Of a stretch of DNA of 64,000 bases, positions 1 through 64,000 are shown in pieces. A model generated the notes under the pieces. It was not told the origin of the DNA, made no database searches, and was given only the letters and a program-made list of their open reading frames with translations. The stretch lies in assembly GCF_017348835.2 (NCBI RefSeq), contig NZ_CP071375.1, one strand, 5' to 3'. The first letter of the stretch is position 1. Every line of letters begins with the position of its first letter. The stretch comes from Escherichia coli. Lineage in GTDB: Bacteria; Pseudomonadota; Gammaproteobacteria; Enterobacterales; Enterobacteriaceae. The translations under genes were made by a program, and so were the position numbers.

Positions 1-952
1 TCAGTGTCAAAACCCGGTTTAAAGTAGCGCTACTCATTGGCGCATCGGAATCGTACCGCGAAGGAAGGATAAAATCAGAGCTACCGGCAAAGGTTTTGAG
101 AGCAATCATAATATCCATTGCCTGTCTGGAAAGAAAAACCAAATGTGGATTACGTCGTTTCATCCTTTCCTTTGGTATCGTCCATAATGCCTCACTAAAA
201 TTGATCTCGTTCCAGGTTGCGTTAGTAAGCTCACTTTTACGTACCATCGTTAACAGCAAAAGTTTAACCGCTGCTCTGATTGATGGCGTCGTTCCTACCC
301 GTTCCATGTACCGATACATCAGACCAATTTCAATTGGCGTCAATGCCCTGTCTCGAGGCTCAAATTTCGCTATGCTTGCAGGCCGTACCAGATCAGCAGG
401 ATTCTCCACCTTCTGACCGCGCTCAATAGCCCAGCGATAGACTTGCAATACAATCTCTCTGGCGTGTACAGCTGTCGCTGGTGCCCCTCTCTCGACAATG
501 TTATCGGTTAATGCGCGTAAGTCTTCATGTGTAATCTCACTAAGTTTCTGCTGGGCAAATTTTGACTTCAACTCCCTTTGATATACCGAACGCCGCATAT
601 CACGCGTCGATTCAGCCATTTGATAACCGCGTAACCATTTCTCAGTCCACGCACCAAAAGTCTCCGCATCTTTAATACGCGCTTTATCTCTGGCTTTTTC
701 CCTCGCAGGCGATATTCCACTGGCAACCATTTTTTTGGCTTCATTGAGCCGTTCACGCGCTTCTGCAAGCGTGATCCCTCCAACACCATAGCGGCCAAAA
801 ATAACAGTCTCCTGTCTTCCGTTTATTGAATAGTTATAACGAAATGAAATAGTTCCAGCCGGAGTGACCGCAACATACAGACCATCACGGTCATTAACTT
901 TATAGAGTTTCTCCTTCGGCTTAAGGTGACGCAGCCTGGTGTCAGTCAACAT
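1..952 (-). CDS. P4-type tyrosine integrase, 5' part only (start codon at 950-952; 3' end lies beyond base 1)
   Basis: Hand translation of the minus strand from 952 gives an open frame with no stop to base 1: MLTDTRLRHLKPKEKLYKVNDRDGLYVAVTPAGTISFRYNY..., matching the N-terminal arm-binding region of P4-like integrases. Not in the ORF track because the frame runs off the window. Confidence 0.75.
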   Translation of the reverse strand, partial: MLTDTRLRHLKPKEKLYKVNDRDGLYVAVTPAGTISFRYNYSINGRQETVIFGRYGVGGITLAEARERLNEAKKMVASGISPAREKARDKARIKDAETFGAWTEKWLRGYQMAESTRDMRRSVYQRELKSKFAQQKLSEITHEDLRALTDNIVERGAPATAVHAREIVLQVYRWAIERGQKVENPADLVRPASIAKFEPRDRALTPIEIGLMYRYMERVGTTPSIRAAVKLLLLTMVRKSELTNATWNEINFSEALWTIPKERMKRRNPHLVFLSRQAMDIMIALKTFAGSSDFILPSRYDSDAPMSSATLNRVLTL

Positions 953-1175
953 GGTTTATTGTTTTCCTTTATCAAAAATACCATGTTGTAAAAAATTCAG
1001 AAAAGTTGTTTAACTATCTGTTTTTAATTGAGTTATAAAAAAAATACCATAACTCAACCGAAATTTATCACATGGTACTTTTTCAAACCTGAATTCGAAA
1101 CCAGAGAGTACCATCAAAAATTCCATTGAAAAAACCGTGCTTCCCGTTGCTAACAGCTGCCAGAAAGTGCCAGAC

Positions 1176-1208
1176 ACAAAAACAAAAAAGCCCGCAGTTA
1201 CGCGGGCT
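1176..1208 (-). terminator. Rho-independent terminator of guaA
   Basis: GC hairpin agcccgcagttacgcgggct followed on the minus strand by a U-run, about 50 nt after the guaA stop. Confidence 0.7.
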
Positions 1209-1256
1209 TAGAGGTACTTTACTGCTTTTACGTGCAGGCTGTTGCCAGACGTTAAA

Positions 1257-2834
1257 TCATTCCCACTCAATGGTAGCCGGCGGCTTGCCGCTGATGTCAT
1301 ACACCACGCGGGAAATACCGTTCACTTCATTGATAATGCGGTTGGAAACGCGACCGAGGAAATCGTACGGCAGATGCGCCCAGTGTGCGGTCATAAAGTC
1401 GATGGTTTCGACAGCACGCAGAGAGACAACCCAGTCATACTTACGACCATCGCCCATTACGCCAACGGAACGTACTGGCAGGAAGACGGTGAACGCCTGG
1501 CTGACTTTGTCGTACAGGTCCGCTTTACGCAGTTCTTCAATGAAGATGGCGTCAGCACGGCGCAGCAGGTCACAATACTCTTTCTTCACTTCACCCAGAA
1601 CACGAACGCCGAGGCCTGGTCCCGGGAACGGGTGACGGTACAGCATGTCGTACGGTAGACCCAGCTCCAGACCAATCTTACGCACTTCGTCTTTGAACAG
1701 CTCTTTCAGCGGTTCAACCAGGCCCATCTTCATCTCTTTCGGCAGGCCGCCCACGTTGTGGTGAGATTTGATGACGTGTGCTTTACCGGTTGCAGACGCC
1801 GCAGATTCGATAACGTCAGGGTAGATGGTGCCCTGTGCCAGCCACTTCACGTCTTCCAGTTTCAGCGCTTCTTCATCGAATACTTCAACGAAAACGCGAC
1901 CGATGATTTTACGTTTTGCTTCCGGATCGTTTTCGCCAGCCAGCGCTGACAGGAAGCGATCTTCTGCCGGAACGTGAACAATGTTCAGACCAAAGTGATC
2001 GCCAAACATATCCAGAACCTGCTCTGCTTCGTTGAGACGCAGCAGGCCGTTGTCGACGAATACGCAAGTCAGGTTTTTACCGATAGCGCGGTGCAGCAGC
2101 ATTGCGGTTACGGAGGAATCCACACCACCAGAGAGGCCGAGGATGACTTTATCGTCGCCTACCTGCTCGCGGATGCGAGCTACAGCATCGTCGATAATTT
2201 TCGCTGGCGTCCACAGGGCTTCACACTGGCAGATATCACGCACAAAACGCTCCAGCATGCGCATACCCTGGCGGGTGTGAGTCACTTCCGGGTGGAACTG
2301 TACGCCATAGAAGCGTTTTTCTTCGTTAGCCATAATGGCAAACGGGCAGCTTTCGGTGCTGGCTACGGTGACGAAGTCGGACGGGATAGCGGTAACTTTA
2401 TCGCCGTGGCTCATCCAGACATCGAGCAGCGGTTTACCGTCTGCGGTCAGCGCATCTTCGATACCGCGAACCAGTGCGCTGTCGTTTACGACTTCAACCT
2501 GCGCGTAGCCAAATTCACGTTCGTTAGAGGCTTCAACGTGACCGCCCAACTGCATTGCCATGGTCTGCATGCCATAGCAAACGCCGAATACCGGTACGCC
2601 TGCTTCAAAGACATACTGCGGCGCACGCGGGCTGTTTTCTTCAGTAGTACTTTCCGGGCCGCCGGAAAGAATAATGCCGCTTGGATTGAAGTCACGAATT
2701 TGTGCTTCTGTCACATCCCACGCCCACAGTTCGCAGTAAACACCCAGCTCACGCACGCGGCGCGCAACCAGTTGAGTGTACTGAGAACCGAAGTCCAGAA
2801 TGAGGATGCGATGCTTATGAATGTTTTCCGTCAT
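1257..2834 (-). CDS. guaA: GMP synthase (glutamine-hydrolysing)
   Basis: 525-aa [25 protein letters not shown]... to ...PPATIEWE; glutamine amidotransferase plus ATP-pyrophosphatase layout. Confidence 0.97.
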
Positions 2835-2902
2835 TGACGCTTATTCCGAGGCAAGTGAAACAGATAATATAAATCGCCCGACATGAAGTCGGGCGAAGAG
2901 AA

Positions 2903-4369
2903 TCAGGAGCCCAGACGGTAGTTCGGGGACTCTTTAGTAATGGTCACGTCGTGAACGTGGCTTTCCTGAATGCCCGCACCGCTGATACGTACAAACTCCG
3001 CTTTAGTACGCAGTTCGTCGATAGTACCACAGCCGGTCAAACCCATACAGGAGCGCAGGCCGCCCATCTGCTGGTGAATGATCTCTTTCAGGCGACCTTT
3101 ATAAGCTACGCGACCTTCGATACCTTCCGGCACCAGTTTGTCGGCAGCGTTATCGCTCTGGAAATAACGGTCAGAGGAACCTTTGGACATCGCGCCCAGG
3201 GAACCCATACCACGGTAAGATTTGTAAGAACGGCCCTGGTAGAGTTCGATTTCACCCGGAGATTCTTCAGTACCCGCCAGCATGGAACCTACCATCACCG
3301 CGCTTGCGCCAGCGGCGATAGCTTTGGCGATGTCGCCGGAGAAGCGAATACCACCATCTGCGATAACCGGAATACCGGTGCCTTCCAAGGCTTCAACTGC
3401 GTCAGCAACGGCAGTGATCTGCGGAACACCTACGCCAGTAACGATACGAGTCGTACAGATAGAACCAGGGCCGATACCGACTTTAACCGCGCTGCAACCA
3501 GCTTCTGCCAGAGCGCGTGCACCTGCAGCTGTTGCCACGTTGCCGCCGATGATTTGCAGATCCGGATATTTAGCACGGGTTTCACGGATACGCTGCAAAA
3601 CGCCTTCTGAGTGACCGTGGGAGGAGTCGATCAGCAGAACGTCAACGCCAGCGGCAACCAGCGCGTCAACACGCTCTTCGTTACCCGCACCTGCGCCAAC
3701 TGCAGCACCAACACGCAGACGGCCTTGCTCGTCTTTACAGGCGTTCGGTTTACGTTCCGCTTTCTGGAAATCTTTCACGGTGATCATGCCGATCAGGTGG
3801 AATTCGTCATCAACCACCAGCGCTTTTTCAACGCGTTTTTCGTGCATTTTTGCCAGCACCACTTCACGGGCTTCACCTTCACGCACGGTGACCAGACGCT
3901 CTTTCGGCGTCATGTAAACGCTAACCGGCTGGTTCAGGTCGGTAACAAAACGCACGTCACGACCGGTGATAATACCCACCAGTTCGTTTTCTTCGGTAAC
4001 GACCGGATAGCCCGCAAAACCGTTACGCTCGGTCAGTTCTTTCACTTCGCGCAGCGTCGTGGTTGGCAGAACAGTCTGCGGATCAGTCACCACACCAGAT
4101 TCGTGTTTTTTCACACGGCGAACTTCTTCTGCCTGGCGTTCAATGGACATGTTTTTGTGGATAAAGCCGATACCGCCTTCCTGAGCCAGAGCAATAGCCA
4201 GGCGCGCTTCCGTTACGGTATCCATTGCTGCGGAAAGCATAGGGATATTCAGACGAATAGTTTTCGTCAGCTGGGTGCTGAGGTCAGCAGTATTCGGCAG
4301 AACGGTAGAATGAGCAGGAACGAGGAGAACGTCGTCAAACGTCAGAGCTTCTTTAGCGATACGTAGCAT
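2903..4369 (-). CDS. guaB: IMP dehydrogenase
   Basis: ORF track frame 2903..4438; start trimmed to [16 protein letters not shown] (488 aa). CBS domains and catalytic [11 protein letters not shown] loop present. Confidence 0.95.
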
Positions 4370-4500
4370 GGGCAATATCTCGACCAGAGTGGTTAATAAA
4401 TATTGCCGCGGCATTATACAGAGCGTAACCGATTGCATCTACCCCTTTTTGCAAAAAATGCTTGCTATCCCCGAAGGGCGGGTTACTATCGACTGAATAA

Positions 4501-5907
<1,407 letters not shown>

Positions 5908-5975
5908 GCCGGAAAAAAGGCGCCAGCATCGCATTAGGCAATAGCGCCCAGGCTACGCCAAATGCGCTCCCCTCG

Positions 5976-8900
5976 TCACTGGAAACAAGTAACCAGACCA
6001 GGTTTATTGGCTAACGTGATACAACAATCCTCTGTGCCAGTGCTCTCGTCCATCCCACACCGTTGAGAGGACAAGTAAGGGAAACTTGGCGAAGCTGGCC
6101 ATCCCAGCGAATTAAACACAGTATACAATGTCTCTAACTCATTGTATGTCGGTGCATTTTCTATATTTCCACACTGCTTCGAGATATCCCATTTGCTGGC
6201 ATCAGTAATATGCGCAGAAGCCCAGTTTTCGTAGTTAATAATCGGTGAGGATACGGGATTGGCCCCGGACGGTAATTCAGTTGTCAGTATCGGTCGATGT
6301 AATGTTTTTCCATTCACCACTGCCGTGTCTGCCATATGCCCCCAGAAGTGAGCAGAAGATACATTTGGGCTGGTCAATACGGTGAAAATAGTGTCCATCA
6401 TTGCAGTCACTGTTGGGTATTTATCCAGCGTTACCGTCAGCGGCATTTTATAACCCGGCGTATTGTCCTGACGAACAGTAAAGTTTGCCGTGCCGTCTGC
6501 CCCCGTCACGCCACTGATCTCGTTCCCACTAACCGCCAATAGGGTAGCCGCCCCCGATGATGGCTGGATGGTAATATCATCCATAGCCGCCACATCGCCA
6601 TATAGCGTCGCCCCACTATTACGCGGAGAGGCATCACCACGTCGCAGAGTAAACGCCACATTTGGCACAGGTTTCCCGGCGCTGTCTTTCACCGTCACGG
6701 TGACTGGCATTGCCTCGCCCTTCTTCACTTTCGCCGCCTGAGCGGTGGAGTCAAATGCCGTTGACGTCAGGGTGACGGTAGAAACCGTTGAGTGAGGGTG
6801 CACCAGGCACGCCTGGAAGGCGCGGCTTTTAGATACAGTCACAAGTTGACCTGTGTTGAAGTCAAATGATTCACAAGAATTCGCGCCCGCAGGACAATCT
6901 GCATTTGTCCACCACACATAGCTATTCTGTTTCACCGGCCAGCCAATCTCATTGACGATAGAGCCATTCGGATAGCGGTTGTATAAAGATTGAAGCTCAT
7001 CCAATGATGGATATCGTGCGCTTTCACAAGGGATAAGCTCCGGCAAATATCGCTGGGTAATATATGGCGCAGGCCAGCTTTCATTATTTATATTCACTTT
7101 AGTGAGCGAATAACCGCCACCGCTGGTTGCCCCCATTTCGGCCCACAGTTTCATCCGCTCAAACTGCGTTCCGTCTGCTGAGCTTACCGTTTCTGGCATA
7201 TGTCCCCAGAAGTTGGCTTTTGGCGTATCCGGGCTTGTTACTACGGTATACATCAGGTCGAGATCTGACTTTACCCCTGTTTCACGTGCAAGCGTCGCCG
7301 TAAACGGTGTTACCAGTCCCCAGGTATTATCCTGCGTAGCGGTTAACGTGATGATGCCATTACCGTCCGTAACCCCGTTCCAACTGGCGTTATCATCTGC
7401 AAATTTGTAATTGGCTTGCGCAACCGGCGTCAGGAACTGTAGCAGCAGATCATCTGCTGTCGAGCTTGTGAAATCACTCGGCGTGCGCACTTGTGCTGTC
7501 GCACGCGACAACCTGACGCTTTCATAGGCGGCAGGTCTGCCCGCATCATCCGTGACCTTGATAGTTAACGGTATTGATACGCCCTTCTTCGCCCATGCAG
7601 TCGGACGGTTGTCGTTGATGCCTGTTTTGTCCGCATTCAGCAACGTAGACGTCAACTCAATCGTCGTTGCCTCAGTGTGCGGGTCAACCAGGCAGAGCAT
7701 TAAATTGCCCGCCGTCGATGTTGTACTTTCGTTGCGGATAGCACCGCTCATCAGATCAAGCACCTGGTTATACCATGTTGAACTTGAAACAGTTTGGTCG
7801 TACGCCCACCAGTAATTACCTGCGTTAAGAGGCAGCCCCAAATCAGTTTCCAGCGCACCATTTGGATGGTCGTTGTAAAGCCCCATTAGCTCACTACTGA
7901 AGGGTTGATAAGGCGAAGTGCAGCCTGAGATCGAACTGTTCGCTTTGTTGGTTGCATCTGGTCGCGCCCAGTCTTCATTGTTGATATTAAAGGACGCAGT
8001 CCCGGACAACTCGGCCTTCAACTGTGGTCGCCTGAACGCGACGCCCGCGCTGCTGGTAAAGGTTTCCGGCATATGGCCCCAATAGTTAGCCTTCGGCGTA
8101 TCCGGGCTGGTGATCACTGTGAAAATCGCACTTAAAGATTGTGAAGCAATCGAACCATCGTCCAGTTTCGCCAACAACGGAATACGAACGCCATATCCTT
8201 TATGGAACTGATATACCGTCAACGTCGCCGTTCCGTCAGGCCCGGTAACACCATAAAAATCATCGCCCTCATTAATGATTGGCGTTTGATGATTGGATGA
8301 ATCCGTGATGTAAATTAATTTCGACTGGTAATCTGAACTTACTACATTCTGACGGCTAAGCGTCGCACCATGTTCCAGCAAGAAGGGTACATTACCCAGC
8401 AGATTTCCCTGCGCGTCGCGCGTTGTGACCTTAATGGTGATGAAATCATGATCAACTTCATAATTGGTTTTTGCTTTAACCCCCTGATTACCATCATAAA
8501 CCTGCGCTTGTTCAGAGGTTAACTCAATTGTGGCGACCTTCGGGTTAGCCGTTGTCTGGCAGGTTAAATACCCCCCTTTTGACTCCAGTACACTGCTGGT
8601 GCCATTACTCAGTTGCACACCAAGGTAATTACGATTACTTACGCTGGCACCATCGGCGGTGCTGGTGTCATAGACTTTTAATACTGGCCAGCCGTCTACA
8701 GCATGACCGCCCCAGCTTGTCGATAACGTGGTTAATGCATCTTTGGTCGGGATATTATCTGCGCCACAACCGTTATTTTTCGCATTCTTACTTGCCTGCG
8801 CTTCAGTAAACAGCGCCCAAATTTCGTTATCCTCTTCCGGGCTTTTACGTCCATTGCCGGGAGAACCACTCAGTTCTGAAAACAGGATCGGTCGCTTAAA

Positions 8901-11900
8901 CGTCAATCCTCCCGCTGTGAGTGTTTCTGGCATATGCCCCCACATTTTTGCCTTGTTAGTGTCAGGGCTGGTGACAACGGTAAAAATAGTGTCTAACGAT
9001 GCGTTTTTTGTTGGATCGGAATAGAGCGCAGCGGTAATTGCCGTTTTCGTGCCGTGAGTGTCCGGGCGGGTGATGGTGAGAATTTTGCTACCGTCACTCC
9101 CCGTTAACCCAGCGTATGCACTGGCAGTATCGTTAAGCGACATTTCATCTGACATTCCGGCATCCACCACGACCGGTGAAACGATCCCGTCACCGCTTCC
9201 TGCAATATGCTTTTCATTGCTACGGGTGTAACCATCGCCACGCTTCAGGGTAAAGGGCATTCCCGGCATCGGGTTACCCGCCGTATCTTTCACCGTGACT
9301 TTTACCTGTAGCGTTTCACCCTTTTTCAGTTTCGCTGCATTAAGCGTGCTATTCCACTGTGCCTGATCGACCACTTCCAGCGTAATGGTGCTGGCGGGTG
9401 GGTTAGCGTCCTTCAGGCAGGAGATATAAATTTCCGAGGAACTTGTTTGCACGTTTCCGTTATTCAGCCAAACCGCTGCAAAGTGCGGGACTTTATCGGT
9501 AGGCGTGCTACTCCAGTAAGGCTGGCGCTGAGTCGGCCAACCATGCTCAGTTTGAATCGCGTTATTACTGTTGGCGCGATAGAGCGCATCAAGCTGTGAC
9601 TGGCGTGGCACTTTATTGGCCTCACAACCGCCCACCGCGCTATTTTCGATCTCGGACTGATCGACGCGTAACCAGGTTTCATTATTTTCATCAAAGGGAC
9701 GCCCGGAACCGCTTACCTCCACCGCCAGTTTGGGGCGATTAAATGTAATAGAATCCACAGTTATCGTGTCATCCATGTGCCCCCACATTCTCGCTCCCAT
9801 CACATCCGGGCTGGTGGGAACCGTAAAGATTACATAGTAGTTAATGGTATTCGGCAGAACAGAATTAGGAGGCGTGACAACAAGTCGCGTTCTTAAGCCA
9901 ACGCCTTGTGGCTGCTCAACAACAACGGTTGCCTGCCCCTGTGCGTCTGTAATACCGGAGTAAACCATTGAGGATTGTGAGGTACCGTACTGCGTCCCAT
10001 TCAGGGTTATTGCGCCGTTACTGGGATCGGTAAACCCGGTTGCGCTTTCTTCACGGTCAAGACTGATATCTTTGGTAATAGTAAAAGCCGTGAACGGCAC
10101 CCGCTCGCCATTCAGAGCATTAACTGTGCGCACCGTCATGGTGATTTGTTCACCGACTTTCGCCCGTGCCAGGCTGCCCGAGGTAGTATCACGATCGGTT
10201 GTCACTTCAACCTTCGCCACCATCTCATTACCAGAGCACGAGAGATAGTTTTGTTTAAAACCGCTATAACTGTCGACGTTCCCTGTTCCGAGGTTTACCG
10301 ATGAATGCGTTGTCTGCTCCGCGGCAGTTAAATAGTCCTTTACTGCGGTTGGCCAGCCATACTCAGTCCCGATGATATTGCCAGGGTAAGCCGAATACAG
10401 ACTTTCCAGTGAGATCTCACGCGGTATATGCCCCGTGCCGCATTCTGCCTGCATACTGGTATTTTGATCGAATAACGCCCAGTCTTCGTTATTTTCCCGT
10501 ACTGTGCCTATTTCATGCGTGGTTTCAGCCGCCAGCAGCGGTCGTTTATATAAACTGCCAGCATCAATAATGCCGTGCATGTGGCCCCACATCCGCGCAT
10601 ATTCGCTGTCCGGACTGGTCACCACCGTAAAGACCACATCTTTGGCATCTTCAGCAGTGAAATTACTGCGCATTTTCGCCGTAATATGCGTTTTAACGCC
10701 TGCGCCGTCAGGCTGCGTCAGCAGCAGAGTTGCCTGACCATTGACGTCGGTCATTCCCTCATAATTATGATCATCTACCTTTTGCAGGTTGGTGCCGCCG
10801 GAAATTTGTACCGGATGCGCTTCCCACGCCGGATCGGTTTGATTTTTGCGGTTAACGCCGTCATCGAGATGCAGCGAGAAGTAGTAATAAGCCAGCGGCT
10901 GATTGTTATTTTTTTTATCGGTAATGGTCAGGCGTATCGTAGTGCTGTCACCGACCTCTGCCTTCGCGGCATTTATACTTTCATCAAAGTTACTGGGCGT
11001 GAGCACCAACTCTGGCTCAACATCGGGTTCTGCTTTATCCACACAGCTCACGATATACTTTGTACTGTCTGGTTTTTGCGCTTCGCTGCGGTTAGACACA
11101 TCAGCCGCGTGGTGCTGCCCGGTACTTCCTGCCAGAGATGACCAGTAATAATCACCCTGCATCGGCCAACCGGCGGTCTCCTGAATAGAGTTAGGGATCA
11201 CCGTAGCCAGCGCGCCAAACTGGCGCATGCCAGGCAAAATATCGCAGTGGTTATCTGCGCCACTCCAGGTGAAGGTCGACCAGGTTTCACCGTGATCGTT
11301 CACACTGCCATCTTCGTTATCAACTTCCGCCGCCAATTTCGGACGACTAAAGGTGTAATTCATGGCCGTCAGGGTTTCCGCCATATGGCCCCACATATTG
11401 GCCTGCGGGGCATCCGGGCTGGTGAGTACAGTAAATATCACCGCCGTTTCACTGGTTTGCGAGATGCCAGAAAGGCTGACCACCAGCGGCGTTTTGACAC
11501 CTGGACCATTGGGCTGCGTCACCGTGACGGTAGCTGCGCCATCAGCATTAGTCGTGCCCCGATACTCCGTTGCTGTGGTGGTGAGTTCAGTGGTATCAAG
11601 ATTGACAGGTGAGGTGTTATTCACCACTCCCTGGCGGTTTTCAGCATCTTTTCGTTTGATAACAAAAGGGATATTGCTCGCAATATTACCTTCACAATCT
11701 TGGGTGGTTACGGTTAAGGTGATTGAACCATCGACAGTAGTCTTTGCCGCTTGTAACGTATCGTCATAGCCACTGGCGCTAATTGTCACCAGGTCGCCCT
11801 GGGCGGGAGCAATATTCAGCGTCACTTTATGTTCAGCCAACGGCACCGTCCCCTGATTAGGCACACCAGTTAACGTGTAGAGGTAGAGTAAAGGTAGCGC

Positions 11901-12386
11901 TTCCTGCTCATTGATTCGCGGCCACGCCACCAAAGAACGCCCTGCCAGATTCTGCGCGCAGAAAGAGCGGTCCGGGCGCGGTTGTGGGCTGAGCGGCGTA
12001 TCTGGCGTCGCGGCATCCGTCCACACAAGAGATACAGCAGGAGGCGTCTGGTTTTGCCAGCCTAGCACGGGGGGATTAGAAAAAAGATCGCCTTCAGGAT
12101 CGTGAGGGTTAACCAGAATCATTCTCGCCGCTGTGTCATCAACACTGAATGCGCTGGGTTTTACAGATGCCTGAATGTCGTAGGTTTTGCTCGGATCAAG
12201 CTGAACGCTTCCCTGATAAACGGGTACGCTGGCGCTCTCTGCCCCGGGCACTGTGCCATTGATTGCGTCGGTCGAGATGCCAGTTTGTTGCCACTGGCCA
12301 CCTTTTAATACTGCCCCAACCTGAAAAGAGAGGAAGAGCAGAAAAACCGCCGTTATCGCTTTTATCAGTTTCAAAGTCCCGTCCAT
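5976..12386 (-). CDS. ratA: Giant repetitive secreted surface protein with seven Ig-like modules (RatA-like, CS54-island type)
   Basis: 2136-aa ORF with N-terminal signal peptide; an approx. 290-aa module recurs seven times, each ending in a T-V-(V/L)-T-S-P-D ... (M/F/Y)-W-G-H-M signature. Position next to sinI/sinH between xseA and yfgJ matches the Salmonella CS54 island. Confidence 0.7.
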
Positions 12387-12520
12387 GATTGAAACCTGCC
12401 CGTTTAAAGTTATTTTTTCACTTCAACCCACTTTGCTTAACGCTGGCTAAGCAAAGTGTGCGGAGAAGCACCATTCCCTTGCTGAAATGACCAGATTGTT
12501 GACAAAGTGCGCGTTATTCA

Positions 12521-12620
12521 TGCCGGATGCGGCGTTAACGCCTTATCCGACCTACAAAATCGTGCAAATTCAATACATTGCAGGAACCATGTAGGCCTGA
12601 TAAGCGAAGCACATCAGGCA
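12521..12620. repeat. REP elements (BIME-like pair)
   Basis: tgccggatgcggcgttaacgccttatccgacctac and inverted partner gtaggcctgataagcg...catcaggca match the E. coli REP consensus. Confidence 0.5.
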
Positions 12621-12676
12621 GTTTTGCCTTTGTCATCAATCTGACCATTCCCTTGCGGGAATGGTGCTGGTAAAGA

Positions 12677-13642
12677 TTATTTTCTCTGGTAATCGATGGA
12701 CAAACCGTAGCCCTGAACACCATCCGCGCCAAGGGTGAGGCCACCTTCGCTGTAGTCGAACGCAGTTTTCGCTTCGGCGTTGGTAACTGGGATAACCAGG
12801 TCGCTGTTGTTGTAGCTCGGGTTGACAATCCCACCGTTGGTACGCAGTTGCAGACTGGTACCGGTAAAGCGCCAGCGGTAGTTGTACTGGCTGGTAACCT
12901 CTTCGCCAGTGTCGTAGGAGCCGTTGCTGTTTTTATCTTTCCACAGCATGACCTGATAAGTGGTATTGGTTTTGAGTTTGGTTTCTTTGCCCAGCAGGTT
13001 GGTGTTAACACCCTGCTCATGAATGACAACTTTAACCGCATCGTCAAATACCGGACCTTCCGGAATATCATCGCTGTCAGAACCACCGCCCGCGTTGGTG
13101 GAGAGGTCTAACAGGATCAGTTGTTCTGCAACGTTAGGATCACCGGTCGTGGTGGTCGGGGTAATTTTCAAACCGATGTAGCGATCGGCATCCGCTGCGG
13201 CAATGGTATAGGTGTCACTGCCCGTTGTACCGATCTCTTTCGGATCACCCCCCGCCTGGTCGCTATAGCTCATCCATTGCAGCGTCGCTTTGGTTGCAGT
13301 GTTGTTGTCGTCAAGGTCGCCCTGGGTATCGCCAATGGCCCAGTTTGCAGTTAACTTGTCACCAATATGAAATTGCTTCTCGCCATCGGTTGAAGCAGAA
13401 CGTCCGCCACGATCAACGGTAATGGACACATGAGATTTATCGGCATCAGTCGTTTCTGACGCGCTACGGGTGATCCACGGCACGGTACCCTGAATCGTTC
13501 CGGTCGTTTGCGTCTCTGACTGCCACTGGCCCGCTCTAAGGTTGCCCTGCCCTTCTGCCATGGCGGCAGGCACTGCGCAGTACCCCGCTAAAGCCAGCGC
13601 CAGCGCGACTTTAGTCATCGGTCGCTTTAAATAGTGTTTCAT
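12677..13642 (-). CDS. sinI: Secreted protein, SinI-like (CS54-island type)
   Basis: 321-aa ORF with signal peptide MKHYLKRPMTKVALALALAGYCAVPAAMA; C-terminal approx. 90 aa are homologous to the C-terminus of the adjacent SinH-like protein. Confidence 0.6.
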   Translation of the reverse strand: MKHYLKRPMTKVALALALAGYCAVPAAMAEGQGNLRAGQWQSETQTTGTIQGTVPWITRSASETTDADKSHVSITVDRGGRSASTDGEKQFHIGDKLTANWAIGDTQGDLDDNNTATKATLQWMSYSDQAGGDPKEIGTTGSDTYTIAAADADRYIGLKITPTTTTGDPNVAEQLILLDLSTNAGGGSDSDDIPEGPVFDDAVKVVIHEQGVNTNLLGKETKLKTNTTYQVMLWKDKNSNGSYDTGEEVTSQYNYRWRFTGTSLQLRTNGGIVNPSYNNSDLVIPVTNAEAKTAFDYSEGGLTLGADGVQGYGLSIDYQRK

Positions 13643-13697
13643 TCAACTCTCTCCTTGATTAATTTCCAGCGGCTGGCCGATCGGCCATTACGCCGAT

Positions 13698-15878
13698 CTA
13701 GTGCTTGCTGTAAACCACACGTAATCCATACCCCTGCACGCCATCCTCTTTTTGGGCACCAAATTTCTGTACCGCTTCCTCGTTAGTGGCAGGGATGACA
13801 ATATCTTCATTACTGGTATTCGATTGCGCACCGGTGTAGCCATTGACGCTGTGTCCGGTAAATTCCCACTGGTAGTCGTATTGCGCCATTTCTTCTTCCG
13901 TCAGTTTTTCCGACTGCTGGAAAACGCCATCTTTGTTGACATCGCGCCACAGGACAAAACGATAGGCGTTATCAACAGGCAAATGCTCTTTCTCATTGCC
14001 GATAAGATTGATGGGGTTAGTCGCGGATACACGGTAGATAAAGGCATTAACATCGTTGCCCCCCGCGCCGAGGAAAGTCACATCGACATAGTTACTATCG
14101 TCATACGGTGCGGCCTTTGCTTTCCAGCGGAAGGTGCCGGGCAAAGTACTGGAGAGGGTGACGGTTCCTTTCTCTTTATCTTGCTTCGCGATAAAGACGC
14201 ACGGGTTATCGGTCGAGCAGGGTTTATTGGTGAGGGTGACTTTTTTATCCTGAGCATCGTAAAGCTGCGGACTCAGGCCATCTTCCGGCAGCGCATTACC
14301 GTTACGGTCAGTGTCATCACCAAAGCTATCGGTAACATCGAGATCCATCACCACGCCATCGACGCCATCCGCCTGAGCGCTGGCTTCATGACTGTGATTG
14401 TTTTCATCCGGCACATCCGCAATGTTGTTGACGATCAGTTCAATTTTGCGATCCTGCTGAACGGTGATTTCCACCACGCCGGAGTTTTGCCGGTTGCCTT
14501 TTTCATCTTCCAGAGCCAGACGCACGCGCCAGGTATTGAGTTTTTCCTGTTCGGCGGGATCAGAGCTGTACTGCCAGGCTGGCAGCACCAGATTCCAGTG
14601 GTTGTTGTTCCCTTCCGTGAGGGTATTTTCTTTGATAACCGGCATCACCAGAGTACGCGCAGCGTTGTTTCTCGCCTGCCAAGAGGCGACGACAATCTTA
14701 TAGTGATGATTGATTAGCGCATTGATTGTCCACTTACATTTTTCCAGCCCTACCGCAGCTTCGGGGGTGTCCTTGATGACACAATCCGGGTGTTCATTGG
14801 TGGCGTCAGCCTTCAGCCACAACGTAACGTCGAGAGGATCTTTTTCTTTATATTCCAGAACAATAAAATTATTGCGCTCAACAAAGTCATGGCGGCTGCC
14901 CATCAGCGAGTGAGCTGCTTTGACGTTATCGCTATTCAGTTGATCTTTTAGCGGAACACCGAACTGATAGTTAATCGTGGCGTTAACGCTAAGATCACTG
15001 TTATCTCCGGTACCTGCTTTATAATCCGTCCCGACCGTCAGTAACGGAACGGGTTGATAGTTCACGCCAAGCGTCACTGCATAGGGATCTTTTTCTAAAT
15101 TATCGGTGCCGAAGAGCGCCACTTCGTCACCATAATATTGCTCGAAAACAATTTTGCTCCCCAACTGAGGATAAGAAGGAAGCCTGGCTTCCGCCCGGAC
15201 ATCCCAGCCACGTGCGGGGCGTTCTAAATAGAAATCAAAATCTTTTGAATCTTTCCACTCTGAAAGCGGATGATAATAGTTACCAGAAAATTTTAAATAA
15301 TCCGTCCAGGCTTCTGTTCCCAAACCTAAACGGCGATGTCCGCGGGTGAAATCATAATCATAAAATATATTCCCCCCCAGAAGCCATTTATCAAAATTAT
15401 GTCTTACACCTAAACCTATATTACCTATCGTGCGTTCTTCTTTTCGTTGCGCAGAAAACTGACTGAAATAGACTGTGCTCTGATTGTCATACCAGGGGAC
15501 AAAATAGTCGATTGAACTGCCGTCCAGATCGCCACCCTGACCGATGGAAAGGTTAGAGCGAACTTTACCATAAGGAGAAAGCGCACCTTCGATATAAGAC
15601 TGTGCAGATGATGTGATTTGCCCTTGCAGATAGCTTCTCGCCTGGGATTCAAGAGCTTCTGGAGTCAGGTTCTCAAAGCCCTGCTGGGCGGACTCGGTAA
15701 CGTAATTGGCACCACGTTCCTTGAAAGATTTGCCTTTGTTACTTTGTTCCTCTTGTTGAGCCGTTTCGCTTGCCAGATCAGGTAATGAAGATTCGCTTTG
15801 CTTAATATTTATCTCCGGTGCCGCATAAGCAGCACCAGAAATAACGATTAGCGTTATATAGCGAATCCATCGCAGCAT
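13698..15878 (-). CDS. sinH: Intimin/invasin-family outer-membrane adhesin (inverse autotransporter), SinH-like
   Basis: 726-aa ORF with signal peptide; aromatic-rich N-terminal region typical of the intimin/invasin beta-barrel, then extracellular domains; AT-rich upstream region. Confidence 0.7.
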   Translation of the reverse strand: MLRWIRYITLIVISGAAYAAPEINIKQSESSLPDLASETAQQEEQSNKGKSFKERGANYVTESAQQGFENLTPEALESQARSYLQGQITSSAQSYIEGALSPYGKVRSNLSIGQGGDLDGSSIDYFVPWYDNQSTVYFSQFSAQRKEERTIGNIGLGVRHNFDKWLLGGNIFYDYDFTRGHRRLGLGTEAWTDYLKFSGNYYHPLSEWKDSKDFDFYLERPARGWDVRAEARLPSYPQLGSKIVFEQYYGDEVALFGTDNLEKDPYAVTLGVNYQPVPLLTVGTDYKAGTGDNSDLSVNATINYQFGVPLKDQLNSDNVKAAHSLMGSRHDFVERNNFIVLEYKEKDPLDVTLWLKADATNEHPDCVIKDTPEAAVGLEKCKWTINALINHHYKIVVASWQARNNAARTLVMPVIKENTLTEGNNNHWNLVLPAWQYSSDPAEQEKLNTWRVRLALEDEKGNRQNSGVVEITVQQDRKIELIVNNIADVPDENNHSHEASAQADGVDGVVMDLDVTDSFGDDTDRNGNALPEDGLSPQLYDAQDKKVTLTNKPCSTDNPCVFIAKQDKEKGTVTLSSTLPGTFRWKAKAAPYDDSNYVDVTFLGAGGNDVNAFIYRVSATNPINLIGNEKEHLPVDNAYRFVLWRDVNKDGVFQQSEKLTEEEMAQYDYQWEFTGHSVNGYTGAQSNTSNEDIVIPATNEEAVQKFGAQKEDGVQGYGLRVVYSKH

Positions 15879-16087
15879 GTTTTTCCCTGTGAAAATTTAA
15901 TTCTGAAATAATGTCTAATATTGTATTCCAGATAGCACAGGAACTGCACTCCATAAGTGCTAAATATAATCTTAAAATTATAAGAATGTGACTTTACACA
16001 TTTTTAATTAGTCGTTAATCTAATAGGAAAGAGATTATAATATTTATATTAGGAATATATAATGTGAAATCATATATTCCAGTGATA

Positions 16088-16303
16088 TTAAACAATGACA
16101 AATTCAATACGGGTTTTAGAAATTAAACCGTGACCATGCAGGCAGAAATAATCCACCGCACCACACGCTTTTAATACCTGCAACGGTTGGTGGCAGTCAG
16201 GACAAAGAGCCTGGACTATGAAATCTTTGTTACACGTTGCGCAGTGAGTAGCCTCGCCATTACGTTCGAGAGGGTTTTGGCAGATTGGGCAGCTGAGTTC
16301 CAT
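16088..16303 (-). CDS. yfgJ: Small zinc-ribbon protein YfgJ
   Basis: 71-aa ORF with two CxxC pairs (CPICQ...CATC; CPDC...CLHGH); conserved position upstream of der. Confidence 0.8.
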   Translation of the reverse strand: MELSCPICQNPLERNGEATHCATCNKDFIVQALCPDCHQPLQVLKACGAVDYFCLHGHGLISKTRIEFVIV

Positions 16304-16365
16304 AAATGATCCTCACATTTTTATGGGTTTCCCTCTCCATATGGAAAGGGAAACCAGATAAGTAA

Positions 16366-17838
16366 TTACTTACTTTTCTTGATATGCTTCATCAGGCGCT
16401 TACGCTTGCGCATCTGGGTCGGCGTCAGGGTGTTACGCTTATTCGCATACGGGTTTTCCCCTTCTTTGAACTGAATACGAATCGGCGTCCCCATCACATC
16501 CAGAGACTTGCGGAAATAGTTCATCAGATAACGCTTGTAGGAATCCGGCAGGTCTTTTACCTGGTTACCGTGAATCACCACAATCGGCGGGTTATAGCCA
16601 CCTGCGTGAGCATACTTCAGCTTCACACGACGACCACGTACCAGCGGCGGCTGGTGATCTTCAACTGCCATGGTCATAATACGTGTCAGCATAGACGTTC
16701 CCACACGACGGGTGGAGCTGTCATACGCTTCACGTACTGATTCAAACAAGTTACCAACACCACTGCCGTGCAAGGCAGAGATAAAGTGCACACGAGCAAA
16801 ATCGATAAAGCCCAGACGGAAGTCCAGCGTTTCTTTCACCTGCTCTTTCACTTCCTGACTCAGGCCATCCCACTTATTCACCACAATGACAAGTGAGCGC
16901 CCACTATTGAGAATAAAGCCCAGCAGCGAGAGATCCTGATCGGAAATACCTTCGCGCGCATCAATCACTAACATCACCACGTTGGCATCTTCAATGGCCT
17001 GCAACGTTTTGATTACGGAGAATTTCTCTACAGCATCGGTGATTTTGCCGCGTTTACGTACGCCAGCGGTGTCAATGAGCACATACTCACGTCCATCGCG
17101 TTCCATTGGGATGTAGATGCTGTCACGCGTCGTGCCAGGCATGTCGTAAACAACAACGCGCTCTTCACCAAGAATACGGTTAGTGAGTGTAGACTTACCT
17201 ACGTTCGGACGACCCACAATCGCCAGTTTGATCGGCAGACTTTGCGGGTCGAAGTCGTCTTCCTCTTCTTCTTCGCCGTTCTCTTCCGCTTCAAATTGCG
17301 CCCAGTATTCAGCGTCTTCGTCGACTTCCTCTTGCGGTGCGAGATCTTCCATCCACGGCAGCAGCACATGCTCCAGCAGACTTAATACGCCACGACCGTG
17401 AGACGCGGCGATCGGGTAGATTTCACCTAAACCAAGCGAGTAGAAATCAACCACTGCCTGATCGGGATCCAGACCGTCAGTTTTGTTTGCCACCAGGAAG
17501 GTCGGTTTTTCACGGGAGCGCAGATGTTTGGCAATCGCTTCATCTGCCGGCATCAGGCCCGCGCGCGCATCCACCATAAACAGTACGACGTCCGCTTCTT
17601 CAATCGCCAGCAGCGACTGTTCCGCCATGCGGGTTTCTACACCGTCTTCTGTGCCATCAATCCCGCCGGTATCAATACAGATAAACTCACGGCCTTCAAT
17701 TTCCGCACGACCGTACTTACGGTCACGAGTCAGACCCGGGAAATCCGCAACCAGCGCATCTCGGGTGCGAGTTAGACGGTTAAATAACGTGGATTTTCCT
17801 ACGTTAGGGCGCCCGACAAGCGCGACCACAGGTACCAT
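16366..17838 (-). CDS. der: Ribosome-associated GTPase Der (EngA), two GTPase domains
   Basis: ORF track 16366..17877; start trimmed to [22 protein letters not shown] (490 aa) with GAGG Shine-Dalgarno 8 nt upstream; two G1 motifs GRPNVGKS. Confidence 0.93.
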
Positions 17839-17955
17839 GTTTAAAGCCTCATTTTTATAAATCATCAGACAACGCACGCTATATTCGCGTCGTTGTTAAA
17901 AACAGGAAAACGGCCCCTGTCCAGGAGCCGTTTTCAAAGTGAACGACAGAGACGA

Positions 17956-19134
17956 TTAACGTGTAATAGAGTACACGGTTCCGTCTTTTGCCTGGATCAG
18001 CAGTTTGCCGTCAGCGGCAACCGGTTCAGTCTGGAAACCGGAACTATCAACTTTTTGCTGGGCAACGAAACGACCATCTTCGACGTTAATCCAGTGCAGA
18101 TAACCTTCACTGTCACCTACCACCAGGTTGCCATTATACAGCACCGGAGAAGTCAGCAGGCGATGCAACAGATCGCTTTGTGTCCACAGCGTAACGCCGC
18201 CATCAATGGTCAACGCCATCACCCTGTCATTTTGATCGACCAGATAGATGCGATTGCCGTCGACGATGAAATCATTCACCGAACCCAGTTCGCGTTTCCA
18301 CATAATCTGACCACTGCGCAGATCAAGCGCCGTCAGGTTACCATTATAGGCCAGCGCGAAAACAACGCCGTTAACAACGACGGGAGTCGTGTCAACATCG
18401 CTCAGACGGTCAATTTCGGTAGAACCGGTCGCCTGGGAAATACGCTGCTGCCAAATCATCTGGCCCTGTTCCATCAGCACTGCGCTGACGCGACCATTAT
18501 CGCCACCCACGACGGCCGCACCAAAAGCCGTTGCCGGCGCAGACTCGCCACGCAAAGAGAGCGAAGGCATATCGAGGTTAACTGTCCATTTGACAGCGCC
18601 GTCAGCTTCGTTCAGCGCTTGTAACTGACCGTTACTGGTGTGGATTAACACCAGACCGTCGCTGACCACCGGGCGCGAAAGTGCTTCACCCGCGACTTTA
18701 GTTTGCCATGCCACAGTACCATCGCTGGTATTCAGCGCGTAAACCTGCGCCTTTTCGCTGCCAATGTAGACATGTCCACCAGACACGGTCACACCGCCAG
18801 AAAGTAATGCAGGCTCTTTAGAGAACCAGCCATCTTTCTCGGCCAGGCTGACAGACCAGATTTCTTTGCCATCATCCGCATTCAGCGCTTTTACTAAACC
18901 AGCGCGGTCCGCTGCATAGACAACGTTGTCCGCCAGTGCCGGATGAAGATTGGAATAGAAGTTGCCAATGCCGCTACCAACGGAAGTGCTCCACGCCGTG
19001 GTCGGCGTAAACTGGTTTTCAACGGTTGGCAATGGGGACATCTTTACCACATCTTCTTCGCTGTTAAACAGCGAACAGCCGCTTAAAAGGGTAACGGAAA
19101 GCAGTCCTGGCAGCAGTAATTTACGCAATTGCAT
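17956..19134 (-). CDS. bamB: Outer-membrane protein assembly factor BamB (lipoprotein, beta-propeller)
   Basis: 392-aa ORF with lipobox LLSGC. Confidence 0.93.
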   Translation of the reverse strand: MQLRKLLLPGLLSVTLLSGCSLFNSEEDVVKMSPLPTVENQFTPTTAWSTSVGSGIGNFYSNLHPALADNVVYAADRAGLVKALNADDGKEIWSVSLAEKDGWFSKEPALLSGGVTVSGGHVYIGSEKAQVYALNTSDGTVAWQTKVAGEALSRPVVSDGLVLIHTSNGQLQALNEADGAVKWTVNLDMPSLSLRGESAPATAFGAAVVGGDNGRVSAVLMEQGQMIWQQRISQATGSTEIDRLSDVDTTPVVVNGVVFALAYNGNLTALDLRSGQIMWKRELGSVNDFIVDGNRIYLVDQNDRVMALTIDGGVTLWTQSDLLHRLLTSPVLYNGNLVVGDSEGYLHWINVEDGRFVAQQKVDSSGFQTEPVAADGKLLIQAKDGTVYSITR

Positions 19135-19144
19135 CGGGTCCCTC

Positions 19145-19765
19145 TCAGATGGACAAATTATTAATTTTCATCTGCATCATTTCGCTCAGTGCCGGAGTAA
19201 CATCGCTTTTCACGCCTGCTTCCCATGCACTACGCGCACCTTGCTTATCACCTTTGCTCAGCAATGCTTCACCACGCAGGTCGGCAACAATGGCAGCCCA
19301 CCCTTCACCTTTGATGGTATCAAGGGTTTTCAGCGCGGCATCAGCCTGCTTGAGCTGTACCTGAACGCGAGCAAGACGCAGATTTATCACGGCTTTGAGA
19401 TTTTCATCGCTCGTGTCTGCCAGCCCCTGTTGTAACTGGGCGGCAGCTTTCTCTAGTTCATTTTTGTCAACAAATTGCTGCGCAAGTTCCAAAGAAGCCA
19501 GCGCACCATAAGTATTTTTATTTTCAGCAGCAAATTTTTCCGCCGCCGGGATGCTATCCGGTTTGCCTTCGCTCACTGCGGTAACCGCATTTTGATAGGC
19601 AAGAGAAGCGGAGCGTGCAGAATCAACCTGATGGCTGTTCCAGTAGCGCCAGCCAATCAGTGCGCCAACGCCCAAAATCACCCCAACAGCCAGTGCTTTG
19701 CCATTTTCAGCAAAAAAGCGTTTAACCGCTTCTACCTGGTCGTTTTCGTTCTCGTAAATTTCCAC
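19145..19765 (-). CDS. yfgM: Membrane-anchored TPR-like protein YfgM
   Basis: 206-aa ORF with a single N-terminal transmembrane segment; conserved position between hisS and bamB. Confidence 0.85.
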   Translation of the reverse strand: MEIYENENDQVEAVKRFFAENGKALAVGVILGVGALIGWRYWNSHQVDSARSASLAYQNAVTAVSEGKPDSIPAAEKFAAENKNTYGALASLELAQQFVDKNELEKAAAQLQQGLADTSDENLKAVINLRLARVQVQLKQADAALKTLDTIKGEGWAAIVADLRGEALLSKGDKQGARSAWEAGVKSDVTPALSEMMQMKINNLSI

Positions 19766-19782
19766 GCTGTCCTTCTCCTTCC

Positions 19783-21057
19783 TTAACCCAGTAACGTGCG
19801 CAAATGCGCGGCTACGCTATCCTGCGCAACTGCCGTTTGCTCACCAGAGCGCAAATCCTTCACTACTGCTGTGCCGTTAGCCACTTCAGACTCACCCAGC
19901 ACCACAGCAACGCGGGCACCCCATTTATCAGCACGGGCAAACTGTTTCTTAAAGTTGCCGCCGCCGTGGTTGGTCATCAATTTCACGCCCGGTAATTCAT
20001 CACGCAGACGCTCAGCTAATGCCATAGCCGCAGATTGTGTATCAGCACCTGAAGCCACCAGGTATATATCGACAACAGGATCGGCTTTAAATTCCGGATT
20101 AACGGCCTGTACTAACAATACAAGACGTTCGAGGCCCATCGCAAAACCGACAGCCGGTGTTGCACGACCGCCCAGTTGTTCCACAAGACCGTCATAACGA
20201 CCGCCTGCACACACGGTGCCCTGGGAGCCGAGACTGTTAGTCACCCACTCGAAAACGGTACGGTTGTAGTAATCCAGACCACGCACCAGACGCTGGTTTA
20301 CGGTGTAAGCGATCCCCGCGCTCTCAAGCAGTTTGCACAGACCGGCAAAATGCTCACGAGATTCCTCGTCCAGATAATCACCTAATGCCGGAGCGTCGTT
20401 GAGAAGCGCCTGCACTTCCGGATTTTTTGAATCCAGCACGCGCAGCGGGTTAGTGTACATGCGGCGTTTGCAGTCTTCGTCCAGCTTTTCTTTATGCTGC
20501 TCAAGGAATGCCACCAGCGCATCGCGGTAATTGGCGCGTGCTTCCAGCGAACCGATAGAGTTCAGCTCAAGAGTTACGTGCTCGGAAATACCCAGCGCGC
20601 GCCACCAGCGGGCAGTGAGCATAATCAGTTCAGCGTCGATATCCGGACCTTGCAGACCGAAAACTTCGCAGCCCAACTGATGGAACTGACGATAACGCCC
20701 TTTCTGCGGACGCTCGTGACGGAACATCGGCCCGATATACCACAGACGCTGTTCCTGATTGTACAGAAGACCATGCTCGATGCCGGCGCGTACACAGCCC
20801 GCCGTCCCTTCAGGGCGCAGAGTCAGGCTGTCGCCATTGCGATCCTCAAAGGTGTACATCTCTTTTTCAACCACGTCGGTGACTTCACCAATCGCACGTT
20901 TGAATAGCGGGGTCTGCTCTACAATCGGCAAGCGGATTTCACTGTAACCGTAGCTGCCGAGCACGTTTTTCAGTGTGCCTTCAATGCGCTGCCAGATGGC
21001 CGTTTCGCCAGGCAGGTAATCGTTCATGCCGCGAATGGCTTGAATGTTTTTTGCCAC
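19783..21057 (-). CDS. hisS: Histidine--tRNA ligase
   Basis: 424-aa [21 protein letters not shown]...; class II aaRS motifs. Confidence 0.95.
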
Positions 21058-21061
21058 GTTT

Positions 21062-21160
21062 ATTCTCTTTCTGAATATAAAAATGAACCCTCAACGCTTC
21101 CCTCAATGTTTCGGGAGCCATGCGGGTTCAATCATACACGGGAAGCGAGGCGCTTCCCAT
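21062..21160 (-). ncRNA. sroE: Candidate SroE-type small RNA in the ispG-hisS intergenic region
   Basis: 110-bp spacer with a stable hairpin (gggaagcgaggcgcttccc); an sRNA is known at this position in E. coli. Boundaries approximate. Confidence 0.3.
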
Positions 21161-21167
21161 CACGTTA

Positions 21168-22286
21168 TTATTTTTCAACCTGCTGAACGTCAATTCGACG
21201 CGCTTCGTCCAGCTGACTGGCTTTCGCACGAATGCGTGCTTCCAGCTGGTCGATCATATCGTTGTTGTCCAGACGGTCTTTGCGCACGCCATCTTCATAG
21301 AGGCCGCTTTTCTTGTTGCCGCCGGTGACGCCGAGTGTAGAAACCAGCGCCTCACCTGGGCCATTCACCACGCAGCCGATAATCGAAACGTCCATCGGAG
21401 TGATGATATCTTCCAGGCGTTGCTCCAGCGCGTTAACCGTACCGATAACATCAAATTCCTGACGCGAACAGGTCGGGCAGGCGATGAAGTTGATCCCTCG
21501 CGAACGGATACGCAGCGATTTCAAAATATCGAAACCGACTTTGATCTCTTCGACCGGATCGGCCGCCAGTGATACGCGCAGCGTGTCGCCGATGCCTTCA
21601 GACAGCAGCAGACCTAAACCAATGGCGGATTTTACTGCCCCGCTGCGCGCGCCACCCGCTTCGGTGATCCCCAGATGCAGCGGCTGATCGATTTGTTTTG
21701 CCAGCAAACGATAAGACTCAACAGCGAGGAAGACGTCAGACGCTTTCACGCTGACTTTGAACTGATCGAAGTTCAGGCGATCGAGATGATCAACATGGCG
21801 CATGGCGGATTCCAGCAACGCCTGCGGCGTCGGTTCGCCATACTTTTCTTGCAGATCTTTTTCCAGCGATCCGGCGTTAACGCCAATACGGATCGGAATG
21901 TTTTTATCGCGCGCACAGTCAACCACCATGCGAATACGCTCTTCATTACCGATATTGCCGGGGTTAATACGCAGACAATCGACGCCGTATTCCGCTACTT
22001 TCAGCGCAATGCGATAGTCGAAGTGGATGTCAGCCACCAGCGGCACGTTAACCCGCTGTTTGATGAGTTTGAACGCTTCTGCCGCGTCCATCGTCGGTAC
22101 GGAGACACGGACGATATCAGCGCCAACGCGTTCCAGCGCCTTGATTTGATTGACCGTTGCTTCGACATCTGTCGTACGCGTATTGGTCATGGACTGTACG
22201 GCGATGGGAGCACCATCGCCAATCGGCACATTCCCAACGTAAATACGTGTTGATTTTCTACGTTGAATTGGAGCCTGGTTATGCAT
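21168..22286 (-). CDS. ispG: 4-hydroxy-3-methylbut-2-enyl diphosphate synthase (flavodoxin)
   Basis: 372-aa [39 protein letters not shown]...; C-terminal Cys ligands CPTC. Confidence 0.95.
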
Positions 22287-22312
22287 GAAAAATCTCCCGC
22301 GTTACCCGTCTG

Positions 22313-23326
22313 TTACTGCGCCGGTGATTGTTCGGCATTGAGGGTCAGACGCGCAACCTGGTTAGTTCTGATAAAACGACTCAGATCGACAGGTTTCCCT
22401 TGATACTGGATCTGTACTGCGGCTGGCGCACCAATTTTCAGTTTGTACGGTGCCTGGCCGGTTAAGTTCAAATTACCGTCTTTACGCTGCATACCGCTAA
22501 ACAATTTTTTACCGGTAGCATCAGTAACCTCCAGCCAACAATCGGCAGTAAAGTTCATCACCAGCGCATTCGGATCAGCCACCGGCGTGGTCACGCCAGC
22601 CTGATCGGTTGGCAACGGCGCAGCACCATCTGGCGTTGTTGCTGCCGTTGGTGCCGGGGTCGCGGCGGTATCAACATTTGCCTGCGAAGGCGAAACAACC
22701 GCATTCTGTTGCGGATCAACAGCTGGTGCTGGCGCAGTTACGGCAGGTGTTTGCGTGTTGGTTGCGGTAGTATCCACAGACGCTGGCGGCGTGGACGTTG
22801 TAGCCGGGTCTGTAGTTGTCGACGTATTTAACGGAACACTCTGCCCCTGCTCGCTATTACTGCTCAGTTCCGCCGAAGATTGATCGGCCATAGTGGTGAT
22901 CTCTTCCTGCTGAGCTTTGTGGTCTTGCCACCACCAGGCACCGCTCAGGCCGATAACCACAAACAACACCAGCCAGGTGAAGGTCATCAGCCAGCCGTCG
23001 CGTTTTTTGCGGCGTTTACCGAGAGAAAAACTCTGCATCGGCGCAACTTTTGCAGCCCGAAGTGGAGCCTGCTTTTCCAGCCCTGGCAGCAGTTCTTCTT
23101 CTGGAATATGTACCAGACGCGCATAAGAGCGGATATATCCGCGCAGGAATGTTGAAGCAAGATCGGCGGGTGCCTTATCTTCTTCAATGTCGCGTACCGT
23201 GGAAACCTTCAGGCAAAGTCGCTCGGCAACGGCCTGCTGACTAAGTCCTAGTTGTTCGCGAGCATTACGCAGGCGAGCGCCGGTAGTAAGTGCTTCATTT
23301 TGGTCGTGCGTGGCTTCAGTATTCAT
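22313..23326 (-). CDS. rodZ: Cytoskeleton protein RodZ
   Basis: 337-aa ORF; N-terminal helix-turn-helix, single transmembrane segment, Pro/Thr/Ala-rich periplasmic linker. Confidence 0.9.
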
Positions 23327-23569
23327 TCGCTGCAGGTACGTTTAAATGAGAATTGAGATGCCGGTGAACCATCATGCTCACCCACACCGCGAAACATCCG
23401 TTAAGTTAACCGTTATCATACAGTATAAGACCGTCTGTGTGCTCGTGACAAAGCCCACATTCACTAAGGCTAACTTACTGTTGCATCGTTACATACTGCC
23501 TTAAAGTCAGCAAAAACGCACCGTTAATATTGACCAGACAATTGCAACTTAATACTTCATTCATAAAAC

Positions 23570-23603
23570 ATTACGCCACGGTACATAAAGTAACCGTGGC
23601 GTA
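23570..23603 (-). terminator. Hairpin just downstream of rlmN (possible attenuator or terminator)
   Basis: Inverted repeat cgccacggt/accgtggcg directly after the rlmN stop; U-tract is weak. Confidence 0.35.
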
Positions 23604-23610
23604 ATGGCTA

Positions 23611-24765
23611 TCAGACCGCTTTAATGTCGATGGCTTCACCCTGCATCCGTTTACGCAGGGTACGTTTCGTACGGTCGATAACATCGCCCGCCAACTGACC
23701 ACAGGCAGCATCGATATCATCACCACGCGTTTTACGCACAATAGTGGTGAAACCGTAGCTCATCAGCACTTTTGAGAAACGGTCGATACGGCTGTTCGAA
23801 CTGCGTCCATACGGTGCGCCCGGGAACGGGTTCCACGGGATCAGGTTGATCTTACACGGCGTATCTTTCAACAGTTCCGCCAGTTGGTGAGCGTGTTCAG
23901 TGCCGTCGTTAACGTGGTCAAGCATCACGTATTCAATAGTGACTCGGCCTTGATTGGCGTTGGATTTCTCCAGATAACGGCGCACCGCAGCAAGGAACGT
24001 TTCGATATTGTACTTTTTGTTGATCGGCACAATTTCGTCACGAATTTCGTCGTTCGGCGCGTGCAGGGAAATTGCCAGCGCAACATCGATCATATCGCCC
24101 AGTTTATCCAGCGCTGGAACTACACCGGAAGTGGAAAGCGTCACGCGACGTTTAGACAGACCAAAACCGAAATCATCAAGCATGATTTCCATCGCCGGAA
24201 CGACGTTGTTCAGGTTGAGCAGCGGCTCGCCCATGCCCATCATCACTACGTTAGTGATCGGGCGCTGACCGGTGACTTTTGCTGCGCCGACGATTTTCGC
24301 CGCACGCCACACCTGGCCAATAATTTCCGATACCCGCAGGTTGCGGTTAAAGCCCTGCTGGGCGGTGGAACAGAATTTACACTCCAGCGCACACCCCACC
24401 TGCGAAGAGACGCAGAGCGTAGCGCGGTCGTCTTCCGGGATGTACACCGTTTCGACACGCTGGTCACCCACGGCAATCGCCCATTTAATGGTGCCGTCAG
24501 ATGAACGCTGTTCTTCAACCACTTCCGGTGCGCGGATTTCCGCCACCTCTTTCAGCTTGCCGCGCAACACTTTGTTGATGTCAGTCATCTCATCAAAATT
24601 GTCGCAGCAATAGTGATACATCCACTTCATCACCTGATCGGCGCGGAAGGGCTTTTCACCTAAATCTTTAAAAAACTCCCGCATCTGCTGACGATTGAGA
24701 TCCAGCAGGTTGATTTTTCCATCTTTGGTGGTGACGTTTTCAGGTGTGACTAATTGTTCAGACAT
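23611..24765 (-). CDS. rlmN: Dual-specificity RNA methyltransferase RlmN (radical SAM)
   Basis: 384-aa ORF; radical-SAM CxxxCxxC motif (CALECKFC). Confidence 0.95.
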
Positions 24766-24809
24766 ATGCTATTCCGGCCTCGTTATTACACGTTATGGCC
24801 CCTGGAGGG

Positions 24810-24856
24810 TTGAAAAAAGAAACGCCCCGGTGAGCGGCTGCTCGTCCGGGGGCGCT
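24810..24856 (-). terminator. Rho-independent terminator downstream of ndk
   Basis: GC-rich hairpin cgccccgg...ccgggggcg followed on the minus strand by ttcttttttca. Confidence 0.55.
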
Positions 24857-24914
24857 GCATTGTACAAATTCTGGCGCACGGATGCCACGTTTGCACGCGG
24901 CATTTACGAAATTA

Positions 24915-25346
24915 TTAACGGGTGCGCGGGCACACTTCACCTTCGCCGAAGAAATAAGCGATTTCGCGAGCGGCAGATTCGACGGAGTCAGAGCCGTGGG
25001 TACCGTTTTCGGTCAGGCTGTCAGCGTAATCAGCGCGCAGAGTACCGGCCAGTGCGTTTGCCGGATTGGTCGCGCCCAGCAGATCGCGGTGACGCTGAAC
25101 GGCGTTTTCACCTTCCAGCACGGAAACCACGATCGGGCCAGAGGTCATGAATTCAACCAGACCATCAAAGAACGGTTTTCCATCGTGTTCAGCATAAAAG
25201 CCACGAGCCTGTTCAACGGTCAGGTGCAGCATTTTGGTGCCGACAATTTTGAACCCTGCAGCTTCAAAGCGCGCAAAGATATTACCAATGACGTTTTTTG
25301 CTACCGCGTTCGGTTTGATAATGGAAAAAGTACGTTCAATAGCCAT
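24915..25346 (-). CDS. ndk: Nucleoside diphosphate kinase
   Basis: 143-aa [24 protein letters not shown]... Confidence 0.95.
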
Positions 25347-25486
25347 TTTTACCTCTGTAAATTGTTCTGTTGTTGTCTGTACCAGCGTACGAGATGGCGC
25401 GGATTATAATGAGCAACAGAGCCGTTGACTATTGATGAAGGTAACATTTTTTTAAAATAAAATGAGTTTTAGCAACAACTCGACTT

Positions 25487-26341
25487 TTATGGTGTTCTCA
25501 TCCCATAGCGATGACGTTGGCAATAAAGACAATTTTGCGCATTTTGCTGAAAAGTAAGAAAGGATTTTTGACAGGTTTTACAGACTTTGCGATTAGCATG
25601 AAGATTCACAATTTTTGCCGGTAGAATCGTCAATTCAACGGTCATTGCCTGATGAAAACAAACAGCAATACAATTTTGGCATCCGTTACACAAGGCATCA
25701 TTTATTTGTAAATGGCCTTCGTTAAGCGAAAAGACCTGTTGCTCGCAGGCCCGCCAGCATGCACCGCAAAGCTGACACTTTTGAGGATCCATCATCGGGC
25801 GAGCATCACTAATCTGGGGCCAAAAATAATGTAACCGACGTAATCCTGGTTGTATTTGTGTCATCTGAACATCCGCACGCTGCACATGGAACAAACGACG
25901 CCGGGAAACATTCACCTCACTGGTATGTGGAGATACCACAGACCAGCCTTCCTCGCCATATTGCCGTAAGCGTTCGTTTAACAGCAATAATGCGCGCTCC
26001 CATGCCTTCGCCTGACTCAGATCAATCGCGATCGCTGTGATCCCCTGCTCTTTATGCCATAGCAAAAGTTCTTCCAGCGTCGGCGCAATAGTGGTGAAAG
26101 GTGCGACCAGGGTGTGATTGCGAAAATAACGTAAAGGGGAATTAACGCCACGAATAGCCTCTTGCGGGCAAATAAACTGGCAAACCGCACACTCAATACA
26201 TTGTTCCGCGTCGACCGCTACGCCCTCTTCTGTCAGCGTTAGCGCCTGTGCCGGGCAAGCCTCGACACAGGCATGACATGTTGCAAAACGAAAGCGTTGG
26301 CGCGCGCATTCCGCGCCAATCGTTATGTTATGACTTAACAT
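25487..26341 (-). CDS. Poly-ferredoxin-like protein ([4Fe-4S] CxxCxxCxxxC motifs plus C-terminal CxxC...CxxC), last gene of the Dms-like operon
   Basis: 284-aa ORF with CIECAVCQFICP, CQLCGACWRAC, CNGCQNCIAVC and CKTC...CLYC; stop/start overlap with the upstream gene at 26341. Confidence 0.6.
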   Translation of the reverse strand: MLSHNITIGAECARQRFRFATCHACVEACPAQALTLTEEGVAVDAEQCIECAVCQFICPQEAIRGVNSPLRYFRNHTLVAPFTTIAPTLEELLLWHKEQGITAIAIDLSQAKAWERALLLLNERLRQYGEEGWSVVSPHTSEVNVSRRRLFHVQRADVQMTQIQPGLRRLHYFWPQISDARPMMDPQKCQLCGACWRACEQQVFSLNEGHLQINDALCNGCQNCIAVCFHQAMTVELTILPAKIVNLHANRKVCKTCQKSFLTFQQNAQNCLYCQRHRYGMRTP

Positions 26342-27162
26342 TAGCCGATACTAAAAAAGACAAAACGCAGCATAACTTCACTCCCCACTAGCATTACGCT
26401 ACCGAATAACGCCGCCGGGATATTCTTTTTACAACCACCGACAGCAAAGAACATCATCCCAATGACGGAAATTCCCCAGCTTAGTGTCAGTATGGGTTTT
26501 AACTGTCCCAGCATCGCTAATGGCGCATGTGGCAATGTGGCTATCTGCATCGCATTTGCCGTTAAATCCCCTATCCACAACGGCTGAACCAACAAGCGCA
26601 ACAGAACCAGGAGAGCGATCACCAATACGCATCCATTACGCAGGGCATCAATCTGCGGCAAAATTCCGCTAATACGAAACACGGCTACCAGCGCTGAACC
26701 GAGAATTCCCACTGTACCTAAGAACATAATCAGCGTGTTGTAATGCTGCCAGGTGATAATCGACGTATGGATGTAAACTTGCGCCATGCAGAAAACATCA
26801 ACAATCCCGACCACTGCCGCTAGCATAAGCAGGAGTTGCCAGCCGCCTTTGCGTAACATGACCAGTAATGTGGATAAACCCAATAGCGCCAGATACAGCG
26901 TACCAAAGATAATTTCCCGACTCAGCCATGAACTGGAAAAGTGACTTAGCGCATGCATCGCATTAAGTGGATAACCCAGGTGTAAGGTAGAAATCAGTAA
27001 CCCTACGGCCCCTGCCAAAAAAGCCAACAGTAATGGCGGCCGCATAACCGGGCGGGCGCTGGAGGTGATTAAAATATGACGATGAAGAAACGCCAGCCAC
27101 AGCGTCATACCGACCGATGCCTGTAACAACAGCGTAAAAGCCATTAACGGTAATTCATGCAT
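26341..27162 (-). CDS. DmsC-family membrane anchor subunit of a DMSO-reductase-type enzyme
   Basis: 273-aa polytopic membrane protein; N-terminus MHELPLMAFTLLLQ resembles the DmsC/YnfH start; overlaps the B-subunit stop by 8 nt. Confidence 0.65.
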   Translation of the reverse strand: MHELPLMAFTLLLQASVGMTLWLAFLHRHILITSSARPVMRPPLLLAFLAGAVGLLISTLHLGYPLNAMHALSHFSSSWLSREIIFGTLYLALLGLSTLLVMLRKGGWQLLLMLAAVVGIVDVFCMAQVYIHTSIITWQHYNTLIMFLGTVGILGSALVAVFRISGILPQIDALRNGCVLVIALLVLLRLLVQPLWIGDLTANAMQIATLPHAPLAMLGQLKPILTLSWGISVIGMMFFAVGGCKKNIPAALFGSVMLVGSEVMLRFVFFSIG

Positions 27163-27784
27163 GATGTGACGCCTCCTTTTCCGCGCCCTGATGCGGTTTA
27201 ATCACCAGATTTGGCTGCGTAATCGACGAATCAGGTAAACCTTTCACATCACTGACATCGCCATACTTTTCACGCAACTCATCAATAGGGCCGAACTTAA
27301 TCGCCCCCAACGGGCACGTTGCCACGCAAATGGGTTGTTCTCCTTTAGCTTGCAGATCAATACAGAAATCGCATTTCGACATCTGCCCGGTCTGCTCATT
27401 CATTTGCGGTGCGCCGTAAGGACAGGACCATGCGCAGTAACCGCAACCGACGCACTTATCAGTATTCACGCGCACAATACCGTCTCCGGGACGCTTATGC
27501 ATCGCCATCGTCGGGCAATTTTTGGTACAGATCGGATCCGCGCAATGGTTACAGGAAACAGAAAGGGTATAAGCAAAGACATTATGACTCACACCGCCCT
27601 CTCCAGTGGCGATAAAGCCACCGCCGTTCACTTCATACACGCGGCGAAAACGTCGCCCAACCTCAAGGTTGTTTTTGTCTTTACAGGCCACCTGACACGC
27701 TTTACAGCCAGAACAACGCGAAGAGTCAATAAAGAACCCTAATTGTTTGTCGCTGACAGATGCAAATTCTTTAAATTGGCTCAT
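27155..27784 (-). CDS. DmsB-family four-cluster [4Fe-4S] ferredoxin subunit
   Basis: 209-aa ORF with four Cys-cluster motifs (CKACQVAC, CNHCADPIC, CVGCGYCAWSC, CDFC...C); overlaps the A-subunit stop by 4 nt. Confidence 0.8.
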   Translation of the reverse strand: MSQFKEFASVSDKQLGFFIDSSRCSGCKACQVACKDKNNLEVGRRFRRVYEVNGGGFIATGEGGVSHNVFAYTLSVSCNHCADPICTKNCPTMAMHKRPGDGIVRVNTDKCVGCGYCAWSCPYGAPQMNEQTGQMSKCDFCIDLQAKGEQPICVATCPLGAIKFGPIDELREKYGDVSDVKGLPDSSITQPNLVIKPHQGAEKEASHHA

Positions 27785-30162
27785 GCTTTCTCAACCTCCA
27801 CCAGCATTGTTTGATGTGAATTCCCTTTCGCCAGCGCCGTAATGCGGGTCGAACTCAGTACATTGGCGCAGCCTCCGCGATCAATACCTTGTGCATCCGG
27901 TTGCCACCATGCCCCCGCCTGCATAGCAACTACGCCAGGGATGATACGGGGGGTTATTTCCACCGGGATAATGCTCACACCACGATCGTTATAAATTTTT
28001 ACGCTATCTCCTTCGACAATCCCGCGCTGTTTTGCATCTTGCGGATTCAGCCAGAGTTTTTGCGTCTGAACTTCTTGCAGCCACGGGTTAGCATACTGGG
28101 TGGAATTAGCACGGTTTTTCCCTTTCCAGGTGATGAGCTGCAACGGGTATTTCGCCGTCAGTTTATCTTCTGGCCCTTCAAAGGCAGGGACATAGTGCGA
28201 AAGCGCGGGAATTTCTGGATCTTGCATATCAAAAAGACGCTTAGAGAAGATCTCAATTTTGCCGGAAGGCGTCGGGAAAGGATTATTCTGCGGATCGCGA
28301 ATATTTGCTTCGAAAGCGATGTGCGGCGCGCTTTTGAAAAGATGTCGACGTGTTTTTTGCAGGGTCGCGAAGTCCGGCAAATTTTCATCCGGCATCGCCA
28401 GACGAGTTTGCTCCCAGATATGCTCGATCCATTGCTTCTCATCACGTCCTTGACTGAACTCGGCTTCGACACCCAGTTTTTTCGCCACGTCACGCAACCA
28501 GTCATAATCGGTGCGACGTTCAAACTCCGGCTCAATCAGTTTTTCTGACAGAATGAGATAGCTCGCCGTTCCCCATGTTTCGCCGATATTCCAGCGTTCC
28601 ATAAAGCTGGTTTCCGGCAGCAACACATCGGCATATTTCGCGCTCGGAGTCATGAACAGATCGCTGAGTACGATGAATTCTATTTTAGATTCGTCTTCAA
28701 GGAGCTTCGCGGCCTGGTGGACGTCCGGGTTCTGGTTCGCCAGATAATTACCTGCCAGTGAGAACAGCAGGCGGATATTACTGTCGAGTTTATCGACACC
28801 TTTAAGCCCATCTTGTGGCGTAACTTTAGAAGCATCATCCGCCGCCTGCATCCAGTTCATAATCGAGATTTTCGCTTGTACCGGATTTTCTGGCATATCT
28901 GGTCCAACGCAGAATTTACGATTAGAACTACCGCCATAACCTGCCGCCCAGCCACCTTTGATGCCGACGTTACCGGTAATCGAGGCCAGTAAAGTTGAAC
29001 CTCGGGCGGTGCGTTCGCCGCAAATATGTCGCTGCGGTCCCCATCCCTGAATCAACGCTGCGGGTTTCGTGTTGGCGTAATCACGGGCCAGTTGACGAAT
29101 AGTTTGCGCTGGAACGTGGGTAATTTTTTCTGCCCATTCCGGCGTTTTGTGTATCCCATCTTTTGCGCCAAAAAGGTAGGCAACCAACGATTCGTTGGCT
29201 GGTACGCCTTCCGGCATGGAGTTTTCATCAAAACCGAGAGTATATGTGTCGATAAATGTCTTATCATGGAGATTCTCGCTGATAATGACGTACATCATCG
29301 CGTCCATCAACGCATTGTCCGTGGTCGGCAACAGCGGGATCCACTGATCGGCAAGTGAAGATACGGTGTCGGAATAGCGCGGATCCACCACGATAAAACG
29401 TGTACCGTTTTGCTTCATTTTTTGAAAATAGTAATTGGTGTGACCGAATATGGTTTCCGTTGGGTTATGCCCCCAGAGAATCACCAGTTTGGTATCCAGA
29501 AGAGTATCCATCGAGTTACCGCTCGCGGCCACGCCATACGTGTAAGGCGTGGCCGCCGCAGTATTACCCAGACTAACTGAGTGATAATATTCAAGATAAC
29601 CACCGGTTAAATTTAACAGCCGACGCGCCATCGCATCGCCAGAAAATGTTCCACCAGAAACAGCCGTCCCGACATGGACATAACGTGAAGCCGGGCCATA
29701 TTGTTGCGTGATCCTTTTCAGGTTATCGGCAATTAAGGTCGTCGCCTCATCCCATGAAATACGCTCAAATTTCCCCTCGCCCCGTTTACCGACCCGTTTC
29801 ATCGGATATTTCAGGCGGTCTGGATGATAAACAAATTTACGATAGCCGCGACCACGAACACAGGCGCGCATAATCGGCATTTGTGGATCCAATTCGTTAT
29901 CGGGAAGCGTGGTAATTTGCGTCACCACACCGTCGCACATATGCGCCCGAATATCGCACTTACCACCGCAGTCAAATGTGCTACAGGTGGGCACGACTTT
30001 ATCAGCTACTGGAGCTGTAACTTCTGGCGACGCATCTGGGGATTGCGCCTTTGCGGTAGAAGAAATAAAAGGCAAAGTGATAAGCGCGGAAGTCGCTTGT
30101 AAAAAACTACGTCGTGATACTTGCGGAAATGTAATGCGTTCCTTTTCGTCTGGCGTATCCAT
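27781..30162 (-). CDS. Tat-exported molybdopterin oxidoreductase catalytic subunit (DMSO reductase family, DmsA/YnfE-like)
   Basis: 793-aa ORF with twin-arginine signal (SRRSFLQATSAL...AKA) and an N-terminal Cys cluster (CSTFDCGGKCDIRAHMCDG) typical of the FS0-binding region. Confidence 0.85.
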   Translation of the reverse strand: MDTPDEKERITFPQVSRRSFLQATSALITLPFISSTAKAQSPDASPEVTAPVADKVVPTCSTFDCGGKCDIRAHMCDGVVTQITTLPDNELDPQMPIMRACVRGRGYRKFVYHPDRLKYPMKRVGKRGEGKFERISWDEATTLIADNLKRITQQYGPASRYVHVGTAVSGGTFSGDAMARRLLNLTGGYLEYYHSVSLGNTAAATPYTYGVAASGNSMDTLLDTKLVILWGHNPTETIFGHTNYYFQKMKQNGTRFIVVDPRYSDTVSSLADQWIPLLPTTDNALMDAMMYVIISENLHDKTFIDTYTLGFDENSMPEGVPANESLVAYLFGAKDGIHKTPEWAEKITHVPAQTIRQLARDYANTKPAALIQGWGPQRHICGERTARGSTLLASITGNVGIKGGWAAGYGGSSNRKFCVGPDMPENPVQAKISIMNWMQAADDASKVTPQDGLKGVDKLDSNIRLLFSLAGNYLANQNPDVHQAAKLLEDESKIEFIVLSDLFMTPSAKYADVLLPETSFMERWNIGETWGTASYLILSEKLIEPEFERRTDYDWLRDVAKKLGVEAEFSQGRDEKQWIEHIWEQTRLAMPDENLPDFATLQKTRRHLFKSAPHIAFEANIRDPQNNPFPTPSGKIEIFSKRLFDMQDPEIPALSHYVPAFEGPEDKLTAKYPLQLITWKGKNRANSTQYANPWLQEVQTQKLWLNPQDAKQRGIVEGDSVKIYNDRGVSIIPVEITPRIIPGVVAMQAGAWWQPDAQGIDRGGCANVLSSTRITALAKGNSHQTMLVEVEKA

Positions 30163-30217
30163 CTTGCGTTCCCGAAAATGAAAAAATAAATATTCACGTA
30201 TTTATTCGAGAACAATG

Positions 30218-30231
30218 CTGATAACAATCAA
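30218..30231. promoter_or_regulatory. Candidate FNR/CRP-family box upstream of the Dms-like operon
   Basis: cTGATaacaATCAA matches the FNR consensus TTGAT-N4-ATCAA at 9 of 10 positions, centred about 62 bp upstream of the A-subunit start codon in an AT-rich spacer. Confidence 0.3.
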
Positions 30232-30325
30232 ATAATTAGTCGTTTAAAAAAACGTGAGATTATTAAATTATTAATGTATTCCAAATATAAATGCCATAAT
30301 TAGATTAATAAATATTTTGTATATT

Positions 30326-32638
30326 TCACTGAAATGAAAAATATACTGTCGCGATTTGCCCCACCTCATCCATCACCAGCAATTGATAATCGCCTTTATC
30401 CATCAAATGCAGGGTCACGTTGCGCCCGCGTTCAGTTAACGGTTCGCCATTCAGAAACCACCAGCGTTCACCTGCTCCTCCACTTGATTGCACCGGCAAA
30501 GTCGCTTCTGCTGCGCCCGGTAAACGTTTAATAATCGCGCCATCGCGAACGCCTGTCAGCTGCAGCGGGAGTTGTGCATGGTGACCGTATGGCGGGCAAA
30601 TTGTCGAGGCCGGTGGTAAGCGCACAGCGCGACGTTCTGATGCGGGCAACCAGGGTTCCAGCGGTAGCGGCCAGACATTTATCATTTCTTGTCGCGCTTG
30701 CGGGCAATCAGCGGCAACACGTTTGCCATTTTCATCCAGCCAGATGGGGAAACGAATGCCATTAATGCCTTCCTGCTCCGGCAGTAATAGAGTTGGCGGC
30801 TGACTCCTGTCCAGCAGCCAGGTTGCCAGGCGGCGGCGACAGTTACCGTCACCTTCCGGCAAAGACTGTCCGCCCGGCCAGCAGATAACGCCACGAGTGA
30901 CTGAGTTCGGGCGCGGGTCTTCCGGCAGATTAGCACTGCGCGACAGTAAGATATTATTGACCTGATTCAACAATGGTACGGCGCTGGCAAAACCAAACTG
31001 ACCAACAACGGGCGTGCCGTCCGGTCTGCCAGTCCAGATCCCAATGACATAGCGAGCGTTAACCCCAATCGCCCAGGCGTCACGATAGCCATAGCTGGTG
31101 CCCGTTTTCCATGCCAGTGGGGCGACGCGCGGCAAGGCACCATCCGGCAAGGGTTGCGCTTCATCAGCCATAATCCGGCGAATGATCCACGCAGCCCCCG
31201 ACGACATTAAAGGCCGTTCAAGCAGCGGATCGTCAGGCTGTAAGCGCAATTTGCCTGCCTTGCCGTGGCGAGCAAACGCGGTATACGCTGCCGCCATATC
31301 TTCCAGTTTTGCACCAGCGCCGCCGAGAATGAGCGAAAGATTCGGCGCCGCACCGTTGGGCAAATATAACGGCAATCCAACATTGCGTAACTTTGCCGCA
31401 AACCGTTTCGGTCCATAGGCTTCCAGTACCTGCACAGCAGGTAAATTCAGCGAGCGCACCAGCGCCTCGCTCATGCTGATCGGGCCATGAAAACCGCTAT
31501 CAAAGTTACCTGGTCGATAATCACCGGTGCGCCGGGGGACGTCTTGCAGCAGTGATGCCGGGTGGATCAAGCCTTCATCCAGCGCCAGACCATAAACAAA
31601 CGGTTTGAGCACCGATCCTGGCGATCGGATCGCATTGACCATATCAACATGACCAAAGCGTGAATCATCGTTGAGATCTACCGATCCCACCCAGCCGCGA
31701 ACACGCATATCGGTATGATCAACCACGATCATCGCCAGTGAGCTGCGCGGCGGCAATCGTCCTTTCCAGTTTTGCGCCAGTTCTTCCAGACGTCGCTGAA
31801 GCCCGGCATCCAGCGTAGTAACGATTTTGTCGCTTTTACTTTTACCGAGCATCATGCGCGAAAACAGCGGTGCCAGTTGCGGCATTTGTCGGGGTGCCAG
31901 CCAGATGGGTTCTTCCCTTGACTCTTTTACCTGCTCACGGGACCACACACCTTGCACGGCCATCCGTTCGAGCACTTTATTACGCGCGGCTTCGGCACGC
32001 TCCGGCCAACGATCCGGGCGAAGACGGCTGGGCGCTTGCGGCAAAACCGCCAGCATTGCCGCCTCGGAATAGCTTAAATTCGCAGGCGATTTTCCGAGAT
32101 AAGCCCAACTTGCCGCACCGATCCCCTGCAACGTACCGCCAAACGGAGCGCGGTTAAGATACAAGGTCAGAATTTCACGCTTAGACAAATGCCACTCCAG
32201 TTGCAACGCGCGCCAGAGCTGGCGAATTTTGCCGCCAAATGTTTTGGGGTGAGGATCAAGCAGACGAGCAACCTGCATAGTGAGCGTGCTGCCACCGGAA
32301 ATAACCCGTCCCGAAGTGAAATCTTGCCATGCTGCGCGCGCCACCGAGAATGGATTCACCCCAGGATGCTTCCAGAACCAGCGATCTTCATAATTGATCA
32401 GCGCTTCAAGGTAACGTGGAGAAACATCTTCGATTGTTACAGGATAACGCCAGATGCCGTCAGCATCGGCGAAGCGCCAGAGCGGCGTACCATCCTGCGC
32501 CACGACCACTCGTGCGGGATTGACTTCATGCAGCGGTAGAGGCCAGAGTTTATCTGCTCCCCACGCTGCAAGAAAAAGGAGAAATGGCGCAGCTGCCAGC
32601 GTTATCCAGCAGCCGCGTTTGGTTAACAAGCGAGGCAT
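30326..32638 (-). CDS. pbpC: Penicillin-binding protein 1C (transglycosylase/transpeptidase)
   Basis: 770-aa ORF; abuts the upstream yfhM stop. Confidence 0.93.
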   Translation of the reverse strand: MPRLLTKRGCWITLAAAPFLLFLAAWGADKLWPLPLHEVNPARVVVAQDGTPLWRFADADGIWRYPVTIEDVSPRYLEALINYEDRWFWKHPGVNPFSVARAAWQDFTSGRVISGGSTLTMQVARLLDPHPKTFGGKIRQLWRALQLEWHLSKREILTLYLNRAPFGGTLQGIGAASWAYLGKSPANLSYSEAAMLAVLPQAPSRLRPDRWPERAEAARNKVLERMAVQGVWSREQVKESREEPIWLAPRQMPQLAPLFSRMMLGKSKSDKIVTTLDAGLQRRLEELAQNWKGRLPPRSSLAMIVVDHTDMRVRGWVGSVDLNDDSRFGHVDMVNAIRSPGSVLKPFVYGLALDEGLIHPASLLQDVPRRTGDYRPGNFDSGFHGPISMSEALVRSLNLPAVQVLEAYGPKRFAAKLRNVGLPLYLPNGAAPNLSLILGGAGAKLEDMAAAYTAFARHGKAGKLRLQPDDPLLERPLMSSGAAWIIRRIMADEAQPLPDGALPRVAPLAWKTGTSYGYRDAWAIGVNARYVIGIWTGRPDGTPVVGQFGFASAVPLLNQVNNILLSRSANLPEDPRPNSVTRGVICWPGGQSLPEGDGNCRRRLATWLLDRSQPPTLLLPEQEGINGIRFPIWLDENGKRVAADCPQARQEMINVWPLPLEPWLPASERRAVRLPPASTICPPYGHHAQLPLQLTGVRDGAIIKRLPGAAEATLPVQSSGGAGERWWFLNGEPLTERGRNVTLHLMDKGDYQLLVMDEVGQIATVYFSFQ

Positions 32639-35600
32639 TTACGGTCTGACAATCAGCAAATCTTCAGCCGCGCCGGTCGCCCGCCATTGGGGAACATACA
32701 TTGATTCCACCATCGGTTGCGGTACCTGATACGTTCCCGGCGTCACCGCCCGCGCCAGATACACCAGCGTTACCGGTTGGTATTCATCAACGGCAACCGC
32801 CGCCACAAAGCGATCGTCACGGAACTCAATGTGCTTAATACTCGCCTGCTGCATCTGGTTCAGTAAGTTCTGCACTTCGCCACCACTTTGCTCCAGGCTG
32901 GCGCTACCGTTCGCCAGATTCTGGTTTTCCAGTTCCAGACCCGCAGGCAGCAGATCCACGACCAACGCATCCGGCACGCTGTTACTGGCTTTTACCTGCA
33001 ACCAGACCAGCACCAGATCGCCGCTACGTAACGAGTCCAGCGATTTGCTCTTACCATCAGTACCAAGAATATGACGCTCAATTTGCAGCACATTGTTCGC
33101 CGGTAAAGGTGCGGATTGCGGATAACCGCTGGCATCCACACGCAGCCATAACGGCTGCTCGCCACTGTTGGTCACCTGCAAGGTGGCAAGTTGATCGCTA
33201 TTCAGATTGCTGTTTTGCGCTTTCTCGCCTGTCAGCGGCTCAGTTGAGAAAGAGGTTTGCGCCTGCCATTTACCTGGTAAATCCTGAATCGTACGGGCAG
33301 CCAGGAACAACGCGTTACTTTCCTGCGTCGATAGCCAGCGTTCACCAAACGCCTGCTGCGAAAGTGTGTTCAGCAAAGTGTACTGCTCATCGGGTAGCAG
33401 TTTATTTTCTTCCAGCAAGGAGAGCATTAACGCGTTGTCGCGCAGTGGACTACCGTAATCACCCAGCCATATCCGCTCATCACTATTTCTCGGCGTTTTC
33501 AGCGCCAGCACAATCGCTTCTTCACCACGCGTTGCATCACCCATGGTTTTCAGCGCAACGCCAAGTTGCAGCAGCGGTAAACCAGAAGCGGCATCTGCAC
33601 GATGCTCCCAGATTTCACGCAGCGCACCCAACGGAGCCTTTTGCTGACGGGCCAACACCAGCGCAGCGTAAGACTGTACGGCGAATTTACTGGCTTTGAG
33701 ATTATCCGCGTACGGGATCGACATCATGCCCGGATCTTGTAAATAGCGCAGCAGACGCTCATTACCCCGGTTAATGGCGTCTGTCGGCACGCTGTAACCC
33801 TGTTCGCCTGCGCGGACCAGGAAATCCATCACGTAAGCCGTCAGCCAGTACTCTTCGTCACCGTTTTTATCCCACAGCGCAAAGCCGCCGTTATCACGTT
33901 GCATTTGCAGCAAACGGGAAATGCCGATATCGACCGATGCACGGCGTTTCTCATCACTGTCGCCTTTGATGCCCAACGCCTGCAGTTGGGCTGCGTTGGT
34001 ATAAAGTGACGGGAACAGGCCGCTGGCGGTTTGCTCAAGACAGCCGTACGGATACGCTTTTAACTCTTTGATATAACGTGCGATGTTCAGCGGTGGTTTG
34101 CCGCTCAACAACAATTGCCCTTCCAGCGTAACAGGCGAGAAGTTTTGCAATCCATCCGCCGGAATCGCCCATGTCTCACCAGGCTGTAACGCCGTACCGT
34201 AATTAACCGTTTGTGCCGGGAACGCCGGACGGACGCCGATTTTCCACTGCTTATGCTGATCGGCAACGGTTTCACCCGGTAACGCTAACCCGCTAATGGT
34301 GGCCTGAATTTCTCCATCGCCATAACCCGGCAATGCTCGCACCGGGATAAACAGCGTAGTACGCACACCTGGCGCTAATTCAACGGCTGCGGGTGAATCG
34401 CTGACCAGTTCAAGCAAACCACTGGCGGTCAGGGCAACGTTCAGTTTTTGCGGTTTATCGGTAAGATTAGTGATATCCAGCGTCAGACGCGAGGTATCGC
34501 CACTCGCCATAAAGCGCGGCATGTTCAGTTCAGCAATCACCGGTGCGGCAACTATCACTTTGCTTTCGTTGCTACCGAAGTCATCTGCCGTCCAGGCTTG
34601 CGCCATGACGCGCAATTCACCGTTAAAATCGCCAATCGGCAGTGTAACCGAGCCTTCGCCCTGTTCGTTGAGCGTTACCGGCAGCGCCTGCTGCGCGACA
34701 ATATTGACGTGATTGACCGGCGGTTTACCACCACGTTTCAGCTCATCACCATCGCCACCGAAACGCAGAGCTGCCAGACGCCCCTGACCTTCAATAACCT
34801 GACCGTAAATATCGTAAATGTCCGCGCCATAGCGTTTCTGACCAAAGAACGCCTGCCACGGATCTGGCGTGACGTAGTCAGTAATATTCAGCACACCACT
34901 ATCAACGGCAGACACCAGCACATTCACCTGTTTAGGCTTCTCGCCATTTTTAGTGCTGGCTTTAATTTTCACGGTTAATGGTTGATTGGGACGCATTTTT
35001 GCTGGTGTTTCCAGCGCCAGATCGAGGCGACGGTTTTCATCACCAAGCGGCAGATGCAACACACCAACCGCGCGTTTTGGCGTCGCGGAGCGAGATTTAT
35101 CGCCAGGACGCACCACCAGCGTACTCAAATAAAGATCATGACGATGCCAGGTTTTATCGACCGGAATCGTCAGATCCAGCCCTTGAGCCGGAACATCAAT
35201 CTCTTGCCACCACAGCGGCCCTTCACTGGACTCGACCATCGCATAACCTTTACCCGCCGTTGGCGCGGCAATATGCAACTTAATGGTGTCGCCTGGGCGA
35301 TAACTGGCTTTATCCAGTTTCATCGTGACACGGTCGGGTCGCACGACACCGCTCCCGTCGCTGTTGTCCTGCCAGCTATAGCCAGCCCAGAAACGCACAC
35401 TACTGACCGCTTCATTCGGCGCTTTGACTTCCAGACGATAAGCGCCCCACTCTACCGGGAAACTGACCTTGCCGGTTTCGTCCGCTTTCAGATCCAGAGT
35501 TTGTTCATTTTCAATCAGATCTTTTTGATCAAACTGTGATTGCCAGCCTTCATCTTCTGACCAGTTCCAGTAGTAATCGCGGCGTTCGCGAATCAGGCGC

Positions 35601-37600
35601 ACCTGCAAGCCCGACACGGCTTTTTTCACGCCTTGCGCATCGCTATAAACGATGTCAAAAGCGGCGTTACTGCCTTCATCAACAATGGGCTGTTTCACCG
35701 TGCTGTCAGTGCGATAATCGTAAACCGATTTCGAGGCGAACTGCGGACGGAGCCCCGGCAATGCATCGGCAGGCCAGATAGCCTGCTCAGCGCGGCGCGT
35801 CACCGGGCGACCGCCCGATTCCAGCAAACTGCCCTGGAAAATAACCTGCAAAGGGGAATGCGTTTCCTTCCACTGGCTTTCTGTAGAAACTTCGCCGCGC
35901 CCTTTATCATCCAGCGTCAACTGAACTTCATCCAGCGTGCGGGAAAGGTTTTCGGCAGCTATATCGCCGAATTCAAAACCAGGTAAGGCTGACACAGCCT
36001 CACGCAGTGGGCGCAGGAAAAGTTGCCCTTGCAAAGTATTACCATTAGCAGGCGCACCGTACAGGTAGTATCCCACCACGGAGAATTTCACTTCATCATT
36101 CGGCGTAAGCGGGGTTTTCTCACCGGTCAGATTCAGCGCCATACGCTCTGGCATAAAATCTTCGACGTGGAAATCCCACATCCGATACTGGTTATCGCCC
36201 GTGTTAGCACGAATATGCCACATACCGGTTGCCGCATTGCTATCGAGTGGCCAGGTAAAGTGGTAGAGGCCATTTTCCGGCTGACTAACGACGCTCCTGA
36301 GTACCTGCCCATCGGGTTTAATCACGTCTAACTTGATGGGTTGATTGGGCAACGCTTTACCGTCTGCATCACGCAGCAAACCATTGAGGATGACCGTTTC
36401 TCCCGGGCGATAAAGATCGCGCGGGCCAAACATGAAAAACTGTTTGCTATAGCCTGGCGCACCTGCAATGTTAAATTCTGCTAAGTCCAGCGCCGGAAGT
36501 TTTAAATCGAGTAGCGTTGTCTGACCGTCTTTACGTGCCAGCAGTAATGCCGCATTTTTATCATTTTCCAGCTGCACATGCCCCTGAGCGTCACTGGTTG
36601 CCTGAGTCAGAGTCTGCCCTTTCTCATTTAATAAAGAGACTTCAATTCCTTGCTGGGCCGCGCCGTTTTCCAGACTTTGGGTAAAGATATCCAGACGATT
36701 GTGATAACGGTGAGCTGAAACGCCGATATCACTTAACGTAAACAGCGTCGCGGGATTACTGTAATCGTAACGTCCAGCCTGATTCATCACAGCCAGATAC
36801 ACGCCCGCCTGCTGAAGCGGTTTGATATCGCCCAGCGGCAGCAATAATTTTTCACGGGTGTTACGCGCAGGATTGAGATCAAACCGTCCGGTGTAGACCA
36901 GATCCGCCATCTGCAGCAGTTTGTCTGACTGCCAGTTCGCCAGCGAATTGCGGTATTCCCATTGGCTAATGAATGCTGGCAGAGATTCTGGCTTAACGCG
37001 GAAGAAGTTAACATCGACATTATTAACGTTGAGCGCCATTACCGGCAGCCCTTCAACGACTTTACCAGGCAGCAGCGAACCACGGCTGGCAAAACCGACG
37101 CTGGGTTGGATGTCGCGGGTAGTTATAGTTTTTTCGTAATCTTTACTGAAGGTTGCGTTGTTGAGTGCTTTGACCTCCTTGCCAATAGTAACGATCAAAT
37201 CACGTTTCGGTTCGAGGTGGCGTAAACGCAGCTCTTTAAGATTATCTGACAGCTCCCAGGCACCATCCACTTTGCCGCTTTTTTTATCGACGACATGAAT
37301 AACGCGTGAGAAATCCTGATCCGGGTCGAGAGGGATGGAGAACGTCAGCACCAGCGTGGCTGCACCATCAAGTTGGACTTCAGAGAGATCCAGCAATGTC
37401 AGCGCCTTACCGGCACTCTGTTGTGCCAGTTTTTGTCGCTCTGGCGCGGAGAGTTTTGCTGAACTCGCGTTTTCTGAAGAGGCCGCTTTAGTAACTTCAG
37501 AAGGCGCATCTTTTTTCACCGCTGTTGGCGCGTTATCGTTGTTGTCGCACCCTGCCAGCGCCAGCATTAGCATGCAGGCGGCTACGCGTAACTTTTTCAT
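32639..37600 (-). CDS. yfhM: Alpha-2-macroglobulin family lipoprotein
   Basis: 1653-aa ORF with lipobox LALAGC; operon partner of pbpC. Confidence 0.93.
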   Translation of the reverse strand: MKKLRVAACMLMLALAGCDNNDNAPTAVKKDAPSEVTKAASSENASSAKLSAPERQKLAQQSAGKALTLLDLSEVQLDGAATLVLTFSIPLDPDQDFSRVIHVVDKKSGKVDGAWELSDNLKELRLRHLEPKRDLIVTIGKEVKALNNATFSKDYEKTITTRDIQPSVGFASRGSLLPGKVVEGLPVMALNVNNVDVNFFRVKPESLPAFISQWEYRNSLANWQSDKLLQMADLVYTGRFDLNPARNTREKLLLPLGDIKPLQQAGVYLAVMNQAGRYDYSNPATLFTLSDIGVSAHRYHNRLDIFTQSLENGAAQQGIEVSLLNEKGQTLTQATSDAQGHVQLENDKNAALLLARKDGQTTLLDLKLPALDLAEFNIAGAPGYSKQFFMFGPRDLYRPGETVILNGLLRDADGKALPNQPIKLDVIKPDGQVLRSVVSQPENGLYHFTWPLDSNAATGMWHIRANTGDNQYRMWDFHVEDFMPERMALNLTGEKTPLTPNDEVKFSVVGYYLYGAPANGNTLQGQLFLRPLREAVSALPGFEFGDIAAENLSRTLDEVQLTLDDKGRGEVSTESQWKETHSPLQVIFQGSLLESGGRPVTRRAEQAIWPADALPGLRPQFASKSVYDYRTDSTVKQPIVDEGSNAAFDIVYSDAQGVKKAVSGLQVRLIRERRDYYWNWSEDEGWQSQFDQKDLIENEQTLDLKADETGKVSFPVEWGAYRLEVKAPNEAVSSVRFWAGYSWQDNSDGSGVVRPDRVTMKLDKASYRPGDTIKLHIAAPTAGKGYAMVESSEGPLWWQEIDVPAQGLDLTIPVDKTWHRHDLYLSTLVVRPGDKSRSATPKRAVGVLHLPLGDENRRLDLALETPAKMRPNQPLTVKIKASTKNGEKPKQVNVLVSAVDSGVLNITDYVTPDPWQAFFGQKRYGADIYDIYGQVIEGQGRLAALRFGGDGDELKRGGKPPVNHVNIVAQQALPVTLNEQGEGSVTLPIGDFNGELRVMAQAWTADDFGSNESKVIVAAPVIAELNMPRFMASGDTSRLTLDITNLTDKPQKLNVALTASGLLELVSDSPAAVELAPGVRTTLFIPVRALPGYGDGEIQATISGLALPGETVADQHKQWKIGVRPAFPAQTVNYGTALQPGETWAIPADGLQNFSPVTLEGQLLLSGKPPLNIARYIKELKAYPYGCLEQTASGLFPSLYTNAAQLQALGIKGDSDEKRRASVDIGISRLLQMQRDNGGFALWDKNGDEEYWLTAYVMDFLVRAGEQGYSVPTDAINRGNERLLRYLQDPGMMSIPYADNLKASKFAVQSYAALVLARQQKAPLGALREIWEHRADAASGLPLLQLGVALKTMGDATRGEEAIVLALKTPRNSDERIWLGDYGSPLRDNALMLSLLEENKLLPDEQYTLLNTLSQQAFGERWLSTQESNALFLAARTIQDLPGKWQAQTSFSTEPLTGEKAQNSNLNSDQLATLQVTNSGEQPLWLRVDASGYPQSAPLPANNVLQIERHILGTDGKSKSLDSLRSGDLVLVWLQVKASNSVPDALVVDLLPAGLELENQNLANGSASLEQSGGEVQNLLNQMQQASIKHIEFRDDRFVAAVAVDEYQPVTLVYLARAVTPGTYQVPQPMVESMYVPQWRATGAAEDLLIVRP

Positions 37601-37806
37601 TTTTCATCCCTGCCACAATGGCCCGTTAGCAACGTCGAATAATTATTATGCGTGAGAATTTACGTTATGTAATTCAGTATCACGCCCATACAATCCGAAT
37701 TTTAGTGAGAATTGTGGCTCAGACAGCCAAATCAGCCTCTTTTGCTTGTCGCTTTTCACTAAACATCCGACAATTTAGCCTAACCCCGGCAAAAATGGAG
37801 ATGCCT

Positions 37807-38652
37807 ATGTCCACGACATGGTTTGTAGGAGCCGACTGGCTCGCCGAACATATTGATGACCCGGAAATTCAGATTATCGATGCCCGCATGGCGTCGCCTG
37901 GACAGGAAGATCGTAACGTTGCTCAGGAGTATCTGAATGGACATATTCCCGGCGCAGTGTTTTTTGATATCGAAGCGCTTTCTGATCACACTTCCCCGCT
38001 TCCGCACATGCTGCCGCGCCCGGAAACGTTCGCCGTGGCGATGCGTGAATTAGGCGTTAACCAGGATAAGCACCTGATTGTCTATGACGAAGGTAATCTT
38101 TTCTCAGCCCCACGAGCATGGTGGATGCTGCGCACCTTTGGTGTAGAGAAAGTGTCGATTCTGGGGGGTGGACTTGCAGGCTGGCAGCGCGATGATCTTT
38201 TGTTAGAAGAAGGTGCAGTAGAGCTGCCGGAAGGAGAGTTTAACGCCGCGTTTAATCCTGAAGCAGTGGTGAAAGTAACCGATGTGTTATTGGCAAGCCA
38301 TGAAAATACGGCGCAAATTATTGATGCCCGCCCGGCTGCACGTTTTAACGCAGAAGTTGATGAACCTCGCCCAGGTTTACGTCGCGGACATATTCCCGGT
38401 GCATTGAACGTTCCGTGGACGGAACTGGTGCGCGAAGGCGAACTAAAAACGACCGATGAACTGGATGCGATATTTTTTGGTCGCGGCGTCAGCTACGACA
38501 AACCAATTATCGTCAGCTGCGGCTCTGGTGTAACGGCAGCCGTGGTTTTGTTAGCACTCGCGACGCTGGATGTGCCAAACGTGAAACTGTACGACGGCGC
38601 ATGGAGTGAATGGGGCGCGCGGGCAGATTTACCGGTTGAGCCAGTGAAATAA
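37807..38652 (+). CDS. sseA: 3-mercaptopyruvate sulfurtransferase (tandem rhodanese domains)
   Basis: ORF track 37648..38652; start trimmed to MSTTWFVGADWLAEH (281 aa) with GGAG Shine-Dalgarno; active-site CGSGVTA. Confidence 0.9.
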   Translation: MSTTWFVGADWLAEHIDDPEIQIIDARMASPGQEDRNVAQEYLNGHIPGAVFFDIEALSDHTSPLPHMLPRPETFAVAMRELGVNQDKHLIVYDEGNLFSAPRAWWMLRTFGVEKVSILGGGLAGWQRDDLLLEEGAVELPEGEFNAAFNPEAVVKVTDVLLASHENTAQIIDARPAARFNAEVDEPRPGLRRGHIPGALNVPWTELVREGELKTTDELDAIFFGRGVSYDKPIIVSCGSGVTAAVVLLALATLDVPNVKLYDGAWSEWGARADLPVEPVK

Positions 38653-38667
38653 GTATTTTACAGGCAA

Positions 38668-38698
38668 TAAAAAACCGCCGAATTTGGCGGTTTTTTAT
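38668..38698 (+). terminator. Bidirectional rho-independent terminator after sseA
   Basis: aaaaaaccgccgaatttggcggtttttt: hairpin flanked by an A-run and a T-run, usable from either strand. Confidence 0.7.
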
Positions 38699-38994
38699 TG
38701 CTGGTCTGGTTCGCGGCCTTTCCAGCAGGTTGACTTGTGTTGCCGGAGCAACGCAGGCACCCCACAGTGTTGAAATACTCTCTTTTATGCCTGGCTGTGT
38801 CAAGATAATAAACAGAGTAATTATTCAAACATGAGAGTATTATTCTTAATGGCCCTTTTCGCCGTCTCGCAAACGGGCGATGGCTTTAGGAAAGGATGTT
38901 CCATGACCGTAAATACAGGCACCCCACAGTGCTTGCTATCGCGGCAATATCGCCAGTGGTGCTGTCGTGATGCGGTCTTCGCATGGACCGCACA

Positions 38995-39120
38995 ATGAAG
39001 ATACGGTGCTTCTGTATCGTACTTATTGTTTCTGGTGCGCTGTTAACCGAGGTAAATAATAACCTGAGTCTCTCCGGCGACAATTTACTGGTGGTTAACA
39101 ACCTTCAGAGCAGCAAGTAA
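38995..39120 (+). CDS. Small hydrophobic protein, candidate type I toxin (RyfA/TimP-like), copy 1
   Basis: 41-codon ORF MKIRCFCIVLIVSGALLTEVNNNLSLSGDNLLVVNNLQSSK followed directly by a terminator; an in-frame ATG 12 nt upstream is an alternative start. Confidence 0.45.
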   Translation: MKIRCFCIVLIVSGALLTEVNNNLSLSGDNLLVVNNLQSSK

Positions 39121-39152
39121 GCCCGAATGCCGCCCTTTGGGGCGGCATATTT
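39121..39152 (+). terminator. Rho-independent terminator of toxin transcript 1
   Basis: gcccgaatgccgccctttggggcggcat followed by attttag. Confidence 0.5.
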
Positions 39153-39156
39153 TAGA

Positions 39157-39237
39157 TTATCCGATTCTGTTTAAAGTCACGCAAAAAACCACCCCAGCGA
39201 CGTTCATAGAATGGCGCAATATGTTCGATATTAAAAT
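39157..39237 (-). pseudogene. Duplicated 3' fragment of sseB (about 26 codons)
   Basis: Minus-strand translation ...IEHIAPFYERRWGGFLRDFKQNRI* matches the SseB C-terminus; homology to 39830..39907 stops abruptly at 39237. Confidence 0.55.
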
Positions 39238-39351
39238 GACCTGGCTTATTAGTCCGAATTCAGACAAATATAAACAAATCCCGCTCAATATTAAAAATAC
39301 TAACCGGTAAAAGATATTACTTAAACATGTAAATTCACTTTCTTTAAGCAA

Positions 39352-39907
39352 CAAAAAACCGCCAAAATCAGGCGGTTATTTGTTGCCGGTTTGGTTCGCG
39401 GCCTCTCCAGCAGGTTGTATTACCGTAGTAATGCAAGCGCGTCTCAGCGGAGACAATACTCGCCAGTAACTCTCTTTTTGTCAAGTAAAAGAGAGTTATT
39501 ATTGTTCTGTTAGTGTATTATCCACTGCGGCCCTTTCCGCCGTCTCGCAAGCGGGCGCTGGCTTAAGGAAAGGATGTTCCGCGACCGTTAGAGCAAGCGC
39601 GTCTCAGCGCTTGCTATCGCGGCAATATCGCCAGTGGTGCTGTCGTGATGCGGTCTTCGCATGGACCGCACAATGAAGATACGGTGCTTCTGTATCGTAC
39701 TTATTGTTTCTGGTGCGCTGTTAACCGAGGTAAATAATAACCTGAGTCTCTCCGGAAACAATTTACTGGTGGTTAACAACCTTCAGAACAGCAGGTAAGC
39801 CCGAATGCCGCCCTTTGGGGCGGCATATTTTAGATTATCCGGTTCTGTTTAAAGTCACGCAAAAAACCACCCCAGCGACGTTCATAGAACGGCGCAATAT
39901 GTTCGGT
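39352..39907. repeat. Tandem repeat unit 2 of the ryfA-type small-toxin locus (approx. 556 bp)
   Basis: Begins with a terminator-like hairpin aaaaaaccgccaaaatcaggcgg and runs into the real sseB 3' end. Confidence 0.7.
39673..39798 (+). CDS. Small hydrophobic protein, candidate type I toxin (RyfA/TimP-like), copy 2
   Basis: 41-codon ORF MKIRCFCIVLIVSGALLTEVNNNLSLSGNNLLVVNNLQNSR; three substitutions relative to copy 1. Confidence 0.45.
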   Translation: MKIRCFCIVLIVSGALLTEVNNNLSLSGNNLLVVNNLQNSR

Positions 39908-40606
39908 AATAAAGTGGCTAATTCCTTTTTCCCCTTTTTTCACCTGACAAATATCGATTGGTTCATCGCCAGGTAATGTATCGGTCGCTACACTTCCCGC
40001 CACCTGAATAATTTCTTCGATATCACCATCGGCTTCAATGCCAATAAGTAAATTAGGCTGTGCCTCTTCATTCTCTTTAATTGAACAAATAAAAGCACGC
40101 TTCACAGGCTTAATGGTTTTAAATAAGGTGGTGAGTGAATCAATCATTTGTGCTGGCGGCTCTGCGACTTCCGATAATATCAGCGATTCACCGCCTTCCA
40201 GGATTTCCTGGCTGCTCAGCGGATTTCCCTCTTCACCAATCAACAAACTGATTTCACGCGGCATAAATTCTTTACCGGTCGGCAGTTTGGCATTAAGGAA
40301 GAGCGTTTCGCCAAGGGTCATCTCAAACAATGTGCGAACGGGCATTACGACAAATGCCTGTTCGTCTTCAACCGCCTGTTGAAGTGCTTCTAACGAGGTA
40401 AAAAAAGGAATGACGCTGGTGCCGTCTTCTTTTTCCCAGTGCTGTAAATCAAGCGCGCCATCTTCAACCACAGCCTCGCCCTGCGCCGCCGTACCAGGCA
40501 CCCAGACGGTGGATTCCAGTAGAGTACGGAAAAAGGCCGGGCGGTGCGCCGGTTCGGTTGCTGCTTTTTCCAGCAGGTCTTCAAGTTCATTTTTTGTTTC
40601 GGACAT
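39830..40606 (-). CDS. sseB: Enhanced serine sensitivity protein SseB
   Basis: ORF track 39830..40615; start trimmed to MSETKNELEDLLEKAATEPAHRPAFF (258 aa). Confidence 0.88.
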   Translation of the reverse strand: MSETKNELEDLLEKAATEPAHRPAFFRTLLESTVWVPGTAAQGEAVVEDGALDLQHWEKEDGTSVIPFFTSLEALQQAVEDEQAFVVMPVRTLFEMTLGETLFLNAKLPTGKEFMPREISLLIGEEGNPLSSQEILEGGESLILSEVAEPPAQMIDSLTTLFKTIKPVKRAFICSIKENEEAQPNLLIGIEADGDIEEIIQVAGSVATDTLPGDEPIDICQVKKGEKGISHFITEHIAPFYERRWGGFLRDFKQNRII

Positions 40607-40640
40607 AAGAACCACAATTCATTCAACGTTCGGGGCACAA

Positions 40641-40745
<105 letters not shown>

Positions 40746-40748
40746 AGT

Positions 40749-42032
40749 TTACGCCGTTAACAGATTAGCAATCGTGCGCACACCAAGTCCCGTAGCACCC
40801 GCAGACCACTGTTCAACCGGCGCTTTACGGTAAGTCGCCGAGCAGTCGATATGCAGCCAGCCTTGCTGATAGTTCTCAACAAAGTGCGACAGGAAGCCCG
40901 CCGCCGTGCTCGCGCCTGCCGGATACGCCGCGCTTCCGGTATTGTTCAGTTCGGCAAAGTTAGACGGCAGCTGGCTGCGGTGGAACTCCGCCAGCGGCAG
41001 ACGCCAGAATGGTTCGTTCTCTTGTGAGGCACTCGCCAGCAAACGACCGGCAAGCGCATCGTCAAAACTGAACAACGCGTGATAATCATTACCCAGCGCA
41101 GTTTTCGCCGCCCCGGTGAGGGTCGCCGCATCAATGATCAGTTCCGGTTTCTGCGCACTGGCATCAATCAGACCATCGGCCAGCACCAGACGCCCTTCGG
41201 CATCAGTGTTCATCACTTCAACTTTTTTACCGTTGCGATAGGTGATGATATCGCCCAGCTTGAACGCATTGCCGCTAATCAGGTTATCCGCACAGCAGAG
41301 GAACAGCTTCACGCGCTTGTTCAGTCCGCGCGTAATGGCAAATGCCAGCGCCCCGGTAACCGTTGCCGCGCCGCCCATGTCCGACTTCATCGAGTCCATA
41401 AACGCAGTCTGTTTGATGCTGTAGCCGCCGGAGTCAAAAGTGATACCTTTACCTACCAGGCACGCGTACACTGGCGCTTCTTTATCGCCAGTTGGATTGT
41501 AATCCAGCGCCAGCAATACCGGAGAACGTTCTGAACCGCGTCCGACGGTGTGCAGCCCCATATAACCTTGCTCACGCAGATCTTCGCCTTTGGTGATCCG
41601 ATAAGTCACACGATCGCCTGCGACGTTGCTGATCAGATCAACAGCACGCTGTGCCAGTTGCGATGGCCCCAGCTCTTCCGCCGGTGCGTTGATGGTGTCA
41701 CGCACCCAGTCGATGATCATCAGGCGGTTATCCAGTTCCTGGCGCTGGGCATCGTCCAGATCCGGCCACTCCACTTTACGCGTGCCTTTCGGGGCTTTGT
41801 AACCTTGCCAGAATGCCCAGCAGCGATCCGCATCCCAGCCTTCACCGCTTAACTGAACATGCTTGATGCCCAGGCCGTCAATCTTGCGCGCCGCACGCTG
41901 GATCAGCCCCAGATCGTCTGCCCCGTTCAAATGCAGGGTAATGCCGTCATTATTAATGCTGTAAGTTGCTTTTTCTCCCCAGCGCGCGTCGGCAGGTTGG
42001 GTAGAGAGGGTAATCTTCATCGCTTCTGTCAT
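40749..42032 (-). CDS. pepB: Peptidase B (M17 leucyl aminopeptidase family)
   Basis: ORF track 40749..42119; start trimmed to [22 protein letters not shown] (427 aa). Confidence 0.93.
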
Positions 42033-42209
42033 TTTAGTTATCCTTCTTTGTAAAAGGGCCGCCAGTTGGCAGCCCCAGGATTTTTCCGCTAAATGATTCG
42101 CGTTGCAGGAAGGCGGCAAGTGAGTGAAGCCCCAGGAGCATAGATAACTATGTGACTGGGGTGAACGAGCGCAGCCAACGCATCTGCGGCGTGAAGCATG
42201 ACGCGGAAA

Positions 42210-42410
42210 TTATTCGGCTTCGTCCAGCCAGACTAACAAAATCGCTTCGAGGATTTTCTCGTTGGATGCCTGCGGGTCGTCGTCGAAATCTTCCAGATCG
42301 CAAATCCACTGATGCATATCGGTGAATCGAACCGTTTTCGGATCAAGATCGGGATACGCATCGTACAGTGCTTCGCCAATTTCGCGGCTATCGGTCCACT
42401 TAAGTCCCAT
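42210..42410 (-). CDS. iscX: Fe-S assembly protein IscX
   Basis: 66-aa acidic [27 protein letters not shown]... Confidence 0.9.
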
Positions 42411-42421
42411 ACTAACCTCTG

Positions 42422-42757
42422 TTAATGCTCACGCGCATGGTTGATAGTGTAACGCGGGATTTCGACCACTAAATCTTCGTCGGTGACGCGCGCCTGGCAG
42501 CTTAAACGGCTTTCCGGCTCCAGTCCCCAGGCTTTGTCCAGCATGTCGTCTTCCTGCTCTGAGCTTTCCGGCAGTGAGTCAAAACCTTCACGAACGATGC
42601 AGTGGCAGGTGGTGCAAGCACAGGATTTTTCACAGGCGTGTTCAATCTCGATACCGTTACGCAGAGCTGCGTCGAGAATGGTTTCACCGCTATTAGCTTC
42701 CAGAACAGCGCCATCAGGGCAGAGATCCTGATGAGGCAAAATAACAATCTTTGGCAT
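42422..42757 (-). CDS. fdx: [2Fe-2S] ferredoxin of the isc operon
   Basis: 111-aa ORF with Cys ligands ([12 protein letters not shown] ... C). Confidence 0.93.
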
Positions 42758-42758
42758 A

Positions 42759-44609
42759 TTAAACCTCGTCCACGGAATGGCCTTTCAGCGCACGACGAAC
42801 CGACTGGTCCATGCGGCGAGCGGCGAAATCCTGGGTTTGTTTGTCTACGTTTTTAATCGCTTGTTCGATGGCGTCAACGTCATCGCCCTGCGCCACTTCA
42901 CTCAGGTGAGCGGCAGCATCGTCAATGACCTGACGTTCTGCGGCGCTTAACAGCGCGGCATCAGCAACCAGCGCGCCGTGCAGACTTTCCAGCACACGCG
43001 CCGCTTCTACTTTTTGTTCTGCCAGCATTCGGGCTTTTACGTCCTGCTCGGCATAGCTCATTGAGTCTTTGATCATCGAAGCGATTTCGCTATCGGTCAG
43101 ACCGTAAGACGGTTTGACCTGAATAGACGCCTCAACGCCGGTGGATTTCTCCATCGCCGTCACGCTCAAAAGACCGTCGGCATCGACCTGGAACGTCACG
43201 CGAATATGCGCACCGCCAGCCGGTAGCGCCGGAATACCACGCAGCGCAAAACGCGCCAGTGAGCGGCAGTCCTGCACCAGTTCGCGCTCACCCTGCATTA
43301 CATGGATAGACATCGCCGTCTGACCATCTTTAAAGGTGGTGAAATCCTGAGCGCGGGCCACCGGAATAGTGGTATTACGCGGAATCACTTTCTCCACCAG
43401 GCCGCCCATCGTTTCGAGGCCCAGCGACAGTGGGATCACATCAAGCAACAGCATTTCGCTGTCTGGCTTGTTACCCACCAGAATATCCGCCTGAATCGCC
43501 GCGCCAATAGCGACGACTTTATCCGGGTCGATGGAAGTCAGCGGTGGACGACCGAAAAATTCGCCTACCCGTTCACGCACCAGCGGCACGCGAGTAGAAC
43601 CGCCCACCATCACCACTTCCAGTACTTCGTCAGCCTCAACACCCGCATCTTTCAGCGCGCGACGACAGGCCAGTAAGGTTCGTTTTACCAGTGGCGCGAT
43701 CAGTTCATTGAATTGTTCACGGCTGATTTCGCCCTGCCAGCCCGCAACGTTAACGGTCACGGAGTCCGCATCGCTCAGCGCGATTTTGGCTGCAATGGCG
43801 GCATCCAGCAGTTCACGCTGAACGCGGTTATCGCTACGATCAGGAATGCCCGCCTGCTCGCGAATGTAATCCGCCAGCAGATGGTCGAAATCATCGCCGC
43901 CGAGCGCGGAATCACCGCCGGTTGCCAGCACTTCAAACACGCCGCGACTTAAGCGCAGAATGGAAATATCAAACGTCCCGCCACCGAGGTCATAAACGGC
44001 GATCACGCCTTCCTGACCGGAATCCAGCCCGTAGGCGATAGCCGCAGCGGTCGGTTCGTTAAGTAAGCGCAGGACGTGAAGGCCCGCCAGACGCGCCGCG
44101 TCTTTGGTGCCCTGACGCTGGGCATCGTCAAAGTACGCCGGAACGGTGATAACTACACCATCCAGCTCGCCTGCCAGGGCTTCAGTTGCCCGCGCCGCCA
44201 GTGCTTTGAGGATGTCCGCAGAAACGCGCACCGGGTTCAGCAGCCCCGCCGCCGTTTCAATCATCGGCAGGCCGTTTTCGCTGGCCTGGAATTGATAAGG
44301 CAGATGCGGATAGCGTTGCTGGATATCAGCCAGCGAGCGTCCCATCAGGCGTTTAACAGAACTAATTGTGTTGGCGGTATCGAGCGCTGCATTAGTACGC
44401 GCGTCATAACCCACCGAATGCCCTTGCTGTTGATAGTGAACAACAGATGGCAGCAGGTGACGGCCTTCATGGTCGGCTAACGTTTCGGCCTGACCGCTGC
44501 GCACTGTCGCCACCAGCGAGTTGGTTGTGCCCAGGTCAATACCGGCCGCCAGACGACGCTGATGCGGCGCAGCACTCAAACCAGGTTCACTAATTTGTAA
44601 TAAGGCCAT
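42759..44609 (-). CDS. hscA: Hsp70-type Fe-S cluster chaperone HscA
   Basis: ORF track 42759..44663; start trimmed to MALLQISEP (616 aa); Hsp70 signature IDLGTTNS. Confidence 0.93.
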
Positions 44610-44625
44610 GTTTAGCTTCCAGAAA

Positions 44626-45141
44626 TTAAAAATCGAGCAGTTTTTCTTCGAGTTGTTCGGCACTGCTTCGCAGTTTATCGAGAAAACGCAGCTTACGCAC
44701 GGTATCCGCCGCCGCGTCCCACGTCTCGTTGTCTAACTGTTCAACCATCAACTGATGGCGGGTATCAAACATCTTTTTCACACGTTTGATAAAGCTTTCC
44801 AGCCGCGCTTCATCTTTCGCCTGTTCGATCTCGTCCAGCTCTTCGCGCAGCTCCAACTGTTCCATCAGGAACGCGGTGTCGCGCACAGTATGCTGCTCGC
44901 TGGCGAGATCAAAGCCGTGCAAAGAAAGCAAATATTCCGCGCGCATTAACGGATGACGCAGCGTTTGCCAGGCCTGGTTAATGGTTGCAGATTGCTGTAC
45001 GGCGGCGAGTTGTTCCGCCTGGCTTCCGCTGGCGAATTTATCAGGATGATACTGACGTTGTAGATCCTGAAAACGCAGGCTCAGCGCCTGGGTATCGAGT
45101 TGATAACGGGCAGGCAAGCCAAAGAGGGTGAAGTAATCCAT
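44626..45141 (-). CDS. hscB: J-domain co-chaperone HscB
   Basis: 171-aa ORF with HPD motif (QRQYHPDKF). Confidence 0.93.
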
Positions 45142-45236
45142 AACATTCTCAGGGCTGCGATCCGCCGCGATAACGGCGAATCAGGTAAAACAAACCCCAC
45201 ACGCAGGCGACCACGGTGGGGTTATCGGTATGCGCA

Positions 45237-45560
45237 TCAAACGTGGAAGCTTTCGCCGCAACCACACTCATCTTTAACGTTCGGGTTGGTGAATTTAAAC
45301 CCTTCGTTCAGGCCTTCTTTTACGAAGTCCAGCTGCGTACCGTCCAGAAATTGCAGGCTTTTGCCATCGACCACGACTTTCACGCCTTTGTCTTCAAACA
45401 CGATGTCTTCCGGCGTCGGTTCGTCAACAAATTCCAGTACATAAGCCATACCTGAACATCCGGAGGTTCTCACGCCCAGACGCAGGCCAAACCCTTTGCC
45501 GCGGTTAGCCAGAAAGGTATTTACTCGCGCTGCTGCACTGTCGCTCAGTGTAATCGACAT
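45237..45560 (-). CDS. iscA: Fe-S cluster insertion protein IscA
   Basis: Start trimmed to [13 protein letters not shown] (107 aa); C-terminal CGCGESF. Confidence 0.93.
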
Positions 45561-45576
45561 AACCAAACCTCAACTC

Positions 45577-45963
45577 TTATTTTGCTTCACGTTTGCTTTT
45601 ATAGTCCGCAATGGCGGCTTTGATCGCGTCTTCTGCCAGAATAGAACAGTGAATTTTCACCGGCGGCAGTTCAAGTTCTTCAGCAATATCGGTGTTTTTG
45701 ATCGCCTGCGCTTCGTCGAGAGACTTCCCTTTCACCCATTCGGTGACCAGGGAGCTGGAAGCGATAGCGGAACCGCAGCCGTAAGTTTTAAAACGCGCGT
45801 CTTCAATGATACCTTCATCGTTGACTTTAATCTGCAACTTCATTACGTCGCCACAGGCCGGTGCACCCACCATGCCGCTGCCGACGTTCTCGTCGTTGTT
45901 GTCAAAGGAACCCACGTTACGCGGATTCTCGTAATGGTCGATAACTTTTTCGCTGTAAGCCAT
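45577..45963 (-). CDS. iscU: Fe-S cluster scaffold IscU
   Basis: 128-aa ORF MAYSEKVIDHYENPRNVGSF... with LPPVK motif. Confidence 0.95.
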   Translation of the reverse strand: MAYSEKVIDHYENPRNVGSFDNNDENVGSGMVGAPACGDVMKLQIKVNDEGIIEDARFKTYGCGSAIASSSLVTEWVKGKSLDEAQAIKNTDIAEELELPPVKIHCSILAEDAIKAAIADYKSKREAK

Positions 45964-45990
45964 TATAAATTCTCCTGATTCCGATACCGA

Positions 45991-47205
45991 TTAATGATGA
46001 GCCCATTCGATGCTGTTCAGATCCACGCCCTGCTTGTACATTTCCCACAGCGGAGAAAGGTCACGCAGACGACCGATGGATTTACGAACTAACTCGATGG
46101 TGTAGTCGATCTCTTCTTCAGTAGTAAAACGACCTAAAGAGAAACGGATAGAGCTATGTGCCAGCTCGTCGTTCAGCCCCAGCGCGCGCAGCACGTAGGA
46201 CGGTTCGAGGCTTGCCGACGTACAGGCGGAGCCGGAAGAAACCGCGAGGTCTTTCAGCGCCATAATCAGCGACTCACCTTCAACGTAGTTGAAGCTGACG
46301 TTGAGAATGTTCGGCGCACCGTGTTCCAGGTCACCGTTCAGGTAAACTTCTTCGATATCTTTGATGCCGTTCCACAGACGGTTACGCAGGCCGCGCAGAC
46401 GTTCCATCTCGGTCGCCATCTCTTCTTTTGCGATGCGATAGGCTTCGCCCATTCCGACGATCTGGTGAACAGGCAGAGTGCCGGAACGCATACCGCGCTC
46501 ATGACCACCGCCGTGCATTTGCGCTTCGATGCGTACGCGCGGTTTACGACGCACATACAGCGCACCGATACCTTTCGGGCCATAGATTTTGTGACCGGAG
46601 AAAGACATCAGGTCAACTTTCAACTGGCTCAGGTCGATAGGCAGTTTGCCCACGCTCTGGGTTGCATCAACGTGATAGATAATGCCACGAGCACGGCACA
46701 TTTCGCCGATAGCCGCGATATCCTGCACCACGCCGATTTCGTTATTCACGTGCATGATAGAAACGAGGATGGTGTCGTCACGCATCGCCGCTTCGAGTTC
46801 TTTCAGGTCGATAATACCGTTACGCTGCGGTGCCAGGTAGGTGACTTCGAAACCTTCGCGCTCCAGCTGACGGCAGGTATCCAGTACCGCTTTGTGTTCG
46901 GTTTTACTGGTGATGATGTGCTTGCCTTTTTTCTGATAAAAGTTGGCTGCACCTTTGATCGCCAGGTTGTCAGATTCGGTTGCACCAGAGGTAAAGACGA
47001 TTTCACGCGGATCAGCGCCGACCAGATCGGCAATCTGATTACGGGCGATATCTACCGCTTCTTCAGCCTGCCAGCCGAAACGGTGAGAACGGGAGGCCGG
47101 GTTACCAAAGGTTCCGTCCATCGTCATAAACTGCATCATTTTCTCGGCAACACGCGGGTCCACCGGCGTGGTTGCGGAGTAGTCGAGATAAATCGGTAAT
47201 TTCAT
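45991..47205 (-). CDS. iscS: Cysteine desulfurase IscS
   Basis: ORF track 45991..47229; start trimmed to [14 protein letters not shown] (404 aa); PLP-lysine motif [12 protein letters not shown]. Confidence 0.95.
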
Positions 47206-47320
47206 TGCTCTATAAACTCCGTACATCACTCAATGCAAGGAACCAGGCTACCGGCTGGATGTACGACCGTGTTTACGGAGCGCGATACGCTCCGGCCTGA
47301 TTCTGAATACTTTTTATCTT

Positions 47321-47809
47321 TTATGCGCGCAACTTAACGTCGATCGCGTCTTGTGTGCGGGTGCGTGGCGCGTCGTGAGTATGCTGACGTCCAGACACAT
47401 CCAGCACTTCCTGATTATTAACCAGTTCGCCTAAAGTAATGTTGTTGAGAAAACCGGTGAGACGGTCGCTCAAATCACGCCACAGCGCGTGGGTCAGGCA
47501 TTTATCGCCGCCCTGGCAGCCGCCTTTACCCTGACAACGGGTGGCATCTACAGATTCGTCAACGGCGCTAATCACTTCGCCAACGGCGATGCTGCTGGCA
47601 TCTTTGCCTAACAGATAACCACCGCCTGGTCCACGTACGCTGGAAACCAGACCATTTTTACGCAGACGGGAAAACAGTTGTTCCAGATAAGAAAGGGAAA
47701 TTCCCTGACGTTCGGAAATATCAGCCAACGGTACCGGGCCCGCTTCAGAGTTGAGCGCAACGTCAAGCATTGCGGTCACGGCATAGCGCCCTTTAGATGT
47801 CAGTCTCAT
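47321..47809 (-). CDS. iscR: Rrf2-family Fe-S regulator IscR
   Basis: 162-aa [22 protein letters not shown]... Confidence 0.95.
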
Positions 47810-47887
47810 GTCTTACTTCACCTCAAACTCGCCCCTGCCCGGGGTTTTTTATTGTAAAAGTGGGGGTATTGCATAGCAGGGTCAAGT

Positions 47888-47946
47888 CTGACATTCCCGA
47901 GTAAATTGGTCAACTATTTACTTGACTGATTTAGTCGGGTATTTAA
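47888..47946 (-). promoter_or_regulatory. iscR promoter with IscR operator sites
   Basis: Minus-strand sequence atacccgactaaatcagtcaagtaaatagttgaccaatttactcgggaatg matches the IscR type-1 operators I recall for this promoter. Confidence 0.55.
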
Positions 47947-47984
47947 CCTTCAGTGCCATTTTTTTATCGTGGCGTTTGTACCTG

Positions 47985-48072
47985 TTGTCGGATGCGGTGT
48001 GAACACCTTATCCGACCTGGGATTCCGTGCACTTACAGGCCTGATAAGACGCGTTAAGCGTCGCATCAGGCA
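47985..48072. repeat. REP elements
   Basis: gtcggatgcggtgtgaacaccttatccgacc ... aggcctgataagacgcgttaagcgtcgcatcaggc. Confidence 0.5.
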
Positions 48073-48079
48073 ACCACTG

Positions 48080-48820
48080 TTATTCTGCCTTGTTACCTTT
48101 ATTCTGCTGCTCAATAGAAGCCAGAATCCCGCGCAGGATATTCAATTCCTGGCTTTCCGGGCGCGCACGGGTAAACAGACGGCGCAATTTATTCATCACC
48201 TGCCCCGGATGGTTTTCACGGATAAAACCGGTTGCCAGCAGCGTTTGTTCCAGATGACCATAAAAACGCTCCAGATCATCGACCAGCGGATACGGCGTCT
48301 CTTCATGCTCGACCTGCTCGCCATTTTCCTGAGTTGCCAGCCAGGCCATACGCACTTCATAGGCAATAACCTGAACCGCCATCGCCAGGTTCAGCGAGCT
48401 GTATTCAGGGTTTGCCGCAATCGCGACATGATAATGACACTTCTGCAACTCTTCATTGGTCAGGCCGACACGTTCGCGACCAAACACCAGCGCCACCGGG
48501 GTATTTGCCGCTTCAGCGACGCTTTTCAGACCGCATTCGCGCGGGTCGAGCATCGGCCACGGCAGCGTGCGGGAACGTGCGCTGGTGCCCACCACCAGGC
48601 TACAACCGGCTAACGCTTCGTCGAGCGTATCGACGATGTGAGCATTACCAATCACATCGCTGGCCCCCGCCGCCAGGGCAATCGCCTGGGAGTCAGGTTT
48701 CACCAGTGGATTAACCAGCCACAGATTGGTTAATCCCATTGTTTTCATGGCACGGGCAACAGAACCCATATTGCCGGTGTGTGACGTCTCCACCAGCACA
48801 ATTCGAATATTTTGCAGCAT
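48080..48820 (-). CDS. trmJ: tRNA (cytidine/uridine-2'-O-)-methyltransferase TrmJ
   Basis: 246-aa [33 protein letters not shown] (SpoU family). Confidence 0.93.
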
Positions 48821-48938
48821 TGTCTTTCTTCGTCTAAAGATTATTCGCGCATCTTATCATAAAACGAAGACAGATGCCGATCTCGCTGCTATACTCTGCG
48901 CCGTTTTCCCGTTCTTTAACATCCAGTGAGAGAGACCG

Positions 48939-49742
48939 ATGCATCCGATGCTGAACATCGCCGTGCGCGCAGCGCGCAAGGCGGGTAATTTAATTGCCAA
49001 AAACTATGAAACCCCGGACGCTGTAGAAGCGAGCCAGAAAGGCAGTAACGATTTCGTGACCAACGTAGATAAAGCTGCCGAAGCGGTGATTATCGACACG
49101 ATTCGTAAATCTTACCCACAGCACACCATCATCACCGAAGAAAGCGGTGAACTTGAAGGTACTGATCAGGATGTTCAATGGGTTATCGATCCACTGGATG
49201 GCACTACCAACTTTATCAAACGTCTGCCGCACTTCGCGGTATCTATCGCCGTTCGTATCAAAGGCCGCACCGAAGTTGCTGTCGTATACGATCCTATGCG
49301 TAACGAACTGTTTACCGCCACTCGCGGTCAGGGCGCACAGCTGAACGGCTACCGTCTGCGCGGCAGCACCGCTCGCGATCTCGACGGTACTATTCTGGCG
49401 ACCGGCTTCCCGTTCAAAGCAAAACAGTACGCCACTACCTACATCAACATCGTCGGCAAACTGTTCAACGAATGTGCAGACTTCCGTCGTACCGGTTCTG
49501 CGGCGCTGGATCTGGCTTACGTCGCTGCGGGTCGTGTTGACGGTTTCTTTGAAATCGGTCTGCGCCCGTGGGACTTCGCTGCAGGCGAGCTGCTGGTTCG
49601 TGAAGCGGGCGGCATCGTCAGCGACTTCACCGGTGGTCATAACTACATGCTGACCGGTAACATCGTTGCTGGTAACCCGCGCGTTGTTAAAGCCATGCTG
49701 GCGAACATGCGTGACGAGTTAAGCGACGCTCTGAAGCGTTAA
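48939..49742 (+). CDS. suhB: Inositol monophosphatase SuhB
   Basis: 267-aa ORF MHPMLNIAVRAARKAGNLIAKNYE...; motif WVIDPLDGTTNF. Confidence 0.95.
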   Translation: MHPMLNIAVRAARKAGNLIAKNYETPDAVEASQKGSNDFVTNVDKAAEAVIIDTIRKSYPQHTIITEESGELEGTDQDVQWVIDPLDGTTNFIKRLPHFAVSIAVRIKGRTEVAVVYDPMRNELFTATRGQGAQLNGYRLRGSTARDLDGTILATGFPFKAKQYATTYINIVGKLFNECADFRRTGSAALDLAYVAAGRVDGFFEIGLRPWDFAAGELLVREAGGIVSDFTGGHNYMLTGNIVAGNPRVVKAMLANMRDELSDALKR

Positions 49743-49886
49743 TGACTCAGGCGGGTGATATCACTCACCCGCCCCCGCCTTTCAGGCGCTATTCCGAAAT
49801 ACTTCCTCACCGCTTTACTTTCTTTCGTCACTCTCCCACCATCTTTCCCCGATTAATGGATGATAAAGAAGTCGCAAGGAAAGGTT

Positions 49887-50741
49887 ATGGCGCTGCCAGT
49901 GAACAAACGCGTTCTCAAAATTCTGTTTATTCTCTTTGTTGTTGCCTTCTGCGTTTATTTAGTGCCGCGCGTTGCCATCAACTTCTTCTATTATCCTGAC
50001 GATAAAATTTACGGTCCCGACCCCTGGTCGGCGGAATCCGTCGAATTTACGGCTAAGGACGGTACTCGTCTGCAAGGCTGGTTTATTCCTTCTTCGACGG
50101 GCCCTGCTGACAACGCCATCGCAACCATCATTCATGCTCACGGCAATGCCGGAAATATGTCCGCCCACTGGCCGCTGGTCAGTTGGTTACCCGAGCGTAA
50201 TTTCAACGTTTTTATGTTTGATTATCGCGGGTTTGGTAAATCAAAAGGCACGCCGTCCCAGGCCGGATTGCTGGACGATACGCAAAGCGCCATCAATGTG
50301 GTGCGCCATCGCAGTGATGTAAACCCACAACGGCTGGTGCTGTTCGGGCAGAGTATTGGCGGGGCGAATATTCTTGCTGTTATTGGTCAGGGTGATCGTG
50401 AAGGCATACGTGCGGTGATCCTCGACTCCACATTTGCCTCTTATGCAACCATCGCCAACCAGATGATCCCCGGCAGTGGCTACTTACTTGATGAGAGTTA
50501 CAGCGGCGAAAATTACATCGCCAGCGTCAGCCCGATCCCGCTTTTACTCATTCACGGTAAAGCTGATCACGTTATCCCATGGCAGCACAGCGAAAAGTTG
50601 TATAGCCTGGCAAAAGAGCCAAAACGGTTGATCCTAATCCCGGATGGCGAACACATTGATGCTTTTTCCGATCGTCACGGCGATGTTTATCGCGAACAGA
50701 TGGTGGACTTTATCCTTAGCGCGTTGAATCCGCAGAACTAA
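49887..50741 (+). CDS. yfhR: Alpha/beta-hydrolase (peptidase S9 family) YfhR
   Basis: ORF track 49860..50741; MALPVNKRVLKILF (284 aa) chosen as start, the upstream ATG at 49860 is possible; nucleophile motif GQSIGG. Confidence 0.8.
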   Translation: MALPVNKRVLKILFILFVVAFCVYLVPRVAINFFYYPDDKIYGPDPWSAESVEFTAKDGTRLQGWFIPSSTGPADNAIATIIHAHGNAGNMSAHWPLVSWLPERNFNVFMFDYRGFGKSKGTPSQAGLLDDTQSAINVVRHRSDVNPQRLVLFGQSIGGANILAVIGQGDREGIRAVILDSTFASYATIANQMIPGSGYLLDESYSGENYIASVSPIPLLLIHGKADHVIPWQHSEKLYSLAKEPKRLILIPDGEHIDAFSDRHGDVYREQMVDFILSALNPQN

Positions 50742-50931
50742 CCCATGATCGCTAGCACGATAATCATTCACAAAACCACCTTAAGACATGCTAATCCACT
50801 GGTCAGAACAGTTTAAGATGAGAAAAATTCTGTGACGCTTGCCAACATTTCTGATGATTAGCATTCCCTTCGCCATTTCCCTGAGCAAACTTTAGCTATT
50901 CTTATCAATTATGCTTATGGGAGATCTACAG

Positions 50932-52212
50932 ATGATGCCTACGCTTGCTCCACCATCTGTCCTTTCGGCTCCCCAGCGCCGCTGCCAGATCTTGCTGACG
51001 CTCTTTCAGCCGGGGTTGACCGCCACCATGGCAACCTTCAGCGAGCTTAATGGTGTGGATGATGATATTGCCAGTCTTGATATCAGCGAAACAGGACGGG
51101 AGATCCTGCGCTATCATCAACTCACACTGACGACTGGTTATGACGGTAGCTACCGGGTTGAAGGTACAGTGCTTAACCAACGTTTGTGTTTATTTCACTG
51201 GCTACGACGTGGTTTCCGTCTGTGTCCGTCATTTATTACCAGCCAATTCACCCCCGCCCTGAAGAGTGAACTGAAGCGGCGCGGAATTGCGCGTAACTTT
51301 TACGACGATACCAATCTACAAGCGTTAGTGAATCTCTGCTCCCGACGGCTGCAAAAACGCTTTGAATCGCGCGATATTCATTTCCTGTGTCTGTATCTGC
51401 AATATTGTTTGCTGCAGCACCACGCTGGAATTACGCCTCAGTTTAATCCGCTCCAACGTCGCTGGGCGGAATCCTGCCTTGAATTTCAGGTAGCGCAGGA
51501 AATTGGACGCCACTGGCAGCGTCGGGCGCTCCAGCCTGTACCACCTGATGAGCCACTGTTTATGGCACTACTTTTTTCCATGTTGCGGGTTCCCGATCCA
51601 TTGCGGGATGCGCATCAGCGGGACAGACAATTGCGTCAGTCTATCAAACGTCTGGTAAACCATTTTCGTGAGCTGGGAAATGTTCGTTTTTATGATGAAC
51701 AGGGGTTATGCGATCAGCTTTATACCCACCTCGCCCAGGCGTTAAATCGCAGTTTGTTTGCCATCGGTATTGATAATACCCTGCCGGAAGAGTTCGCCAG
51801 ACTGTACCCACGCCTGGTGCGCACCACCCGCGCGGCGCTGGCCGGATTTGAAAGTGAATACGGCGTCCATCTTTCTGATGAGGAAAGTGGTCTGGTCGCG
51901 GTGATTTTCGGTGCCTGGCTAATGCAGGAAAACGATCTGCATGAAAAACAGATTATTCTACTGACCGGGAATGATAGCGAGCGAGAAGCGCAGATTGAGC
52001 AGCAGTTACGTGAACTAACGTTACTACCGCTCAACATTAAACATATGTCGGTAAAGGCATTTTTGCAGACAGGCGCTCCGCGCGGCGCGGCACTGATTAT
52101 TGCGCCTTACACCATGCCGTTACCGCTCTTTTCACCACCGCTGATCTATACGGACCTGACGCTGACAACACATCAACAGGAGCAGATCCGCAAAATGCTC
52201 GAATCAGCATGA
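50932..52212 (+). CDS. csiE: Stationary-phase-inducible protein CsiE
   Basis: ORF track 50911..52212; start trimmed to MMPTLAPPSVL (426 aa) with GGAGA Shine-Dalgarno. Confidence 0.85.
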   Translation: MMPTLAPPSVLSAPQRRCQILLTLFQPGLTATMATFSELNGVDDDIASLDISETGREILRYHQLTLTTGYDGSYRVEGTVLNQRLCLFHWLRRGFRLCPSFITSQFTPALKSELKRRGIARNFYDDTNLQALVNLCSRRLQKRFESRDIHFLCLYLQYCLLQHHAGITPQFNPLQRRWAESCLEFQVAQEIGRHWQRRALQPVPPDEPLFMALLFSMLRVPDPLRDAHQRDRQLRQSIKRLVNHFRELGNVRFYDEQGLCDQLYTHLAQALNRSLFAIGIDNTLPEEFARLYPRLVRTTRAALAGFESEYGVHLSDEESGLVAVIFGAWLMQENDLHEKQIILLTGNDSEREAQIEQQLRELTLLPLNIKHMSVKAFLQTGAPRGAALIIAPYTMPLPLFSPPLIYTDLTLTTHQQEQIRKMLESA

Positions 52213-53343
52213 GGGAACAACTTTCGGGCGCAAAAACATTGCCGGAAGCGCCACCAGCGCCATCACCCAGAACACGCCGTGGCCCAGATATTGATACAGG
52301 AAACCGGCGAAAACGGTCATGATAGCGATACTGCCGCCCATCGCGACGGCAGAGTAAACCGCCTGTAAACGGATGACTTCGCTACCCTGGCGAGCAGCAA
52401 TATAACGCATGGCGGCCAGGTGGCAGACCGTGAAGGTGCCGCAATGCAGAATTTGCACCACTATCAACCACGGCAACGCCGTAGTTGCTCCCATAATGCC
52501 CCAGCGCACTACGCCGCAAATCGCTGAGATCAACAGCATATCGCGTGCACTACAACGGCGGAAAAGTTTATTACTCAGTGCAAAGATAATGACTTCCGCC
52601 ACCACGCCCAGCGACCACAAATACCCCACCGCCGAGGCCGAGTAGCCAGCTGCCTGCCAGTAAATGGCGCTAAAACCGTAATAGGCCGCATGCGCCCCCT
52701 GCAATAAACAAACGCAGGCCAGAAAGCGCCAGTTCTGCCGAACCAGCGCCAACCACGCTGACCAACCGGTGCTCTCCTGTTGGCGGCTTGCCCCTTGTGG
52801 CTGAATCGTCGGACGGATGAGAAAGCCGAGCAGCATGGATGCCACGCCCAACGTCAACAGCACGAGGATCACCCGATAATCAAACATAGTGACCAGTTTG
52901 CCCGTCAGCGCCGAGCCAATGACAAACGCCACCGAGCCCCACAGTCGCACTTTGCCGTAATCAAGCGGGAACTGCTTTTGCCACGTATTCGCCAGTGCAT
53001 CGGTCAACGGTACCAGCGGTGAGAAAAAGAGATTAAAGCCAATCATCACCAGCATCAACCACGCTACGTGCGCCCCCGCCCAGAAGGCGACAGCAAAGAG
53101 AAGTGTCAGCAGTGCCAGCACGCGCAAGGCGGAAATCAGGCGAGAAGGATCGCTGACTCGGGGCGCGATGAGCAAACTCCCGAGAAAACGGGCAACCAGA
53201 CCTGCCCCCAATAACAGGCCGATGGTTTCTGGCGTTAAACCAATCCCTTTAAGCCAGACGCTCCAGAAAGGTAGAAAAATGCCGTAACTAAAAAAGTATG
53301 TGAAATAGCCGAGCGCCAACCAGCGCGTGGATTGCAAAACCAT
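52204..53343 (-). CDS. hcaT: MFS transporter HcaT (3-phenylpropionate transport, putative)
   Basis: 379-aa polytopic membrane ORF. Confidence 0.88.
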   Translation of the reverse strand: MVLQSTRWLALGYFTYFFSYGIFLPFWSVWLKGIGLTPETIGLLLGAGLVARFLGSLLIAPRVSDPSRLISALRVLALLTLLFAVAFWAGAHVAWLMLVMIGFNLFFSPLVPLTDALANTWQKQFPLDYGKVRLWGSVAFVIGSALTGKLVTMFDYRVILVLLTLGVASMLLGFLIRPTIQPQGASRQQESTGWSAWLALVRQNWRFLACVCLLQGAHAAYYGFSAIYWQAAGYSASAVGYLWSLGVVAEVIIFALSNKLFRRCSARDMLLISAICGVVRWGIMGATTALPWLIVVQILHCGTFTVCHLAAMRYIAARQGSEVIRLQAVYSAVAMGGSIAIMTVFAGFLYQYLGHGVFWVMALVALPAMFLRPKVVPSC

Positions 53344-53502
53344 GAGTCCCTCCCGTCAGGAGGCGTTAGTCTGGAGTTAATCGAATGTTGGTGCAAGTTG
53401 AAAAATAAGAATATTCGAGCCTGCTTCCCGATGTCTGTAACGCCAGTTCACAAGCACTCAAAAACTGCGATCCGTGACGCATGTTGCAAAGATAATGCGT
53501 AA

Positions 53503-54393
53503 TTATGCCGTTACGCTTGCCAAACGTTCCTGCACAATGGCGATGAAATCGCGTAATGCCGGCTTCATCTCCCCTTTCTTCCACGCCATCAGTAAAGCAA
53601 TGGAAGGCACATTTCCGGCAATGGGACGAAAAACAACCTGCCCGGTATTAAAATTATTCATATAACCGGGTATCAAAGTGACGCCCAGCCCCATGCTCAC
53701 CAGATTCATGGTCACCAGAATATTCGTTGCCACCTGGACGATATTTGGCTGGCTGTTTTCTTGTGCAAACCACGCTTTAACGATCGGCGCAAGCGAACCG
53801 GAATACGCCGGATCGGTACTGACGAAATTCACGCCATCCAGTTGCGCGGCGGTGATCTCTTTTTCATGTGCTAAAGGGTGATCAACCGGTAACACCACCA
53901 CTAATGGTTCGTCAAAAAGCTCCAGATAATCAATCTCCGGGCTATAAACAGGATGGCGCATTAAGCCGACGTCGAGTTCACCACGGCGAATTTTTTCCTC
54001 CTGTTGCGTGGTGATTAAACTCACCAGCTCAATCAAGGTGTCTGGCTGTCTGAGACGAAACATCGGTAATACTTTTGGCAGTAAATTCACTTCCGCCGAT
54101 GGCACAAAGCCAATGGTTAATTGTCTGTCTTCCTGAACAATTTTCCGCGCCCGTAATTTGGCATTTTCCGCTTGTTCGAGGATTGCCAGCGCGTCCTGGA
54201 GAAAACATTCTCCCGCCGCCGTCAACGCGACTTTGCGCTTATCCCTCACCAGTAACGGAACACCGACACAGTTTTCAAGATCGCGGATCTGGCTGCTTAA
54301 CGAAGGCTGTGAGGTATGCAGTTTTTCCGCCGCACGGGTAAAGTTCAGTGCCTGCGCCACTGCGACGAAATAGCGTAAATGCCGTAGTTCCAT
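53503..54393 (-). CDS. hcaR: LysR-type transcriptional activator of the hca operon
   Basis: ORF track 53503..54486; start trimmed to MELRHLRYFVAVAQ (296 aa). Confidence 0.9.
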   Translation of the reverse strand: MELRHLRYFVAVAQALNFTRAAEKLHTSQPSLSSQIRDLENCVGVPLLVRDKRKVALTAAGECFLQDALAILEQAENAKLRARKIVQEDRQLTIGFVPSAEVNLLPKVLPMFRLRQPDTLIELVSLITTQQEEKIRRGELDVGLMRHPVYSPEIDYLELFDEPLVVVLPVDHPLAHEKEITAAQLDGVNFVSTDPAYSGSLAPIVKAWFAQENSQPNIVQVATNILVTMNLVSMGLGVTLIPGYMNNFNTGQVVFRPIAGNVPSIALLMAWKKGEMKPALRDFIAIVQERLASVTA

Positions 54394-56404
<2,011 letters not shown>

Positions 56405-56405
<1 letters not shown>

Positions 56406-56725
56406 TGAATCGAATTTATGCGTGTCCCGTTGCGGATGTGCCGGAGGGTGAGGCTCTCCGGATCGATGCCTCGCCCGTTATCGCCCTGTTCAACGTCGGC
56501 GGCGAGTTTTATGCCATTAATGATCGTTGCAGTCATGGTAATGCGTCGATGTCAGAAGGGTATCTGGAAGATGACGCCACGGTGGAATGCCCACTGCACG
56601 CCGCCAGTTTTTGCCTGAAAACGGGCAAAGCGTTATGCCTGCCCGCCACCGATCCGCTAACCACTTATCCAGTACACGTTGAAGGTGGTGACATCTTCAT
56701 CGACTTACCGGAGGCGCAGCCATGA
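56405..56725 (+). CDS. hcaC: Rieske ferredoxin component
   Basis: 106-aa ORF with CSHG...CPLH. Confidence 0.93.
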
Positions 56726-57534
56726 GCGATTTATATAACGAATCCATTTTTATTACCGGCGGCGGATCGGGATTAGGGCTGGCGCTGGTCGAGCGATTTA
56801 TCGAAGAAGGCGCGCAGGTTGCCACGCTGGAACTGTCGGCGGCAAAAGTCGCCAGTCTGCGTCAGCGATTTGGCGAACATATTCTGGCGGTGGAAGGTAA
56901 CGTGACCTGTTATGCCGATTATCAACGCGCGGTCGATCAGATCCTGACTCGTTCCGGCAAGCTGGATTGTTTTATCGGCAATGCGGGCATCTGGGATCAC
57001 AATGCCTCACTGGTTAATACTCCCGCAGAGACGCTGGAAACCGGCTTCCACGAGCTGTTTAACGTCAACGTACTCGGTTACCTGCTGGGCGCAAAAGCCT
57101 GCGCTCCGGCGTTAATCGCCAGTGAAGGCAGCATGATTTTCACACTGTCAAATGCCGCCTGGTATCCTGGCGGCGGTGGCCCGCTGTACACCGCCAGTAA
57201 ACATGCCGCAACCGGACTTATTCGCCAACTGGCTTATGAACTGGCACCGAAAGTGCGGGTGAATGGCGTCGGCCCGTGTGGTATGGCCAGCGACCTGCGC
57301 GGCCCACAGGCGCTCGGGCAAAGTGAAACCTCGATAATGCAGTCTCTGACGCCGGAGAAAATTGCCGCCATTTTACCGCTGCAATTTTTCCCCCAACCGG
57401 CGGATTTTACGGGTCCGTATGTGATGTTGGCATCGCGGCGCAATAATCGCGCATTAAGCGGTGTGATGATCAACGCTGATGCGGGTTTAGCGATTCGCGG
57501 CATTCGCCACGTAGCGGCTGGGCTGGATCTTTAA
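56722..57534 (+). CDS. hcaB: cis-dihydrodiol dehydrogenase (SDR family)
   Basis: 270-aa ORF with TGGGSGLG nucleotide-binding motif. Confidence 0.93.
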
Positions 57535-58746
<1,212 letters not shown>

Positions 58747-58842
58747 CCAGGATAATTAGCGAATATCTCAACGCCTGGGGCGTGGCGAGGTACCAAAGTG
58801 TGTATTACGTTTAAATCACATTATCTTGCAAAGGGATTGGTT

Positions 58843-59265
58843 ATGAACACACTACGTTATTTTGATTTTGGTGCTGCCCACCCCGTTTTGTTATTAATTG
58901 CCCGTATCGCCGTGGTCTTAATTTTCATTATTTTTGGTTTTCCCAAAATGATGGGCTTTGACGGTACGGTCCAATATATGGCCTCGCTGGGCGCGCCGAT
59001 GCCGATGCTGGCAGCGATTATTGCGGTAGTTATGGAAGTGCCCGCCGCGATATTAATCGTGCTTGGCTTTTTCACCCGTCCGCTGGCGGTGCTGTTTATT
59101 TTCTACACGCTGGGTACGGCGGTGATTGGTCACCATTACTGGGATATGACCGGCGATGCGGTTGGGCCAAATATGATTAATTTCTGGAAGAATGTCAGTA
59201 TCGCTGGCGCGTTCTTGCTATTGGCAATTACCGGGCCGGGGGCAATTTCTCTCGATCGGCGTTAG
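58843..59265 (+). CDS. yphA: DoxX-family inner-membrane protein YphA
   Basis: ORF track 58798..59265; start trimmed to [10 protein letters not shown] (140 aa). Confidence 0.8.
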
Positions 59266-59269
59266 GAAA

Positions 59270-59305
59270 GATGCCGGATGCGGCGTGAACGCCTTATCCG
59301 GCATT
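59270..59305. repeat. REP element
   Basis: gatgccggatgcggcgtgaacgccttatccggca. Confidence 0.5.
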
Positions 59306-59312
59306 TTATAAA

Positions 59313-60185
59313 TTACAGCCACTCTACCCGCAACGACATCTCTGAGGTTGTTGATTCCCCCGGCGCAAGCGCAATGAGGTCACCCCCTTCCGGGCGATGA
59401 TGGTCATCCGGCGCATGGCTCATCGGCTCCAGACAGAAGAAATCAAACGCATATCCTTTATCAAACGCCGGGTCGGAAACAAAGATGAAATAACACGGTG
59501 CAGGTGGCGTCGTTTCTATGATGATGGCATAACCCTCCTGCGGCTGCTCGATGCGGGCCTGACCATTCCATCCGGCAAAACCATTGTTCACCCACTGGCG
59601 CGGCAACGGCGCGAGCTGGTTAAAATCCAGTTCCTGCGGTAGCGGCTCGCAAAACTCACCCGCCAGCCACTGCTCCCGCTCCAGCCAGTAACCGCTCGCC
59701 TGTGCCTGAATCCGTGTTTGTGGTGACAACGGAAAATAAGGATGCCAGCCGGTACCAAATGGCAGCGTCTCTGCCCCTTGATTGGTGACAGAGAGCGTCA
59801 CCGTCAGCGTATCCGCCGTTAAATGAAACGTCTGGCTTACCCGATAGTGATAAACACCGCTGCGATGTTCATACACCAGACACAAGCTATCATCATTGCG
59901 CGAGACACATTGCCACTGCCCCAGCCAGCCGTCGCCGTGCAGATAATGCGCATCCCATTCAACATTCGGTTGCAGTTGATACTCACGCCCCTGCCAGACA
60001 AAATGATTGCCGCTCACCCGGTTTGCAAACGGCACCAGCGGAAAACAGGAGGCATCGGTTGCCACACCGATTTTTTTACCAGGACGTAAGAGCGGCGTCG
60101 TATCACGCCAGAAACCTTCGATGACACCGCCCTGGTCAGAGACTTCCAGCTTTAGCGGCCCGTGAGATAAGGTATAGATGGTCAT
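59313..60185 (-). CDS. yphB: Aldose 1-epimerase-family protein YphB
   Basis: 290-aa ORF. Confidence 0.85.
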   Translation of the reverse strand: MTIYTLSHGPLKLEVSDQGGVIEGFWRDTTPLLRPGKKIGVATDASCFPLVPFANRVSGNHFVWQGREYQLQPNVEWDAHYLHGDGWLGQWQCVSRNDDSLCLVYEHRSGVYHYRVSQTFHLTADTLTVTLSVTNQGAETLPFGTGWHPYFPLSPQTRIQAQASGYWLEREQWLAGEFCEPLPQELDFNQLAPLPRQWVNNGFAGWNGQARIEQPQEGYAIIIETTPPAPCYFIFVSDPAFDKGYAFDFFCLEPMSHAPDDHHRPEGGDLIALAPGESTTSEMSLRVEWL

Positions 60186-60196
60186 CCGCTAACTCC

Positions 60197-61258
60197 TTAA
60201 TCCGGGAAGTTAATCACAACTTTCCCGCATTTGCCGCTCGCCATCAGCGCATAGGCATCACCTGCCTGTTCCAGCGTGAAGCGATGGGTAATGGCGTTAC
60301 GCGGCCACAGTTTCCAGTCAGTCAAATCGTGGGCGCATTTTTCCATATGGAACAAACTGGTCACCCAGGAGCCAATAATCCGCCGTTGATGGTGCATCAG
60401 GTCGGCGCTAACCTCGAACTCTACTTTTCCGGTTTCACCAATGTAAACCACCCGCCCCCAGTCAGCAGTGGATTGCAGTGCCAGCAAGCGACCTGCGGCA
60501 TTACCTGAACAATCAAGAGCAACATCCGCGCCACCGTGGGTAAGTTCAGCAATTATCTGCGGCAGACCTTCGGTGGTCGCTAAATAGCCGTGATCCATCA
60601 CCCCTAACTGTTTTGCCATCGCCAGACGTTCCGGCAGCATATCAACGCCGATGATCCGTTTTGCACCGCGACCTTTCGCCAGCATCATCGCCATCATGCC
60701 GACCGGCCCCAGACCGACCACCAGCACGTTATCGCTGCCGGAAACTTCGCCGCGCAAAATCCCTTCATAGGCCGTGCCAACGCCGCAACTGATAAACGCA
60801 CCATCTTCGTAGCTCAGCGCATCCGGCAGGAGGATCAGATCTTTTTCTTCCGCCAGCAGATATTCGGCATGACCGCCGTCACGCTGCCAGCCGTAAGCCG
60901 CTTTTCCTTTGCCAGTACAAGAGATAGGAAAGCCGCGGCGGCAGTTCGGGCAAAAACCACAGCCAGAAATGTGATACACCAGCACGCGATCACCCTCTTT
61001 AAAATGGCGACAGCCTTGCCCCATCGCCACAATTTGCCCGCACGGCTCATGACCGTTGATAAAGCCCTGGTATAACGGTTTATCGGGCGCCGCCGCCGTG
61101 GCGCGGTGTTGATGGTAGATATAGTGGACATCGCTTCCGCAAATCCCGGAGGATTTCATTTTGATCAGTACCTGGTTAATCCCCGGCGTCGGCACCGCAA
61201 CTTCCCGCAGATCGACGGTCGAATTTCCTGGTAAATAAGCTGCCAGCATCGTTTTCAT
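60197..61258 (-). CDS. yphC: Zinc-dependent alcohol dehydrogenase-family oxidoreductase YphC
   Basis: ORF track 60197..61291; start trimmed to MKTMLAAY (353 aa); zinc ligands GHEPCG, NAD motif GLGPVG. Confidence 0.85.
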   Translation of the reverse strand: MKTMLAAYLPGNSTVDLREVAVPTPGINQVLIKMKSSGICGSDVHYIYHQHRATAAAPDKPLYQGFINGHEPCGQIVAMGQGCRHFKEGDRVLVYHISGCGFCPNCRRGFPISCTGKGKAAYGWQRDGGHAEYLLAEEKDLILLPDALSYEDGAFISCGVGTAYEGILRGEVSGSDNVLVVGLGPVGMMAMMLAKGRGAKRIIGVDMLPERLAMAKQLGVMDHGYLATTEGLPQIIAELTHGGADVALDCSGNAAGRLLALQSTADWGRVVYIGETGKVEFEVSADLMHHQRRIIGSWVTSLFHMEKCAHDLTDWKLWPRNAITHRFTLEQAGDAYALMASGKCGKVVINFPD

Positions 61259-61323
61259 AAATCCCTCATTAACAATACGATTAATTTTCATCCCTGCCGC
61301 ACCCGCGCCAGGGGCGTTAAGGT

Positions 61324-62322
61324 TTAGCGTTTCGCTTTACTGCTACGCTGGGTCAGCAAGATATTCGCCAGCACCGCCACCACGATGATGACGCCGCGCA
61401 CCACCTGCTGGAAAAAGGAGTTAATCCCGAGCAGCACCAGACCGTTACCGATTAGCGTAATCACCAGTACGCCAAGCAGCGTACCGAACAACGAGCCGCG
61501 ACCACCGGAAAGCGCCGTACCGCCAACCACGACTGCGGCGATGACGTCAAACTCCAGACCGTTTGCGGCACCTGCGTTACCAGAACCGAGGCGCGCCGCC
61601 AACAAAATGCCGGTCACCGCCGCTAATAATCCCGAAAGGGTAAAGATAAGAATGCGTACCCGACGAACGTTAATACCGCACAACTGCGCCGCCGTGGCAT
61701 TACCGCCAACGGCAAAAACCGAGCGCCCGAAGGCGGTTTTGCGGCTGATGAACACAAACAGCGCAAACAGCACCATCATGATCAGCGCGGATACCGGCAC
61801 ACCGAGAAATTGTCCGCCCAGCCAGTCCAGCACCTCGTTTTCGTCAATCGGCACTGGCAGTGCGTTGGTCATAAACAGCCCCATTCCGCGCAGGGCGCTC
61901 CACAGCCCCAGTGTGGCAACGAAACTTGGTACGTTAAACACGCCGCGCAGCACCCCGGCCAGCGTTCCCATCAGCGCGCCTAACAGCAACACCAGCAGAC
62001 ACGCCACCGCCAGCGGAACTTCAAATTGCAGCAAAAATGCCAGGCACACCGAGACAAAAGCCACCATAGGCCCAACGCTGACATCAATTTCACCGGAGAT
62101 AATAATCAGCGTCATCGCCCAGGCGGCAATCCCAATGGTGGCGGCATCGCGCAGCACGTTCATCTGGTTATTCAATGAGATAAAGCCAGGCGCGTTCAGG
62201 GAGAAGACCAGATAAAGAATGGCAATCACCACCAGCAAACCGATCTCATTAATATGGCGACTGACAAATTGTTTGAGCGAGACGCTCTTGCCCTGCGGCA
62301 ATGGTAATGACGAAGCAGACAT
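61324..62322 (-). CDS. yphD: ABC sugar transporter permease YphD
   Basis: 332-aa polytopic ORF. Confidence 0.85.
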   Translation of the reverse strand: MSASSLPLPQGKSVSLKQFVSRHINEIGLLVVIAILYLVFSLNAPGFISLNNQMNVLRDAATIGIAAWAMTLIIISGEIDVSVGPMVAFVSVCLAFLLQFEVPLAVACLLVLLLGALMGTLAGVLRGVFNVPSFVATLGLWSALRGMGLFMTNALPVPIDENEVLDWLGGQFLGVPVSALIMMVLFALFVFISRKTAFGRSVFAVGGNATAAQLCGINVRRVRILIFTLSGLLAAVTGILLAARLGSGNAGAANGLEFDVIAAVVVGGTALSGGRGSLFGTLLGVLVITLIGNGLVLLGINSFFQQVVRGVIIVVAVLANILLTQRSSKAKR

Positions 62323-62346
62323 CTTCAGGTTCCTCGGTAAAATTCA

Positions 62347-63858
62347 TCAATGCACAGACAGAATGGCGGACATCAGCTCATCCACATTGACCGGAGCGTG
62401 AAACTCCTGCGAGAACGTGCCGTGCTGTAATAACAGGATGCGGTCACACACCAGCGGCAACTCCTCCACTTCACTGGAGATAAACACCACGCTTTTTCCT
62501 TCGGCAGCCAGCTCACGGACAATACGGTAAATCTGCTGTTTGGCTTCGATATCGACGCCGCGCGTTGGCTCGTCGAGCAACAAAATCTGGCTGGCGGCAT
62601 AGACCCAACGACCGATCACTACTTTTTGCTGATTGCCGCCAGAAAGCGTGCCGATGGGCGTTTCGCTACTGGCGGCCTTGACCGTCATCCGCTGCATCAC
62701 TTCTTCGGTCAGGCGGCGGATGGTGGACCATTGCAGCACACCGTTGGCGCTGATTTTTTGCCGATTGGTCAGCACTGTATTTTCGTCAACGCCCAACCAG
62801 GGAATGATCCCCGCTTCTTTGCGGTTTTCTGGCGTATAGCCAATGCCGCGTTTCAGCATGTCGCCGTAATCGGGGCGCGTGATTTTCTCGCCGTTGATAA
62901 CAATTTCGCCCTGTTCATACGTCTCCAGCCCAACAATCGCCTTCAGCAATTCACTGCGCCCTGCCCCCAGCAGACCAGCAATGCCGAGCACTTCGCCACG
63001 ACGTAGCGTAAAACTGATATCCTCCAGCTTGGGCTTATGGCGTAACGCACGGACTTCCAGCACGGCCTGATCCACAATTTCCTGAGGTGCAACCGGCGCA
63101 ATATCAACGTGATCGCGCCCTAGCATTAGCGACACAATATGATGCGTGGAAGTGTTTTCGAGCATCACATCGCCAGCCACCTGCCCGTCGCGCATAACGG
63201 TGGCACAGGAGGCAATGCGGCGAATTTCTTCCATCCGGTGGCTGACATAAATCACCGCCACGCCCAGTGCCGACATCTTTTTCACCGCGCTGATCACCAG
63301 TTCAACTTCCGCACTGGCAAGCGAACTGGTAGGTTCATCAAGAATGACCACGCGCGGCTCGCCCTTCATCACCCGCGCAATTTCCACCAGCTGCTTTTGC
63401 GCCGGGCTTAGTGTTGAAACAAGTTGTTCAGGACTAACGTCAACGCCCAACGCCTGTAAGCAACGTTGGGCATCCTGCGCCATTTGCAGGTAATCAATCA
63501 TGCCGTTGCGGCGGGGCCACTGACCGAGGCAGAGGTTTTCCGCCACCGTCAGCCCTTCCACCAGACTTAACTCCTGATAAACCGCGCGTACCCCCAGTTC
63601 AGCGGCACGGCGAGTCAGCGTAGCTTCGTCGCCTTCCAGTCGCGTCTCGCCAATCCAGATATCACCGCTATCCGGACGTTCGCTACCGGTAAGCATTCGA
63701 ATGAGGGTCGATTTGCCCGCGCCGTTTTTGCCTAACAGCGCACGAACTTCGCCTTTATTGAGCGTGAAGTTAACGTTATCCAACGCAACGACGCCGGGAT
63801 AACGCTTATTTCCTGCCACCACTTTTGCTACCGGGACTGCCTCTGTTGCCGTGAACAT
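62347..63858 (-). CDS. yphE: ABC sugar transporter ATP-binding protein YphE (two ATPase domains)
   Basis: 503-aa ORF with two Walker A motifs (GKNGAGKS; GLLGAGRS) and LSGGNQQK signature. Confidence 0.88.
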   Translation of the reverse strand: MFTATEAVPVAKVVAGNKRYPGVVALDNVNFTLNKGEVRALLGKNGAGKSTLIRMLTGSERPDSGDIWIGETRLEGDEATLTRRAAELGVRAVYQELSLVEGLTVAENLCLGQWPRRNGMIDYLQMAQDAQRCLQALGVDVSPEQLVSTLSPAQKQLVEIARVMKGEPRVVILDEPTSSLASAEVELVISAVKKMSALGVAVIYVSHRMEEIRRIASCATVMRDGQVAGDVMLENTSTHHIVSLMLGRDHVDIAPVAPQEIVDQAVLEVRALRHKPKLEDISFTLRRGEVLGIAGLLGAGRSELLKAIVGLETYEQGEIVINGEKITRPDYGDMLKRGIGYTPENRKEAGIIPWLGVDENTVLTNRQKISANGVLQWSTIRRLTEEVMQRMTVKAASSETPIGTLSGGNQQKVVIGRWVYAASQILLLDEPTRGVDIEAKQQIYRIVRELAAEGKSVVFISSEVEELPLVCDRILLLQHGTFSQEFHAPVNVDELMSAILSVH

Positions 63859-63880
63859 AGGGACCTCTGCGAATCAGCGA

Positions 63881-64000
63881 TTAGGGCAGACCATCAACGT
63901 GCGTTGCCAGCCACTGTTTACCGTCTTCCGTTTTGGTATAGAGATCGATTGGCACCTGAATCACTTTTTCACCGTCGGCTTGTTTATTGATAACCTTCAA
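63881..64000 (-). CDS. yphF: ABC transporter periplasmic binding protein YphF, 3' end only
   Basis: Minus-strand frame open from the window edge to TAA at 63881-63883 (...DGKQWLATHVDGLP*); position matches yphF. Confidence 0.6.
   Translation of the reverse strand: MKVINKQADGEKVIQVPIDLYTKTEDGKQWLATHVDGLP

Follow-up and report, generated by a model that had tools for sequence, protein, structure and literature searches.

The sseA-sseB interval of an Escherichia coli strain carries two tandem timPR (ryfA/ryfB) units with predicted partner-specific antitoxin RNAs

In an E. coli strain, the interval between sseA and sseB holds two similar units, each with a 41-codon ORF and each with a short sequence of its own that occurs twice. 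Why do both occurrences differ between the copies and agree within each copy? We analyzed a 64-kb stretch of DNA that contains this interval (the window). It is very probable, at a level that we put at about 0.9, that the interval consists of two timPR (ryfA/ryfB) modules in tandem, both of them type I toxin-antitoxin systems, and the sRNA TimR of each is predicted to act on its own toxin gene only. The features of the locus are collected in Table 1.

Table 1. Features of the sseA-sseB interval (positions in the window)
Feature	Position	Strand	Basis and details
sseA (3-mercaptopyruvate sulfurtransferase), left flank	37807..38652	+	RefSeq annotation of strain PE164, 100% identical
Bidirectional terminator hairpin with A-run and T-run	38664..38701	both	Inverted repeat, 19-nt arms, 95% complementary
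timR1 (ryfB1-type), type A, predicted, ~100-105 nt	38664..38769	-	Alignment with Salmonella TimR; 16-mer
Putative sigma-70 promoter of timR1	38775..38803	-	Sequence reading: TTGACA (38803-38798), N17, GAGTAT (38780-38775)
ryfA1/timP1 mRNA (5' UTR with SL1-SL4, ORF, terminator)	38849..39153	+	Rfam RF00126, 317 bits
SL2 of timP1, predicted TimR binding site	38915..38936	+	Rfam consensus structure positions 68-87; holds the 38916-38931 16-mer
timP1, 41 aa, TimP family (small toxic inner-membrane protein)	38995..39120	+	NF040796, 80.3 bits; WP_000701881.1 in PE164
Intrinsic terminator of timP1	39127..39148	+	Terminator scan; 9 pairs, 7 G-C
sseB 3' fragment, duplicated pseudogene	39152..39238	-	RefSeq pseudogene in PE164; aligns with 39830-39905
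AT-rich spacer, 112 nt	39228..39339		Unit alignment
timR2 (ryfB2-type), type C, predicted, ~100 nt	39347..39449	-	Alignment with Salmonella TimR; minus-strand terminator; 17-mer
Putative promoter of timR2	39456..39484	-	Sequence reading: TTGACA (39484-39479), N17, GAGTAT (39461-39456)
ryfA2/timP2 mRNA	39527..39831	+	Rfam RF00126, 311.3 bits
SL2 of timP2	39592..39614	+	Predicted hairpin, -17.3 kcal/mol; holds the 39593-39609 17-mer
timP2, 41-aa TimP toxin homologue	39673..39798	+	NF040796, 77.7 bits; WP_001491247.1
Intrinsic terminator of timP2	39805..39826	+	Terminator scan
sseB, right flank	39830..40606	-	RefSeq annotation of PE164

The first-pass annotation of the window had described two head-to-tail units of about 560 bp at this site. 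The order stands and the size does not: the segment common to both copies is about 570 bp long, and the start-to-start distance between them is 678-685 nt. In unit 1 the shared segment is followed by an AT-rich spacer, which is found between the units only, and the duplicated 3' fragment of sseB marks where the duplicated segment ends on the right. The Rfam family "IS128" (RF00125) matches positions 39185-39395 with 227 bits and takes in the spacer; a literature search on IS128 together with ryfA found a single paper, in which IS128 is named once. RefSeq annotates timP twice in strain PE164. From hairpin SL2 on, the copies are about 99% identical. As had been claimed, the ORFs and terminators are nearly the same: TimP1 and TimP2 differ at three residues, all of them conservative (D/N, S/N, K/R), and the terminators are identical. 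The further claim that the copies differ in two short blocks only was wrong, and by eye in the unit alignment the 5' part as a whole, with the sRNA body, the divergent promoters and SL1-SL2, is only about two-thirds identical. Since the whole 5' part is divergent, the informative point is that the two sites are identical within each copy, and not that the sites alone have changed.

Using repeat finding and a DNA search, we found CAGGCACCCCACAGTG twice on the + strand of copy 1 (38754-38769 and 38916-38931) and the 17-nt GCAAGCGCGTCTCAGCG twice in copy 2 (39433-39449 and 39593-39609). The earlier description had the first site of copy 1 right and the second one nucleotide too early (38915-38930); for copy 2 its sequence was one nucleotide too short. 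From the end of the downstream 16-mer to the toxin ATG there are 64 nt, close to the 65 nt estimated before. Further sites of either sequence were absent from both strands of the 64-kb window when up to two mismatches were allowed. The shuffle expectation is 0.02 and 0.01 matches for the two motifs, and two matches occurred in none of 100 shuffles.

Both ORFs score well above the curated cut-off of 45 bits of the NCBIfam family NF040796 (toxic_TimP), and both mRNAs match RF00126 over model positions 1-296 of 296, the gathering score being 80. This confirms the ryfA/TimP-like identity suggested by the first reading. Comparison with the homologous oligo for the timP transcript of Salmonella places the start of the timP1 transcript at about 38851 (GGCCC). 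Homology also suggests that TimP1 and TimP2 are toxic in this E. coli strain.

It had also been proposed that an sRNA transcribed divergently across the upstream repeat would be complementary to the toxin 5' UTR, and the alignment supports this proposal. Both predicted minus-strand RNAs can be aligned with Salmonella TimR over the full length, at a mean column identity of 78%. A scan of genome contigs with GCGGTCNNNGCANNGACCGCAC, a G+C-rich hairpin motif, was too loose (Enterobacterales accounted for 15 of the 120 loci among the matches listed) and gave no Salmonella or Shigella locus among the matches listed; therefore, the Salmonella TimR sequence was rebuilt from the published in-vitro-transcription oligos EHO-1419 and EHO-1420. 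In the alignment, the 5' end of TimR coincides with the beginning of the complementary stretch (~38767 in unit 1). Contiguous complementarity to SL2 of timP1 extends over 16 of 16 bases at the 5' end of timR1 (38769 down to 38754), and that to SL2 of timP2 over 17 of 17 bases at the 5' end of timR2 (39449 down to 39433).

At the other end, the predicted RNAs stop at the hairpins with which the units begin (38664-38701 and 39357-39377), in agreement with the suggestion that these could terminate the sRNA. The first hairpin serves two ends, that of sseA on the + strand and that of TimR1 on the - strand, and aligns with the Salmonella TimR terminator. The timR2 terminator stem reads from 39377 to 39357, and its hairpin was scored on both strands by the terminator scan. 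A putative promoter with the layout TTGACA-N17-GAGTAT is common to both units; in unit 1 the start would fall 7-8 nt downstream of it, at about 38767-38768. The consensus promoter scan did not list this promoter because the -10 hexamer GAGTAT is weak. No family in Rfam matches timR. Matches of timR to AgrB (timR1, 30.7 bits against a threshold of 40), RNAI, the rimP leader and others were sub-threshold, lay over the terminator hairpin and were regarded as noise. Each predicted timR start (~38767 and ~39447) is separated by about 80 nt from the timP start downstream of it (~38851 and ~39529), and the sRNA would be transcribed away from timP. A timR/ryfB transcript of about 100 nt has been seen in Shigella (PMC5333039), in Salmonella (PMC7667032) and, by Northern blot, in E. 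coli CFT073 (PMC13188913, supplement), and by homology with these relatives both timR genes are probably transcribed here.

The two sites switch together not only between our copies, as had been noticed, but across 15 loci of Escherichia, Citrobacter, Superficieibacter, Yersinia, Rahnella and Erwinia, and the offset of the upstream repeat is constant in the compared loci (about 150-162 nt). Closely spaced direct repeats can arise by local duplication or slippage, and the repeats might be functionless by-products of such events with no sRNA upstream. We consider this extremely improbable: the repeat sequence varies by species, yet in the loci compared the two sites always agree and their offset is fixed. 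The upstream region also shows full-length homology to an sRNA that has been mapped by experiment and has a known transcript, and it carries its own terminator. In some species, the DNA between the two repeats has been cleanly deleted, which suggests a simple route by which timPR modules are lost.

The toxin family, the mRNA, the sRNA homology and the complementarity to SL2 are all present, which at the level of sequence supports the reading of both units as type I toxin-antitoxin modules. On this reading, each unit would have a + strand mRNA of about 300 nt (ryfA/timP) that encodes the 41-aa membrane toxin TimP, and a divergent TimR/RyfB of about 100 nt, which would start in a back-to-back promoter region and end at the hairpin that opens the unit. 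TimR would pair through its first 16-17 nt with the 5' stem and the loop of SL2 of its own timP, about 64 nt before the start codon. In Salmonella, SL2 is the TimR site and timP is controlled by a pseudoknot mechanism (Eleftheraki & Holmqvist 2024, PMC11228461; Eleftheraki 2026, PMC13000454), and repression of translation by TimR has been demonstrated with compensatory mutants (Andresen 2020, PMC7667032). In that system, timP is translated only with an SL1-SL3 pseudoknot and a long-range contact by which the Shine-Dalgarno sequence is released from SL4. On binding, TimR opens SL2 and prevents the pseudoknot, and thus timP translation is blocked with the ribosome binding site untouched; the units here would work in the Salmonella manner.

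Candidate sites for the seven-base-pair pseudoknot, which joins upper SL1 to the SL3 loop, were located by complementarity, not from a published figure. In copy 2 they form 7 of 7 pairs, one of them G-U (CGCUGGC / GCCAGUG); in copy 1 (CGAUGGC) 6 of 7 pairs form, with an A-G mismatch caused by the A at 38880. Covariation of the candidate sites is seen in Yersinia (CAUCGGU / GCCGAUG) and in Rahnella (CACCGGU / ACCGGUG). Because the C-to-A change at 38880 breaks one of the seven candidate pairs, timP1 may be translated poorly whatever TimR1 does.

The ORF could also be irrelevant in E. coli: RyfA1 and RyfA2 might be mainly trans-acting sRNAs that affect ompC, stress tolerance and fimbriae, with RyfB/TimR as an anti-sRNA by which the RyfA level is lowered. 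Indeed, Fris 2017 (PMC5333039) observed a RyfA1-dependent loss of ompC mRNA and detected no protein from ryfA1, and in UPEC and APEC studies phenotypes accompanied deletion of ryfA and not of timR. The APEC study (PMC13188913), in which timR deletion had little effect, states that the coding of a toxic peptide by E. coli ryfA is not yet settled. Nevertheless, the ORF belongs to a conserved protein family, both copies are well over its cut-off, and the differences between TimP1 and TimP2 are conservative. In Salmonella, TimP has been detected and is toxic and under the translational control of TimR (PMC7667032). The elements of the 5' UTR that serve translation (SL1-SL4 and the candidate pseudoknot sites) are also conserved with covariation. 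Thus, we regard a mainly trans-acting RyfA with an irrelevant ORF as rather unlikely. A regulatory role of the RyfA RNA and a TimP-coding role are not mutually exclusive, and the reading that we prefer is still that of two timPR modules.

Does each TimR act on its own timP only? The variable region of the recognition sites is CACCC in copy 1 (38758-38762 and 38920-38924; type A) and CGCGT in copy 2 (39438-39442 and 39598-39602; type C). RNAduplex gave -37.2 kcal/mol for TimR1-timP1 and -37.3 kcal/mol for TimR2-timP2, and -19.3 and -13.3 kcal/mol for the crossed duplexes; these energies refer to the SL2 segment alone, and runs on the whole UTR gave artefactual long interior loops. By sequence reading, 4 of 16 positions are mismatched in the crossed pairs and the longest continuous helix is 4-5 bp. 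Across the 15 loci of six genera, the mean duplex energy is -43.6 kcal/mol for cognate and -29.6 kcal/mol for non-cognate pairs. Since the units carry different SL2/TimR sequences, each antitoxin is predicted to control its own toxin only, and the type A and type C modules of this strain are predicted not to cross-react.

Experiments on relatives point in the same direction. In the Shigella pair, inferred to be A+B, RyfB1 lowers RyfA1 and not RyfA2, as judged by RNA levels and not by translation, and a 5-nt difference sufficed to restrict RyfB1 to RyfA1 (PMC5333039). In Salmonella, single-site mutations of the pairing region abolished rescue (PMC7667032). It is improbable that either TimR represses either timP and that the duplication provides dosage or redundancy only, even if both units have the TimR body and the stem bases on either side of the variable region in common. 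With G-U pairs, the non-cognate duplex here still reaches -19 kcal/mol, and type C TimR with type B SL2 gives -22 to -26 kcal/mol.

Type B, with the variable region TGTTT, is found in other E. coli genomes; Fris 2017 (PMC5333039) lists four variable regions, TGTTT, CGCGT, CCCCC and CACCC. We typed SL2 and timR in about 20 sampled loci. K-12, JSWP021, CE0011b and G6/7 have a single timP with type B SL2. The order in K-12-type loci is timR_B, a stub of the deleted timP, the spacer, timR_C and the single timP, and the deletion junction is present in 1839 of 5426 complete E. coli genomes (about a third). The type B timP in this architecture is predicted to pair with the distal timR_B at -32.7 kcal/mol vs -22.5 kcal/mol with the adjacent timR_C, so the distal timR_B is its predicted antitoxin and the adjacent timR_C would be an orphan. 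An exact-word search for an upstream repeat adjoining K-12 timP found nothing; the cognate site is distal, and one of its positions gives a G-U pair. In strain 64.1, K-12-type architecture is combined with type C SL2, and the predicted roles of the two timR genes are reversed.

Tandem loci were counted from the extra copies of a timP probe: in 5425 genomes it matched at 5602 places, an excess of about 177. Of the tandem loci that we sampled from complete E. coli genomes, most are A+B and A+C is rarer; only PE164 and F2_81 among them are identical to the window. The A+C tandem of the window would then be a rare and, by the model, orthogonal combination. In the text of the timPR/ryfA literature consulted, we found no description of this arrangement. 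We tentatively suggest, at somewhat less than even odds, that the sseA-sseB site reshuffles at least three TimR/timP alleles and that each timP keeps a matching timR in the locus, though not always an adjacent one.

The literature of 2017-2024 already describes the tandem timPR locus, its divergent sRNA, the variable region with its partner specificity and the way in which timP is repressed. The value of the present analysis is that of a check: a real type I architecture was correctly rebuilt from raw sequence alone. In K-12, the E. coli reference of the structural papers, the timR that adjoins timP is not the predicted partner. This bears on how timR deletions in strains of K-12-type architecture are designed and read. 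For the APEC/UPEC work, deletion of a non-cognate timR was ruled out, as the primers show that CH138 carries a simple single type B unit.

The closest known locus is that of Shigella dysenteriae, where Fris 2017 (PMC5333039) described tandem ryfA1/ryfA2 at the same chromosomal site, each with an upstream divergent ryfB1 or ryfB2 of about 100 nt, and a 16-18-nt complementarity that overlaps the "variable region" of ryfA. The Shigella pair is CACCC + TGTTT, whereas the window is A+C, and that study regards RyfA as a non-coding sRNA, whereas the copies in the window carry TimP ORFs. Salmonella enterica timPR shares with our units a homologous toxin (NF040796), mRNA (RF00126) and sRNA, and pairing of the TimR 5' end with SL2, which lies over 60 nt ahead of the ribosome binding site; the candidate SL1-SL3 pseudoknot sites may be conserved as well. 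It is described as one module, in contrast to the two tandem modules with different recognition sequences found here, and copy 1 differs from it by the mismatch in the candidate pseudoknot (38880).

The zor-orz system is also present as two tandem sibling copies. A classical cis-antisense arrangement of the hok/sok kind was rejected for our locus: the predicted timR does not overlap timP, and the pairing would go through the 16-17-nt direct repeat. In zorO-orzO/zorP-orzP, tisB-istR1, shoB-ohsC and dinQ-agrB, as here, the antitoxin sRNA gene adjoins the toxin gene and does not lie opposite to it, and about 18-20 nt pair in the toxin 5' UTR (PMC7667032, PMC5333039). Their toxins and RNAs are unrelated to timPR in sequence, and the sub-threshold AgrB match of timR1 is no evidence of relatedness to dinQ-agrB. 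These systems need mRNA processing for translation, whereas timP is controlled by a structural switch.

The interval between sseA and sseB contains two head-to-tail units, each a timP/TimR (ryfA/ryfB) module. A repeat search of the window places their starts 678-685 nt apart and gives a repeated segment of about 570 bp. Each unit carries its own motif twice, as a 16-mer in unit 1 and a 17-mer in unit 2. With up to two mismatches allowed, neither motif occurs again in the 64-kb window, and for either motif two matches were reached in none of 100 dinucleotide-preserving shuffles. The repeat positions in the first-pass annotation stand, except for the second site of unit 1, which was one base off. 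The same annotation stated that the copies differ in two short blocks. The unit alignment (38655-39227 versus 39340-39905) refutes this. It breaks sharply at SL2, the second stem-loop of the timP 5' UTR. From SL2 onward there is a handful of differences in about 300 nt (about 99% identity between units). Upstream, over the sRNA body, the promoters and SL1-SL2, identity drops to about two-thirds as judged by eye, and thus the differences are not confined to two short blocks. The informative point is the identity of both sites inside each copy. The break at SL2 suggests either that gene conversion homogenised the toxin end of the units and left the divergence of the recognition and promoter region in place, or that the tandem was assembled from two diverged alleles.

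Features of the sseA-sseB interval (window coordinates) and of the compared loci (coordinates within each locus)
Feature	Position	Strand	Basis or remark
sseA	37807-38652	+	left flank
timR1 terminator, bidirectional, common to sseA	38664-38701		hairpin
Unit 1 repeat CAGGCACCCCACAGTG	38754-38769; 38916-38931
ryfA1/timP1 mRNA, full-length RF00126	38849-39153		Rfam, 317 bits
sseB pseudogene fragment, between copies	39152-39238		RefSeq annotation
Spacer, 112 nt	39228-39339		3' of unit 1
timR2 terminator	39377-39357	-	hairpin
Unit 2 repeat GCAAGCGCGTCTCAGCG	39433-39449; 39593-39609
ryfA2/timP2 mRNA, full-length RF00126	39527-39831		Rfam, 311 bits
sseB	39830-40606	-	right flank
Putative timR promoters, both units		-	TTGACA, 17-nt spacer, GAGTAT; read from sequence
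Inter-repeat deletion, Citrobacter amalonaticus (L081)	8050-8190
Inter-repeat deletion, Yersinia similis (L072)	~4540-4660
Inter-repeat deletion, Y. aleksiciae (L117)
K-12-type chimera, K-12 MG1655 (L002)	708-1300		sseA, timR_B, first 15 nt of timP then deletion, spacer, timR_C, single timP
Further K-12-type chimeras (L004, L133, L134, L135)			same order

The Rfam gathering score for RF00126 is 80. The region is 100% identical between the window and E. coli PE164 and F2_81, in which RefSeq annotates timP twice. According to the Rfam consensus structure, the downstream repeat of each unit makes up the 5' stem plus the loop of SL2 in the 5' UTR. Both reading frames (38983-39120 and 39661-39798, +) open four codons further upstream in the ORF list, where an ATG within the SL4 hairpin gives 45 codons (MDRT-MKIRCF...); the 41-codon version used by RefSeq and by the TimP family model begins at the downstream ATG.

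A divergent minus-strand sRNA over the upstream repeat had been proposed, with the hairpins as terminators. We reconstructed Salmonella TimR from the in-vitro-transcription oligos EHO-1419 and EHO-1420 (PMC7667032, Table S2) and aligned it with the reverse complements of 38664-38770 and 39347-39450, a Citrobacter homologue and the K-12 distal homologue. Both candidates align with it over the full length (mean column identity of the whole alignment set, 78%), which supports the proposal. The Salmonella 5' end maps to ~38767 and ~39447, the start of the complementary stretch, with a putative promoter 7-8 nt upstream in both units. Both predicted sRNA genes end at the hairpins named earlier. The Rfam search of the window assigned timR to no family above threshold. 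The timR1 body and terminator (38666-38747, -) gave a sub-threshold AgrB match (30.7 versus 40 bits, E = 0.02), probably driven by the terminator; AgrB is the antitoxin sRNA of dinQ.

For the SL2 segment, predicted duplex energies are -37.2 kcal/mol for TimR1 with timP1 and -37.3 for TimR2 with timP2, versus -19.3 and -13.3 kcal/mol for the crossed pairs, which are mismatched at 4 of 16 positions. SL2 varies in sequence among 15 loci from Escherichia, Citrobacter, Superficieibacter, Yersinia, Rahnella and Erwinia, yet it has a matching direct repeat some 150-162 nt upstream; mean energies are -43.6 kcal/mol for cognate and -29.6 for non-cognate duplexes. The claim that the two sites switch together therefore holds in six genera. 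The SL2/TimR specificity classes include types A, B and C (variable regions CACCC, TGTTT and CGCGT), and the A and C modules of the window are predicted to be orthogonal.

In Salmonella, TimP is an inner-membrane toxin that depends on Sec. There, TimR represses timP translation by pairing with the 5' UTR at a point more than 60 nt upstream from the ribosome binding site, and rescue is abolished when either RNA carries a disrupting mutation (PMC7667032). The TimR site is located in SL2, an SL1-SL3 pseudoknot is required for timP translation, and when TimR binds, SL2 is opened and the pseudoknot destabilised (PMC11228461). An extra long-range contact releases the Shine-Dalgarno sequence sequestered in SL4 (PMC13000454). 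By homology with the Salmonella system, E. coli TimP would be toxic, and TimR in the window would likewise open SL2, destabilise the pseudoknot and so repress timP translation. In copy 2 the likely pseudoknot, located by complementarity, pairs CGCUGGC with GCCAGUG. Both candidate pseudoknot sites co-vary in Yersinia and Rahnella. Copy 1 has A for C at 38880 (GCGATGGC in place of GCGCTGGC). The equivalent base is C in 12 of 14 E. coli-group loci and A only here and in copy 1 of another tandem locus, L126. Since 38880 lies within the SL1 stretch complementary to the SL3 loop (GCCAGTG), the A breaks one of seven predicted pseudoknot pairs.

A timP probe found 5602 places, spread over 5425 of the 5426 complete E. 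coli genomes. The surplus of about 177 copies puts the share of genomes with two or more timP genes at roughly 3%. Most sampled tandem loci combine type A with type B (L126-L132); A+C, the combination in the window, is less common. K-12 shares a chimeric arrangement with roughly one in three complete E. coli genomes, and its deletion junction is found uninterrupted in 1839 of the 5426. In K-12, JSWP021, CE0011b and G6/7, the SL2 of timP is type B; its match is the distal timR_B (-32.7 kcal/mol), and the neighbouring timR_C (-22.5) does not match. Strain 64.1 shares this architecture, and its timP carries a type C SL2 that matches the adjacent timR_C (-37.5 kcal/mol). Thus, a matching timR was present in the locus of every timP examined, though not always next to it.

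The species representatives of C. amalonaticus, Y. similis and Y. aleksiciae lack the stretch that separates the two direct repeats; alignment confirmed a clean deletion for C. amalonaticus only. The timR body is joined straight to the SL2 3' half, the Rfam ryfA score falls to 180-209 bits, and both promoters and SL1 are thereby lost. The pattern resembles a repeat-mediated loss of the entire module. An Rfam IS128 (RF00125) match at 39185-39395 (+, 227 bits) covers the duplicated 3' fragment of sseB, the spacer between the units and the terminator of timR2, and the family may therefore reflect the duplicated structure or its scar, not a separate sRNA; a literature search on IS128 yielded nothing informative. 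Between sseB and pepB lies a REP-like element (40710-40754, +) with a sub-threshold naRNA4 match (40.3 bits, gathering score 59.5).

The repeat observation is thus confirmed, and the interpretation as two type I toxin-antitoxin modules, each with its own recognition sequence, is supported by homology, complementarity and published relatives. The finding is already known, because the arrangement, the variable regions and a timR transcript have been published. Shigella dysenteriae carries tandem ryfA1 and ryfA2 (Fris et al. 2017, PMC5333039), with divergent ryfB1 and ryfB2 of ~100 nt upstream of each ryfA and ~60% identical to each other. RyfB complementarity covers 16-18 nt and overlaps a five-nucleotide 'variable region', and RyfB1 overproduction reduces RyfA1, not RyfA2 (PMC5333039). 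In E. coli CFT073 a ~100-nt timR transcript has been detected, and qRT-PCR confirmed expression in APEC CH138 (PMC13188913). Judged against the texts of the papers, the K-12 arrangement might be the sole new item. Four variable regions are listed for Escherichia and Shigella, TGTTT, CGCGT, CCCCC and CACCC (PMC5333039), and copy 1 (CACCC) and copy 2 (CGCGT) of the window both carry regions from this list.

Follow-up and report, generated by a model that had tools for sequence, protein, structure and literature searches.

The ryfA gene produces the mRNA of a small toxic membrane protein, TimP, which is repressed by a divergently encoded sRNA, named TimR (PMC7667032) or, in Shigella, RyfB (PMC5333039). 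The same module has been described as timP/TimR in Salmonella (Andresen et al. 2020, PMC7667032) and, in Shigella dysenteriae, in the form of the tandem 'sibling' genes ryfA1 and ryfA2, accompanied by RyfB1 and RyfB2 (Fris et al. 2017, PMC5333039). The two S. dysenteriae genes lie between sseA and sseB, and each ryfA has its own divergently encoded sRNA, ~100 nt long, in which a 5-nt 'variable region' falls within the pairing site of 16-18 nt.

A further RNA, IS128, has been assigned to the same locus in E. coli K-12, where it was reportedly predicted by Chen et al. in 2002 as a candidate sRNA, from promoter and terminator signals. In a study of 27 genomes, IS128 was listed among the variable sRNAs and was missing from phylogroups B2+D, E and B1; an ancestral IS128 followed by three losses was inferred (PMC3318445).

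The DNA analyzed here is a stretch of 64,000 nucleotides from E. coli, referred to as the window. It includes the yfhM–sseA–sseB–pepB region and shares the S. dysenteriae arrangement, with two tandem ryfA/timP–TimR units placed between sseA and sseB (Table 1). Both genes match the ryfA family RF00126, and each has its own divergent, complementary TimR-like region, as is typical of a tandem timP/TimR sibling locus. Unit 1 begins at 38664, where homology to the sequence from 39348 onward starts; at the latter position, where the homology of unit 2 resumes, GCAAC corresponds to the GCAAT at 38664. The repeat unit is ~684 bp long and present in two copies, and a repeat finder returned repeat families spaced 678-685 bp. 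The two units differ by ~7% in ryfA and by 20-25% in the TimR part. Unit 1 ends with a fragment of the 3' end of sseB, here called sseB′, and is separated from unit 2 by 112 nt of unrelated sequence, here called the filler. The offset between sseB′ (39152) and sseB (39830) is 678 bp, equal to the offset of the ryfA copies, the two being in register. The stretch composed of sseB′ and filler is most probably a seam between two tandem timP/TimR units, left by a single duplication through illegitimate recombination and having no function of its own.

Table 1. Features of the sseA–sseB region. Positions refer to the window, except in the last row, where they refer to the K-12 record (L001). The rightmost column reports the supporting evidence or a remark.
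Feature	Position	Strand	Evidence or remark
sseA (3-mercaptopyruvate sulfurtransferase)	37807-38652	+	ORF ending at 38652; left flank of the array
Bidirectional terminator hairpin, common to sseA and TimR1	38664-38701		Inverted repeat, 19-nt arms, 95% complementary
TimR1 (RyfB1-type antitoxin sRNA), unit 1	38669-38769, ends approximate	-	Position homologous to K-12 timR b4811
ryfA1/timP1 mRNA	38849-39153	+	Rfam RF00126, 317 bits, full length
timP1 ORF; ryfA1 terminator	38995-39120; 39127-39148	+	Terminator scan; timP annotated at the same place in PE164
sseB′ fragment, dead, right end of unit 1	39152-39235	-	Alignment and translation; PGAP partial pseudogene
Filler, 112 nt, core of Rfam IS128	39236-39347		29% G+C; no similarity to sseA, sseB or either unit
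TimR2 terminator hairpin	39357-39377		Terminator scan, both strands; homologous to 38664-38701
TimR2, unit 2	39352-39450, ends approximate	-	17-nt exact match to ryfA2
ryfA2/timP2 mRNA	39527-39831	+	Rfam RF00126, 311 bits, full length
timP2 ORF; ryfA2 terminator	39673-39798; 39805-39826	+	Terminator scan
Intact sseB, parent of sseB′	39830-40606	-	ORF; 777-bp sseB, same position in PE164, K-12 and O157
K-12 (L001) segments compared for pairing	1357-1456; 1681-1779; 1856-1997

On the left flank of the array, sseA is 99-100% identical to the annotated sseA of K-12, O157 and PE164, and the region 38600-39950 (1,351 bp) is found 100% identical in E. coli PE164. The TimR2 terminator, which forms both the left end of unit 2 and the 3' end of the IS128 model, has a good T-tail on the minus strand and a weaker one on the plus strand, according to the terminator scan. 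Farther to the right, REP-like palindromic repeats are located between sseB and pepB (40640-40770); they give sub-threshold Rfam matches to naRNA4, ES036 and mir-944 and look like ordinary intergenic REP elements.

The variable regions of the ryfA copies were labelled α (CACCC), β (CGCGT) and γ (TGTTT), and match variable regions reported by Fris et al. The window carries CACCC in copy 1 and CGCGT in copy 2, both among the published types, whereas of the two types reported for S. dysenteriae one is TGTTT. Within unit 1, a 16-nt exact match, CAGGCACCCCACAGTG, is shared by the TimR1 region (38754-38769) and the ryfA1 5' UTR (38916-38931); within unit 2, the TimR2 region (39433-39449) and the ryfA2 5' UTR (39593-39609) share an exact match of 17 nt, GCAAGCGCGTCTCAGCG. 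The predicted duplex of TimR1 is of -46.7 kcal/mol with ryfA1 versus -38.3 with ryfA2, that of TimR2 of -51.1 kcal/mol with ryfA2 versus -31.7 with ryfA1, i.e. cognate duplexes are predicted to be 8-19 kcal/mol more stable than crossed ones. Since the exact 16-17-nt matches are unit-specific, the two toxin/antitoxin pairs appear to be mutually orthogonal.

Tandem repetition is also seen in the type I toxin-antitoxin loci ldr/rdl, ibs/sib and zor/orz of E. coli. These have in common with the present locus a small hydrophobic toxin ORF and a short repressor RNA, arranged in adjacent, diverged copies with copy-specific pairing. The sseA–sseB array differs from them in two respects: the repeat boundary falls inside a flanking housekeeping gene and carries filler, and the copy number is polymorphic within the species, most strains having lost one toxin copy.

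Alignment of positions 39154-39238 to the 3' end of the real sseB (39832-39916) reveals only 5-6 mismatches, and comparison of sseB′ to real sseB copies gives 79-82 identical bases out of ~85 (blastn E 1e-31 to 1e-43). The reverse strand of the fragment reads ...HFNIEHIAPFYERRWGGFLRDFKQNRII before the stop, while the C-terminus of the real SseB is ...HFITEHIAPFYERRWGGFLRDFKQNRII. The fragment is made up of the stop codon (39152-39154) and the last 27 codons of sseB, ending at 39235, and homology ends at 39235-39237. In IMT16316, sseB′ equals the resident sseB at 82/82 bases and divergence follows immediately, which defines a sharp breakpoint; the window allele carries three extra substitutions near the joint (39228, 39231, 39238). 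Identity to the end of the adjacent gene, the abrupt breakpoint and the absence of a start codon qualify sseB′ as a partial pseudogene, and an 87-bp 'incomplete; partial' sseB pseudogene is annotated by PGAP in Combat11I9, IMT16316 and PE164.

A preliminary description of the region, made from the window alone, had reported an abruptly ending sseB 3' fragment at the end of unit 1, and the alignments bear this out. Its coordinates hold to within 2-5 bases: the fragment starts at 39152, with the stop codon, not at 39157, contains 27 codons, not 26, and its peptide ends in NRII, not NRI, before the stop. The spacer that follows was correctly described as AT-rich and devoid of other matches in the window, but it extends over 112 nt (39236-39347) instead of 114 bp (39238-39351), the last 4 nt being part of unit 2. 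The wording 'extra toxin copy', used there for the copy adjoining the fragment, finds no support: sseB′ sits on the sseA-proximal copy simply as the right end of the duplicated segment, and which of the two copies is 'extra' cannot be told.

The G+C content of the filler is 29%, compared to 52% for the window. Its best match elsewhere in the 64-kb window is 12-15 nt long (E ≥ 0.3), which corresponds to chance level. Gapped local alignment, on both strands, to the sseA 3' end, to the next part of sseB and to both units produced scores within the range of shuffled sequences; the possibility that the filler is decayed sseA, sseB or unit sequence was rejected on these grounds. No inverted repeats bracket 39236-39347. 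Sensitive blastn searches returned, from 72,556 plasmids, only chance fragments and one 4.9-Mb record, evidently a chromosome filed as a plasmid, and, from 50,697 phages, only chance matches with 21-36% coverage; an exact-pattern scan of IMG/VR gave 0 matches. With these searches empty, a plasmid or phage origin was rejected, and the idea that the spacer is a remnant of a donor context, to be sought in such databases, found no support, as no homologue was found outside the locus. Eighty enterobacterial sseB loci, from GTDB species representatives, do not contain the filler at E ≤ 1e-3, nor at E ≤ 5, and a pattern scan of metagenome contigs detected 8 matches, all at the sseA–sseB locus. The donor, if any, is outside the collections searched. 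The filler itself counts against simple unequal exchange, which should leave a joint without extra sequence.

The distribution of the array was evaluated in a census of 5,426 complete E. coli genomes. The filler is present in 2,241 genomes (41%), at one chromosomal place each, always at the sseA–sseB locus and never on plasmids. No weaker paralogues were detected at E ≤ 0.01, and an origin of the filler elsewhere in E. coli was rejected, as the sensitive search matched this locus only. The exact sseB′–filler junction of the window, searched as a 50-mer, occurs in 45 complete genomes and one metagenome contig, and the IMT16316-type junction in 90 genomes; an intact junction is therefore found in at least 135 genomes. 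The junction of a 357-bp deletion, first seen in K-12, in which ryfA1 and most of sseB′ are lost, is much more abundant (1,688 genomes), while a larger deletion is attributed to ~390 genomes, whose filler shows the 90-95% identity that is typical of MS1050-type loci. The ryfA core occupies 172 places beyond one per genome, which sets the two-copy genomes at ~3%. A single unit without filler or fragment is found in ~59% of the genomes, e.g. O157:H7.

Single units without filler are also found in the outgroups E. whittamii, Escherichia lineage L005, Salmonella arizonae and S. diarizonae, whereas the Citrobacter loci inspected contain neither filler nor a ryfA match; the E. albertii contig (L006) stops ~74 bp beyond sseB, too early for the filler to be assessed. 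In the comparison to single-ryfA strains, suggested in the preliminary description as a way to define the breakpoints, true single-unit genomes (O157:H7, E. whittamii, L005, Salmonella) are without both fragment and filler. The L005 record (NZ_JAATUR010000003.1) is labelled E. coli SCPM-O-B-8794; its sseA and pepB are 90% and 92% identical to those of the window, about as distant as E. whittamii, and by sequence it probably belongs to another Escherichia species-level lineage. In E. whittamii (L007, 3255-3432) a 178-bp insert, unrelated to the filler, separates the ryfA terminator from the sseB stop codon; from the appearance of its sequence, it presumably contains an ERIC/IRU-type repeat. In E. 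coli Combat11I9 (L002, 360-1328) an IS903B element interrupts ryfA1 at about position 177 of an otherwise window-like, two-unit locus; the first toxin copy can thus be inactivated in this way as well.

The relationship between the seam and IS128 is clarified by the K-12 locus. The Rfam model of IS128 RNA, RF00125, matches the window at 39185-39395 (+), between the two ryfA genes, with 227.2 bits over model positions 1-209, above the gathering score of 80 bits. The spacer, initially treated as unknown sequence, is thus the core of a named RNA family. The corresponding match in K-12 scores 261.3 bits (NC_000913, 2653515-2653723), while no RF00125 match is found in O157. In the window, filler and TimR2 terminator account for model positions ~48-209; the first ~47 positions are aligned to sseB′ with marked non-standard pairs, so that homology does not extend over the whole model. 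True homology begins at ~39222, and the 5' part of the model corresponds to the K-12 deletion joint.

Compared to the window, K-12 has a 357-bp deletion of 38865-39221. Its sseA is followed by the unit-1 terminator, TimR (b4811), the promoter of ryfA1 and the 14 nt with which this gene begins, up to the deletion joint; beyond the joint lie the final 14 nt of sseB′ (TGTTCGGTAATAAA) and the filler, and then the terminator and TimR-like region of unit 2, ryfA/timP and sseB. As K-12 retains unit-1 remnants along with the filler, its locus is a two-unit locus with a 357-bp deletion, and is secondarily single-copy. The occurrence of spacer and sseB-like fragment, in the same arrangement, in single-copy strains had been indicated beforehand as a refutation; 1,688 K-12-type genomes with a single ryfA do carry the spacer, but since they also keep the unit-1 remnants they are deleted two-unit loci, and they confirm the duplication rather than refute it. 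The MS1050-type deletion, found in MS1050 and CNREC, removes ~38823-39227 and leaves filler and unit 2 in place. The locus of E. coli P276M (L088, 1510-3119), where ryfA is truncated after ~170 nt and the annotation of sseB reports a frameshift and an internal stop, was considered as an older form of the scar, its filler being 87% identical; this was rejected, as it proved to be a further-decayed K-12-type locus.

The K-12 IS128 match spans exactly the ryfA1 promoter, the deletion joint, the filler and the terminator, and IS128 of K-12 looks like the fossil of a deleted ryfA1/timP unit. Locus, strand and full-length match are common to K-12 and the window, but the 5' end of the K-12 element is an orphan ryfA1 promoter with 14 nt of ryfA1 joined to the sseB′ tail, whereas in the window the promoter serves an intact ryfA1 that has a terminator of its own, and a discrete IS128 transcript would not be expected. 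The fossil reading, not found in the literature searched on ryfA/timP and IS128, is one modest new point. In the same literature the genes are described, while junction, sseB fragment and filler as such are not; sseB′ and filler themselves are already in public annotation, as a PGAP pseudogene and as RF00125, which was seeded on K-12.

The same seam is flanked by different allele types in different genomes. Their order is α then β in the window, β then γ in IMT16316, and α then γ in Combat11I9 and in the metagenome contig L096. The association of one joint and one filler with differing flanking types points to a single founding event, with homologous exchange or gene conversion later on. Gene conversion is also indicated by the sequence of sseB′, which matches the resident sseB exactly in IMT16316 and L096, though the two lineages differ mutually. 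Because of this later allele exchange, the present divergence of the units cannot date or source the founding event. The ryfA of K-12, of the TGTTT type, is predicted to pair with the annotated TimR of the unit-1 relic at -49.7 kcal/mol, with one G·U in the 16-bp core, and more weakly, at -40.5 kcal/mol, with the adjacent unit-2 TimR-like sequence, of the CGCGT type; the same deletion is present in the metagenome contig L091, where unit 2 is nevertheless matched. On these grounds, the loss of copy 1 in K-12 seems to have been followed by a change of toxin allele.

Among the haplotypes fetched, the filler differs by only 0-8%. The metagenome contig L092 (OLSJ01000109.1, 4121-5353), which has an MS1050-type deletion, carries a filler 97.9% identical to that of the window, although its sseA and sseB are only 89.8% and 94.5% identical; recombination has apparently carried the array region from one diverged Escherichia lineage to another. 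The near-uniformity of the filler, L092 included, could mean constraint, inter-lineage transfer being an equally good reading.

The seam is probably accounted for by one illegitimate recombination event, which, in the ancestor of a large part of E. coli, would have duplicated the whole sseA–sseB intergenic unit, i.e. terminator, TimR and ryfA/timP with its terminator. The left breakpoint would be located ~10 nt past the sseA stop codon and the right one 27 codons inside sseB, because the tail of the ryfA terminator overlaps the sseB stop codon, and ~112 nt of unrelated AT-rich filler would have been captured at the joint. Afterwards the array would have mostly decayed, by the 357-bp (K-12 type) or the larger (MS1050 type) deletion, either of which takes ryfA1 and most or all of sseB′ and spares filler and unit 2; decay by deletion is shown by genome comparison, in the K-12 and MS1050 alignments. 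A single origin is suggested by the shared junction sequence, and the direction of the change, a gain within E. coli rather than an ancestral state with many losses, by a few outgroups; against this direction stands the ancestral presence of IS128 proposed in the 27-genome study (PMC3318445).

An alternative, which we regard as unlikely, is that unit 2 was acquired horizontally from a diverged Escherichia, the filler being donor sequence originally located to the left of its unit, in agreement with the donor context of the preliminary description. An incoming segment, consisting of an unspecified left part, filler, terminator, TimR, ryfA and sseB, would have been integrated on the right by homologous exchange in sseB and on the left by illegitimate recombination within the tail of the resident sseB. 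The window units do differ (ryfA ~93% identical, TimR region 72-80%) beyond typical within-species alleles; unit 2 resembles the single E. whittamii unit (ryfA 95.4%, upstream 88%) more than it does unit 1, while unit 1 is nearest to O157 and another Escherichia lineage. The one seam with three allele combinations, however, implies that unit divergence reflects later exchange, and tells little on the founding event. The low G+C content of the filler looks foreign, and other left contexts exist, as Salmonella has STM2534 between sseA and timR (PMC7667032), but the searches did not reveal a donor: they detected no filler in the 80 enterobacterial sseB loci, including those of E. whittamii, L005, Citrobacter and Salmonella, nor in phages, plasmids, viral contigs and other places in the 5,426 E. 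coli genomes.

For the K-12-type scar it may be imagined, as a quite unlikely possibility, that the unit-1 relic is retained as the cell depends on the orphan antitoxin TimR, the toxin mRNA being complementary to the distant TimR, across the scar, and not to the adjacent one; the relic, including IS128 and filler, would be transcribed from the orphan ryfA1 promoter, and the filler, with its unusually well-folding minus strand, may also belong to a real RNA.

That the filler is itself functional, as a plus-strand IS128 sRNA, as a minus-strand structured RNA downstream of TimR2, or as an insulator between the convergent transcripts of ryfA1 and TimR2, appears very unlikely. The match to a curated Rfam family, at 227 bits in the window and 261 in K-12, would speak for an sRNA, but RF00125 positions ~1-47 are the K-12 deletion joint and only filler and terminator are homologous in the window; moreover, from the strong ryfA1 terminator (39127-39148) to the filler the promoter/terminator scan detected no promoter on the plus strand, and in a screen IS128 overexpression was without effect on biofilm, motility and fimbriae (PMC4606813). 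On the plus strand the filler folds no better than shuffled sequences. The minus strand is predicted to fold at -25.2 kcal/mol, compared to -16.7 ± 2.9 kcal/mol in shuffled sequences (z = -3.0, 0/200 shuffles as stable), and a promoter-like site is present on this strand, at 39294-39267. One pair of an AT hairpin is changed on both sides with pairing kept (UA to AU in K-12 and L093), but this sole double change belongs to an AT palindrome, a setting in which templated mutation may look like covariation, and among six alleles five sequence-by-pair cells are broken, each in a different one of the 33 predicted pairs. All 2,241 genomes with any part of the scar have kept the filler, through two independent deletions; these may spare it only for the adjacency of unit 2 and its TimR terminator, and the filler is missing from 59% of E. 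coli genomes and all outgroups. Coding potential was also considered and discarded, as the only long reading frame, a 65-aa ORF on the minus strand (39157-39354), crosses sseB′ in a different frame and is interrupted in K-12 by an indel of 1 nt. No good evidence for a function of the seam emerges, and it is inferred to have none.

Replication slippage, or an assembly artefact of a repeated locus, would produce two similar head-to-tail units but can practically be discarded, as the ~684-bp units are diverged, include part of a flanking gene and are interrupted by 112 nt of non-repeat sequence, at variance with the uninterrupted short copies of a slippage-type tandem repeat, and the arrangement recurs unchanged in 45 independent complete genomes, with a variant in 90 more and further instances in metagenome contigs. 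The same features uphold the earlier proposal that the duplication took along a piece of sseB and arose by recombination, not slippage.

Beyond bookkeeping, in terms of annotation, strain history and experimental design, the seam matters little. The fossil reading would explain IS128, for two decades a K-12 'sRNA of unknown function', and also why it is present in some strains and not in others. K-12, like about one in three sequenced E. coli, has become single-copy for the TimP toxin secondarily. In work on RyfA and TimR in K-12-type strains, it should be considered that the annotated TimR and the toxin gene derive from different repeat units.
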